Shown here: piece after piece, positions 1 to 64,000 of the stretch
Position numbering within the stretch: the stretch's first letter is position 1
Layout: every line of letters begins with the position of its first letter
NCBI GenBank assembly: GCA_000388065.2
Contig: KB932202.1
From: Fonticula alba ATCC 38817
Lineage: Eukaryota; Protista; Nucleariida
DNA: 64,000 nucleotides
Reading direction: 5' to 3' (one strand)
Notes under the pieces: generated by a model
The model's input: the letters and a program-made list of their open reading frames with translations, nothing else
What the model was told of the DNA's origin: nothing
Databases searched by the model: none
Translations under genes and position numbers: made by a program

Positions 1-71
1 TTCCCTCGCTCCCTGGCTGCGCCCCCCCCCCCCCCCCCCCTCCCCACTCGCCCTCTTCGGACTCCCGATAG

Positions 72-3000
72 CCATAATATTTCGGTCCTGCCCTTCTGGC
101 TGCGCACCGGTGCCACACCCACCTTCTATGTGAGCCAGGCCTCGGCGCAGATCTCCACTTGGATGACCTCCACCGGGCGCCGGGTGCGCGGGCAGACCGA
201 GGCCCAGCGCCTGGCTGCCCGTGAGCTCCGCCACAGCGAGCTCCTGCTCAACAAGCGCATCAGCCATCTGATCGACTTTGGCCTGTATCGGTTTGTGCAA
301 ACCACCGATCGCGAGGTGCTCACCTTCCGCCGACGGATGGTGGGCCTCCGGTGGCGTGCGCTGGCCCAGCGTGCCGGCCGGCATCTCCACGAGGGAGCCG
401 ATGGCTCCTCCTCGGCCACCCATGCCAGCCCGCGCATTCATCCGGCCGATTACATGACCGAGCCCTTCCTCGACACATTGCCCTTTGACCTGGAGCCGCA
501 CATTGCCCAGGGGTCCAGCCCGGCACTGGCCGTGACTGATGCCACGGACACCGCTCCCCGGCGGGCGGTCATCCGGCTGAATGTCATGGTCGGCTCGGTC
601 AACCGGGCCGTCTTGGCCCAAGTAGACGAGACCGTGGACCAGCTGATCACCAACAATGTGCTGAAGTTCTGGCGCAAGCTCAGCCTCCCGGAGGACAGCA
701 CCTGCGACGATTATGTCCTGAAGCTGGCCGGCTCGGCGGACTACCTGGGTGGACCGCATCCCTTGCTGTCGTTCGAGGCCATCCGTCGGGCCGTGAGCCG
801 GCGCGAGTCCATCGTCGTCCGGCTCCTGCCAAAGGGCGATCTCCTGACCCAGGACAGCCAGTGGACCGAGAACTGGGACCTCATCGAGGACACGGTCGGC
901 CGGGCGGGCACCCATCAGCAGCTTTCCTCGCTGGACCGGGCTCCGGAAGACATTCGGACCCTCTCCCTGTGGGATCTCCATCAGCCGCTGCGTGTGCGCG
1001 TCCTTGGCCTGGACAACTTGAGTGCCGCCCTTGCGGCCGGTGCGGCGGCCGCCGCGGCCGCCGACAAGTCGCTCCCCGCCCTGGAGCAGGTGTATGTCGA
1101 GGCGGCCCTCTACCATGGGGGCGAGCTGCTGGGCATCACCTCGGCCGCCGGGGATGATGAGCTTGCCGTGCGCGAGGCGGCCACTCGGCGGTCCGTGCGC
1201 CGGACGACCTTCGCCGCGGTTGGCTCTCAGCTCAGCGGCCCGGGCGGGCCCGGGCTCGGCCACATCCGGTGGGACTCCTGGCTGACCTTCGGCGTGCGTT
1301 TGCAGGACCTCCCGCGTGCGACACGCCTCTGCCTGACGGTCTACGGCCGGGCCGGGTCGGGCACCGGGTCGGGCACGGCCATTCCCCTGGGCTGGGTGAA
1401 TTTCCTACTGATGGACTCGGCCGGGCAGCTGGCCCAGGGGGTCATCGGTGGATTGCATCTGTGGCCCTCGGAGGCGGCCAATCCCATTGGCTGCTGCGTG
1501 CCGAACCCCTGCCCGGATGCGGCCAAGCGCTTCACCCTCTACCTCCAGCTGGATGAGTATTCGGTGCCGGTCATGCATCCGGACGAGTTGCCGGGATTGG
1601 ATTTGGCCCCGAAGACCGGCGACATTTCTCCCGAGGGCACGGAAGCCGCCACCCTGGCGATGGGGGACGGGCCGAAGCCGGCCCCGGTGCCGGAGGCCAT
1701 TGAGCAGCCGGCTCCGGCCGAGCTGGCCATCCTCGAGCGCGTCCGCCAGATGGACCCCCTGAGCAAGTTGGATCCCGGAACCAAGCGCCTGGTGTGGCGG
1801 CACCGGCGGTTCCTGCGTCAACGCTACCCGGACGCCCTGCCGAAGCTTCTCCTGTCGGCTCCCTGGGACCGGCAGGCCGATGTCGCCGAGGCCCGGGAAC
1901 TGGTGGCCAATTGGCCGCGCCTGGAGCCGGAGGCGGCGCTCGAGCTGTTGGATGCCAACTTTGCTGATGCCCATGTGCGGGCCTTTGCCGTGGCGCATCT
2001 GGCGCATTTGGACAATGCGGTTCTGGTGGACTTCCTGGTGCAGCTGATCCAAGTTTTGAAGTATGAGCCTTACCATGATTCGGCCCTGGCGCGGTTCCTC
2101 CTTCGCCGGGCTTTGGCCAGTCGCCGAGTGGGCCACCATTTCTTCTGGCACCTGCGGGCCGAGATGCACTGGCCCGAGATCCAGGTTCGCTTTGCCCTGT
2201 ATCTGGAGACCTACTTGCGCGGGGCCGGGTCCTATTTGCGGCACCTGGAGCGGCAGAGCAATGTCATCGGGCATTTGGCGCGCGCGGCGCTGGCCATCAA
2301 GCCGGCCAAGAATTCCGAGCGTCGGGCCATCCTCCATCGGCACTTGGCGGACTTGGCGCCGGGTGTGATGGGCGCCGGCATGGAGGCCCCCTTCGAGCTG
2401 TCGCTGAACCCCCGTTGGGAAGCATCCGGCGTGCTGGTCGACCGGTGCAAGTTCATGGGCTCCAAGAAGCTTCCCCTGTGGCTGGTATTCGAGAATGCCG
2501 ATGCTCCGCATGGGCCGCCGCACCATGTCATCTTCAAGTCCGGCGACGATTTGCGCCAGGATATGCTCACCCTGCAGATGATTGGCCTGATGGACAAGAT
2601 GTGGAAGCGCCATGGGCTGGACCTGCGCATGCTGCCATACGGGTGCATTTCTCTCGGCGATCAGGTCGGCATGATCGAAGTGGTCCTCAATGCCGAAACC
2701 GTGTCCGACATTCAGTTCATGTATGGCGGCTCGACGGCCGCCTTCCGGGAGACGCCGATCGCCGACTGGCTCCGGGGGCTGCACAAGAATGAGGAGGACT
2801 ACATGAAGGCGGTGGACAACTTCACCCTTTCCTGTGCCGGCTACTGTGTGGCCACCTACATCCTGGGCATCGGCGACCGTCACAATGACAACATCATGGT
2901 CACCACGTCCGGGCAGCTGTTCCACATTGATTATGGCCACTTCCTGGGCAACATCAAGCGCAAGTTCGGCTGGAAGCGCGAGCGGGCTCCCTTCGTCCTG

Positions 3001-3318
3001 ACGCCGGACTTTGTCTATCTGATGGAGACCAAGTGTCCGAATGAGTTCGAGCGCTTCCAGGATCTCTGTGTCCAGGCCTACCTGATTGTCCGTCGTGATG
3101 CCCGGCTCTTCTTGAATCTTTTTGCCATGATGCTGTCTACCGGCATCCCGGAGCTCAAGCATGCCGATGACATTGGGTATCTGCGTGATGCCCTTTGCCT
3201 GGACTTGTCCCCGGAGGAGGCGGCCGCCGAATTCCGCTCTCTCATCAGCGAGTCCCTTCGTCTTGGCTGGTCGACCCAGCTCAATTGGCTCATTCACAAC
3301 TTGGTGCACCAGCGGTGA
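72..3318 (+). CDS. Class I phosphatidylinositol 3-kinase catalytic subunit (p110-like); 5'-partial, final ~3.2-kb exon
   Basis: The open frame extends upstream of the ORF-track start to an AG acceptor at 70-71 that follows a poly-C tract. The protein has a p110-like linker (LLNKRISHLIDFGLYRF..DREVLTFRRRM), a Ras-binding-like region (YVLKLAGSADYL), a C2 domain (LPRATRLCLTVY..PLGWVNFLLMD), a helical domain (ALELLDANFAD..LIQVLKYEPY), a kinase domain (MGSKKLPLWL, FKSGDDLRQDML, GIGDRHNDNIM, HIDYGHFLG, KRERAPF) and a class-I-type C-terminus (GWSTQLNWLIHNL). Confidence 0.93.
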
Positions 3319-4903
3319 TGAACACCGGGGGGGGGGCGGGGGGCGGGGCCTTCCCTTTCTCCTTCTTCTCCAATAGCACATCCATGTCCTTGTTTTTCTT
3401 TTCCCCTCTCCGTCTTTCCTTGTACTTGGGATTGCCCCTCCGGCTGGGGCAGGTCTTCCCCTGGCTGCCTTGGCCGTGCGGGTGCGCAGCCCACGCGCGT
3501 ACATGTGCCCATGTTTGAGAGGATGCGGCCGGGGGGGGGGGGGGGGAGGAACTGGGGGGAATATCATCAAAGCCCAGGGCGCTTGCCAGGTGTGGATATC
3601 TCCCTGTGTGTGGCGACCTGGGCCCACACCATCAGGACCCCATGGCCACCCTGGCACCTGAGAGAGAGAGAGAGAGAAAGGCCCTATTTGTGGACCCTTC
3701 TCGGCTTGCCAGGGGTAAAATGCAGGGCTCCCCCCAGACTCGCACGGGGGATACACCTGCACACGCGGGTACAAAAATCACATCCCCAGCCGGGCGAGGT
3801 TCAGGGCAAGGACATGAGAAGCGGGGATTGTGGTGGCGGCCCGGGAAATTTCAACCCCCGCCCGTCCGCGGATGCGAGCCCATGCGCCGGCGCCGGCGAA
3901 CCGTACACAGCGGAGCGCGCTGCGGCCGCCGGGCCCCGGGGGTCCCCCGGTCACTGGCCAACCCCCGGAGAGCGTCGGTCGCGCCGCGCCGCCCCCCCCC
4001 ACTCCCCCCCAGTGAACCAATCAAGGCCGAAAAAGGGAGGCACGCTCTCTTGTCGAAGTATGTATATTGGGGTTACGGCCGCTAACGGGGGGCCGAGAAC
4101 ACGCTGATATGATGTGTATGTATATGTTGTATGTGAAGAGGAGGAGGGGAGAGAGGTCGATGTTGTCGAGGGCGGTGTGGTGGGTAGCCACACACACACA
4201 CGCACACACGACAACATTGGCCTCTGACCACCCCAAAAAGAAAGAGCGCCGGATGACCGTGCATGCACCGATGTCCCGTCATATGTGTGTCACCTCCCCT
4301 CGAGGGGGAGAACCCCAGACTGGGGACGCCCCCCCCCTGGCAAGAGGTGAACACAAAGAGGCGAAAAGATGCATCCACAGACACCCAGCGAGGGAACATC
4401 CAGAGAAGCCTTCATGAGAAGCGAATCCCGGAGTTTGGTCTGAAGAAAGTGGAGAGGCCGAGCAAGAGGGTGTTAAAAGGGAGAACGTGACAGCGAAAGA
4501 GCGAGGAAGGGGAGGAGGCTGCAGGAGAGCAGGAGGGGGGATTCATACAAAACCATAATCATCAATACCAAGAGGGGTACCACCGGAGGCTCATTCTAAA
4601 CAAGCCACCAGCTGCCCCAAGTGGTCGATATGCGTGGTGCATGGATGTGTAATCATCATGGGGGGGGGGGGAGGGGGGGAGGGGAAGGCGGGAGGGGAGG
4701 CGGGGGCCCGGGGCAGGCAGGACCGCATGGAGGAAGGGGACAAATTCAGAGAAGTACGCACCGGTGCGGGGCGAGGCCCGTGGAAGAGCCGAGCCGGAGC
4801 TCAGACACCCACCCGGCAGCGGCTTTTATACCACCGGTGGGCGGAGGGGAAAAGCCCCACCATCGGGGGAATGACATTTTCGCCATAGCCCGCCGGTGCG
4901 TGG

Positions 4904-6520
4904 TCATCTCAGCACCCAGCACCTGTTGGCGTCGGTGGTCAGTTGCTGGACCAGCTCCGGGCCGATGTACGGCCGGTCGTCCGGGTCCTGGGTCATGCAG
5001 GCGGTTGCCAGAGCGTCAAACTGCGCGACGATGTATGCCTTGGTTGCCAGGAAGGGCGCACGGGGGACCAGCCAGGGGGCCACCGGGACGAAGGCCGGCT
5101 GGTCGCCGCGGATGACCCGGGCGCCGATCTCGTCCGCCGACAGGCCCCGCCAGGGCCGGGCCCCGGTAAACATCTCGGTCACAATGACTCCGAAGGCGTA
5201 GACATCGGACTGGATGCGCACCGCCGGGTCATGGATGCGGGACTTGTCACGCCGAGCCACAAGAAGCTGCGGCGGAAGGAGAGGAGCAGCGACAAGGCAC
5301 GAGGCGCCGAGGCAGGGNNNNNNNNNNNNNNNNNNNNNNNNNNNNNNNNNNNNNNNNNNNNNNNNNNNNNNNNNNNNNNNNNNAATTGTTCCCCACCCCA
5401 AGCAGAATGGGCAGTTCGAGAGGAGCTGTATTGGAGAGGGGAGATGGGGGGGGGGGGGGGGGGGGGGGGAACTCCACAATTAGACCATGGCCTCAGGCAA
5501 GGAGCGCGACAAGTCGGCGGAGTACGCACCTCGGGGGCCGAGTACGCCGCAGTCATGCCGTCGATGAGGGAGTCATTGAGCAGGGCACTTGAGCGGGTGA
5601 TCGGCCGCGCCACACCGAAATCTCCCAGCACCGCCACCCAAGCCCCTGGACGGGTGGTGCCTTGGTCGGGCCCGGCACGTCGGGGGGCCGCCGGGTCCCC
5701 GGCCCGCAAGGTGCTCGGACGGACATAGTGCGGGTCATAGTCGAGGAAGACATTGGCTGGCTTGACATCACAGTGGGCGATTTGGTTGTCGTGCGCATGG
5801 CGCAGGGCCATGGCTGTGGTGAGGCAGGCGGAAAGGGGGGGGGGAGCGGCGGAGGGGCGGCGTGGAAGCCGGGGAACCGGCGTGCACGTGGGTGGGACAA
5901 CAAACCAGAGATCCAGGCACCAGGCAACGGTCAGACATGGGGCCCCGGTGCAGAGAAAAAAAGCGGGAGGGGGGGGGAAGAAAGATGGCTGCCAAAACAT
6001 GAACAACGGACCAAGCTGCTCCAGGATGATGGACAGGTGGCGGAAGGAGGCACGCGGCATGGGGACCTGGCCCTCGACCGGCGGCTCGGAGGAAGCATCA
6101 TCACCAAACGCCTCGCCATTGGCATGGGTGCTGGCGGCCGCATCGGCCAGGAAGGCCGCCAGATCGGTGGTGTAGCGCTGCAGGAAGATGACATACGGCC
6201 GCTCGCTGTAGCCGATGATGTTGGCAATGTGCGCCGCACCGGGCCCTTGGGACTCGGCCAGGGCCCACATGACGGACACCTCCTGCAGGAACATGTCGCG
6301 CTTTTGCTGCAGCGCCTTGCCATCGTCCGGCAGGTGGGTCTTTCGCAAGGTCGAGATGCAGGATACCTTGGCGACGGCGGTGTTGCTGCCGGCGCGCTCG
6401 GCCATGCGCGGGCACAGGAGCGTCACCGGCAGCACACTAGCCTGGGTGCCCTCGCCGAGCGGGACCGGCATCGAGGTGTTGCTCCAGTCGGTGGACGTGT
6501 TCAGGGAGTTGGTCGAGTCG
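4904..6520 (-). other. Protein kinase catalytic domain of the receptor (exons 6-8)
   Basis: All the main catalytic motifs are present. The catalytic loop DVKPAN is Ser/Thr-type. The intron after APE (donor at 5529) spans the N gap and rejoins in phase 0 at 5266. Confidence 0.9.
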
Positions 6521-7547
6521 AAGGAGGGCAGTGACAGCAGGGGCGGCGACAGACGCTCCGCCTCCATGGCATTCACCACCCGCGGCGTGAGACCGGAGGA
6601 GGGCCCTGGCCGCAGGATCGGCGTCAGGGTCGGCAGGCCGGTGCTCAATGGGTCACTCGAATCCGGATCCGAGCCAGACGACCCCGAGTGCATGGAGGAG
6701 GTAGGCGACCGGGTGAGCGAGGAGTGCGAGCTGGACTCGATGAAGTAACCCTTGCCGCTCTTGCTAGGGCCGAAGCCCGGGCGCAAGATTCGCCGGATGT
6801 CCGATGTATCGACCGCGAGCGCGAAGTCCACGCGCAGAATGCCCGGCAAAGCAAGGGCTTGGGGGGGGGGGGGGGGGGGGGGGGGAAATAAGCCGGAGGT
6901 GAGTTGGGACCATCGCGCGATCGCGGCCGGGGCGGGGCCACAAAAAAAAGCACACCGCAGGGAGTCAAGGGGAGTGCGGCAGGGGGCGAGCGAATGGATG
7001 AATGATCGAAAGCCGACCAGGGCCGCCGTACCAGGAAGCGTATTCATGATGGTCATGTCTTCGGGATTGACCCCCTCGACGGATTTGTCTGAAAGGAAAA
7101 AGGGTCAGCCACGGGGCCAAGGGGGAAAGGCAGGAGGATGGGGGGGGGGGGGGAGGGAGAAAGGGCCAGCGAGAGGGAAAGAAAGTGAGCGAGGCAGGCA
7201 GCCGCCCCACATGGACCACCTATTCGGCTGGGTGGAATTTCACCGTGGCCCATTGAACGCACCATCCTGCGACATGTCCCCTTCCGGGCCCTCAATGCGA
7301 TCCATGACCAGAATGGTCTCGGAAATGTGCGTCGGGTAGCCGACCCCGAAGAAGGCCGCCCGCAGCGAGGCCTTCTGCTTGCTTTCCGAGGCAGCCTTCA
7401 GCCGGTGATAGCGCCAGCAGCCGAAGAACAGCCAGAAGCTAAATAGCGTGGCCAGGATCAAGGCAAAGCCAACGCCCATGACTACCCACAGGAGGATGAC
7501 ATCTTTTGGACCACACATGTCCCACGGGAACCGAGCGAAAGAGAGAT

Positions 7548-7586
<39 letters not shown>

Positions 7587-10500
7587 CAGAAGTAACGAAA
7601 TGCCCAGGGAGGGGAGGGTAGGAGGAAAAAGAGTCAGGACCAAGGCCAAGCACCGGCAAGGGCACAGGGGACGGCCCCCGAGGGACACACGCACCCGCGC
7701 CACTGAAGCAGCGATTAAGAGGGTCCTGAGTGCCGGCCTCCCGCAAGATTGAGCAATCCAGTCGCCCGGTGCAGCCCTCGATGCCGGCGTCCGTGCATTG
7801 CTCGCATGCTGGATGACAGGCAAGACACGCCATCGGCACGACGGGCAGGATGGTGGGCCGCGGGATTTCCGACCCCGACACGGTGGACCCCACCGGCCAG
7901 GATGAGGCGGCCGAAGAGTGGCTGTCGGTGGCATTCTCCGACTGCGACAGCAGGCCCACATCGGCCCATGGGGCCTCCAGATCGTAGGACCCATAGAAGC
8001 CCTTCGGGCATTCCGGCAGACAGGACACCAGCTCGGGATTCTCAGTCGAGGGCAGCCGGAAGAAGCCGTCAAAGCAAGTGAGGCACATTGGCGACGTCGT
8101 CGGGATGGGCACCCCATCCACCGAGACGCCAAATACACAGGACCGGCAGCCCGACGGACAGGGCACACACGCGCCCGTGTGAATGTCAATCCCGAAGCCA
8201 GGCTCACACTCATCCTCGCAGGAAATGAGCTCATGCTCGCCAGCGATGTCCACGGCCGCCAGGGCCATTTCGCCGAGTTCGCTCTCGGGAAGAAGCCTCT
8301 CCCGCCGGAGGCCCTCGATCACCATGCACGAGGGCATCGACGCACGAGCCTCCACGCTGCGCCTGGCCGCCAGCAACTTCCGCTGCTGCCCACACTGGGT
8401 GCAAGTGCTGGCGCAAATCCGACACCACCCAGGCAAGGTCAGGGGGACCTGGCCCGGAGGACAGGTCGAGCCACAGGTGCCCCATGGACCGGCCCCACGC
8501 CGGGCGCCCAGCTGACACTCGAAGCAATCGAAGACCGGATGCGGCCCCCGACAGCTGTGGCAATGCGACGGACAGGAAATGCAATGCCGCTTGATGGGCT
8601 CCACAAAGTAGCCAGTCGGGCAGTCCTGCAAGCAAAGGCCAGCCATGCCCGGCGGAGCATCAAGAGGCTTCAGGTCCAGCAGATTGCGCCCGGGAATGCA
8701 GGACTGACACTGGCTCGCGAGCGGCCCGTAGCAGGTCATACAGGCCCCATGGCATGGCTGGCAGACTGGAGTCGCGCCGGTCGAAGAGCCGCCAGCATTC
8801 TTCGGCAGGAAGAAGCCCGGCCCGCAGGAGGGCCGACAGGTGCCCGATTGCAGGACGAACCCCGGATCGCAAGAAAGACATTCCCGATTGGAAGGACCGC
8901 TGCAGGAGGCACAGAAGGGATAGCAGGAGAAGCACGCCTGCGTGGTCGTTGAATTACCGCCGCCGCCGCCGCTGCTGCTGCTGCTGCTGCTGCTGTCGCT
9001 GTTGGCCCCGCCGCCACTATCGCCATTGCTCCCATCGTCAATGCTGCCACCGGTGGGGGAGACGAAAAAGCCACTGGAACAGGCATTCACACAGGAGCCC
9101 TCCTGCAGGAAATCCGTCGGGCTCTCGCAGGAGAGACACTCCGCAGATTGGGCGCCAAAGCAAGAGCCGCAACCCGTCGAGCAGCTCGCACACACGGCTC
9201 CGCGCGCGAACCTCCGCGGACCACAATCAACCACACATTGGCCAACTGCCGGCCCCACGGTGGGGGTCAGATTGGAGCTCAGGAAGAAGCGCCCCCGCTG
9301 GCAGGCAGTGCAGTCCCCGGGGCCGGGACCGATGCATGAAAGGCAGCTACTGTGACAAGCCTGGCAGCCGCGTGTCGAGGCGGGCTCCGGTCCGGGATCT
9401 GCCTCAAGGACAACTTCGAACCACCGGATGGGCGAGCAGGCCGAAATGCACATGGAGTCCTGCAGGACACTGCCAGCGGGGCAGGACGTGCACGTTGTCA
9501 ACCGGGAGGATGTGCACCGCAGGCAGGAGGAATGGCAGGGCAGGCACACGGCCAGGCCGCCATCCACCCCACCGGACTCCGGGGATGCCGAGGCATATGT
9601 CCGGCTGGGGCACGACTCAAGGCATGACCCCATCAGCAGGTGGTCCGGATTCGGGACTGTCTGTTGGAGTTCGGGCGAATAGAGCAACAACCCGGAGCCA
9701 GCGCGACAGGAAAGACACTCCTCCGGGTCCGGTCCGAGGCATTCCCCGCAAGTACCATGGCAGGGCGCACACGAACCATCAAGGCCCATGAAATGCCCGG
9801 AGGGACAAACATCCTCCGACATGCAGGTGCCCGACTCGGCAAGCTGATAGCCCAGCCGGCAGCTGGTGCATGCGCTCGAGGTCGGGCCCACACATGTCTT
9901 ACACAGTGGGTGACATGGCTCGCAAATGCCCGCCTCGGCATCCAGGAAGAAGCCCGAATGGCAGGCCTCCACGCAGAATCCCTGCTGAAGCACCTTGCCA
10001 TCGGGACAACTTGTGCAGCTGTCGGCCGCCAAGCCGGAGCACGTCCGGCAGGACGCATCACATTCGGCACAGGCAAAGCCACCCTGCTCCGGCGAGAGTG
10101 CCAGCAAAACATGCCCGTCGGCACATTCGAGACATGTGCCCAGGGTCGTTGAGGAGGAGCACCTGACACAGGCCGGCCCATCGGCACAGGGGGCACACAC
10201 AGCCATGTCGTCGGGGCCCGAGCCGCCGAACAGCGACTCCTCGAAGGTGGCCGGGGTCGGCGGGGCCATGCCATCTGCACAGTAGGCCGCGCAGACCAGC
10301 CCATCACGCAGGAAGCCCGGCGCGCAGCCGATGCAATCCCCCGGGCCCGGGCCCGCACACCCGGTGGTCGAGTCACATGTGGCATGGCACTCGGCGCAGA
10401 CACCGGTTTCCCCGTCGCCGAGCAAGCCGCGACTCTTGTCCAGGAAGGCCCCAGTCCAGCAGGAAAGACACTGACTCGGGTCCGACCCGGAGCATGTCCG

Positions 10501-13500
10501 ACACCGGGTGTTGCAACGCTGGCAGACGTCCACACCGCCGAGCTCCCGCGGAAGGGTGGCCGGCACGAAGAACGACGCGGCCGAGCACTGGGCCACACAG
10601 TAGCCATCCTCCAGAAGCAGCCCCTCGCGACATTGCATGCATTCTTGGCCATCCGGCGAGCAGGCGGTGCAGTCATCCCCGGCCATGCAGAGGACACACG
10701 CTCCAAAGCGGTCGCCCCACACCGGCGTGAACCCGGGATAGCATTCGCAACTTTCCTGGTCCGCCGTGCAAGTGGCCCCAGACGGGCAGTTGCAATGGAC
10801 ACCGGCCGTCCACAGGATCAGCCCCGAGGGGCTGCTCGGCCCATTGTCCAGCGACGAGGAGGAATCACTGAAGGTGCGCATTGAGTGGCTGGCTTGATCG
10901 CCCAGCAGCGAGGCACTCTGCAGGGTATAGGCCGCGGAAAGGCGCATGGCATGCATCGAATCGGAGCCACTGCCCCCCTTGAGACCGGCAAGCAGCTCCA
11001 TGCTGGTACGACGTGTGATGTAGATCTCCGGCACCCCATCGCCATTGAAGTCCCCGATGGAGATGGCCCCTGTGGGCGACGAAAAGCGCCAAGTGTTCAG
11101 GAAGACAGGCGCATCGTTGAGTGCCGCCTGGAAACGCTCCTCCGGGGTGGTCGCCTCCGCGGCAGATGTCGATGCCGCGGCACCGGCCGAATCCCGAGCC
11201 AAACCGGCCGCCGAGTCCTCCCGTAGGAAGAGCCCCCATGGCGAGGGCGTGGCCGCATGCGGGTCGATGAGGATTTTGTCAAAGCGCCGTGGGATCCCCT
11301 GGGCCAGGAAATTCTCATACACCACCAGGTGCCCCTGCTCGGTGAGGACCACCAGATCGATGTCTCCATCGCGATCCAGGTCGGCCAGTCGCACGGACCA
11401 GGGGGCCTCGCTCCATGCCTGCTCGATGATGAAAGCCGGCGATGGGGACAGGCGACATTGGAGATCCATGCATTCTGGCGACCAAACCCCCAGAGTGGGG
11501 ACATTTCGGCCAACCAGAACCAGCAACAAGTCCGGCCGGCCGTCGCCATCCAAATCATGCGTCCCATCCAGCGACACGACATTCGGATAGAAAAGCGGCA
11601 CGCCCAAAGGCGCCACCAGAAACTGGCTATGCTGGGTGGCGATGGCTGCCACCAGTCCCAGGCGGCTGGGGCCCGTCGATGTGGCTGACCGCCCCTGCCA
11701 GGGGGCATTGGCATCCAGCAGGAAGATGACATCCCCCCGGGGAGCCAGGCCGGCGCCTTCGGCAGAAGTGAATGCCGTGCGCCCGACCGACAGGGCTGCA
11801 TCTGACCCGGGAAGCGCCCCGTAGCCCACCAAACGCCCCCAGCTGAGCCGGACCATGAAGAGATTCGGCCGGGCCCCGGGCGAAGCACCAAGTTCCACGT
11901 CGAAATCGTGCGTCGGCACGCTGATTATGGCCAGGGGATCGCGCGTCGGTGCTCCGGCAACCGCAACCCGCGCCCCGGGCACCGCAAAGCCCCGGATGGT
12001 GGCCGACGCCGGGCGCGACATGTTGATCACCGTGCCCTTGAGGCCGCTGCGTTGGCCATTGGCCCGGGGCACGGGCGTCGAGTAGTAGATCACAGTCGTC
12101 TGGAAGGGGTCCGCCTCGGGGTCGGTCAGCGGTGGAGACCCACTCCCGAGGGCAATGCGCCGCGGACGCAGAACCAACAGCACGCCGATGGCATCGAACC
12201 CCGGGGAAAGGCCCAAGGCCGGGACCAATTGCAGTTCCGACAGCTGGCCACCGAGCACCACCTGCCGGGGCTCCGACCAAGTCAGCCCGCCGGCGCTGTC
12301 CGTTTTGGCTGACACCTGAAACAGCCGGCCCTGGATGTCAACCATGAAATAGGAGTCCCGATCGGCGAAGACAAAGCCAATGTCCGGGTCCCAATGCAGA
12401 GGGAGAATCCCCGTGTCCCGGAGTCCAAACATTGACCCGGGCCAGGGGGAGTCCAACCGCAAGGGGACATTCTTCTGGTCGATCGGCTTGCACCGGCCGC
12501 GGATGACCGACCATGCTTCGCCGGCCGGCCCCGGCCCCGGCCCCGGCCCCGGCCCCGGCGCCGAGGAAGAGGAAGATGTGGCCGAAAGGGCGCCAGACGG
12601 GATGTCCGGCAGAAGGGCGGCCGCTTGCTTTCGCAGGGCCTCCATGATGGGCGAACTGTGGATCGGATTTCTCAGCTGGCCGGCCTGCTGGAGCAGCTTG
12701 CGCGAGTGTGTCGGGTATAATTCGCTTGGTGGGGTTTCCTCGAGATCACAAGTCCTGGAACAAACACCATCCGCCCGCAGAACCAGCCCCGGGGCACACT
12801 GATAGCAAATGCCCGTTCCGTCATCGCGGCAGTCCAGGCAGTCTTCCGGGCACCGGCGGCAGACTGGTACAGCAGCCGACAGGAGTTCCGGCCGTGTGAC
12901 AGGGACACATGTCCGAGGAAATGGGCCCGGCAGAGGGAGGAAGGGACACCGGAAGTTAGCGCATGATGGGGCAGAGGATGATGGCACTTTGGGGGTCGGA
13001 AGCGAAAGAAGGACAGATGCCAGGCGGGAGGAGGAGCATTCGCACATGGGAAGACACCCGATCCCGGGGCACAGGCCCGGCAATAGCCGGTGAAGTTGTG
13101 GATGAACTGCTCGCTGGCACAGGCGCAGGGAGCCCAGAAGTCCGGCTCATGCATGGCCGGCGGTGGCCATGTGCTGGGAACATCGGCACATGTGCCCCCC
13201 GCACCGCAGCCACACCCGACCAGTGTCGAAGACCGGCTATACACCTCCACCGAGTGCCGGCCCCGCAGAGATACCACCAACTCGGCGAAGCCATCGCCAT
13301 CGAGATCCGCCGCCCAGAAGGCCGTGATCGACAGCGGCGGCTCGTGGCCCTCGGCCGATAGGCGCTCGAACACCGGCGGCCGAAAGCCGACAGGTGCCTC
13401 GCTGAAAAGCATGGCATTCGTCTGGAAGATGGCATTGCTCGGCCGCTGGGGAAGCACCGCCAGTGGCCGGCTCAAAAACAGTCGGATGCGCGCCTGGCCC

Positions 13501-15699
13501 CACCCGACAAACAAGTCGGCCACACCATCGCCATCGGCATCGGTGGCCACCAGGAAGGCCCGCTCCACCGGGAGCACGGTGTCCAGGGGGAATTCAAACG
13601 CCAAGGCGCCCAAATCCACAAGCCTGGAGTCACCGGTTTCGGAGAAGAGATTGCGCAGAAGACGAATCGGCCGCCGGGGAGCCGCAACCGGAGGGAAGTT
13701 GTTTGTCGGCCAGCCGGGCGGCGGCGGGGTGTCCGCCAACAATGCCCCACGTTGCGAAGGGGTTTGGGGCGCCGCGACGGGCATCTCCGACCAGGTGGCC
13801 AACAGGGCCACATCCATGTCGCCATCGCCATCAAAGTCCCCGGCCACCAGGGCATGGATGACGCCATTGGTGAAGGTGATCAAGCGAATGGGCCGCACCG
13901 AGCCATTGGTCGAGGGCTCCGTCGAACCAAGGAGGGGCGCCGGGATGTGCCACAAAACATGCGAGGTCCCACAATCCAAGGGCCGAGGCTCGGTCACCTC
14001 GGCACAGCTGACCACCAAAAGATCATCCAGGCCCGACCCGGGGACCAGCTCCACGGCCAGCGTGCGCAGGACCACCGAGGGAATGGAAAAGAGGCTTTGA
14101 CCACCGGGCGAGAGGAAGATCGACACGGTGTTCCGCTCGATGACCGACAACGGGGTCAGGCGATCCGGCAGGGAGAAGCGCCCAGATACCACATACCGGC
14201 GGGCGGACTGCACCATTTCCCCCCGGGGCAGGTGCATCTGCATGCCCTCACGGTGAATGTGCACCAAGTGCGGAAGAGGCAGCGGATTGACCCGAGAGCT
14301 TTCCGCCTGCCCGAGCCAGCGGATGGCCCCTGTCGGGTCCACCCCGAGCGACGTCCCGAACAGCGTGGTCCCGGACACCGACAGGCGGAATTCCGGCCAA
14401 TTGACCAGCCCCTCGGTGTCGCAGGCCGAGCGCCGAGTGACCTCGGCCACGGAAGTGTGGTTGGGGCCTGTGCCCAGGAAGAGCCGCGAAGGGCCGGACC
14501 CGGGCTCGGAAACGTCGCCAATCGGATGGAAGATCGGGTAAGAAGCAATGCTCACCCGGCGCATTTGAGCCGACAACGGGCCAAAGGCCAGCTCTGTCAC
14601 CGGCGCGATGGACCGCATCTCGGTGACCCAGGAGAAGGAGCCAACATCGACCGCCTGAATCGGGCACAGGGGCAGCTCATCCGAGGCATCTTCGGAACTG
14701 CCACCACCAGGACCAGGGCCCAGAGAGGGCTCGGAGCCCGGGACAGGCATGGTGAAAGAGCCAGCTTCCGGACCAGACCCGGGAGGGGGACCGGAGCGGG
14801 AGCCGGGGCCGGAGCGAGAGCCGGAGCCAAAGTCGGAACTGGAACTGGGGCTGGGGCTGGGGCTGCTGCTTGAGTCAAGATCAGTCGGGCTGCCATCATG
14901 ACTGCCAGCAAGCTTGGTATGCTGATCGGCACTGCCAGTGGTCTCGGGGGTGTGGGGGCCGCCACGCGCGCCACCAATCGCATGGTCGGTGTCGCCGATC
15001 GGATTTCCCATGCTGCGGGACCCTGAACCGGGCCAGCTGCCGGACGAGGTGGCCGGGTCGGAGGTGGGCAAGGAAGCCCTGGCGACCGAGCTGGGGATGC
15101 TTTGCGGACGCGATGCCGCGACAACACGCATCTTGGACTTGGACCAATCCCGCGACTTGACCGACCAGGGCCGACAGGGGACGCCAGACCCACTGGATGA
15201 GGAAGAGCTGGCATCTTGCGAACTACCATGCATGGATGGCTCTCCCGGGGATGGTGAGGGAGAGGCAGATAAAGCGCCACTCGAGTTGGAAGTAGCAGCC
15301 GGAGTGGCCATGCCAGACGTGGTAGTGGCATTTGAAGGGGAAGACCTTGAGGAGGCTCCGGCAACTTGAACTCCGACTGGCTGGTTTCCATGCCAAGCAG
15401 TGGCCGGGCCGGGAGCCGCAGCTGTGGTTGATGCGCACACGCCGACCGCATAGTCGAAGCCATCGGGACAGGTGGTTGCCTCGATGCAGTGACCACCCGC
15501 CAGCAGGAAGCCCTCTTGACACCAGAGACAAACCCCGGGGAAGCGCCGGTCACATGTGTGACATCCCTCGAAACAACGACTGGTACAGGCTATCGAGAGG
15601 AGGGGTTATCATGCTTTGTGTCAGATGGGGGGGGGAGAAGGGGGAGAAGGGGGAGAAGGGGGAGAAGAAGAAAAAGAAGAAGAAAAATAAAAAGGAGAC

Positions 15700-15746
<47 letters not shown>

Positions 15747-18278
15747 CGCACCTGTGCCAGCGAAGCCCGGGCGACAAAACTCACACCTGCCCACCGAGTC
15801 ATGTTGAATGTTGGCCGCGCAAGCGCACACATTGCCATCCATAGAAGGGTAAGGATAGAGCCCGGCATCCAGAGACGTCGGCCAGCGACAGCCACCGGAG
15901 GCACCGCAATCGCAAAGAGCTCCACTTGAGGTGGCGACTGCCAGGGCCGCCTCGGTGGCTGGCACCAACACCACAACCAGCGTCTCGCTGTTGGCCGTAT
16001 TGAGGAGAGTCGATGCGTTGGAGAAGAAAGGCATTGGATGGATGAGGGGGCTTTCAACGGGCAGACGTGAAAACCCGAGCACCACCTCCGCATGCCCATC
16101 CCCATTGAGGTCCAACACCTCCATCCAACGGACTGGCGAGAGGGCCAAGCGATCGCGCACGACCGGCGGAAGGGTCGCACGGGTCCAGGCCCGCCCGGAG
16201 GGAGTGAGCTCTGCCGGGCCAGCGGCCGGCATCTGTGCCAGCGGACCCAGGAAGTAGCCCAATTCGCCGGACGCACAGAGGACCACCACATCGACCATGC
16301 CATCGGCATTGACGTCTGCCAGCCGGACCCATCCCACACTTGTCAGGCAGGGAACCGGCAATGTGTGAAGCGAGTAGTGCGGCTGGGCGTCGGGGGATCC
16401 GCACGCCCCGGCCAACAGGGCCGACAGAGCAAGCTTGCCCCCGGAGCCGGAGGTCAGAAGCACAAAGTCCGCACAGGGGGATGGCATGGAACCCCCATCG
16501 AGCTTGGTCAGATGAGCTGGCCGGGCAAACACGACCGACTGCGCCTCCAAGGGAAGAGTGAACAACACCTCCGGCGGGAAGTCCATCGTGGTGGCTGGAG
16601 ACGAAGCCACCACGGATGTACGCAACCGCAAGAGCTTGATGGGTGTGGTGGCTGACGGCCGATGGCGCAACATGACCAGCAAGTCCGGGTCGCCATCCCC
16701 ATCGGTATCAGCCGAGGACAGCCAAATCCCCTCCGGAGGAGGCCGGGACTCAGAGGCGGAGGGGGAGATTGAAAATGTGGCTGGCCCATCTGCCGATGAG
16801 GCCGGAGAACTGCCCGCCGAAAAGCCAGACACCGAGGAGGAAGCCGACTCGAAGGAGGACCCGGGGACATGGCTCGAGGGTGCCCCAGATGAGGAGGACG
16901 AGAAGGAGAGAGAGGAAGAAGAGGCGCCCGATGAGGATGCGGCAGCTGATGAAGAAGAGGCGCCCGATGAGGATGCGGCAGCTGATGAAGAGGAGGAAGC
17001 AGCCGGTGAGGAAGCAGCAGCTGATGATGAGGAGGAAGCAGCCGGTGAGGAAGCAGCAGCTGATGATGAGGAGCCAGCCGGCGAAGAGGCGTCTGCCGTT
17101 GAGGAGGAGGCAGCCAATGAGGAGGAGGCAGCTGGCGAAGAGGCGTCTGTCGACGAGGCATCTGCCGGCGGGGAGGAGCCTGTCGAGGAGGCATGTGAGG
17201 AGTGTGGCGCGGATCCGGTCGAGGAGGTGGAAGTGTCCGAAAAAGAGCCGGAGGTAGAAAAGGAGGCAGATCCCTGTCCAGGCGGGGCTGACTTGGCGGC
17301 TGGCCATCCGAGCTCGGGCCGCAGGACCAAAGGGATGTCAGCAGCCCATGATGCGGTCGTGGAAAAGGGCCGTCCGGGTGTCACCATTGGCAGGACCAGA
17401 TCCCGAAAGAGGACCAAATGCCCCGAGGAAGAGGTGATGCCAACGAGTGCTGTCAGGCGCTTGGAGGCCGACCCGAAAAGGGCCACCGGCTGCTGGTCGA
17501 CAGCCTGAAAGAAAACGAGATCCTCCTCCGGAAGCCAGAACGAGGGCATCACATCGAAGGAAAACCGGCATTCGGCCATCAGGGCCACCCGGATCGGGGA
17601 GTTGGATGCATGCGCGGTGGATCGAATGACAAACACCGAACGCGAGTCGCTCCAGGGGTGCTCATCCAAACCGGCGATGCGGAGGGAGGGCGCGTCGCCA
17701 CCGACGGCAGAAGCCCCGGCAGCCTGACTCAGGGGCAGCCCGGCCGGACAGCCCGCCGCCGGCACAACACCCGGTCCGGGACTCGAACTGCCATGGGCCG
17801 GAGGGGGTGTCCCGGGGGGGACCGATGCGGCGAGCCGTAGCCAGGGCCCGGTGGCCAAGGAGGCGGTCGATCGCCAGGGCAACACCGGGGAGGCATGCAT
17901 CAAAAGCCCGGCCACGGTGCTGCCTGCCTCGAAGCATAGCTCCAGCGTGCCGTCCGCGCGCATGGCGGACCCGTGCCAGGTGTGCCAGGCGTCCACCGGG
18001 ATCGGCGCATCGGCTGAGTAGGATGCCGGTACGAAGGATGTGGCGCTCAGCAGGAACTCAATCCCCGGATTTGGGGAAGTGCTTGTCCGTGTCGAGCGCG
18101 AGCGCGGAGGCCCCGGCTCGGCTCCGGCCCCGGGGGCCAACAATAGAAATAAGAGAAAAACCCCGATCAAACCGACACCCGGGCGAGATGCCAGTTGGGG
18201 GGAGAGGTGGCACCGCCGCCGGCCAGCATGTGGCCTAATCGGCGGCTCGAGGCCAGCCGAGGCATTACGGGAAACCAT
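4904..18278 (-). CDS. Giant single-pass receptor Ser/Thr (TKL-like) kinase, ~4,005 aa: signal peptide, 3x(FG-GAP module + EGF-like), ~15 furin-like repeats, TM, kinase
   Basis: Manual exon join: 18278-15752, 15589-~13058 (alternative donor at 13046), 12863-7695, 7502-7263, 7088-7032, 6857-6012, 5813-5530, 5266-4904. All junctions are GT-AG and phase-compatible, totalling ~12,018 nt. There is an in-frame stop just upstream of the ATG at 18278. The protein has a signal h-region (GLIGVFLLFLLLAPGAGA), a TM helix (VILLWVVMGVGFALILATLFSFWLFFGCW) and kinase motifs LGEGTQASV, VAK, FLQEVSVM, HCDVKPANVF, GDFG, YSAPE, SDVYAFG and PDDRP. Confidence 0.85.
5318..5383. other. Assembly gap inside the last intron of the receptor kinase
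   Basis: A run of N. The flanking exons join in frame (APE|LLV), so no exon needs to be missing. Confidence 0.95.
7780..10700 (-). repeat. Array of ~15 furin-like cysteine-rich repeats in the receptor ectodomain
   Basis: Recurrent CxxCxxxCxxC units include CQRCNTRCRTC, CAECDASCRTC, CEPCHPLCKTC, CAPCHGTCGEC, CLPCHSSCLRC, CQACHSSCLSC, CASCSTGCGSC, CFSCYPFCASC, CQPCHGACMTC, CISCPSHCHSC, CRICASTCTQC, CVPCPSGCRSC and CLACHPACEQC. Confidence 0.9.
11020..16720 (-). other. Nine FG-GAP/VCBS-type Ca2+-binding DxDxDG motifs arranged 3+3+3
   Basis: Exon 1: DTDGDGDPDL, DVNADGMVDV, DLNGDGHAEV. Exon 2: DFDGDGDMDV, DADGDGVADL, DLDGDGFAEL. Exon 3: DLDGDGRPDL, DLDRDGDIDL, DFNGDGVPEI. Confidence 0.85.
15699..15746. 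repeat. (GAT)n microsatellite, ~15 units, inside receptor intron 1
   Basis: A perfect gatgatgat... run lies next to GAA/GGGGAGAA repeats, between the donor at 15751 and the acceptor at 15590. Confidence 0.9.
16915..17170 (-). repeat. Coding tandem repeats (36 nt x2, 39 nt x2, plus degenerate copies) encoding a Ser/Ala-rich linker
   Basis: gaagaagaggcgcccgatgaggatgcggcagctgat occurs at 16915 and 16951. gaggaggaagcagccggtgaggaagcagcagctgatgat occurs at ~16990 and ~17029. On the - strand these translate as SSSSAAASSPAA / SSSSAAASSSGA. Confidence 0.85.
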
Positions 18279-18875
18279 GGTAGCCAGTCAGGGCGGCGGG
18301 CGCATAGCACTGCACGAAGTAGGACTGGTGAGAATGAAAGCAAGGGGAGGAGAAGAGAGGGGAGGGGAGGAGAGGGGGAGAGACACAGAGAGACACAGAG
18401 AGACAGAGAGAGAGAGAGAGAGAGACAGAGAGGAAAAGAAGCCGCGAGGAAAAAGGGGGGAAGGTGAATGGAGGCCCAACACCTGGGGAACAGGCGGGCA
18501 GCGGGGAGGGCGAACCATCACAGGCTGCTCGGGCAGCAACGGGTAGGACGAACGGAGTGGAGGAGTCCAGGGAGCCAGAGAATGCGATCCGGCGATCGGG
18601 AGGAGAGGGCGCGGGTGGATGGGGCCGAGGAGCAATGGGGGAGGGGAGAAGAGAGGGGGAGCAGGAGGAGGAGGAGCGGGAAGATGGGGGGATGATCGGA
18701 AGGGAAGGAGAAGTGAGGGAGATGGGTTCTGGTGTCTGCGGACTTCGGAAAACCTGGCCTCTGCCCAGACAGGCATCTGAAGGGTGACGAAAAGCAGGCC
18801 CTCGCGGCGGGGCGGCGGAAGGCCCGGAAGATGTTGTGGGCGCGGAGACCATCCCGTCCTGGGGGGGGGGGGGGG

Positions 18876-19557
18876 NNNNNNNNNNNNNNNNNNNNNNNNN
18901 NNNNNNNNNNNNNNNNNNNNNNNNNNNNNNNNNNNNNNNNNNNNNNNNNNNNNNNNNNNNNNNNNNNNNNNNNNNNNNNNNNNNNNNNNNNNNNNNNNNN
19001 NNNNNNNNNNNNNNNNNNNNNNNNNNNNNNNNNNNNNNNNNNNNNNNNNNNNNNNNNNNNNNNNNNNNNNNNNNNNNNNNNNNNNNNNNNNNNNNNNNNN
19101 NNNNNNNNNNNNNNNNNNNNNNNNNNNNNNNNNNNNNNNNNNNNNNNNNNNNNNNNNNNNNNNNNNNNNNNNNNNNNNNNNNNNNNNNNNNNNNNNNNNN
19201 NNNNNNNNNNNNNNNNNNNNNNNNNNNNNNNNNNNNNNNNNNNNNNNNNNNNNNNNNNNNNNNNNNNNNNNNNNNNNNNNNNNNNNNNNNNNNNNNNNNN
19301 NNNNNNNNNNNNNNNNNNNNNNNNNNNNNNNNNNNNNNNNNNNNNNNNNNNNNNNNNNNNNNNNNNNNNNNNNNNNNNNNNNNNNNNNNNNNNNNNNNNN
19401 NNNNNNNNNNNNNNNNNNNNNNNNNNNNNNNNNNNNNNNNNNNNNNNNNNNNNNNNNNNNNNNNNNNNNNNNNNNNNNNNNNNNNNNNNNNNNNNNNNNN
19501 NNNNNNNNNNNNNNNNNNNNNNNNNNNNNNNNNNNNNNNNNNNNNNNNNNNNNNNNN
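18876..19557. other. Assembly gap (~680 N) flanked by poly-G on both sides
   Basis: A run of N bounded by G homopolymers. Confidence 0.99.
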
Positions 19558-20241
19558 GGGGGGGGGAGGGGGGCGGGCTTGCGACCAAGGCTGGCAAGAG
19601 GGCGTTGCTTCGAGCCGGCAATCGCCGCCACGCCGGGGATGGTCACAGGCGGATGGAGGAGGACCGGCTGGCCAGTGGCCACTCTCACTGGTGGGCGTCC
19701 AATGCCTCTGCCCCGAGTAGAAGAGGCAGGACCGCACATGCAGGCCAGCGCGGAATATTATTCATCGCACCAAGGGGCCCGCACGACCCATGGGGAGAAG
19801 CACAACTGCCCTTTCGAGCGCCGGAGCGGTACCCGCCCTGCCCCTTCTCGCCCGGTCCTGGACAACCTGGACGATGCCCCCGCGCGCGCGCGCGCGCTCG
19901 CTCAGAGCGGGCAGGATCTCCCGGACGACTTTTTCGGGGAGGCCACCACAAGCTGGCCGGCTGGAATGCCCCTCCCCCCCCCCCCCCCCCCCCCCCCCCA
20001 ACTCCCCCCCCCCCCTCCACCCCCCCCCCGGGCGAGACCTAATATACAACGGCCCCACACCACACCCCCGAGGGCAGACCGGCCACCACTGGAGGGAAGA
20101 AGAGCGCCGAGCGTGCCCCCGAGGTTCCCGGCCCATCGGGGCAGGTCCGCCAAGCCCCGCGCGAGGCCCGACCGCGGACAGGGCTCCCCCCCCCCCCCGC
20201 GGCGGGGGGGGGGGGGGGGGGGGGGGCTGGGCCACGTCTGG

Positions 20242-20348
20242 NNNNNNNNNNNNNNNNNNNNNNNNNNNNNNNNNNNNNNNNNNNNNNNNNNNNNNNNNNN
20301 NNNNNNNNNNNNNNNNNNNNNNNNNNNNNNNNNNNNNNNNNNNNNNNN
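20242..20348. other. Assembly gap
   Basis: A run of N just after a long G tract. Confidence 0.99.
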
Positions 20349-23300
20349 CGGAACATCCTGCCGGGGTGCCGGCCCGCACGCCCATTCCCCCGCCCCGCTG
20401 CTGTGCCATCGTCTTGAACACCAGAGCGTGCCGATCCTCCGTGTCGTATCGCTGGCATGTGGGCGCGCTGTCTGTCGGTTCTCGTTCGCCGGCCGGGCGC
20501 GACAGCCTAACGGCCGAGTGAGGAGTCCAGGGGACCCCAGGCGCAAGTGTGTGGCGTGTGTGCACGCGTGCACACACGCAAGCACCGGGACAGTTCGCCA
20601 GGCTCCACGCCCATGCTTTGGCATGTGGCTATCTTACGGAATTACAACGAGGGACGGGAGACAGGTCGAAAGGGCGAGAGCCAGTCAGGCAGAGATGCAC
20701 ACGGAGACACGAAGGCGAGCCGCAGGCCAGGCACCGGGGCTTCGACGAAGAGACACAGCAGCCAGCACACGCAAGAGGCCGCGAGGGGCGGGCACGTACG
20801 CTGGGAACCAGCGCGGCCCCGCTCGCCCCCCCCCCCCCCCCAGGCCGCCTCTGCTCCCAACTCTCCCAACAGCCATTTCCCCTCCCGGGTAACGTGGCAT
20901 CACCGGCGTTCTTCGGCGGCCACGGCCGAGTGAACGACCCGCTCGGGCTCCGGTGTCTCTATGGACCCATACCACGGAGCCAGGGGCCCGAGAGGCGGGG
21001 GCGTGCTCGTGCCAGCAGCCCGAGACAGGCCGGAACCGAGCCCAGGAAGTCGGTCGTGTGCGAGCGCGTGAGGATGTGTATGAGCCACCTCCCCGGCCCC
21101 GCCCCCCCCCCGCCCCCCCCCCCGCTCTCCCTTTCCTCTAGGGGCCTCGGGGCTGGGGTCTCCACCGAGGGGAACATTCGAAGGGGTGCGTCTCCTTGGT
21201 GGCCGAAACGGCTGCCGACATCCATCCTCGCTGGGAGCACCCCGCGCGCGCGCGCGCGAATGCGAGCACCAGGCCACCACGCCCGCACCACGGTCCCCTC
21301 TCCAGGCCAGTCACAAAAGACCCAAGGGAGCGGCGAAAAGGCCCCGAGTGGATGGCTCCCTGCGGATGCCCCTGAAGCGGGGCACGCGTGGACAATCTCC
21401 ACAAGCGAGGACCCGCTCCCCTCCAGCCAGGCTTCCCCCGCCCCAGCCTGGCAACATTGCCGCCCCAGCGACTGGCCGACAGGGGGCGGCGTCCTCCCGG
21501 GCCATCACACAGGCCACCGAGATGCACCTTCACCTTCGAGCGCCATGAAACAAGGGGGGGGAGTCGCCCCAAGGCGCGCATGGGCCAGCACAAAAAGGGG
21601 GTCCCAGCAAGGCTGAACATCCTCCCCCCCCCCTCTGGGCGATCACCAACCACCCTCCCCGCAGGACGGGGTCTCCAAGTGGCCGGGGGGCGGGGAGAGG
21701 GGGGGGGGGGGAGGCTGGCGCACACCAACACACGCCGCATGTCCACCGTCCCCGGCACTCCGCGCCCCTCCGGTGCCGTGTCCTGTCTTCATGTGCCTAC
21801 ATGTCCTCCATGCGGCGCGGAGTTCTACGCAGGAACCTGCCATGATACCCTCCGAAACGCCGGACCGGATGCGTAGACACACGCACCGGAGAGGAGAGGG
21901 GTCGAGCCCCTTGCCCGCTTCGCGGCCCCGACCTCGCCCTCCGTGGTCGAACATGCGACCCGAGGCGTCAAACTGGCCCCGGCTCCAGCCGCCGCCGCCC
22001 CCGCCGCCGCCGCCGCCGCGCCGCCCTCCCTGCCTCCCTGCCTCCCCACCTCCCCAGGCCCCTTTTGGCGCCTGCCTCACTCAACCGCCCGGAAGAGCCC
22101 CACCCTCCTCCGCCCTTCTCGAGACGCTCTCCATCCGAGGTCCGGCCGCGCTAGCCTGGACCCGCTGGGCCGAATGTTCGCCTCTCGGTGTGATTAGGTG
22201 TCCCCGTGATGTGTAATGTCATTGAACAATGCTGTTCTATTGCCACGGAGATCGTGTGACGATGAGAGGGTAATTTCGAAACCGCCCTCCGGGCGTTCCG
22301 GTATTTTCCCCCCCCCCCCCCCTCGGCCAGTCAACCAACCCAACCGGGCCCAGCTTGGGAGCGTGTACCGGTGGCCGGTATTTCCGCCAGCTCCGTCCTG
22401 TGAGAGGCCCTCTGGAATCCGAGGGGGGCATTAGCCCGGGAGGGGGAGGAACAAGAGGGGGGATGGTCGGTCCACGGTAGGAGGCATTTTCCGCGCTCCC
22501 CTTGACAGAGGGGGAGAAGGCCATCGACGGGGGCGATAGAATGCGCGAGAGAGAGAGAGAGAGAGAAAGAAGAAGATGATGATGATGAAGATGCTGAAGG
22601 AAAGGCACCGAGGGCGGGGGGCTGATCGGGGCAAGCCCTCAACGGCCAGACGGCCGTTCAGTCGCTCGCCCACCCGCCGGCCACCGCCCCTCCCCATGGG
22701 GCACTGATCTCCACACGAAGAGGGAAGCATTCCCCGTGCCCGGATGTACATTCCTTGAGGGCCGGCCTCTTCGGCCGCCAAGTCGATGCGCAGGGGAGGG
22801 CCCAGGCGGGCGAGTGGGCCGGCCGGCCGGCAGACGGCACATGCCCCCACGCGCAGACTCCTCGCGTCGGGCGCCTCGCGCGATGACCCTCCCGGCCCTC
22901 GGGCTGTCGATGACGAAATCCCCACAGACGTAGGGTTGCCGCCCCACATCCCAGTCCTCGGAACCTGCTGGCTCTCCGGGCTGAGGGGACCCGGCCCAAA
23001 AAGAGCGGGGTGGGGCAGGGCGGGGGGGGGGAGGGCGACGGATGAAAAAAGGGGCGGCACCTGGTCGGCATCCCGCTCGCCAAAAAGTAAAATGCCCGCT
23101 CCCCTGGCCCGGCACCGGGCACAGAGGGGTGCATCGAAAGACACACCCTCCAGAGGACCCTTGATGCTGTATTTTCCCGGGCAAGAATGCGTCCGAAAGC
23201 CAAAGCACCACAATGAGGAACATGGCCGATCAGGCGGGGCGGTGCCACAGCCAGCTCGGCAGACGGCCGCGCTCTACCGGGAATCTAGTCGAGAAAAAAA

Positions 23301-24169
23301 GGTCGGCGCCGGGCCGATACACGCGAGGGTGGGGAGGATGTTCGAAGGGGAGCCGGCCGAAGTGCTCCCCCCCGGGGGGGGGAAGGAACAAGGGACGACA
23401 GAGAAGGATACAGGTCCCCCCTCGTGCTCGGGCACAAAATACCGTGTATGTTGAGCGTAATATCTTATGCATTTATCTAACCCGCCCTCCAGGCGCGGAG
23501 GGAATGCGCTTGGGCCAGCCCATCCCCAAGGCTCGTAGGCCTCTCATCTGCATGCCCCCCCCCCCGGTCCCCCTCGCGCTCCCCCCTCCCCATGCCAGCC
23601 CCGAAGTAGGGACCGGGGCGGCTCCGGAGACTGCGGGAGTCATGAGCGGTAGCGTGTTTATTTCTTCCGGCTCCCCCCCCCTCCCTCCGCGGCGTCTGGC
23701 CGGATGGTTAGCCGTTGGGGCTGCGCCCCCCGCTCCCGGCCCCGGGGCCACGTACATTCCCTTGCCCATTCTGCTCGGGGTGGGCCTGCCGCGTTCTCCG
23801 TGCCCCCCGCCTGTTCCCGCCCCCGAGAGGCCCCTCAGTCTGGTTCCTCATGTCGGCCTCCCCCTGCCTGGTGCGCCTTGCTAGTGGTCGGCCGGGTCAG
23901 GACGCGCCTCGTTCTTCCACTGGCATGCGCCCGGGCGCGGGCCGCACACACACTCACACACACACATGCATAGACACATGCCCTGCCGCACCCCAGGGCA
24001 CCCGACCCCCGCCCACTCACATGTCCGGTGCGGCAGGCATCGGGCGATACATGAAGGAAAACCCCGGAACGGAGACAGGACCGGCGCGGCGCGCTCGAGT
24101 GTGCCAACCTGGCCGCTCTTTGTTTTTAATTTCCCCAGCTCCCCGCCCCCACCCGGGCCGACTCGCTCT

Positions 24170-24204
<35 letters not shown>

Positions 24205-25135
24205 GGGGCCCGGTCGCCCCGTTCCAGTGCCTTCGGGCCTGGGTGTCTCCCGCTCACGGCTGGGGGAGGGGGGGGGGGCTGGGGACGGGGCGGGGCGGGG
24301 CAGGGCGGGGCGGGGGGCGGCTTGGTCGCACGTTCCCCCCCCCCCCCTGCCCGCTCCCAGCCCCGTCCGCCGCTCCTCGCGCCCGGCCCCCCTTCTCATT
24401 CAGGGGCATCAGCACATTCGAACTCGGTTGCCGCGGCCCCGGTGGCCGGCCCCCGGCCCCTAGTCCGACAACATTGCCCTCCCGGCGCCCTCGCCCTCTC
24501 CAGGGAAACGGGCCCCAGTTTTTTCGGGCGTCGCACCGACTGCCTGGGCGATCACCCCCGGCCACAACAGGTGAATGGACCCCCGTTCGTTTGCCCCTTT
24601 CTTCCCCTCTCTTTCGCCCCTGTTCCTTTCGCTCTCCCTCCGCGTACATACCCCCTCGTTCTGCCCTGCCCCCCTCCCCCTCCTTCTTTCTCTATCTCTC
24701 CCTCCCTCCCTCTCTCTCTCTCTCTCTCCAGACACCATGCACACACACACACACACATACTCGCCGCACAAACTCCCTTTTCATCTGCCCCCCCTTTCTC
24801 GCTTCATCGCCTCTCCCCCGCCAGTCCGCCCATCGCCCTGCGGCACCGCCTCCGCCGCCGCCGCCGCCGCCGCCGCATTGCATCCTATGGTGCAATGTCC
24901 TGCGCCGTGCCCTGCTGCTTCCTCGACCTCCCGCGCCTCGCTCGACCGACGCTCGCACACTGACCACAGTGTCTCTTCCCGCCCCCCCCCCTTCCCACCT
25001 CCCTCCTGCCCCTCCCTTGCCTCTCGACTTCCCGGCTCCTCTCACTGCCGGTGCTCCTGGTGGGCATTCCTGTCGTTGTCGTCGTCGTCGTCGTCGTCGT
25101 TGCCAGTCCTTGTCTGGAGTTTGATCCACCCCGCC

Positions 25136-27309
25136 ATGTCTTTCCAATCCAACCAGGTCATTGTCTGCGACAATGGTACCGGTGTACGTTCTTTCCCTTT
25201 TTCCATTTCTCTTTCTTCCTTTCTCCCCGTCCCCCTTCACACTCCCTTCCGCCGGAGCCTTACAACACCTGACACATTTGCCCACCTTTGCCTTCCCTCA
25301 TGACCCCTCTCCCCTGCCCCCCCTCCCCCCGGCGAGCAGTTCGTCAAGTGCGGTTACGCCGGCTCCAACTTCCCTGAGGCCGTCTTCCCCTCGCTCGTCG
25401 GCCGGCCCATGCTCCGTGCCGAGGAGAAGGTCGAGGGTGTCGAGATCAAGGACATCATGGTCGGTGAGGCCGCTTCCAAGCTGCGCTCCCAGCTCCAGCT
25501 CTCCTACCCCATGGAGAACGGTGTCATCCGCAACTGGGAGGACATGGAGCATGTCTGGAAGCACACCTTCGAGGACGTCCTGAAGGTGCGCATGTCTCCC
25601 GCTTCGCTTTTCCCCGCTCTCCATGGCTCCATCTGCTGCCCTCTCCCTTTCTCCTTTCGGAGCACCGCGTTGGACCGGTGGCCGATGGCCACTTAGCTTA
25701 CTCTAACACACACGCACACACGCACACATCACACACCCCCTCCCTCTTTCTTGCCCTTGTCGTAGATCGACCCCCGCGACAGCAAGATTCTCCTCACCGA
25801 GCCGGCCATGAACCCCCTCCGCAACCGTGAGCTCATGGTCAAGACCATGTTCGAGAAGTATCAGTTCCACTCCGTCCATGTTGCCATCCAGGCCGTCATG
25901 ACCCTCTACGCTCAGGGTACGCTGGTCGGCCATTTCCCCCCCCCTCCCTACCTCCCCTTCTCCGGGGCCCCAGCCACTGACAGCCTCCCCCTCGCCCTCT
26001 TTCCCATCGCCATGCAGGTCTCCAGACCGGTGTTGTCGTCGACTCCGGTGATGGTGTCACCCATATTGTCCCCGTCTACCAGGGCTACCAGCTTCCCCAC
26101 CTGACCAAGCGTCTGGATGTTGCCGGTCGTGACATCACCCGCTACCTGATCAAGCTCCTCCTCCTGCGCGGTTACACCTTCAACCGTACCGCCGACTTCG
26201 AGACCGTCCGCCAGATCAAGGAGTCCCTCTGCTACACCGGGTCCGTTTTTCTTGCGTCTCTTTAGCCGCGGCCCTTTCCCCCTCTCCCTGTCCATTTGCC
26301 CATGCTCATATGGGCTTCCCCTCGGTCCCCCCCCTCCCCCCCTCCCCCGCGCCCCTTCCCTTCTCCTCCCCCCCTCACCCTTCTGACAAATGCCCCACCG
26401 CCGCCTGCTTCTGCTCCATCCCACCCAGTTACGACCTCGAGCTTGAGAACCGCCTCTCTCAGGAGACCACCGTCCTGGTCGAGCCCTACACTGTATGTAG
26501 CCCGTCCTCCTCCCGTCCTCCTCCCGCTTCCCACATGTCCACCTGGCATTGTCCTTCCCCATGTCCATGTGTTTGCGGCCCCGCACACTGACACATCATA
26601 TCCCTGCCCCCCTCTTCCCCCCCCCCCCCCCCCCCCCACCCCTCTGTCTTCCTCTCTTGCCTCCTGTGCTCTCCTCGCTCGGCGCCCAAGACATCAAAGC
26701 CCACTCGCCGCCGGGGGCTCGCTGGCGGGCTTGAGCCCGCATCCATTTGGCCCCCAGGCCAGGCGCCGCTGGCACCGCCCCCGGCCGGCGCGCACCCCAC
26801 CCAGCCGTCACTATCCGGCCCGGGGCCCCCTGGACCCCCCCCCCCCTGTCCGGCTCTCTCTTCGACAGCTTCCCGACGGCCGTGTCATCCGTGTCGGCTC
26901 CGAGCGCTTCCAGGCCCCGGAGGCTCTCTTCCAGCCGTCTCTCATCGATGTCGAGTCGGTCGGCATCGCCGAGCAGCTGTTCAACTGCATCCAGGGCGCC
27001 GATATCGATCTGCGTACCGAGTTCTACCGCAACATCGTGCTCTCCGGTGGTTCCACCATGTATCCCGGTCTGCCCTCGCGTCTGGAGAAGGAGGTCAAGC
27101 AGCTCTACCTCACCCGCGTGCTCAACAACGACGTCGAGCGCCTGAGCAAGTTCCGCATCCGCATTGAGGACCCGCCCCGCCGTAAGCACATGGTCTTCCT
27201 TGGTGGTGCTGTCTACGCTGAGATCATCAAGAACAGCGAGTCCTCCTGGATGACCCGCCGTGAGTACGAGGAGGAGGGCCTCGAGCGCCTGATGAAGAAG
27301 TTCGCCTAA
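25136..27309 (+). CDS. ARP2: Actin-related protein 2 (Arp2/3 complex), 390 aa, 6 exons
   Basis: Exons 25136-25183, 25340-25585, 25766-25916, 26018-26240, 26429-26492 and 26869-27309 total 1,173 nt. Motifs: [102 protein letters not shown]. The last three are Arp2-diagnostic. Confidence 0.97.
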
Positions 27310-27857
27310 AGGGTGCTGATGTGGGATGTGCACATGCGCATGCGTTCCCCTCCCCCCCCCCTCTCTCGCATGTCGTGTGCACTCCTCCCCCATTCATCCC
27401 CACTTTTCAGACTCCCTCGCTTCATTCTTCCTCTCTCTCCCCCCCCCCCCCCCGGCACACGGGATTCCACCCACGCCTGCTCCCAGTTTCCCTCGAGCCA
27501 ATCCCCCTCTCCCACGTTCAAACCTCCTCTTCATTCTCAATCCCCCCCCCCCCCCCCTGGCCGTGGGGGCGTCCCCGTGTAGCATCGCCGGTCGTCCACC
27601 GCCGTCGCCCCCGCTCCCTTCCCCTCCTTCCCCGTGTATCCCTTCCTCCAATCTACCAATCATCCAAAAGCGTGTCTCTCTGTGATTTCATGCGTCTCGC
27701 CTTGGCTCCCCCCGCCCCTTCCTCCTGGTGCTTTGACCTCACCGCCTCGTCCTCCCCATCTCCAGGAGTGAGGCCACCCGTGCTTTCCCCACATCGACAA
27801 ATGGGTTGTGTGTATTGCGTGACCTCCTGCAATGGCGGGGGAGGGGGGTGCACGGGG

Positions 27858-30800
27858 CTAGGAGGAAAGTTTGGCATATTTGGGCGGGCGAATGCGTGTC
27901 CGGTAGATCAACCACACAAAGGGCGGCAAGATGGCTGGCGCCACAGTGGCTGCCACCTTCCAGAAAAACTCCAACGAGCGGATGAATTCCGAGTCTATGT
28001 GCACATACGCACACGCACACGCACACGCACATGGACGTAGGCAATTATGATGGCTCGTTAGTCCGGCTGCAGAACAAGTGAGGGGGGGGGGGGGGGGGGG
28101 GGGGGCCGCCACATACCGTAGTAATCCCCAAGCCACCAAAGGCTGGCCATGATGTAGAAAACCACCGAGGCAAATACAGCGCAGGCAATGTACCCATGCC
28201 AAGACTTGACCATTAGACAGAGCGTCAACAGCTGCCCCAGAAGCAGCGCCGTGAAGCTGACCGCCAATAGCTCACGCAAATCGCCACTCGGCGAGACCAC
28301 CACTTGGGCGATGCCGAGCGCGCAGCAGGCCTGCCACATGGCCAAAAGTGACCAGCCGATGGTTGACCGGCTCCCAAGTGGCCCGCCACTGGAGATTGAC
28401 AACTTCTCAAAGCGCCGGAGTAGGCCCCCAGCCGTCAGCCATTCCGGAAGGTGGAATGTCCGAGAGCGATACCCACCGGCGGAGACCGCGCTGTATCGCG
28501 AGCCCTGTGCCCCCGACCCGGCGGTGGCCGCCGCCACACCGGCGGCAAAGCCAGAGGGAACATGCACCTCCGGCCGCAGGTCACGATACAGCTCCGGAAA
28601 AGCCAGGGCCACATCGGCCGCGACGTCTCGATCCAGGACCAGGGAAAAGACCGGCGCCATGGTGAAGAATGTGGTCCACCTGCCATGCAGACGGGGAGAG
28701 TCAGCCCGCTGGGAGTCATGCGAAATCACCGAACAGAAGGCTGGCATTTGCCATCGTACCCGACCAGCAAATGGCCCGTGTACAGGGCCACCGGCGAGGA
28801 CCAATAGAGCGCCGAAAAGAGCGCCTGGGCCAGGGAAATGATCAGCCCACGGTGAATGATCACCATGCTCAGAGTGGCCGAGCGCTTGTAGCTATTGCGA
28901 CCATGGACCAGCAGCAGGCGCCTCAGGTCGCCGAAGCGCGACACACTGACATCCGCCGCCAGGGAAGCTTGCGAGCCCTCCTTGCCCCGGATACCGACAC
29001 CCACCTCGGCTGCCAGGATCATGGCCACATCGTTGCCACCGTCGCCGATGGCGCACACAATCGGTGGCCGGTATTGGGCCGAGTCCGAGGCCGAGGGGGC
29101 CGGCCCGGGGTGGTGATACCCATCATCGCCGCCGGAAGTACCGGCTCCGGCCGCCGAAAAGAAGTCCCCAGTCATGCCGGCCAGTGGCTGGTCGGCCGAA
29201 AGGTGCCCCTGCTGCCGATGTGGCTCCAGGAAGCCATAATCATCGTCCGGGTCATGCCGCCCGGGGGCATTGAACAGAAGATGGCCCCCATCGTCATCAT
29301 CATCGCCATAGTGGCCGGACCCCAAGAGCGGGTGATGGTGATGATGGGGATGGTATTGTTGCTGGCGGTGGGCCGAGCCGCCGGCCGGGTTGCCGCCATG
29401 TGTGTCCCTCTGGCCGGTGACCGGGCTGTTCGTTGGCTTGCAGCTGCGAAGGAGATGCACGATGGCGGCCTTCTGCTGGGGGGACACACGAGCGCACACC
29501 AAAGATGGCAGGCCAAGAACCGCGGTGCGGAACTCGTGCGGGCAAAAGTCGAGACACGTCTGTCGAGCATCCACACGGGCGTCAGTCATCTTGCTCGAGG
29601 GGAGCAGCACGAGCAGGCTATGCACACATATGCGGGGGGAGGGGGGGGGGGAGGAAAAAGGGAGGAGCCGGAGCCAAACACATACTTGCAACGACACGCC
29701 GTCGATAACAACACAGCCCTCTTCGCCTGCGCCGCCACGGGAGCTGGACGAGCCGAAGCGTGCAAGCATGGAATCCAGATGCTCGGCGATGTCCAGAGGG
29801 TCGGTCACTACCACCACGAGAGATAGAGTCAGACAGGGCCAGTCCCATTCGGCGGGAGAAGAAGAAATAGTGGGAGGGAGGGGAGGAGGATAGATGCACC
29901 ATTGCAGATGGCATACACGGCGGCCGTTCGTGGGACAACACGTGCAGCTCGAGCCACATGCACCGCCGTTTCCACCCGATCGCCAGTCAGAACCCAGATT
30001 TTGACTCCGGCATGTCGCAATGCCTCCAGGGTCTCCTTCACATTATCCTGTTGTTGGCCCGGGCAGAGGGGGAAAGAGAGAGAGAGAGAGGATACAACCG
30101 ACCAAGGCGAATGGGCATTAGCACAAGGAGCGGCCTCGGCAGCGAGCAAGCATACTCCCGACGAACCTGCAGTTTGTCCTCCACCCCGGTGACTCCGAGG
30201 GGATCCATGCCCACCTGTTCGAGGGTCGACTCGACGATGGACGTGACAGCGAGATCCCCACCACCGGCAGGGCCCCGAGCCACATTCAGCCGGGCTACGA
30301 CCGAGGAAATTTCATTCGAGGACAGAGGGCGTCGACAGAGCACCAGCGTCCGAAGGGCATCGCGTGCCATATTCGAGCACTCCTCATCGACCCTGGGACA
30401 GGGGCAGGATAGATGGTTGGTCAAGGACAAAAGAGCTGGCAAACAGAGGGAGGCGGGAGAATCCGGGATGGCGGGAAGGCAACTCGCACCAGTCGTTCCA
30501 GCGGAGAAGTGGCCGCAAGGCCGAATCCGCTCCCTTCAGGATGTACCAGCCACCATTGCGCTGCTGGCCGGCTACCTCGGTCCAGAAGCGTTCGGCCCCG
30601 GCCGGAGTGACGCCCGCTTCGGGGTTGGCCACCGGCGGCCGGAGCCGCACAAGGATACCCATGCGTCGACGTTCGGACGAAAAGGGATCGATGTGGAGGA
30701 TGTCGAAGACCAGCCGCGCGACGCCGCGCTCAAGACAAGTCCAGCTCCCCTCTTCCGGGGCAATGGACCGGCTCCCGAGCGCGGGAGCCAAATGCGCGGG

Positions 30801-33800
30801 CCACGACCGGCCGGCCAGGCGCAGCTCCAGTGCCATGGCCTTGGGTGTCCGGGCCGCCAGAACCACACCCACCGACGCACACCACCGGACAAGGGCCAGC
30901 TCGTCCGGCGAGGCAGCCTGATACTCGGGCACATGGTCTCCCCCATTGTCAAGCATTTCCCGTACTCGGGAGTCCAGCTGCTGCTGCTGCTGGTGCTGCT
31001 GCTCCTGCTGAAGGTCCTCCTCCTCGCCGGCCGAGTCCAAATCCGACCGCAAGCCGGTCGAAGAGGAAGCGGGCCGCACAAGGGAGGACCGGGGGCCTGA
31101 GGCCGCATCGAGACCCGAGGCCGTCGTCGGGGCCGTCTCAGTCACCAGGGACACACTGTGGCAAAGGGCGATGCCGAGAACAGCCGCCAGAAGGCGAGAC
31201 TCATCCGATAGGGGCCCGGCCGGCGGGGCGGCGCTACTGGCGCCCACTTGACCCATGGTGCCAAGGCGTGACAGAGGCAGGAGCTCGGACTCCGAGGGGC
31301 TCTCAAATGCCGGGGTCGGATTGCCGGTGTCTGCCAGCAAGCCAAAAACATACTTGGCAAGACGCGAGCGAACCTGCGCCATGGCATCAAACCCGAGAGC
31401 CGGTCGGCATGAGTGCCCCAGGGCCAAGCGTCGCATGAGCATCACTGATTGGGCGGGGGACAGCCGGGACCTGGTCAGCAAATGGAGGAGAGGCACACAG
31501 GCGACAGCACAGCTGCAGCCAGATGCCGAACGCCGATTTCCCCATGAAGTCCCCACCAATGCACTGGCGCCGTGGTGCGCACCATTTTGGGTCAAAGTAC
31601 CGGTCTTGTCGGTCAGCAAGAACTCGATGCGACCAAGCTCCTCCGGGATGTTGCTATTCCGCACGAGCACCCCTTCCGGAGCATCAGCCCCGGCAGGGGC
31701 CTGCCCGCCGGCGGAGCCGTTGTTCGCGCCGGATAGCGGCTGAAGGGGGATGGCCGCGCTGCCAGTGCCATTGGTTCCGGAAAAGGGCGCCGCCAGAAGA
31801 GCAAGGCGCCCAGGCAGATCGGCCAGCTGCCGGAGATTCGGCGACCCACTTGGTGATCCACCGAGTGTGGTGAAATCGTCCATGGCCGTGGCGCTGGAGC
31901 CGGCACCCAGGTTATTGGAGACCGGCTCACGGAATGCCTCATCAGTGGAGATCTGGTGCGAATATACCGCCTTGGCCATGTCGAGGTTGAGGCGCAGGCT
32001 GGGGTTTTGATGTCAGTCTTGGACCGGCCAAAAGGAATGCTGCCCCCCCTCCCCCCCCCCGCCCCCTGGGACAGCAAATCGATGTCCACGCCGGTACCTA
32101 ATGGGGATGATGTTGGAAAAGAGAATGACAAAGCGGAAGGTCGTGACTCCGAGAGCGGCCAGAGTATCCAGCCCGGCCAGGGGGCCATGGAGAAGATTTC
32201 CGCCGGTGAAAATGCCCACCGCCACCAGGACAATCGACAGGAAGATCGTCAACAGGAAGAGCCCCTAGCATGGAGGTGTCAGCGGGAAGCCGCATCACAG
32301 GCAATTTGAAGGGCAACAGCGGCCGGAAGGTACCTTGGTCAGGCGGTCCAGCTCGCGATCCAGGCGGCTGACCTTGACAGCGCCACCGGCGCCCCGGGAT
32401 GTGGGCTCATTGTTCAATGCGGCTCGGGTGTCGGCACCGGTGCCGACCACCAGACCCGTGGCGGACCCGGCTGCGACCACACACGATGCCCACAGGGCAT
32501 GGTCGACGGTCAAAGGCTCCGGTTCGAAGGATGAATGGTCGCGAATGACAGTGGGCTCACTTTCGGCGGCCACCCCATCCAATGGCGGCTTCGGGGTGAG
32601 AAGGCCGCAAAAAGAGTAGATGTCCTTGGTTGGAGGGTCGACTGGGCCCAGACAGGGGACCGAGGGAGAGGGAGAGAGAGAGAGACAGGGAGAGAGGGAG
32701 AGAAAGGGAGGTCAACAGGTGGGCCCTGGCGCGGGCATGCGGAAAAGGTCCATTTCCCGGCGCACCATGAACCGAGGCACGAAGATCCTGGAGGCGATTG
32801 GCCTGCCCCAGGCGCTGACTGTAGGACACCGCGGTTCTGGCAAAATATCGGACAACGTCAGCAACAGAGCACGGGCCGGGGCTTGCTCATGCCCGGAGGG
32901 CAGAGGGAGAGCGGATGTCCCCTGGCGTACCGGATCTTCCAGTCGGTCTCACCATCGAGCTGGTCGGTGCGCACATAGCACACACCATCAGCGTCAGTGG
33001 TGTGGAGCAGGACCAAATCCGCCGGGATCTGAGCCCCAAGCAGGGAAATACCATGAGGGGGGAATGTCAGCAAGCGATCGGCACACGGGTGAGGACGGTT
33101 GCATGGCCCGGTGCTCGCATGGACGTACCCGCTGATTGGCCGAAACAATGATGATGTCACCCACGGCGAGGTCACAGCTCCTCACCGGCACATGGACTCC
33201 ATGCCGTGCGAGATCCACCTTCGTGTATAGTTGCGAATTGACATCCTGGTGGCCCGGAGCAGCCGCCACAGTTGTCAAGGTGACAAGGAGAGGAGGATCC
33301 ATGTGTGAGAGGAGGCCGAGCAAAAAGAAAAGAAAAAAAAGAAAAGTGCGAGTCGAAGGTAAACGCACCCGATCGCGTCGCCAGCGGCCCACCTCATCGA
33401 GCGCCTCTCGGAGCAGCGAGGCGCCGATTACAAATACCAATGGAGCCACATATGTGAAGAGATAGCCTGTATGCGTGCGGAGTGGCAGGAAAGGGGCCGG
33501 GGATGGGGAGGGCCAAGTTGGGTGTAAGAAGGACGGAGGAGAGGAGGCAAGCAAAAGGGAGGCGGCAAGATCGTCAGACGCACCGACTTTCAGCGCAGGG
33601 ATGAATTGCGAAAGGGCAATGCAGAGAAAGTAGAAGTTGAAGAAGAGCCGAAACTGCGCGGCAAGCACGAGCGGCACGAACGACAGGATGTTATATCGGC
33701 GATTCTTGACCACATTCGGGGAATAGATCTCCTGGGGACCGATGACTGGCATGGTAAAGGGGTGGGGTGTGAGTCGGGCCATCGGAAAGTGGTGGAGCTG

Positions 33801-33923
33801 GCTTCCCCTTCCCAAGATCACTCCGGAGAGAGACACACCTGGGAGGGAAAATTGCCGCGGAAGGGTCGCGGAAATGGGCCGACTGGGGCCCAGACGGGCG
33901 CGAAGCGCCTGAATGAGGTTCAT
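27858..33923 (-). CDS. NEO1: P4-ATPase phospholipid flippase, Neo1/ATP9 subclass, multi-exon
   Basis: Motifs: [28 protein letters not shown] (Neo1/ATP9-type), [29 protein letters not shown] (phosphorylated Asp), [63 protein letters not shown]. The first exons are 33923-33584, 33466-33369, 33245-33129 and 33028-32931. The last exon is 27994-27858 and ends ...PPKYAKLSS*. Some internal boundaries are approximate. Confidence 0.92.
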
Positions 33924-34693
33924 CTGACACGTCCAGTCTCCTTGGTGCGAGGGTAGCGCTGTGATCGGGGGGGGGGGGGGGGACTTCACCCTCTCTCTGT
34001 ATGTGTATATATATATGTGTGTGTGTGTGTGTGTCTCGCGTGTGCGAGTTCCCTCTCTCTTTTACTCCTGCTCGGTCTCTAGCTCACAGGGACGGCCAAT
34101 CGGGTGTCTGCGCCAGATGGCAAGGGACGAGCAGGCGAAGAGGAGGAGATATATAGGTATGTATGTCTAAAGAGAGGCAGCAAGAAGGAGCAAAAGGGAA
34201 GAGGGAGAAAGATGATGGGGAGAGGTGGCCGGGAGAGATCACCATCTCGCCGTCCTTCCCAGCAGGCACAAAGATCTCGCAGCTGCGGCCGTCTGGGGCG
34301 CTGACCGATGCCGTGGTCCACTTTCCAGCCACTAGATCGATCCGGGAAAAAGAAAGAGGGGGCCCGACCCGGAGTGATTCCCTCATGATTGTTTCCAGGA
34401 TGCCCCCCCCCCCCGTTGGGGGAGACACACACAGCCCCATATGCGTCCATCCCTGCAAAGAAGGACCGTCGGGTTCTCTCCCCAGCGTCCAGTTTGCTAC
34501 GCCATCTACGGCTTCGAGAGCCGGGGAATGCCAGCCCGCCCCCCCCCCCCCCCCAACCGGGCATGTCCACCCCTCTGTCCGCCGGAGAACCTCGGGCTAC
34601 GCCACCCAGGATCCGGGACGGATGGGCCTACCCTCAACTGCCAATTCTCCGACTCTTGTGACGGCTCATCAGACGGGATGGTTCGGCGGCGGT

Positions 34694-34726
<33 letters not shown>

Positions 34727-34993
34727 AGAGGCCCAGCGAACGGATTCTGCCCGGGGCCCGGCCTCTCACGCATGCCCTTTCCTCCGACCCAGGGCCAGTC
34801 TAGGGCCCACCCGCGCCGGCAAAAGGCTTCCTTCGTCCGGAGGACACAACTTTCTGAGGGGCTCTTTTTCGGGCCGTCCGCCCCCTGCCACAGGGTGCCC
34901 GCGAGTATCCCCCCCTTCGCCTACTTTCCCCTCCTCCCCCCATCCTCGGCCGCTTTGCTGTCTTCTCCCCCCCCCCCTTCTCCCCTCCCCCGC

Positions 34994-37900
34994 ATGAGCC
35001 TCAGCTTTAGCCAGCAGGCCGGGAGGCTTGCTGCCGGGGCCGGATCCGGGCCGGCTCCCTCCTCTGCTACTGGCGCTGCCCCGGCTGCCTCGGCCGACTC
35101 GGACTCGGCCAACTCGAATGGCGTTCCTTCGCCCATCCTGCCGGCTCTCTGCTCGCCGCTGCCTCCTTCTCTACGATCGATCACCGCCGATGACCACCAG
35201 TATGCTCCAGCCCTACCGGTGGTTGGGTTCCATTTTGACTCCATTCTCCGGTCCCCGAGTGGTGGCTCTCCGGCATCTAGCGCCAGCCAGGTGCGCTTCT
35301 GTCCATGCCCCTGCCTCCGGGCGTCCATGCTCCTGACAGCTCCCTCGCCCCCCTCGGCTTCATTGTCCCCATCTCTCCATCGGTCTCTGGGTCTCCCTCC
35401 TCCGGGGGAGGGGGGCCCTCTGGTATCTTCCTCCTGCTGGTGCCTCACCCTCACATCCAGCCCTGGGCCACACACATGCGTAACGAGATCCTCGCCTATG
35501 CCCAGTCTAGCTTGGGGAACATGCATGCCATCGAGCTGGATTCGGCCTTCCCCGAGCCGGAGCTGATTGCTGCCTGCGGCTCGGCCTCATCGACCAACCA
35601 TCCGCTTCCTGGCAGCCTCGGTCTCATCAATGTCCGGCAAGTGGCCCATAACTTTCGTCAAGTGCGCACTCCATCGTTGTCGCTCATCCTGACCGCCCCG
35701 GGCTTGCTTCCTCTCTTGTGGCAGCACTCTCACCCTCCCCACTGGCTCGGCCACCAATGTCTCTCTCCCCCCCCCCCCCCCCCTCGGCGTCAAGCTCCCT
35801 GGCACTGTTGTGCTCGTGCGACTGATCAACAACCCGCTGAATGGGGTCTTGGACTTGGCCAAGTTGGATAACGTCAAACTCGGCGACTTGGGCGAGGATT
35901 CTCCCGAGTTCGACCCCCTGTCTTCCTCCCCTCCGCCCAGTCCGAGCCCCTTCCTGCCCACCGCGGCCGCCACCGCGCCAGGCGTCCTGCAACCACTTAG
36001 CCCCGATCTCAAGAGCCTCGAGAAGCAGGAGGAGGAGCACCTTGTGTCGGAGGTTGTGGCTTCTCGGTGCGCTATGGCCTCCATGCTACTCTGCCCACTC
36101 GCCCCCCTCCCGTCCCGTTCCGTCCTGCGGGCATGCTCGCACACCCCCCTCCTCTGTCGCACTGACCGGCATTTGTCTCCCCCTCATCCTCACATCAGGG
36201 TTTCCTGGTTGGACCTCTCCACGCGTGTGGTTGTCCTGCTCATCTCCCTCCCGCTCCTTTCGCCGCGAATGAGTGCGTATCCTGTGCCCTCTCATTCGCC
36301 TCGGCTGTTGTCATTCCCACTGAACTCCCTAACATCACGGCCATTTCCCGGCCCCTCCCCCCCCCCCCTTACTCCCCCGGTGGTCAGTCTCGCCCGATGT
36401 TTTGGAGCATGCCCAAAAGCGCCACACCCGCCTGGCCTCGGTCCTCAATGCATCAGCCAGCATTGCGGTCAGCAGCTCGGGTACCTCATCGGGCGCGGTC
36501 CCCGGCAATGTAGCCCCCTTTGCCCGGCCAGCCCACCACTCGGGCAACTCCCTCATTGTCTTCTCCAAAATTGGTCTCAAGGACTCCCTGGCCTTCTTCA
36601 AGAAGTGCGCGCCCCTGTTGGTTGCCAAATTCTTTGCCCCTCGACCGGCACTGACCTCGCTCAATTGGGTCTCAGTTTTGAAGAAGACCTCCTGTCGCCC
36701 ACGCAGCTGGTGTATCGGACCCGCGCGGCCATCATCAGCCAGCTGGAGCTGGATGCCCTGCCGAAGGGGTCCCGCGTGCGGCATGTTCTTGGCCGACGGA
36801 TTTCGGCCTGTGTTCGGGCCGGCTTGGCTCTCGAGCAAAGTGGCCCCATGCGGGACACCCTGACACATTATGGCGATGCGGTGGTGGCCCTACGGGAATT
36901 GGCCGGGTTTGGGGTTTTCTCCGCGGCCGGATCGCCGCCGATGTCCCCATCGGTGGGCCCACTTTCCGCGCCGGCCAGCACCCGGGCCTCGGTCAACACA
37001 TCGACCACCTCTCTGCCCGCTGTCGGGCCGTCGGGGATTGGCGGCTCGCATACGCGCTTATCCCTCAGCAGTTTGCAGGCCTCAGCCGATGACCTTTCCG
37101 GCCTGGAGCCACCTCTCGGCCCGGGCAGCGGCACGGCCCTGGTCGAGTCCCCGGGTGGGGATGGCTCATCCAGTTCGCTGGATGTTCCGGAGCTCACGGG
37201 CGAGGGGGTCGGGACAATGGCCGGCGAGGGCATCTCCACGGCCATCGAGAGCCCGGTGCCCTCGCCCCGGCTTGAGACCCACTCCGAGCCCCAAGAGCAT
37301 GCTGCTGGCTCGCCGAACATTGGGACCTCGGGCGAGTCATCCTCCGGCCAGATGACTCTGGAATTCCTGCTCGAAGTTCGCGGGGTGGCCGAGTGGCTCT
37401 TCGCCCGGGGGTGCTTCACCCACACGCGCCTCCTTCAGGCGGAGCTCTCGGTCCTGGGTCTGGCACAGCCAGAGGTCATCCTCAGCCGGCTGCGCGCCGG
37501 GACCTACGGCCAGCTTGAGAAGGAATGGCTGACTGGCCATCTGAGTTTCGCCCAGTGGCTGTGTGATCGCTTTGACGAGTCCAACCCCGGCGTCGGCCCG
37601 TTGGACCAATCGATCAGCTCCAGTGCCTTGCACATTGACCATTTGACCTGGATCGCCCGGCAGTATGTTCTCCCCATGTGTCTCCCCCCACTCCTTCCCC
37701 CCCCCCTGCCNNNNNNNNNNNNNNNNNNNNNNNNNNNNNNNNNNNNNNNNNNNNNNNNNNNNNNNNNNNNNNNNNNNNNNNNNNNNNNNNNNNNNNNNNN
37801 NNNNNNNCTCTCCCTCTCTCTCCCTCTCTTTCTCGATGGGGGGCTGGGGCTTTGCACCACCTACCTCGTGACTAACACCGACTCGTGGCCGCATCTTCAG

Positions 37901-40900
37901 GAACATCATTGTGGCGCTGGCATATCGGTCCTGCGTACCGCAGTACCGCCCCACCGCTACCAGCGGTGCAGCCGGCCCTGCGGCCGGGACCTCGACACCC
38001 AGTTCGCCGGTCACTCCCAGTGCTGTCCCTCTGACCCGGCAGTCCATCACACACCATCAGAACATCATCCGCGCCCGGCGAGCTGCCCTGCTGAGCCGCG
38101 CGAGCACACTCTTTGCCGCCGGTGCTGGCCAGCTACGCGTCCGCGCCGAGAAGTCGGTGCTCGTTCAGCAGCTCCTGATCAACAGCATCGGTGCCAGTTC
38201 GGGCGGCATGCCGGCGGACACCGTCGCCGCGGCCAATGGCCCCACCGCTGGCAGTGGCCTCCTGCACCTTGTCGCTCGCACCAACTTTTTGGGCGTCTAT
38301 GCCTGGGCCGGACGGAACCCGGTGCACCGGGCCATGCACTGGCTTCAGTCCGGGTCCGGGGCCTGCTGCATTGTCAACCCGGCAAATGACCAAGCCACCG
38401 GGTCGGGGGCCGTGCGCTTCGTCGTACCCGATGCCCCGGGGACGAGCCTGCTGGCCACGACCGTGCTCCCGACCACGGCCACGTCCGGCATTCACAGTCA
38501 GGCCGAGGACCCTGGCGCCGGGGCCGGATCCGACTCCGGGTCTGTCAACTCGAGCCACACCTCCGACGCCGCTGTGGCGGACAGCTCACCGAGCGTCACG
38601 TCAGCCCCTCTGGCTGTCACCTCGGACACCTGGCATTCCAACATCCTGGATGATGACGGTGGGGAGCATGAGCCCTGGCTCGCCGCGGTGTGGTGCCTCG
38701 AGCAGGCTGCCACCATCCAGCACCACCTGCAACTTGGAACCCTGCTGCTCTATACCCTGGCCCAAAAGGCCGTCTTCTTGCAGCTGGCCGGCCATACGGC
38801 CTTGGCTCTGGCGGTGGCTTGTCGCGTCCTCTCTGCCCAGGTGGACCGTCAGATGCCACTTGCTCGGAATGTCCCGCCCCTTTTGCGGCTGGCTGGCCCA
38901 GGTGTGGCATACCATCGCTATGAGCAGGCTCTTGCCGGGGTACTTGCCCCGCGTCCAAGCCCCTCTCGCAGCCCGTATGTCGGGCCTCAGGGGACCGAGT
39001 GCCATGCTCTTCTCCCCACCCGGACGGTCCTTGGTCTGGCCCATTTGGCCTTGCAGGCTGGCCGGCGTTTGGTTGTGACCAGCGGCGAGCATGTTGAAGT
39101 CGCTCAGGCCACCCTGGGGCTTGGACTTGCGATGTTGGCCACTGCCCCGGGCTCGGTGGCGCCGGCCGACCGGGCGCAAGCCCTGGAGCTGGTCCGCCTT
39201 CTCGGGCCGCTGCTGGATGCGGCCGTCCCGGCCGATGGTCCCCCGGCCGAAGCCCTCCCCCTGTGCTGTCCCTTCGGCCGTGCGTTCACCTTCCTCTCAT
39301 CGCATTGCGACCCTCCCGCCCTTCCCTCTTGCTGGCATTGTTGCTGCTTTCTGACACCTGGCTGCCTTGGATTGGATGTGTGGGCCTTCTCGCCGGCCCA
39401 ATGCCCCTTCTTCCTGGTATTAGTGGTTGCCGAGCTTTCGAACATTGACGGTACATCCGGGCGGCAGCAGGCGCCGCAGCTCGCCCTCGACCTGACCGCC
39501 AGCTTGCCCATGGGCCTGCGGTTTGCGGGAGTTCGCTTGCACTTCACACCAATTTCCAGCCGGGTGAAGATGTTCGGCGGCATCATCCCCCCGCCTGTTG
39601 CCTGGCAGACGGTTGATTGCAATCTGGTCTCCGGCGAAGCGGACGCCCTTCTTCCCGCCGTTGATCCTGTCGCCGGTCCGACTCCCCACCGGTTCACTCT
39701 CGACGTGCCTAGCTCGTCTTTCCGATCCCACTTCCAAGTATGTGCCCTCTGCACGGGGGGGGGGTCCTTCTTCCTGCCTGCCTGCCCTTTCTGCTCCATG
39801 CCCTTTTCCACGTCTCTCGTGTCTCCTCCCTCCCTCTCGGGAGATTTCTCTCCGTTTCCCTTGTCCTCACGCCTCTCCCCTGCAGATCGATCGCATCTCC
39901 CTGCTTGGCGTGCAGCTCCTCGACTCTGAGTATTGCACCCTGCGGCGCCCTGTGCTCCTCGAGCTCCCGCTTGTGTCCTCCATTTTGTATGCCGACCCCA
40001 GTGCCGGGCTCTTGCCTTTCCTCGCCCCTTCCCCCTCTCGCTCCCCCCCCCCTCTCTCTCTCTCTTGTTCACCTTCTGACTCGCTCTCTCGCCACCAGCC
40101 CAAGCAGCTCCCTTCCTCCGCAGGGGGACATTGTCCCCCGCGGTGTGAACATTCAGCCGGTCCTTCTGCCCGCCGAGACTGCCGAGCCCGGCTCCGTGTG
40201 TCTCGGTGATGACTTGGCCCCGGAGGGATTTCTCCTGCTGGATGTTTGGTACTCCCTTAGCCCCTTCTTCTCCTCCCCGGGGATTACGGCCGCCACGGAT
40301 CTCCAACTCCGGGTCGCCCCCTCTTACCGTACGCTTCTCTGGCATCCAATTCTTCGCTCGGTGGCGTCCGTCTCCCTGCTCCTCGCCTAATCATCAGTTT
40401 GCGCCTGGGCGGACCCCTCTCTCTTTTCATCGCAGTGGACATCGAAGTGAGTCAGACGCCACCGACCCCGGCGCAGCTGGCACGAGGCTCGGTCCTGCCC
40501 TTCCCCTTGGATGCATCTGCTGGCAAAGACACAAATCCCCCCCTGCAGACTTCTTCCACTCAACGGACCGAGGAAATCATCCGCCGGGGTCGCGCGGTTT
40601 ACCTGCGCTTTATGGCACCCAACCGACCGGCGAGCGCTTCCGCGACCTCGATGGCCGGGTTGCTTCGGCTGCTGGCCTCGCGCAAGTTGACCGTCTCCCT
40701 GAGCATTGTTGGGCCCCAGCGGCAGACCCTTCTCACACGGTCAATGGTCGTGCAGGCCCCCTTCCTGGCTCGGGCGTCCTCTGCCTTTAGTCTGGATCTG
40801 ACCCTGCCCCAGTATCTGCGCACTCCGAGCCTTTGGCTCCATGCAGTGGAAACCGGCACCGGCGATGAGGTATGCCCTGACCCCCTTCCCCCGAGGACCA

Positions 40901-41313
40901 TCCCCCTCCTGCTTGCCTGCTCACCCTCTCCGCCGCTTTTCCCCTCCCCCTCTGCAAAGACCACCTCCCTCTGGAAGCCCTGTGCCGATCAGCCTCAGGG
41001 GCCCCTCCTGCCCGGATCTCGCGTCACCCTCCTCACTCCAAGCGCGGCCCTTGTGCATGTGAGCTATTCCCTGTGCGTCGGGCCTCCAATTGCATGCCCC
41101 ATTTGGGTTGGTTGCCTCTGACACATCTTTGTCCACGTGCGAGAACTCCCCAGCCCCGGTGATGCCCCGGCACCCAGTCCTCGGCGACAAATCCACTTCT
41201 CCCTCAAGCATCCGGCCCCACCTCCGCCGTCCATCTCGACTCCCACCTACACGCTCATAGCCGGTGCGATTCCCTCTCGTCCTTTCTCTCCCTCCTCCCC
41301 CCCCCCCCCCCCC

Positions 41314-41347
<34 letters not shown>

Positions 41348-41919
41348 CCTCTTTCTCCCTTTCTCTCGCTCTGTCCTTGCGATTCTGGCCATGCCAGGCC
41401 CTTCCTCAACGCAAATGTCAGTCTAATCCCCCTGGGTCCTAGATGTCCCGGCATGTGTCCCCTTGCTCAAGCCGACACCCATCCGGGTGATGGTTGTCCC
41501 GCCCCTTGGTCCTGAGGTCCAGAACTGCCGCATTCAGCTGGCACCTACCCAGACCCAGCAGCCTGGGACCCCGACATCCGGCGGAGCCAGCGCCAACCGG
41601 GCCGAGGGCATTCCCTACCAGGTGGTGGGCCCCCAGTCGGCCCCGGCCGACGGGACTGCCGAGCACATTTGGAACCTTTTGCCATATCGTGTATGTGCCC
41701 TCTGGCCCTCTTTCCCCCCCCCCCCCCCCCCCTCCCCCCTGCTTTGCCTTCCTTTTTCGCTCCCGCCTCGGGCGAGTTGCCCTTTTCTGACCCTCCCGAT
41801 GACATCCGCCCCCATGCCAGACCGGTGTCCTTCACCTGCCGGTGTTCGAACTACACATGGGCGGGTCTACCACCCCGATGGCTGTCAGCCTTTCTGGAAC
41901 CACCACTGTGATGGAATAA
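34994..41919 (+). CDS. Large divergent multi-exon gene, tentatively TRAPP II subunit TRAPPC10/Trs130-like
   Basis: Coding-like exons alternate with poly-C introns, for example the short GT-AG intron joining LAFFK-N-FEEDL at ~36605-36675. The resemblance is from recalled motifs only: LALEQSGPMRDTLTHYGDAV (cf. LAFVFE..EDALVQYDEL), HLTWIARQ, WCLEQA..LLYTLA, and the C-terminal spliced LLPYR/TGVLHLPVFEL (cf. MPLFAGYLPLPDV). The stop is at 41917-41919. The gene is likely real; the family assignment is uncertain. Confidence 0.5.
37711..37807. other. Assembly gap inside an intron of the TRAPPC10-like gene
   Basis: A run of N after the GT donor (RQ|gtatgt) and a C tract, followed by CT repeats. Confidence 0.9.
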
Positions 41920-42125
41920 ACCTGTGCTTCTCCCGCGGGAAAGGCCCCCTTCCCACTTCCAACAACCCCCCATGGCCGTGCCCTTCTCGGTGCCGCATGG
42001 GGTGTGTCTGGCTGATGTCTATGATTTTTAGGGGCAAAGGCCCTACCCTCACATTTCACTTTAGCCGTGGCGAAAGAAGGGGGGGAAGGCCGGGAGGAAG
42101 ATGAAAAGCACAAGCTCCCCTCCAT

Positions 42126-42303
42126 CTACCCTAGTCCCGAGAAAGTCTTGAATGCCAGCTCGTACACGTAGAATGTGATGGCCGAGGCGGGGACGGCCTT
42201 CACCAACGTTGGGGTCAGGCCTCGGAAGAGGCCGCGCATTCCCTACACGAAGGGAAAGGAAGACAGGCGTGAGGAGGGAGACGGGCACCAGGGAAGAGGA
42301 AGA

Positions 42304-42340
<37 letters not shown>

Positions 42341-43957
42341 GGACAGACGCAGGGAGGGAGAGAAAGAGAGCGAGGAAGGGGGAAAGGGCCGAAGGGGTGA
42401 ATCTCAACAAATCGACCAGGCCCCCCCGGGGGGGAGGTGTTCGGCACTCCTTCTAAGCCGGCCTTGGCGCTGGCTCATGCGCACCTCCTGGCGGACAGTC
42501 ATCCGAGCGCAAGCCCACATCGTGCGCGGCACTTCCTGCACGGCTGAGCCCTCGTACATGATCCGTGCGGCAAAGGCTGCACTCGGGCCTGCTGCGGCCG
42601 GGATCGAGGTGGCCATCGTGGATGTCCCGGCCGATGCAGCTGCCGTGACAATCTGCAGGCGCTTGCGGATCAAGTCAAATGGTGCACTCACCAGCTTAGA
42701 GGCCACACCGGCCGTGGCGCCGGACACTGCCGCCGGCAAACCAACCCCCTCAGCCAGAGACCAAACGCCGGCCGTGTTCAAAGTGTCACGCCAGCCCCCG
42801 GGCCCATGTGGAGATGTGGTCAGGAAGCGGCCAAGTGCATCAAGCACCTGCCGGACCGCCGAGTAGCAGCCGAAGGACACCCCGGCGGCCGGGGCGGTGC
42901 CGATCAGGGCCGAGCTCAGCCCCCGGTACAGAGCCCGTGGACCGCCCTCGGTGCGGGCGATGTCCGCGAGTGAGCCAATCAGCGCGGTTGGCTATTCCCA
43001 AGGCCGACAGGGGTCAGTAACGGAAGCCAGTAGAGCAGGCCGGCGGGGAGAGCGCGCGAGGGGAGAGGAGAGAAAGGACGAGGGAGATCCGAGATGCGAA
43101 GATCGACAGGGAGATCGAGGGACAGACAGAGGCCCAGGCCAGGAAAAGAAGGCCTCTTCCCAGCACGCACGGAATAGCTCGCCAGCGAGTAGCTTTGTAC
43201 TTGGCCTGCTTGCAGGGCCCACCGGGTCCGAAGCAGATCCAGTGGGTAGGTCAGCGTTCCGGCGGTGGAGGCGGCCAAAAAGCCGGACACTGCCGAGATG
43301 ACAGGCGACGTTTTGGACAGGGAGGATGAGGAGCTCCTTCCCTGTTGGAGATCCGTCGAGTTTGTGCCTCGTCCAGAGAGCGAGCCGAGCAGGGACGTGG
43401 TGAAGGTGTTGATCGGCTCGACCAGGGAGAATTGGAGCCCCGCATACGCCGCATACAGGTACAGGGCCGGGAGGTTACCCTTCCACAGGGCCTACAACAC
43501 GCTTGGGGGTCAGTGTGGGAGGGCAGAAGCCAGATGAACGCCCAAAGGGGGGGGGGGAGAGAGAGAGAGGGGGGGGGGGGGATGGGGAATCAACGTGTCT
43601 GTGGAGCGCACCAGGATACCCTCCTCTCGGGCAATCATCCGAAAACACTGGGCCATGGAGGTGTACTTCGGAGCGGTCCCGGCTTGATGAAGTTGGGTCT
43701 TGGTGAGGGGGGGGGGGGGGGGGTCGCGGTCGCCCGGGGCGAGGGCGGATGTCAGGGCTTGGATTGGGGTGAGGCACTTCCCAGGGGCAAGGGGGGTGCG
43801 GGGGGGGGGACACCCTTCGGGCGCGTACTTGAAGGCGAATTTTGACCACATCCAGCGGGGCCACGATGAAGCGCGCCACAACGCCGGCGGTGGCGCCGGA
43901 AGCCACCGGCACCCAGGGCGCAACATCCCGGTGCACGGCCGCGCTCCCAGACGACAT
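42126..43957 (-). CDS. Mitochondrial carrier (SLC25), thiamine pyrophosphate carrier Tpc1/SLC25A19-like, multi-exon
   Basis: Three carrier signatures are present: [21 protein letters not shown] and [11 protein letters not shown]. Also [41 protein letters not shown] and [25 protein letters not shown]. ALWKGNxPA and KAxPASA are Tpc1-like. Confidence 0.85.
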
Positions 43958-44668
43958 GAGGCAACGGCGGATCCGAAAGAGGGATGTGGAAGTAGAGAGG
44001 CGGAGGAGGATACAGAGGGACTTTCAGTGCCCTGTTGCCGAGAGGCGGTGATGGGATGCTGCTGGTGGCGGAAGAAGAGGAGGCAGGGGGGGGGGGGGGG
44101 AGATCGCTGCAGGGCTCCTGGACCATGCCGCCCGGTGTGCCGCCCGAAATAAGGAGGCCTCGGCTTGCCGCCTTCGGCGGGCTGAATTCATTGGATGGGC
44201 CAGCGGAAGACACACGTGACTCGCGCGTGAGATGATATTTTTGGACAACTCATGGTGTTCGTCTCCCCATGGCTTTTCAGTATGCACCGAGATCGCTGTA
44301 GCCCACAACAAGGAGGGGGCGCATCTTCGGCCAGGCTGACCCCTCCTCCCTGCCCGACTGACAGAGTGGCAGGCCAAAGACACATGCCCGGGCAAGGCTG
44401 CCAAGCCGCGCTCAGTTTGTCCTCGGGGTCCCGCGACCGTGGCTTCGGTGCTTCGGCCAGATGTGGACGGTCTCCGAGCCGCACCGATCTCTCGGTAGCC
44501 GGTGTAGGGTGTCCCTCTCGGGGGCGGAATTTTTATTCATTTGCAAAAGCCACTCTCGGCGACGTGGCCGGAGGGAAGAGGGGCACTTCCCGGCCTGTGC
44601 GAAAATAGGTGAGACTCGGTCTTGATTGGATGCTCCCAGGGCGCTGAGAAGGCCTCGCCAAAAGACCA

Positions 44669-47600
44669 CTACGGGTGCATGCGCCCGCTCAGACGCAGAT
44701 GCTCGGCCACCGAGGGGTCCTCTTCCGAGATCGAGCGCAACCATGTCCCCTGCTCCTTGATGGACCAATAGAGGGCTTGGCGATGGGCATCCTCTGCGCC
44801 TGGCGCCGGTCGGACAGTCCACCCGGAGGAGGTCACCGGGAACCGCGGGTCGGCAATGCCGAGGGAAGCCACCTTTTGGAAGTACCTGCCGACATGATGC
44901 CATGTGTGTGTGTGTAGGGGGGGGGGGGAGATTCCGGTTAGAGTGGGTTGTGTTCGGCCCTCGCGAGGAGTATAAATGCATTACCCAGCACGGGAATGAA
45001 GCTGCTGCTTGGCAAATGCCAGCCCCCCCCCCCCCCCATAACTGGCCCTCTCGGAAGAGCTCCCCCGGAAATGAGCGAGACCGGAGCGCACCTAGGCTCA
45101 TTCTGCCCGGGCCGCCGGGGAGCGAGTTTGGCCCGGGACTCGGCCGCCTCGGCAGCCCTTCCCAACTCCCAGTGCCGGAGGTCCGGGCGAAGGCGAGCAT
45201 CGGTCGGGGCCAAGTTGATCCGGGGCACACCCGGGGTCATATCCTCCCCGGGTGCCAGGTGTGACGCATCGAGCGACGCCAGGCTCGAGGCGAACACCGA
45301 GAATCCGAATTGCCGATCGCCGAGGCCAACGTCATCATTTACCCAGATCACCCGGTATGGCAGGGGAGGGCCGGCCCCCGTTTCCGGCCTCATTGCCAGG
45401 AATCGGTCATGCCTCCCGACCAGAGTGGCCACACGGCGACCAGACTCGGCTATGATTCCAGCCCGCCGGCCGGGGGAAACCGGAGCAGGGGGGATTCCTC
45501 GCGTTAGCAACCGACTCGCCCTGAGGGAAAGGACTCATGCATCAGGGCCAGCTCCCCGGCTGAGCCCTTCCCATGGATTGCCTGCTTCCATGCGGGACCC
45601 CCCTCGTACCGTGAATTAACTCGCCCGAGACGCGGGCGAAATTCCGCCGCAGGCGGGGATCTCCATTGGGTAGGGGCCCTCCGGCGGCGGCCAGATGCTC
45701 CCGGTCCAGCAACCCCCCGGAGTCGGTGCTCAATTCGTGGGCCATGACCACTCGGAGCCCGGTCTCGACGCAGTCCAGCTGTATGGTCCCCACCTGCCGA
45801 GTGCATGGTCGGTAGGTCGTCGTTTGTTCCGGACCCAGTGAGGAAGCATTGTTATTACCTTTTCGAAAGCGCGACACGCCGAAGGTGCCGGCCCTCCAGG
45901 GGGGGGGGGGGGGGGCGGGGGCGGGCCGGGCTTGCGGCGATGTGGCCCAGTGGCCACATGTGCGGGCGATCTTGCCGCGTGCATGTGTGCATGACCGCTG
46001 GCGAGATCGCCCAAAGCCCATGCATCAAGACGTACATGCTCCACCCAGGTGCCCACCTCGGCCAGTAGCCCGCGCACCCGGGTTCCCGGCTTGTTCCAGG
46101 TGTAGTTTTCCGTCCCCGGCCCGGCGCCCGGGGATGGGTCTCGCGGGTCGCCGAAGTCCAAACGAAGGCAGCCAGAACCGCTGATGGGAACCTCCAGCTC
46201 GCCGAGGGAGCGGATGCTCAATCGGGGCACGGAGAAAGTGGCCTCCTGGATGGTACACCAGCGCCCGGGTCGCCCGGATACATGTGACCGCAACGGCGTG
46301 GTGGACTCGGCGAAGATGATGGTTTGCTGGTCGGTCAGCTGCTCGGACAGCCCGCGGAAGCCGACGCCGGACCGGTGACGATTCAGCTCGAGCGTTTCCC
46401 CGATCAGCGTGCCCAATGGGGCAGACCGCCGGCCCGGTGCAGTCGGGGGGCCGAACGGCGCGCAGCCGGCCAACGCCGCGACCAAGCACATGCGCCCTAG
46501 CTTCGGACAGGCCTCGGCCCACCACTGGGCCTCCATGTCCGAGGAGAAGGTCGGCCGCTTGAAGGGGGCCACTTCCGGGGGGTGCCCCGGGCCCGATGTC
46601 CAGTGTCCACCGGCCAGCGCATGCTTGAGGGCCTCCGGGAACCAGCTCAAAGAGAGTAGATCCTCAAGCGAGTCGAATGCGGGGATTCTTTTCGCCCGCG
46701 TCAGAAGCAGGGCCGCTCGTCAGCCGGGCGAAAGGCAGCCTCACGGCGCGGGGAAGCAAAAAGTGCCGGCCTCGGTGACCGGCAACATGCAGGTCGCGTA
46801 CCCCATTGCCTCGCCGGGGCCCAGCAGCTCCAGGGCACAGTCCGCTGTCTCGGCACACCGGATGGCCCGAGCCAATAGCGGTCCCGAGTGAATGAGTTCC
46901 TCCGCAAAGCGAACAGTCGGAGTCGAGGGCTCGTGCCAGTCCAGCGGCAGGAGGAAACGGGCCAGGTCTCGAGCAGGCTGCTTGAGCAGCGAATAAATCG
47001 ATGGGAGCTTTCCACTGGGGCGTCCTTCGTTTTAGACGTGTGGCCAGGATGTGCGAGGCCCTCTCGATCGGGAACGATCTCTTCGCAGCATGCGCGCCCG
47101 CCCGCCCGCCCGCCCGACCACGCGCAGCAAAAAAAAAAAACAACATACGCACCTCGAATCGCAGGGCAGCGAGGTACGAACTGTGTCCGCGGTTGCCTCG
47201 ATATCGTCCAAGAGGAGGGTCTGGGAAGATAGCTTCCCCGTGAGGGTGGACTCCGGCGCCCCCGGGCTACGGGTGTCCCCGCAAGCAGCTGCCCCCTCGC
47301 CTGCATCCGGCGAACACACCCGGGACATGGAAAGGGGAGTGTAGAAAAGATCCTCTTCATCGTCCTCATCATTAGCACGGCAGGTGGCCAACCGGCCCTC
47401 CAGGCTGTCGGAGGTGGAGCTCTGGGACATCTCCATCTGCTTGTCAGCGGGTGATGGTTCGGGCAGGTCGCCCAGGTTTCCAGCGTCAGGCATCGGGGAC
47501 ACTTCACCCAGGTCGCAGGGGACGGGCATGCCGGATGTGGGAGAGTCGCCACCGAAGAATTGCTCCATGCCGTGTCGCCGATAGAACTCGTCGTCTGAAG

Positions 47601-48890
47601 GGCCGGCACATTGCAATGCGCCGAGGGCATCCATGGGTTAGTCACCGGCCGAGGAGCTTGCCGCGCGCGCGCGCGCGTGGAAGAATGCCAAGCGCACCGG
47701 ATGACGTCTGCCCCATGGACGAGCAGATGCACCAAAGCAACACCGGTCAGAATGGATGGACCACGCCCGGCAGGCCCTCGGACGCTCTTCGGCCCCTGGC
47801 CAATGCCCACAGCCCAGCCCCAAGTCAGCGCACTGTCAAAATGGACCCGGGCCGGATGGAGGGCGCATACTCGCGAACGAGATTACCGCCAGCCAGGAAG
47901 ATTTGCCTCGTCACCATCTCCGACCACCAGTCAAAGGGAAAGAGGCCGCCGGTGTTCCCTCGGGCGCGGACTTCGCCCGGAGTCTCCGCGTCCAATGGCG
48001 ACAACAGGTCGAGCAGGGCTCCCGCCAGGGGATCGTCATCGGCCGCGCCGGACATCGCCAACGAACTCACCTGGCGATGGGTCACTTGCAGACGCGAGGA
48101 CCGCAGCAACACCGCCCCCGGGCTCAATTCCCGCAGCTCCACCTGGCGGCCCTCCTTCGACAGGCGCAGGCGGCGCTTAGCCGGGGCAATGTCGATGTCC
48201 ACCTTTTCCAGATGGAAGGCCACCAGCAGCCGCCCCTCCAGCGAGGGGACGATCACCTGGGCACCGGGGCCGGCGCCCACAAAGCGCACCCCGGACCAAG
48301 GCGCCTCGCGCACAATCAGCCATGCACCTTCGAGGATCAGTGTGACAATCTGGCAGTGAGGTCAGCGCGCGAGGCGACACCGGGAAAGGGGCATCGGCCC
48401 AGGCCGCACCATCCATGGCCGAGGCTTGAAGACTTTCTTGCTCCCGGAGCGCAACTCGGCCAGGCCGAGCACCTGGCCCGTGGCCGCGAGCACGCCTTCT
48501 TCAAGGGGCCTCATACTCGAGTTGCTGACAGCGATGGTGCGTCCCGCGTGGGAGGTGAAACTACCGGGATTCGGGGCGAAAAAAAAGAGGAAGGGAAATC
48601 AGACGTAGGCGGAGGAGAGGGGAGGAGACACTAGCTCGGGCTCTTTCCTTTCTTTCGAGGGACTGTTTTCAAGCTCGGCCTCCTGTTTCACATCGCGATC
48701 AGCTGTTGGCCCGGCACAACGCCCCACCCCCAACGCCAAGAGACGCCCAGCATCCGGCCTCGGGCCAACATCGGCTGCCCCCAAACCGCGAACAAGTCTT
48801 GTCACCTGCCCTCCGAAGGTCTCCAAACACCGCTGCCGACCGAGGCATCGCCAAGCCCATGCGTTCGGCCCAAGAAAATACCCGAGACAT
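44669..48890 (-). CDS. Oxysterol-binding protein-related protein (PH domain, FFAT-like acidic motifs, divergent ORD); 5' end uncertain
   Basis: PH-like exons run from KPRPWMIVTLILEGAWLIVRE to FDWWSEMVTRQIF. Acidic DDEFY and DEDDEEDLFYTPLS motifs follow. ORD motifs: RTSLP, SIYSLLKQPARDLARFLLPLDWHEPS..RFAEEL (cf. SLWSILK..GKDLSKISMPV.FNEP), LIGETLEL, YTWNKPGTRVRGLL, LAPTDARLRPD, PRYF, YWSIKEQGTW. Candidate starts are at 48890 or 49077. Confidence 0.8.
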
Positions 48891-50308
48891 AGCGGCGTCG
48901 AGCAGGCATGTGTGAGAGAGAGAGAGAGAGGCATCCAGGGCGCGAGAACAATCTGCCCCTCGTGACGAGCCGTGCGAGGGGCCGAGGCGTGGCGCCCGGC
49001 CCTTCTCGTCGCACTCCGCCCCCCGCGGCGCTCAGGAGGGAGGAGGCTGTTAGCCGCTCCCCCGGGTCGACTCCCATGGGGAATGGAAATTCGAGCACAC
49101 GGAGGAGACCCAATGGCCTTCCGAGACGCCCAGGCTCCGGCTGGCCCCGGAGGCACTGCCCCCCCCCCCCCCCCCCCCCAAAGGGAACGAGGTGCCACTG
49201 GGATCCGAGGAGCGGGGCGTGAAAACAAGATCGCGGGTTGCCGTTGGGATTTGTTCTCCCCCCTCCCCACTCGCCCCGGAAGCTCCCTCGCGCACCCGCG
49301 GGATCTGCTCTCCTCCAGATAAGTGGCCCTGGGGGAGGTGTGATGGAGGCAAAAGCAGAAGGGAACCACAACTCACGGACGCGTGACCGTCAGGCAGGGG
49401 GCAGAGCCTCGGGGCACGCGCATTGGCGAGGCCCATCTGTATTAACCTCAGAGCTGGAGAACAACGGAACAGGCGGCACGCCTGGGACCCCGCCCAAAGA
49501 TCGCGGACCCCTCCGGCCGTCCAATTGGGAGCCCCCTCTTGAGCAAGGTAGACTCCCGGACAAGGGGTCCCTTCTGGCGTTTGGTACTCGGGCGTTGTCT
49601 GGCATTGTGGGTTTGAAACAGCCGCCTAGCCCGTGGGGCCCGGTGTCGCCCCCTCGCCCCACACCGGCTGCCATGGTTCTAGAGCCCGGGGGGGGGGGCT
49701 GGGCTTGTGGGTCAAAAACCGCCGGGGCCGGTCCGCGGAGAGGTCTTTAACTGACATTTTGCGTGATCAACACCGCGGTCAGGGGACACAGGTCATCAGA
49801 CCGGTTGGCGTGCGGCCGACGGCCCCGGTGGTCCGACGCGCGGTCTCCTCGGCGATGGCCACACACCGCGATCCGACGGTTGCCGTCAGCCGGAGTGTCC
49901 CCCTCTCCCAGTGTCTCCCTCCATGTGGCGGGGGGCCTCCCACTTTGCCTCCTCTAGTTTTGATGTTTTTTCTCCCCCCTGTTCTCCTTTGTCCTTTCTT
50001 TGGTTCCCTTGGGCCCCCCCCCCCTTCTCGGGCGCCCCCCCCCCCCCCCCCCCCACTGAAGGGCACCCGAGACAGCCAACCAGGAGGCTGCCGAGATGTG
50101 TCTCCATCCTTCCCCTGGTCTCCTGCCTCCCCCTTACACAAACACAACACACGCGCGCACACCTTCCGCACCGACTCCCGTACCTCCCTCCCCCTCCCCC
50201 TCCCCCTCCCCCCACCCACCCACCCACCCACCCTTTTCTTCCTCCCTCCTGTGTTCCTGACGTTGACCTTCTTCCTTTTGCCCTTCCCCCGCCTTCCTGC
50301 AAGCCAGC

Positions 50309-51383
50309 ATGTCCGTCCTCCCTTGCCTCCTTCCCAAGGCCCTCCCCCATCAGGTGGAGGTCCTCTACTGTGGCCGTACGTTGGCCATGATTAGGCGGAG
50401 AGATGACTTTCTTGCCCTGCCCCCCTCCTCCAATTCCCCTGATCTCCGCCTGACGCCCACTCCTCTCCCATGGAACTTTGGCGATCTCCCTCGGCCATAG
50501 TGTGCAGCTATCCTCGCGAGTATTGCGAGATCTTCCCCGCGGCCAAGAAGTGCGCCGTCTGGTGGCAGAAGGCCCACCCGGAGCTCTTTGCCGAGGCCGA
50601 GACCGTGGAGTCGGCTCCGGCGGACAGCGCCGCTCCCTCGGGCGACGCCCCTGCCGACGGTGCCTCCGCTCCGCCGGCCACCATCAACCCCACCAAGCTG
50701 GCAGCTGCTGCCCGCAAGGCTGACGCCGCCAAGAAGGCCGTACGTTCCGGCATTTCCCCCGTCCGCCCGGACATTGCTCCGCCGGGCTTTGGGCCCGAAA
50801 GCAGAGCCTCCCCCTTCTCACCCTCAAGAAATGTGTCTCCCCACGCAGAACATGGTCATCATCAGCAATGCCTCGCGCCGTGGGCGTAAGGCCGTCACTT
50901 CGGTCCGTGGTCTGGACAAGCACGGTGCGACAAGTGTCCTCTTCCTCGGGCCCTCTCATCCTCCTCTTCTTCCCCTGCTGCCTCCTCCCTTCCCTCTTCT
51001 CCTTCCTTCCAGTCCCCACTCACTCCAACGCCCATTTGCTCTGATGCCGGGGCCTGGAAATGCCGCCCACATCAATCCGACGCAGGAATCGACCTCAAGA
51101 AGACTGCCAAGTCCTTCTCGGGGAAGTTCGCCTCCTCCAGCAGCGTGAGCAAGAACAACACCGGCCAGAACGAGGTCATCGTTCAGGGCGACATCTGCCG
51201 TGAGGTGCTCCAGTACCTGAAGGAACTCTATCCCGAGGTGCGTGTGGTCACTGGCCTGCGCGTGTGGGCCCCAGCATACGCGCAGGTAGACACACATCCG
51301 CCACACATGCACCCTCGCACACTACTGACACCACTCTGCCCTCTTCCCCTCTCCNNNNNNNNNNCGTCTACCTCATTGAGTAG
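50309..51383 (+). CDS. DENR: Density-regulated protein DENR/Tma22 (SUI1-domain translation re-initiation factor)
   Basis: Exons ~50309-50375, 50501-50739, 50849-50924, 51086-51237, plus a last exon partly inside the N gap and ending VYLIE* (51383). It has the four-Cys Zn motif VLYCGLCSYPREYCE..KKC and the SUI1 domain RRGRKAVTSVRGL..IDLKKTAKSFSGKFASSSSV..EVIVQGD. The start codon is uncertain. Confidence 0.9.
51355..51364. other. Short assembly gap covering the acceptor and start of the last DENR exon
   Basis: 10 N lie between a pyrimidine tract and ...gtctacctcattgagtag. Confidence 0.85.
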
Positions 51384-51631
51384 AGTCACTGTGAACAGTC
51401 CCACACATCCGCCAGCGGATGCTCCCTTATACCACGTCCCCACGCCTCGACCCTGTGTCTGGGCCTCGCGTTGCCATCCCTCCCTCTCCACTGCCAGGAG
51501 GTGGCACAATACACACCCCACACACGTACACCAAATACACCCTTCTCTGTCTAGATCCTTAACGCCTCGATTTCTCCCCGTGCGCATGCGTATCTCCATG
51601 TGTGCGCACGCGTGTGGGTCTGTGCGCGTGC

Positions 51632-51662
<31 letters not shown>

Positions 51663-52133
51663 AGAGAGAGGATGACGAAGAGAAAGAAATACCCCTCCGG
51701 GGCGGCATGCAACATGAAGGCCGATGGGGCATGCATTTGCGGGTGTCGTCGCTGCCCCTCCCCGGTCCACCCCCGGCAGCGGGGGAGGGGGCCCTTCCAG
51801 GGCGAGATGGTTATTGACCCCATGTGCCAATGAATCAGTCAACATTCCACTCCTCCGTCGACAGTGGAATCCCGCGCGCCTCGGCCTGCGGGGGGGGGGT
51901 GCGGCGCAGGCGCGAGTCCTCCGTCCGGCGCCAGCAGCATGCACAACTGCATTCGCAGCCAGTGGGGCCCCGGGCAGGATGTTGGGCTCTGGGCGCTTTG
52001 GGGATCCGTCCACATCCCTCGCCCGGCAGCCAAGGCGACGGCCCCTGAGGATGGTCGGTCAAGCTGATACCGTTTTCCTTTCACCAAGACTGGCAGGGGC
52101 TGCGGGACGACGGGGAGCTGCTTTTACCCCCCC

Positions 52134-52164
<31 letters not shown>

Positions 52165-52460
52165 ACATACACTCAATTGCCCCTTCTTTTTCTTTTTCTT
52201 TTTGGTCTTCCGTGCTTCCCCAGGCATGAGGGGCAAGTCGTTGCCGCGCTTGGCAGGATCCCGTCCGGAAAATCGGCTTTTCAGCCGCCCCCCTCTCGAC
52301 TCCGCACAACCACCCAAACGTCAACATAGCACCACCACCCCCCCCCCTCCGCCTTATCCAATCCTTTCCTTCCCCTTCCCTCGAACCCTCCTCCCCCTTT
52401 CCACTCCCTTCCGCCACCACCCCACCCCCCTGCCTCCAAGTTCTGCGCTGGAAGCCAACC

Positions 52461-52930
52461 ATGTCCGGCTCCCACCAGCCCATCATGGGGAGCTCCTCAC
52501 GACTGAGTGTCTCTGACACGATGACCCAGCTGAAGGAGCTGATTGTGGCCGGTCGCAGCAAGGCCAAGGTATTTCTTCCGCAATGCCCTGCTGGCCTCCG
52601 TCCCCCTTCCGCCCTCGCCATCACCCGCTGACCCCCCCTCCCCCCTCCCTCCCCCCTTTTCCTGATGCCCTCGAAACAGGAGAAGCAGCCCTCCTTCGAT
52701 CCGTTTGTGTATCACGACGACCTGCCCACCCTGGACGATCGCGTAAATGTCCTCTTCGCCTATGCTGATCGCCCGCGCATCATGAAGATCGTGGAGCTGT
52801 CCAACGCCGGCTTTGGCGAGTGTACGCTCCCCCTCCACCCTGAGTCCCTGCTGCCTCTAGTATCGAGGTCACCTCGGCGGGCACACATCTGCCTGCCTCT
52901 ACTCGCCCCTTTAACTCCCCCCTCCCCCCT

Positions 52931-52966
<36 letters not shown>

Positions 52967-55900
52967 CACCACCACCAGCCTGGGGCACCCTCTCGGATCG
53001 AGACAAGGTGAAGACCATCAAGACGCATTTGACACGGCTGGCCCTGTCGTCGTCGGACTTCGGCGAGTCGCAGTCGGTGCGCAAGCTGTCCGACTCGCTG
53101 CTCGAGCCGACGGTCATCAACTCCACGTACTTCTTCCTCGCCGCGGCTGCCGGCCTGCTTCCCTCGCCAACCAGTGTCGAGGCACACCGGCAGGCGATCC
53201 GCAGCAACTGCCATCTGATCACCATCTCCACCGTGTCCGTCAGTAATCCCGACGGGCAGATGCTGCCGGCGCGTGGGTTTGTCGTGCTGGCCTCGCGCCT
53301 GGAGAGCCACCTGCGAGTACTGTGCGCATTGCATCATATTTTTTTCCCCCACTCCCCTGCACCTTGCGCTTTCTCCGCCCTCCTCTTCTCCCTCGCGGAA
53401 GAGCCATCGCCGCCCTTCGCCCACTCCTCGCTGACACTCTCGACGGCATGTAGCAACCGCTTCGCGACCGCGGCTCCCGGCCCCCCGGAGGCGGACATCC
53501 CGGAGGCAGACCTCGATCGGCATTGGGAGCAGGTGGCCGATTTGTGCACCATCTTGAGTGCCCTCCTCGCCGGTGCCGACCGCTCGTGCATGGAGGACGT
53601 CTTTTCGCCCGGCTCGCGCGCGGCCTCCGACCAGCCGGAGGTTTGGGCCACAGACCCGGGCCTGGCACGCGAAGCGCGTGCTCCCCTGCCTGGCCGGACG
53701 CGCTCTCTTTTCATCATCCTGGCCGAGGCGTTGATTGTACAGTCGTCCGTGCGCAGCCGCGCGCCGGGGAGCGGCTCCTCGCCACAGTCCGCCTCTCGTC
53801 GGTACCCGGACTCCATGCCTCTGCGGCGAGTATGTGTCAGAAAGAAGAGGGTCGCCTTTCTATCTCCCTCTCGAATACCCCCTCTGACGTCTGTCCCGCC
53901 TCCCCCTCCCAGGTTCTCTTCCTCCTTCGTGCCCTGCTGCATGCCTCCTTTGGCCAGCATGCCGGTGAGTGGAGCCATCTGATGGACCATGCGCGAATGC
54001 GTGCCGGCTTGGCCCCGCGGCGCCGGGTGGAGGCTCCTCCTGGGACTTCAACGACGATGTGCGAGTGCCTGGCACTGCCGGCCAGCGCGGCACTGGATCA
54101 TGCCAGTCCCGTTGTTCGACCGGCTTTGGGCGTGTATACGAAGAACTCCCGTCGAGAGCGTGTGCGCTTTGCCCAGGTGACCGCGGCGCGCTTCTACGGC
54201 GTTGAGCCACCACCCGGACCCAATGATCAGGGCACCCCGGTGGCAGATCAGCTGCTGGAGCAGCACTGCCTATGTGTGGCCCTCGGTCGGCGTGGGTGCA
54301 CTCACTGCCCGGAGCGCTGCGGGGGCGGCGTCTTTCGGGACCCTCTGTATGCCACGCTGCCGCGCTCGGTGCAGGTGAGCCTGGCCACCCTGGCCCGGAA
54401 CCAGTATACCTCGCTGCATTCCTTGACCATCGAGAACTTCCTGCGCAATTTGCGCAACGCCAGCAGCGAGAATGCCCCTCTTCCCGAGCCCTCGGACCAA
54501 TACTCCGGACATCTGCCCTTCGCGGCGCCTTGGTGGGAGGGCCTTGTTCCGCCGCGGCCGACAGGTGCTGCGGCCGGTCCGTCCGGGCGCTCACTCATGG
54601 CCGAGCGCCTGGACGCCCTGCATACCTTCTTCGTGCGTTTCACCATCTGCTGGTCCCCGGCCTTTCCTTGCAAATACCCATGCATGCATCCGCAAGTGGG
54701 CCACATATGTGCCCCACTTCCCCCGCCCACTCCCTCTCCACCACCACCGCCACCACGCCCACCACTTACATCAGCCTCCCGGCTCCGATGCGCTCCCATG
54801 TACATAGTCCCAGCTCATTCCCTTTGCCCCGGGTCTCATCGTGCTGCTGGAAACCCTGCTCCTGGCCTCGCTTCCCAGTACCACGAGCTATGTCAATGAT
54901 TCCAACATCATGGGCGAGCTGCGCTATGCTCGGCGGCATAGCATCTTCACTGGGGAGCGTGGCGATGCCGGCACCGGGGGCGGGTCCTCCGGCGGATCTG
55001 GTTTTGGTGGATCTGGATCCAGCTCCAACAGTGGCTCTTTCCAGGGGTCGCTGCCTGACATGGTGGATGAGCTGCGCCAGCGCGAGCTTGTGGCCTATGC
55101 GACGACCGGCTTGCTGCTGACCCTGCTCAAGCTGGCCAAGATTTCCCGTATGCAAACACATCCTTCCTGCTTGGAAACCCCGAAGCACATACCTATTCTC
55201 CGTTCCACTGACACCCTTTCTCCTCCTCCTTCTCTCCCCCTTGACCATGAAGATGGTCTGCTCTTTGAGTACTTCACCCACATGCTGGTCAAGAACAATG
55301 GCATTCTCCTGGTGATTAAGTTCCTTCGCCAAAACATGGGCACCTACATCACCTCTAAGGGGGACATCCCGGAGCTCAAGTGCGTTCTGCCTCTTCCCTC
55401 TTGCATCCTCCGCATATTGCCTCTCTGCTTCTTTGTTGCGTCCGTCCTCTCACACGCACACGTCGCACAATGAAGCTTCTTGAACATTTCCACAAATTGG
55501 GAAGGCACATACTCCAAATCCTGCTGGGCCGAAGATGGGTCTGGCTCTGGGTCGGTTGTGCCGAGCTCCTCCTCCCCTCTGACGGTGGGCGGCGCCAGTC
55601 GCGGCAACAGCATCAACCTGACCGGGATTCCGGCCAACCTGGCCTCCGGGGTAGCCAATCGCAGCCGGGGCAATAGTCTCAGCCTGACCGGTGGTCTGCC
55701 ACTGAATCTGATGTCGGCGGCGGCGGCGGCTGCCGCTGCGCCGGCCCCGGCCGCGGCCTCTGCAATGCGCAACCAATATGTCAGCTTCCGCAATGCCTCG
55801 ACGGTGCTGGTGCTGCTGCGCCTCCTGCAAAAGATGACCAAGAACCAGCCGGCGCGCATTGCCCTCCTGTACCAAACCAAGGTGGATGACGTTTTGCGCC

Positions 55901-56949
55901 GGCTGCTTAAGCTGCCGGTTATTCTCTCCTTCAGTCCGTACACCCGGCGGCGTGGCCCGCGTCCCGGAATGGAAGCAGCGGAGGGTGGCTCGGCGCCGGA
56001 TTCCCCGGCCGATGCGACTTCGGCTGTGGCCGCCCCCACGACGGCAGAATCCAGCGCGGGTGATGCCCCTGCTGCGAGCACCACGACGGCCAGCCCCTTC
56101 GAGCGCTATGCTTTGAAGATTATTCTGTCCATGCTTCCGCTGCTTGGTCGGACATGGGTGCACCAGCATATGCGCATCCTGTCCGGCGTCTTCTACAATG
56201 TCCCCATGCGTCTGGGCGTTGAGCGGGTGCTGTTCTGTGCTCCGGCCGGTGGAATCGGCGTGCCGGGACTGAATGACAGCCAGCGCCGCCAGCTGGACAC
56301 CCTGGAGCTGGCGCACACCCTGCAAACGTATCTCTACGATTCGGATCCGGATGGCGAGAGGGTGTACGACGAGATGCTGGACCTGCCGGACTGGGAGGAC
56401 GGGACCCCGAGCGCCGATCCGGTGGATGATCCCGACAATCTCAAGTCCCTGGCGGCCCTGTATGCAGCGGCCCTCGAGCGGGACTATCTCATCGGGGTGG
56501 AGAATGCCGGCATGGGTCACACCCTGACGGCGCATCTTCCGTCGGCGGATGCGGCTGCCGCCGCCATTCCTGGCGGCCCGGCTGGCCAGGCGGACATGCT
56601 GAGCCTGGACGAATTCATGGGCTCCGGCATTGGGACCGGCGAGGAGAGCGTGAACCTGACCGCATCCACAGACTCCTCATTCCAGCTGGACCGCATGTTG
56701 GCCGACATGCCGGACCTGGATGAGGCTGACATGATGGCCTCAATGGCCGCAGGTGGCGGGGACTTGGAACTTTGGCTTGAGCGTGAGGTCTTCGCTGGTG
56801 CCTATTCGGCCGAGTGGGCACAGTTCCTGCACGGGCAGCCGGCCGACGGGGCTGGCGGTGGCCTGGCAGCAATGGCCCTGCGTCCGGGGATAGATCTTTC
56901 GGAGCTTCCGCCAGACCCGCAGCAGGCCGCCTGGAACCGGGTGGTTTGA
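52461..56949 (+). CDS. FAR11: Striatin-interacting protein STRIP1/FAM40/Far11 (STRIPAK complex), 8 exons
   Basis: Exons 52461-52568, 52680-52821, 52979-53321, 53454-53829, 53913-54632, 54808-55147, 55253-55379 and 55476-56949, all phase-consistent. Motifs: MPLRRVLFLLRALL, VDELRQRELVAYATTGLLLTLLK, FEYFTHMLVKNNGILLVIKFLRQNMGTYITSK, FRNASTVLVLLRLLQKMTK, YALKII..LGRTWVHQHMRILSGVF, and LWLEREVF (conserved STRIP C-terminus). Confidence 0.9.
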
Positions 56950-57229
56950 GCCCGGCAGGCATCTCCCTCTTTTCCTCTCTGTGGTCGCCCTCCCTGCGGT
57001 TGCCTTTTTCCCCACCCGCGAGAGAAAAGAAGGGACGCCCCCGATGGAGACAATGTAAACCAATATACGTGACCCCCCTTCCTCCTCCGCCTTTCCATTA
57101 TTTATTTATTTTTCTGAGAGCCGCACATGCACGCGTGCGCGTGATGGGGAGCAAGCGTTGCTGCTTTCAGCTTGGGCCACTTTCCCACCAGGTGTGTCCT
57201 GTCATCAGGGGAGAGAGAAGAACAGAATA

Positions 57230-57231
<2 letters not shown>

Positions 57232-57297
<66 letters not shown>
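57232..57297. repeat. Interrupted (TG)n microsatellite between the convergent STRIP1 and fimbrin genes
   Basis: Two long tgtgtg runs are separated by 'tgag'. Similar (AG)n and (CA)n tracts occur in many introns and intergenic regions. Confidence 0.9.
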
Positions 57298-57299
<2 letters not shown>

Positions 57300-58319
57300 C
57301 TCGTCTGAAGAGCACAAATGTCATCCATCGGCGAGAGGCGCACACAGGGGAAGAGAGGGGGAACACCGGCACAGGAAAGGAAAGACAAAGAGGGATTTGG
57401 GTATATTGAGAAGAGGAAGAGACGGGGCAATGCATGTGACTGAGCACTAAACTTCTAGGGCACAGACAGGCATGCGATCCGGAAGGCTGGTTTTGGAGAG
57501 GGAGAGAGGAGGGAGGTCATCCTCCGCTCCTGCCAGCTCTGTCGCCACAAAATGGGGAGGGGGGAAGGGGAGAGAGAGAGAGAGAGGGGGGGAGGGAAGA
57601 AGGAGGCATGCCGTCGCACAGCAACAAAACACGCCACCCTCCGAGGGTGGAGGCGCGGCTCGCGCGCATGGAAGGACGCGCGATGACAGAGGAAGAAAGA
57701 GCAAGGAGGAGGGGGATACGACGTCCACAGGGGGATCTTTCCCTCTCCGGACACACAGCCTCCCACATGGCTCCCCTCTCACTGGTTGCCCCCCCGGCGC
57801 GCAGAGCCGCACACAAAGGAGAAACAGGGAGAAGGGGAGAGGAGGGGAGGAGGGACACCATGGGCCTCATCTTTCCGGACCTCAGCATTACTCATTCGGA
57901 TGGGCCGCCTCTCGCGCGTGCGCCTCCTTGAGCGGCATATGCCAAATTAAATGCTCAAAGGCCATGGAGAAAAAGGGCTTTTTCTCCACCTCGCACACCT
58001 CCCCATACACCTTTTTCTCGCACACGCATACACACGCAGACTGAACATGGACATTGAGAGGGGGGGGGACCTGCGCGCGCACACGAGACGAAGGCACGAT
58101 GACACACAGGAAGGACACTCACAAGTCACGCAGATGATGATATGCATGGGAGGGAGGATACAGCCCCGGCGAAGGGGGAGGGAGGTGGGGGGAGGGGAGG
58201 AGAGGGAGCAAGGAAGATGGGCTCACGCATTGGGAAGCAAAGCGAGGGAGAAGCCGAGGGGAAAGGGGAGAGGAGGAAGGGAAAGAAGAGGGCAGCGGTG
58301 ACAGCAGCACACGAGGCGC

Positions 58320-60317
58320 TTAGTTGCTGGGGGTGTAGCCGACCACCATGATGGTAGCGAAGACGGTCATGACCATCTTCTGCTTGACCTCGACCAGGTC
58401 CTCGGGGAGGGCGAAGACGGTGGCACCAATCTTGCGGGCCATGGAGACGGCGTACTTGGCGTTCTTCATCTTGTCGGCCAGAGAAACCGGGTTGGAGATG
58501 ACCAGGTTGTACTGGATGGACTGGGGCTTGATGGCGTCGACCAGGTCGATGACCACCAGCGAAGAGCTGATGGACGAGTCGCGGAAGGAGTCCAGCTTGG
58601 TGGTCTTGCCAGCGGCAGCCAGGGTCTGGTTGACCCACTGGATGATCTCCTTGTCCTGGATGAGGCCCTGACCACCGGCCAGCTGGTTGAGGATGGTCAG
58701 AGTGTGGGCGCGCATCATCTGCCAGACAACGGCCAGAGAGAGGGTCTTGTTGCCGTCGAAGATGTCCTTGCCACCGATGCCGACAACGGACATGTTGGTC
58801 TGCTTGGCCAGGTCCACGGCGTAGTTGCAGTTCTCGAGCTTCTTCATGTTGCCACCGATCTTGGAGAAGGGGGGCTGGTTGACCTTGTCCCAGTGAACAA
58901 TGCCGGGGCGGATCTTGTCGAACAGCTGGATGAGGACAAGGCCGTCGCGCAGGTCCTGGTACAGGTTGTTGACGAAGGGCTCGACACCGAGGGAGTTCAT
59001 CCAGTTGCGGTAGGTCTTCTCCTCGCGGGTCTCCTCGATGACCTCGATCTCGACGGCCTCCAGGGCGGGGAACATGTTGAAGAGGTTGGCGACGAAGGCC
59101 AGGTTGAGCTTCTGGTTGCCCTTGGCCACGTCGTTGGCGCGGACGAACTTGCGGCAGCCGATCTTGTCGGCCTGCTCGAGCATGCGCTCGGCACGAGTCG
59201 GGTCACCAGACAGGCCGAGGGCCGACTTGTCCACACCGGAGCCCGGGGGGGCAATCTGGTTCAGGAGGATGGTGTAGTTCTCGGAGTCCTTGATGTCATG
59301 ACCGAAGTTGCCCACACGGCGGGGGTGGTTGGCGGCAGCCAGGTGGTAGTTGAACCAGCGCAGGAGCAGCTGCTCGGCCGGCAGGGCCATCAGGTCCTCG
59401 AGGGTCTCATCGCCCTCAAGCAGGCGAGCCAGACCCGGGACATTGGTCAGGTTGATGCGGGCAAAGAGGCCGATACGAATGATCTGCCAGATCAGACCCA
59501 GGAGCAGGTGAGGAGTGGCAGCCTTGATGTCGGACGGGCCGATGTTGACGACATTGCAACCAATGGCCCGGGCGGAGTTGAGCATGAGAGTCAGGTTCTC
59601 GGCAATCTGCACCGGGTGAGTGGCCTTCTTGTTGATGGCGCGCTCGTCAATGGTCTCGGGGACGGCGTCGTTGATGAGCTTCATCAGGATGATACCGTCG
59701 GTGCACTTGTTGAAGAGGTCCAGGCCGGCATCGCGGACGGGCATGTACTTGTTGCACTCGGCATTCTCGCCAAGAACATAGTTGATCCAGTCCACGAAAG
59801 CGACCTTCTCCTCATCGGAGTAGGAGTGAGTGGTACCGTCGGCCGAGGCGGACGAGGTACCCTCATGGACGTTCAGGTTGCCGACACGGCTGACAACGGT
59901 GCTGAAGCCGGTCTCACGGCCCTGGCGCAGCTGGTCAAGCATCTGGAGAGGGGAGCAGGGGGAAAGAACCGCAGGGGTCACGGGAGGTTAGAAAGGGGCT
60001 GCAGGACGGGGGCGAGAGAGAGAGAGAGAGGGAGAGAGACGGGGGGGGCGGGAAGAGCACAATGACAGCACAGGGATGTGACCGCCGGCACGCACGGTCA
60101 GGAACTCGAGCCAGTCGATGACGCCATCGCGGTTGAGGTCGGCCTGCTCGATCATCTCGCGGACGCGGTAGCCCGGGACGTCCTTCTCGCCGCAAGCGAT
60201 GAGGACATCACGGAGCTCCTTGTGGTCGATGGAACCGTTGCCGTCGGCGTCGAACTTGGCGAACATGGCGCGGTAGTCGGCCAGGTCCTCGGCATTGAAC
60301 TTGGACTCAATGGACAT
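58320..60317 (-). CDS. SAC6: Fimbrin/plastin (EF-hands + two actin-binding domains), 614 aa, 2 exons
   Basis: Exons 60317-60096 and 59942-58320. EF-hand loops: DADGNGSIDHKE and DLNRDGVIDWLE. CH-domain motifs: HSYSDEEKVAFVDWIN, DGIILMKLINDAVPETIDER, LLGLIWQIIRIGL, EQLLLRWFNYHL, KLNLAFVANLFN, ETREEKTYRNWMNSLG, NAKYAVSMARKIGA, VFALPEDLVEV. Confidence 0.97.
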
Positions 60318-63300
60318 GGTTGCTGGGGGGGAGAGAGAGAATCGGGCTGCGGTGGAGCAGACACTGTTGCGGGTTGACGTAAAGAAAAGGAGGTTAGAAA
60401 GGGAGCGGAGAGGGGGGAGGGAGAAAGAAAGGCAAAGAGGGAGGGGCAGGCGCACCGAAAGGCACAGGAGTGGAGGGGGAAGAGGGGAGAAAAGTAACGA
60501 CGTGGAGAGAGGCACGAAGTCGAAGGAAGTGAAGCAGGGAAGCGTCACAACCAGTCAGAAAAGGTGCGCAAAAAACACGGCGAACTGTGAAGTCCCGCTC
60601 CGGGGATCCACGGACACCGAGGCGCCCCTTATGGCTCCGCCCGGCAGTCCCCCCCCCCCCCACTACCACCACCCCCACCTCACCCCATGTCTACCCCAGC
60701 CCGCCTCCGGCCCCTTCCTACGCACACACACACACACACACACACACACCGGAGTGTCGAGACGCTGCGCGGCACGTTGATACAACGGGAACATGCCCCA
60801 GGAAGTGAGGACAGATGGTCACCCACCCATTCGCGCCCTCACCTGCCCAAACCCACCAACACACGCCCACACGCGGGGGGGAAGAGCGCAAAGGAGTGCC
60901 TCCCCGCCCACACCCGCAGGGAGCAGAGGCTCACAGGAGGCAGGTTAGACCAAGGTATCCCCGGCTCGGAGCCGAACGAGGGCATTCCCAAGGCCTTGGG
61001 GACCAGACTTGGGAACCAGCCAGAGACAAACGTCCGCCAGGGGGACACAGGTGAGGGGCTGCACACCGGAGGCGCAGGACCCGGCAGCAGCCTCCCCTCC
61101 CCCAACCAGGCCTGGAGCCGCACGCACCGTACACTTGCACGCCCAAACATGCACACGCAGAATGGAGTTCCCCTCCCTCGCCCCCCCCCCCCGCCTGCTT
61201 GGCCGCCGGCCTCCGGCCTGGGGCACGCCCCGACCCAGGACGTTCACGCGCAGTCGCAACGCCCCCCCCCCCCGTGAGAGAGGGCAACGACATGGTCGGC
61301 TCCTCCGCTCGCCCCCCTCTGGTCTCGCCCCGCGCGGGGTCAACAACCGCGCCTCAGGCGGCGAGGGCCCTGGGAAGGTGCACCGAAAGGCCGGCACACA
61401 GACTGGCGCATCATTGAACAGCGCGAGCATTGTTTCAGTGGTCGCAGCCCGGAGCCGCCTCCCCCGGTCTAGAAGCCAATGCCGCGGGGCTGGGCGTTGT
61501 CGCGGCGGGCTCTCGTCCCCAGCCGCCCCTTTTGGCGGGGCTGGGCGCCGGCGCGCCGGGAGGCCAGAAGCCGGTAGCCCAAGCCCTGGTCCCCCCCGGC
61601 CTCTAGAGACCACCCCGGGCAAGGGGCCAGCATATATCGGTGGGCAGATGCTAGTCCTTTCTCCGCGGGAAGGTGTAAAAGAGGATCGGCTCCGGGTGTG
61701 GGCACGCCGGCATTCGTGCCGGGTGTGCGATGCGAACACCGCTCGTCAGTCTCCGAGGGGGGAGATTTAGACAGAGAGAGAGAGAGAGAGAGAGAAAAAA
61801 AAACAGGACCAAGTGCCCCAACGGCCTGCCCACCGGCTTGTGTCCCTCCTCGGGTATGTGCCGAGGACCGTCGCAAGGAATGAGCAGGCAAATAACAGGC
61901 GCATACCGGGGACGCGCTTAGCCCCGGGGGGCGGGGGCGAGGGAGGGAACGAGGGCAGCCCGCCCCGGATCCCCAGGGGGGTGGGGGGGGCAAGGGGAGG
62001 GGGGGGGGCGGGGGCGCTCAACTCGCCCACGCATCGCCACACAAACTCGCGACAAGGCCGCGCGAGCGGGAGGCTTTTTGGAGCGTCAAATACCGCGACG
62101 AGACGAGCGCCAAGTGACGCATACTTGAGCTCACAACCTTTGCGCACCACCGGGACGTGATGGGGGGGAGTGGGGGGGGGGGGGGCGGGGGGGCGCGCAG
62201 CGTCCTTGCAGGCGGAGGGCGGGAGGGCGGAGGAGCCGGGGCACCAGCGCATTAACCCAGTTCGGCGGCCAGGGCCTCCGTGGCCACAATAGCGAGAGAG
62301 AGAGAGAGAGAGAGCGCGCCACACACCCCATTTCCAGGCTGGGGGGCCCTTGCTCGGGTGTGGATGGACGGGGACCGCGCGCCAAGCGCGAGAGCATGTA
62401 ATAACATCACAAGATGCCATTGATGCGCCTCCTCGCAGGCCGTGTGGGGCCCGCCCAGCGGGAACTGGGCGCACACACGGACGGCGCCGATACGGACGCG
62501 CCGGCGGCTGGCACCCCAAGAAGGGGGGCAAGGACGCGAGACTTGACACACCCGTACGAGGCTGGAACTTGGACAGAGGGACGCCGATAACCGGCACCGG
62601 CGGAGCCCCCCGGCCGGACACGGGCGGAGAACGTTTGCGCCGCACAGTTCGCCATCCGGAGGCCCCCCCCCCCGCACCCCGGCCGCCGGCTGCAGGGGGA
62701 GGGAGGGGGAGAAGGCCCGAGCACAATAACCGACGAGCATTCCAGGACACATTGCACTGGCCTCCCCGCCGTGCAGGGGGGGTGCACCCTCGGTCCGGGG
62801 AGTATGCGTGTCTGGGGGACATCCTTGGTCTCCTTTTCTTTAATGCCGGGGATGAGTCGAATTTAATATTCAGCAAATATAAATGCTCATGCAACGGGGT
62901 TCCCCAGCTCAGACGTGCTTGCGTGCGTGCGTGCGTGCGTGCGTGCGCCAAAAGGCATACAGCTGCACACGGCCGGATGCGGGGCTGGGCTGGAGTGGTG
63001 GCGGCGGGGCCGGCGCAGGAGGAAGGGGCATATGAGAGGGGCGTGTTCGCCACCGGCTCCGGATCCCCCCGCCCACCCTCCGCCCTCTCCGGAGGGCTGC
63101 CTGGCGACCGGCCCTTCCTCTTTGAAGGGCGGTTGTCGCGCCGGTGCCGTGCACCTCTCCCCAGGGTTCCGTTGGAAGGTCGGTGCTGTCTCCTGGCTCT
63201 TTTTCGCTCCTCCCGCCGGGCGCCGTGACACGCGGAAGCCGGAGCAAGACGACGGGGGGGGGGCGGGGGGCGACACGAGGAGACAACTCGGCCCGGGGAT

Positions 63301-64000
63301 GCCCCGAAGGTCCGGGATGAAACAGCGCGCTCAAACCCACTTTTGCGCGCTCGAGAGGCGTCCCCCCGATCCCCTTCCCGCCCTCGGCCCTGCGCATTTT
63401 GACAATAGCATACCCCCGCGAACGAACAGACCGGCGCCCCCTGGAGGCGGGAGGGCCGCCCGCCCCCGGGCTCCCACCAAAGGTGCCGCCCCCCGCCCCG
63501 CCCCCTTCGCCTCAGACACAACAGGCACATCCAACCGAAGGGGCAGGCCCAGGCTTCCCCGGCCCGCACAGTACGCAAGGCACGGAGCTCACATACTTCG
63601 CAAGGAGTGGGCAGAGGCAGAGCAGCCCCGCCGAAACCATGCTCCGTCGGGGGGCCGTCCGCTCCGCGGAGTCAGTTTGGCTATGCTTCCCTGCCCTGGG
63701 GCCATCTGTCCACGCCCATCCAGGGGCCTGGAGCCGGGTGCACCTGGGAGCCGCCTGCTGGCCGACATGCTCGCCCCGGTCTCGCCCCGCGCCCCCCTCT
63801 GGCGCGTTCAGTTGCCAACACAAACTCGGCCCCCGCCCCCCCCCCCCCCCTCCGTGTGGCAAGGCGGTTGGTCCCTAAAAATGGGCGCGCTTTCCAGGGG
63901 CGCCTGTTCAAGGGAGCCACCACCGGAGTCGATGATTGGTTGCATGAAAATAAATCCTGGCGCGCCACCCCGCCCCCAGGTCCCAGGCCGTGTTCTCCCC

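What the first reader, a model, noticed from the sequence alone, without database searches (positions are those of the whole stretch)
4904..18278. ~4,000-aa receptor kinase with three tandem integrin-alpha-like (FG-GAP) modules, EGF units and a furin-repeat stalk
Seen: four ORF-track ORFs (15621-18278, 12672-15440, 7240-13083, 5179-7056) splice through phase-compatible GT-AG introns into one frame. It runs signal peptide -> [~700-840 aa module with three DxDxDG motifs in its C-terminal half + Cys-rich EGF-like unit] x3 -> ~15 furin-like repeats -> TM -> intact Ser/Thr kinase. Established: integrin-alpha beta-propellers carry Ca2+-binding DxDxDG hairpins in their last three or four blades, and fungi are not known to have canonical integrin heterodimers. 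Inference: each module may fold as one propeller, giving an adhesion or ligand-sensing receptor with three propellers wired directly to a kinase. That is a candidate surface sensor for substrate, prey or cell-cell contact in an amoeboid opisthokont. Furin-repeat TKL receptors are not unusual in such protists; the triple FG-GAP head is the notable part.
Basis: partly seen in the sequence, partly recalled or inferred. Interest (0 to 1): 0.8.

Follow-up and report, generated by a model that had tools for sequence, protein, structure and literature searches.

The report
Giant triple FG-GAP receptor kinase gene
A single 13-kb gene of the slime-mould-like amoeba Fonticula alba encodes a 4,005-residue surface receptor with three calcium-loop (FG-GAP) heads, a cysteine-rich stalk and a protein kinase; this is an unusual variant of a known kind of receptor in an organism reported to lack obvious integrins and cadherins.

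Summary
On the minus strand, eight exons (18278-4904) join through seven GT-AG introns of 162-263 nt into one 12,018-nt frame of 4,005 aa with no internal stop. The assembly gap 5318-5383 lies inside intron 7. RNA contigs join 5530 directly to 5266 across it. RNA contigs also confirm introns 3, 4 and 6 as joints and intron 5 by length arithmetic. One contig runs from the kinase through the membrane segment into the furin stalk. Introns 1 and 2, which link the three heads, are supported by sequence logic only.

The protein has nine cation loops in three groups of three, and Pfam FG-GAP scores above cut-off in each group. It also has 15 furin-like repeats, one membrane segment and a divergent non-RD kinase with all catalytic motifs.

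An AlphaFold model of head 2 matches complete seven-bladed propellers (Z about 17), but the alignment behind it favoured that fold. Head 3 gave only three or four blades, and head 1 was not folded.

It is not an integrin alpha: it has no leg domains and no GFFKR tail. The scan noted FG-GAP/furin paralogues, with or without a kinase, elsewhere in this genome. FG-GAP heads fused to kinases were reported in two amoebozoans. Verdict: a new variant of a known kind.

The parts
4904..18278 (-). Whole coding region. Eight exons: 18278-15752, 15589-13058, 12863-7695, 7502-7263, 7088-7032, 6857-6012, 5813-5530, 5266-4904 (stop included). 4,005 aa.
   Evidence: One search gives one frame with no internal stop and GT..AG at all seven introns. 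One search gives RNA joints for introns 3, 4 and 6, a loose end for intron 7, and intron 5 by arithmetic.
18120..18278 (-). Start codon (ATG at 18278) and putative signal peptide, aa 1-53. An in-frame TGA lies 12 nt upstream of the ATG.
   Evidence: The signal peptide is read by eye, not predicted by a tool.
15909..18116 (-). Head module 1, aa 55-790. It has three cation loops (aa 524, 655, 723) and a 170-aa Ser-rich insert (aa 330-500, window 16779-17291).
   Evidence: FG-GAP_3 30.6 bits and FG-GAP 28.6 bits, both above cut-off..
15426..15914 (-). Cysteine-rich cap 1, aa 789-897 (CxC unit plus one furin-like repeat), split by intron 1 (15751-15590).
   Evidence: Only the 15590 acceptor keeps the frame and the Cys pattern.
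14685..15425 (-). Ser/Pro/Gly-rich linker 1, aa 898-1144. Probably disordered and mucin-like.
   Evidence: Composition. The mucin-like reading is inference.
13221..14684 (-). Head module 2, aa 1145-1632. Cation loops at aa 1427, 1526 and 1604, plus a degenerate loop near aa 1360. Modelled as a seven-bladed propeller.
   Evidence: FG-GAP_3 47.7 bits; pTM 0.64; Foldseek E 3e-6 to integrin alpha heads; Z 16-17.7 over residues 22-490.
12748..13220 (-). Cysteine-rich cap 2, aa 1633-1725, split by intron 2 (13057-12864) at the same place in the unit as intron 1.
10771..12522 (-). Head module 3, aa 1801-2384. Cation loops at aa 2123, 2181 and 2291. The fold of the N-terminal half is unresolved.
   Evidence: FG-GAP_3 47 bits. 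In one search only aa 311-540 of the query find relatives..
7708..10770 (-). Cap 3 plus a stalk of about 15 furin-like / GF_recep_IV repeats, aa 2385-3405, with 125 Cys.
   Evidence: (GF_recep_IV 34.5 bits, 7 stretches), and (PCSK5-type Cys-rich repeats are the best hits).
7420..7695 (-). Single membrane segment, aa 3410-3437, just after intron 3 (7694-7503).
   Evidence: the only hydrophobic stretch of this kind; joint 7502|7695 in four runs.
6466..7419 (-). Juxtamembrane region, aa 3438-3639. It includes the 57-nt micro-exon 7088-7032 and the motif NPEDMTIMNTLPALALPG, which is shared with paralogues.
   Evidence: joint 7088|7263 and contig arithmetic for 6857|7032. (the motif is conserved without an indel in P0192 and P0214).
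4934..6465 (-). Protein kinase domain, aa 3640-3996, in exons 6-8. It is non-RD (HCD). GxGxxA, AVAK, the alpha-C Glu, DVKPAN, DFG, APE, DVYAFG and DPDDRP are all present, and there are three inserts.
   Evidence: (25-29% identity to Fonticula TKL kinases, E down to 3e-31).
5318..5383 (.). Assembly gap, inside intron 7 (5529-5267).
   Evidence: In one search the loose end at 5530 reads into 5266.

Best explanation
This is one expressed Fonticula alba gene for a type I membrane receptor Ser/Thr kinase of 4,005 aa. It belongs to a lineage-specific family of receptor kinases with furin-repeat stalks.

From the outside in, the protein has these parts:
- three globular heads, each ending in three Ca2+-loop FG-GAP blades and a cysteine-rich cap;
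- Ser/Pro-rich linkers between the heads;
- a rigid stalk of about 15 furin-like repeats;
- one membrane helix;
- a 200-aa juxtamembrane region carrying a family motif;
- a divergent but motif-complete non-RD kinase.

Most likely each head is a seven-bladed FG-GAP beta-propeller whose last three or four blades bind Ca2+. This is shown at moderate confidence for head 2 and inferred for heads 1 and 3.

The rest is inference. The heads would bind an extracellular ligand in a Ca2+-dependent way. By analogy with other FG-GAP propellers, the ligand could be a glycan or surface polymer of bacterial prey, of the substrate or of other cells. Ligand-driven clustering would then bring the kinases together for trans-phosphorylation. 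Adhesion or ligand sensing and kinase signalling would thus sit in one polypeptide.
For: Gene and transcript:
- One frame runs through seven GT-AG introns of similar size with similar donors.
- RNA joints or equivalents support introns 3-7, and one RNA contig runs from the kinase exon to the furin stalk.
- Exons 2 and 3 have no start codon with a signal peptide of their own.
- Introns 1 and 2 interrupt the cysteine-rich cap at the same position.
- The junction of exons 5 and 6 reproduces a paralogue motif without an indel.

Domains:
- Pfam FG-GAP/FG-GAP_3 score above cut-off three times, and GF_recep_IV scores above cut-off. PK_Tyr_Ser-Thr scores 32 bits on the C-lobe piece.
- There are nine cation loops against 0.1 expected by chance.

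Fold:
- The head 2 model has pTM 0.64.
- Foldseek gives E 3e-6 to integrin alpha heads.
- The same model matches ITFG2, BBS2, TIP and CRTAC1.
- VIA-align gives Z 16-17.7 over residues 22-490.

Kinase and family:
- All catalytic motifs align with Fonticula TKL kinases.
- Fonticula paralogues combine furin repeats with a kinase, and some also carry FG-GAP loops.
Against: - Introns 1 and 2 have no RNA test. Run X1 held only 5% of the sampled words of 12600-15900.
- RNA depth is about 25 times higher over the last 1.5 kb than upstream. This fits 3' bias but also a shorter transcript.
- The propeller model of head 2 rests on an alignment of seven-blade bacterial segments, has TM-scores of only 0.3-0.4 in Foldseek, and is weak in its first 160 residues.
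- Head 3 did not fold into a full propeller.
- The N-terminal halves of the heads have no relatives and no detectable blades.
- The kinase N-lobe is not recognised by Pfam or by PDB sequence search.
- No ligand, localisation or activity data exist.
Confidence: 0.62

Rival explanations
1. Each head is a composite rather than one propeller. It would be a short FG-GAP arc of three or four blades, or a propeller completed by another chain or another head, preceded by an unrelated lineage-specific beta-rich domain.
For: - Only the nine loop-bearing blades are found by Pfam, by a blade profile built from this protein and by a profile of 400 bacterial blades.
- The N-terminal halves have no hits at all and do not resemble each other.
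- The head 3 model is confident only for three or four blades.
- Published 'Type II' FG-GAP heads of amoebozoans include short ones with 3-5 blades.
Against: - Each head, once its disordered inserts are removed, has about the size of a seven-bladed FG-GAP propeller (about 480-560 aa).
- The head 2 model aligns end to end with whole seven-bladed propellers.
- Language-model features of the N-terminal half of head 2 point weakly to FG-GAP families (score 0.74).
- Degenerate FG / loop-like strings can be read by eye in the N-terminal half of head 2.
Confidence: 0.25
2. The locus gives more than one product. One form of this is a secreted or separately anchored protein from exon 1, or exons 1-2, plus a shorter receptor kinase. 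Another is an abundant kinase-only transcript from an internal start.
For: - Introns 1 and 2 are untested by RNA.
- Depth steps from about 150-180 to 2-7 near 6320-6590.
- Read-through of intron 1 meets a stop at 15621.
Against: - The depth step lies at different places in the two samples (about 6330 and about 6585), as expected for 3' bias rather than a fixed start.
- One contig crosses from the kinase into the stalk.
- Exons 2 and 3 lack a start codon with a signal peptide although they encode Cys-rich extracellular repeats.
- The furin-like repeat is only complete across introns 1 and 2.
Confidence: 0.1
3. The protein is mainly an adhesin, or a pseudokinase scaffold. The kinase would be catalytically weak or dead, and the protein would act through adhesion and docking rather than phosphotransfer.
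For: - The kinase is very divergent: 25-29% identity to its own paralogues.
- Its N-lobe is missed by Pfam and PDB searches.
- It has HCD instead of HRD and three inserts.
- A kinase-less FG-GAP/furin paralogue exists (P0183).
Against: All residues needed for catalysis are present: the VAIK Lys, the alpha-C Glu, the catalytic Asp and Asn, DFG and APE. Non-RD kinases are commonly active receptors; this last point is from general knowledge and was not tested here.
Confidence: 0.12

Closest known systems
Fonticula alba furin-repeat receptor kinases and FG-GAP/furin surface proteins (for example 'TKL protein kinase' entries of 2,087-2,513 aa, a 2,471-aa 'serine/threonine protein kinase', and H696_03801 of 2,959 aa)
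   Same: - They share a furin-like Cys-rich stalk, a single membrane segment, the juxtamembrane motif NPEDMTIMNT..L.LPG, and a kinase with the family strings GYSE.P and RSSAL.
- Some paralogues carry one to three FG-GAP cation loops.
   Different: - This gene is the largest, with nine loops in three ordered heads, each with its own cap.
- Its kinase is only 25-29% identical to the paralogues.
- Its heads have no paralogue match beyond single loops.
Integrin alpha subunits (metazoan and other amorphean)
   Same: - FG-GAP blades carry the cation motif D-h-D/N-x-D/N-G-x-x-D/E in the last three blades of a head (motif as quoted).
- The last four blades of the head 2 model align with integrin blades 4-7.
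- It is a type I membrane protein.
   Different: - It has no thigh or calf leg domain and no KxGFFxR tail.
- It has three heads instead of one, a furin stalk and a kinase.
- The blades' nearest sequence relatives are bacterial.
- The F. alba genome is reported to lack obvious integrins (PMC9097593).
'Type II ITGA' of Amoebozoa (Kang et al., bioRxiv 10.1101/2020.04.29.069435)
   Same: An FG-GAP head is combined with domains not seen in animal integrins. Two of the 23 proteins have a protein kinase domain, and one has an EGF-like domain just after the head.
   Different: - Those have a single head, and no furin-repeat stalk is described for them.
- They come from a different supergroup, and homology to this gene was not tested.
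Entamoeba histolytica transmembrane kinases (TMK families; PATMK, EhTMKB1-9)
   Same: They are amoebal type I receptors with a CXXC-rich, furin/VSP-like ectodomain, one membrane segment and a kinase. PATMK takes part in phagocytosis of erythrocytes (PMC2211552 and PMC2880585, listed).
   Different: No FG-GAP heads are known for them (from my own knowledge). They are much smaller and come from an unrelated lineage.
Receptors with beta-propeller heads of other repeat types: MET/RON (Sema propeller plus PSI), ROS1/Sevenless (several YWTD propellers on a tyrosine kinase), LRP5/6 (four YWTD propeller-EGF pairs), M. tuberculosis PknD (NHL propeller on a Ser/Thr kinase)
   Same: The design principle is shared: one or several propellers, each followed by a small Cys-rich module, wired through one membrane helix to a kinase or co-receptor tail. 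This comparison is from my own knowledge and concerns how the protein may work, not membership.
   Different: - The propeller repeat families differ. No Sema, Ldl_recept_b or NHL hit was found here.
- The kinase groups differ.
- There is no evidence of common descent.

Membership tests
FG-GAP / VCBS repeat superfamily | Pfam FG-GAP (PF01839) or FG-GAP_3 (PF13517) above the curated cut-off | tested here: met
   FG-GAP_3 scores 30.6, 47.7 and 47.0 bits (cut-off 26.9). FG-GAP scores 28.6, 32.8 and 31.9 bits (cut-off 22.1). The three scores are for the three pieces.
FG-GAP / VCBS repeat superfamily | Closed seven-bladed beta-propeller fold | tested here: inconclusive
   The head 2 model has pTM 0.64 and reaches Z 16-17.7 to whole seven-bladed propellers, but the alignment favoured that fold and Foldseek TM-scores are 0.3-0.4. 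Head 3 shows only 3-4 blades. Head 1 was not folded.
Integrin alpha | Cation-binding loops in the last 3-4 blades of the head | tested here: met
   There are three loops per head, all in the C-terminal half and all fitting D-h-D/N-x-D/N-G-x-x-D/E. The motif definition is quoted.
Integrin alpha | Leg domains (thigh and calf; Integrin_alpha2 / IPR013649) | tested here: not met
   No such Pfam hit at E up to 0.1 in any piece. Each head is followed by Cys-rich caps and furin repeats instead.
Integrin alpha | Cytoplasmic KxGFFxR motif after the membrane segment | tested here: not met
   There is no GFF.R string anywhere in the protein. The tail starts CWRYHRLKAA.
Integrin alpha | Heterodimer with an integrin beta subunit | not testable with these tools
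   The genome could not be searched here. PMC9097593 states that the F. alba genome lacks obvious integrins.
Eukaryotic protein kinase (TKL-like receptor Ser/Thr kinase) | Catalytic motifs: Gly loop, VAIK Lys, alpha-C Glu, HxD..N, DFG, APE, and subdomains IX and XI | tested here: met
   One search shows LGEGTQAS, AVAK, FLQEV, HCDVKPAN, DFG, SAPE, DVYAFG and DPDDRP. In Pfam, PK_Tyr_Ser-Thr scores 32.7 bits (cut-off 23.1) on the C-lobe, while Pkinase scores 28.6 bits on exon 7, below its cut-off.
Eukaryotic protein kinase (TKL-like receptor Ser/Thr kinase) | Placement in the TKL group by phylogeny | not tested
   Only indirect evidence exists. The best relatives are Fonticula proteins named TKL by their source, and the best PDB matches of the C-lobe are EGFR and FLS2.
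Furin-like / growth-factor-receptor Cys-rich repeat proteins | Repeated CxxC...CxxC units recognised by GF_recep_IV / Furin-like models | tested here: met
   GF_recep_IV scores 34.5 bits (cut-off 29.5) in 7 stretches. There are 15 units by pattern. PCSK5 Cys-rich regions are the best hits.
YWTD-propeller receptors (ROS1/Sevenless, LRP5/6) | Ldl_recept_b (YWTD) repeats | tested here: not met
   No such Pfam hit was found. The resemblance is an analogy of design only.

The most novel reading that the evidence does not exclude
Fonticula alba is reported to lack obvious integrins and cadherins. It may use a lineage-specific family of FG-GAP-propeller receptor kinases, with this triple-headed one as the extreme member, as its adhesion-and-signalling system. 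The family could serve prey recognition or the cell-cell contacts of its collective invasion and fruiting. Integrin-like Ca2+-dependent ligand binding and kinase signalling would then be merged in one chain. This would be an independent solution to the task that integrins plus focal-adhesion kinases perform in animals.
Probability: 0.15. Interest if true: 0.75.

Novelty: new variant of a known kind. Interest (0 to 1): 0.5.

Why it matters
Fonticula alba belongs to the sister lineage of fungi and forms aggregative fruiting bodies and invasive cell collectives. No adhesion or contact-sensing molecules are known for it, and its genome is reported to lack obvious cadherins, integrins and Dictyostelium-type adhesion molecules (PMC9097593).

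A transcribed 4,005-aa surface receptor with three Ca2+-loop heads wired to a kinase is a concrete candidate to test for prey, substrate or cell-contact sensing.

The gene also shows how freely FG-GAP heads, furin stalks and kinases were recombined in amoeboid lineages. No copy of its product turned up in two very large public protein collections. The public gene set may therefore miss it, possibly because of the assembly gaps.

Tried and rejected
- **Orthologue searches:** phmmer of head 3 against 1.84 billion representatives gave only generic FG-GAP repeat matches to aa 311-540, mostly giant bacterial proteins, and no self-hit. Word-indexed searches with head 2 and with exon 1 gave one weak hit and none. 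The search with the 1,947-aa ORF returned PCSK5-type repeats and the Fonticula paralogues but not this gene's own product.
- **Public gene model:** it could not be fetched, because a spliced protein has no reference in these tools.
- **Hidden blades in the N-terminal halves:** a profile of this protein's nine blades, a profile of 400 bacterial blades, Pfam at E up to 10 and pairwise hhalign all found nothing.
- **PDB sequence search:** the heads gave nothing significant. CRTAC1 was the only hit, at E 0.12.
- **AlphaFold of head 3:** the model was of low confidence, with pLDDT 51.
- **Atlas feature search:** the N-terminal halves gave weak leads only, to FG-GAP for head 2 and BNR for head 3.
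- **Alternative acceptor:** an acceptor 10 nt inside exon 2 was considered and rejected. It shifts the frame into an ORF ending at 14597 and destroys the furin-like Cys pattern.
- **ORFs 18265-19739:** these run through a second N gap and are artefacts.
- **RNA runs labelled 'organism B':** they were not used, because their link to this genome is only a species label.

Full report
**Gene model**

The region is GC-rich (about 65%) and the long ORFs of the finding all lie on the minus strand. I read the inter-ORF stretches and placed seven GT..AG introns: 15751-15590, 13057-12864, 7694-7503, 7262-7089, 7031-6858, 6011-5814 and 5529-5267. They are 162-263 nt long. Their donors are mostly GTGCGT. 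Introns 1-6 are in phase 1 and intron 7 in phase 0.

Joining the eight exons gives 12,018 nt, or 4,005 codons, with one terminal stop. The ATG at 18278 has an in-frame TGA 12 nt upstream. A second assembly gap (18876-19556) lies further upstream, and the 'ORFs' at 18265-19739 merely run through it.

**The flagged assembly gap**

The N run 5318-5383 sits inside intron 7, between the donor after ...SAPE (5530) and the acceptor ...ccgcag (5267). Its unknown length therefore cannot affect the frame.

**RNA evidence**

Four 2012 RNA runs of one organism hold 51-56% of the sampled words of 5384-7800. This is close to the 63% of that stretch that the model calls exon. One of those runs, X1, held only 5% of the words of 12600-15900.

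I laid the four runs on 5384-11383, with these results:
- All four runs show the joints 5813|6012, 7088|7263 and 7502|7695. Each reads CT..AC on the plus strand, that is GT..AG on the minus strand.
- One 1,350-nt contig runs 6314-6849, then has 65 unplaced letters, then 7263-7502 and 7695-8203. The 65 letters equal 8 nt of exon 6 plus the 57-nt micro-exon, so intron 5 is confirmed by arithmetic. The tool had skipped the poly-C tract there.
- This contig physically links the kinase N-lobe, the juxtamembrane region, the membrane segment and the furin stalk.
- A loose end at 5530 in all four runs reads, in reverse complement, the first 30 nt of exon 8 at 5266. This confirms intron 7 across the gap.
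- Patchy low cover without further joints reaches 11246.
- Depth is about 150-180 over the last 1.5 kb of the mRNA and 2-7 upstream. The step lies at about 6330 in one sample and about 6585 in the other. I read this as 3' bias, but an internal start is not excluded.

The single read-laying run and its 6-kb limit left introns 1 and 2 untested. Four arguments support them:
- Only these sites keep the frame.
- Each completes a furin-like Cys repeat that is otherwise broken, at the same position of the repeated cap unit.
- Exons 2 and 3 have no start codon followed by a signal peptide, although they encode Cys-rich extracellular repeats.
- The alternative acceptor 10 nt downstream in exon 2 shifts into an ORF that ends at 14597.

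**Architecture**

Pfam finds FG-GAP_3 and FG-GAP above their curated cut-offs in each of the three upstream pieces, and GF_recep_IV above cut-off in the stalk. PK_Tyr_Ser-Thr passes its cut-off on the C-lobe piece, while Pkinase stays just under its cut-off on the separate pieces.

Other features:
- Nine loops fit D-x-D/N-x-D/N-G-x-x-D/E. They fall in three groups of three, at aa 524/655/723, 1427/1526/1604 and 2123/2181/2291. Shuffles give 0.1 on average and at most 2.
- Each group is followed by a CxC-type Cys-rich cap with one furin-like repeat.
- Ser/Pro/Gly-rich low-complexity stretches lie inside head 1 (aa 330-500) and between the heads.
- After head 3 come 15 furin-like units with 125 Cys in 1,021 aa.
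- The only membrane-type hydrophobic segment is at aa 3410-3437.
- A juxtamembrane region of about 200 aa follows, and then the kinase.

**Kinase**

The kinase is divergent. Pfam and PDB sequence searches miss its N-lobe, and the best PDB matches of the C-lobe are EGFR and FLS2.

Aligned with six Fonticula paralogues, it has every catalytic element: LGEGTQAS, AVAK, the alpha-C Glu, HCDVKPAN (non-RD, Ser/Thr-type), DFG, SAPE, DVYAFG and DPDDRP. It also has three inserts.

The motif NPEDMTIMNT..L.LPG just before the kinase is shared with paralogues across the junction of exons 5 and 6 without an indel. This supports that splice at the protein level.

**Organism and family**

The 1,947-aa ORF finds PCSK5-type Cys-rich regions and ciliate surface proteins. 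It also finds a set of Fonticula alba proteins. Several are named TKL or Ser/Thr kinases of 1,353-2,513 aa with furin repeats. One is a 2,959-aa protein with FG-GAP and GF_recep_IV but no kinase. Among these proteins, two carry two or three cation loops.

Three earlier first-reader notes of this scan describe such FG-GAP/furin receptors, with or without a kinase, elsewhere in the same genome. The scan has therefore seen this family before, on other DNA.

No search returned this gene's own product. The product is either absent from those collections or, for the word-indexed tool, outside its length window.

**Are the heads propellers, and are they integrin-like?**

*Sequence level.* Only the loop-bearing C-terminal part of head 3 (aa 311-540 of 591) has relatives. 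The best are giant bacterial FG-GAP/VCBS proteins with TIG, Big or RTX domains. The three heads match each other only at the loops. Neither Pfam at E up to 10 nor two blade profiles find blades in the N-terminal halves.

*Head 3 model.* With a 45-row alignment the model has pLDDT 51 and pTM 0.46, and only three or four blades are confident. Foldseek gave nothing below E 0.04, and VIA-align gave Z about 9 for partial propellers.

*Head 2 model.* I aligned it with 98 seven-blade segments cut from the bacterial hits.
- The model has pLDDT 61 and pTM 0.64.
- In the PDB, Foldseek ranks integrin alpha-5, alpha-IIb and alpha-V heads first (E 3e-6 to 1e-4, TM 0.31-0.40).
- In Swiss-Prot models, the matches are ITFG2, BBS2, lambda-carrageenase, aldos-2-ulose dehydratase, integrins, GPI-PLD, TIP and CRTAC1. 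Integrin blades 4-7 align with the last four blades of the head.
- VIA-align gives Z 16-17.7 over residues 22-490 against complete seven-bladed propellers. ITFG2 is on top, integrin alpha-V reaches Z 16.5 with about 326 aligned residues at 4.5 A, and WD40 propellers score equally well.

Head 2 therefore probably forms one seven-bladed propeller. The alignment biased the model towards that fold, and the first 160 residues are weak, so this is moderate support and not proof.

*Integrin membership.* Membership fails on tested features: there is no leg domain and no GFFKR tail. Two resemblances remain. The cation loops are confined to the last blades, as quoted for animal integrin alpha, and the protein has a type I membrane topology.

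**Literature**

- Toret et al. state that the F. alba genome lacks obvious cadherins, integrins and Dictyostelium-like adhesion molecules (PMC9097593).
- Kang et al. describe 'Type II' FG-GAP heads in Amoebozoa. Two of these have a protein kinase domain and one has an EGF-like domain after the head (10.1101/2020.04.29.069435). A propeller-to-kinase fusion is therefore not unprecedented.
- Entamoeba transmembrane kinases are the known amoebal receptors with CXXC-rich ectodomains, and PATMK acts in phagocytosis.
- I found no paper on Fonticula receptor kinases.

**Mechanism (inference)**

The three Ca2+-loaded heads sit on flexible, probably glycosylated linkers above a rigid furin-repeat stalk, and would bind an external ligand. 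FG-GAP propellers elsewhere bind proteins (integrins) or carbohydrates (a fungal lectin and polysaccharide-degrading enzymes appear among the fold matches). Bacterial or matrix glycans and cell-surface partners are therefore both plausible ligands.

Multivalent binding would cluster the receptors and activate the non-RD kinase by trans-phosphorylation. None of this was tested.

**Verdict**

The gene is a striking but lineage-specific variant of a known kind of receptor, a receptor kinase with propeller heads on a furin stalk. It is not an integrin.

Noticed in passing
window 18876-19556: A second assembly gap of about 680 N lies 600 nt upstream of the start codon. The long minus- and plus-strand 'ORFs' listed at 18265-20042 run through it and are artefacts. 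Any 5' exon or promoter of this gene could be hidden there.
   Followed up: partly
window 5530-6590 versus 6600-11250: RNA contig depth is about 25 times higher over the last 1.5 kb of the mRNA than upstream. The step lies at about 6330 in one sample and about 6585 in the other. This is 3' bias or a shorter transcript.
   Followed up: partly
window 7032-7088 and 6830-6857 (protein aa 3497-3516): A juxtamembrane motif, NPEDMTIMNT..L.LPG, is conserved in at least two Fonticula receptor-kinase paralogues (P0192, P0214). Here it is encoded across a 57-nt micro-exon. It may be a family-specific regulatory or docking element.
   Followed up: partly
window 15700-15751, 7540-7600, 18380-18450: Several simple repeats lie in non-coding parts of the gene. 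There is a (TCA)n run at the start of intron 1, which reads as poly-Ser if the intron is retained. There are (CT)n runs in intron 3 and in the 5' leader. Long poly-C tracts lie in introns 4, 5 and 7.
   Followed up: no
whole gene 4904-18278: No search of the two large public protein collections returned this gene's own product, although paralogues from the same species were returned. The public annotation may lack or truncate this gene.
   Followed up: partly
window 18290-18310: A short upstream ORF (ATG CGC CCG CCG CCC TGA) ends 12 nt before the main start codon, in the same frame.
   Followed up: no
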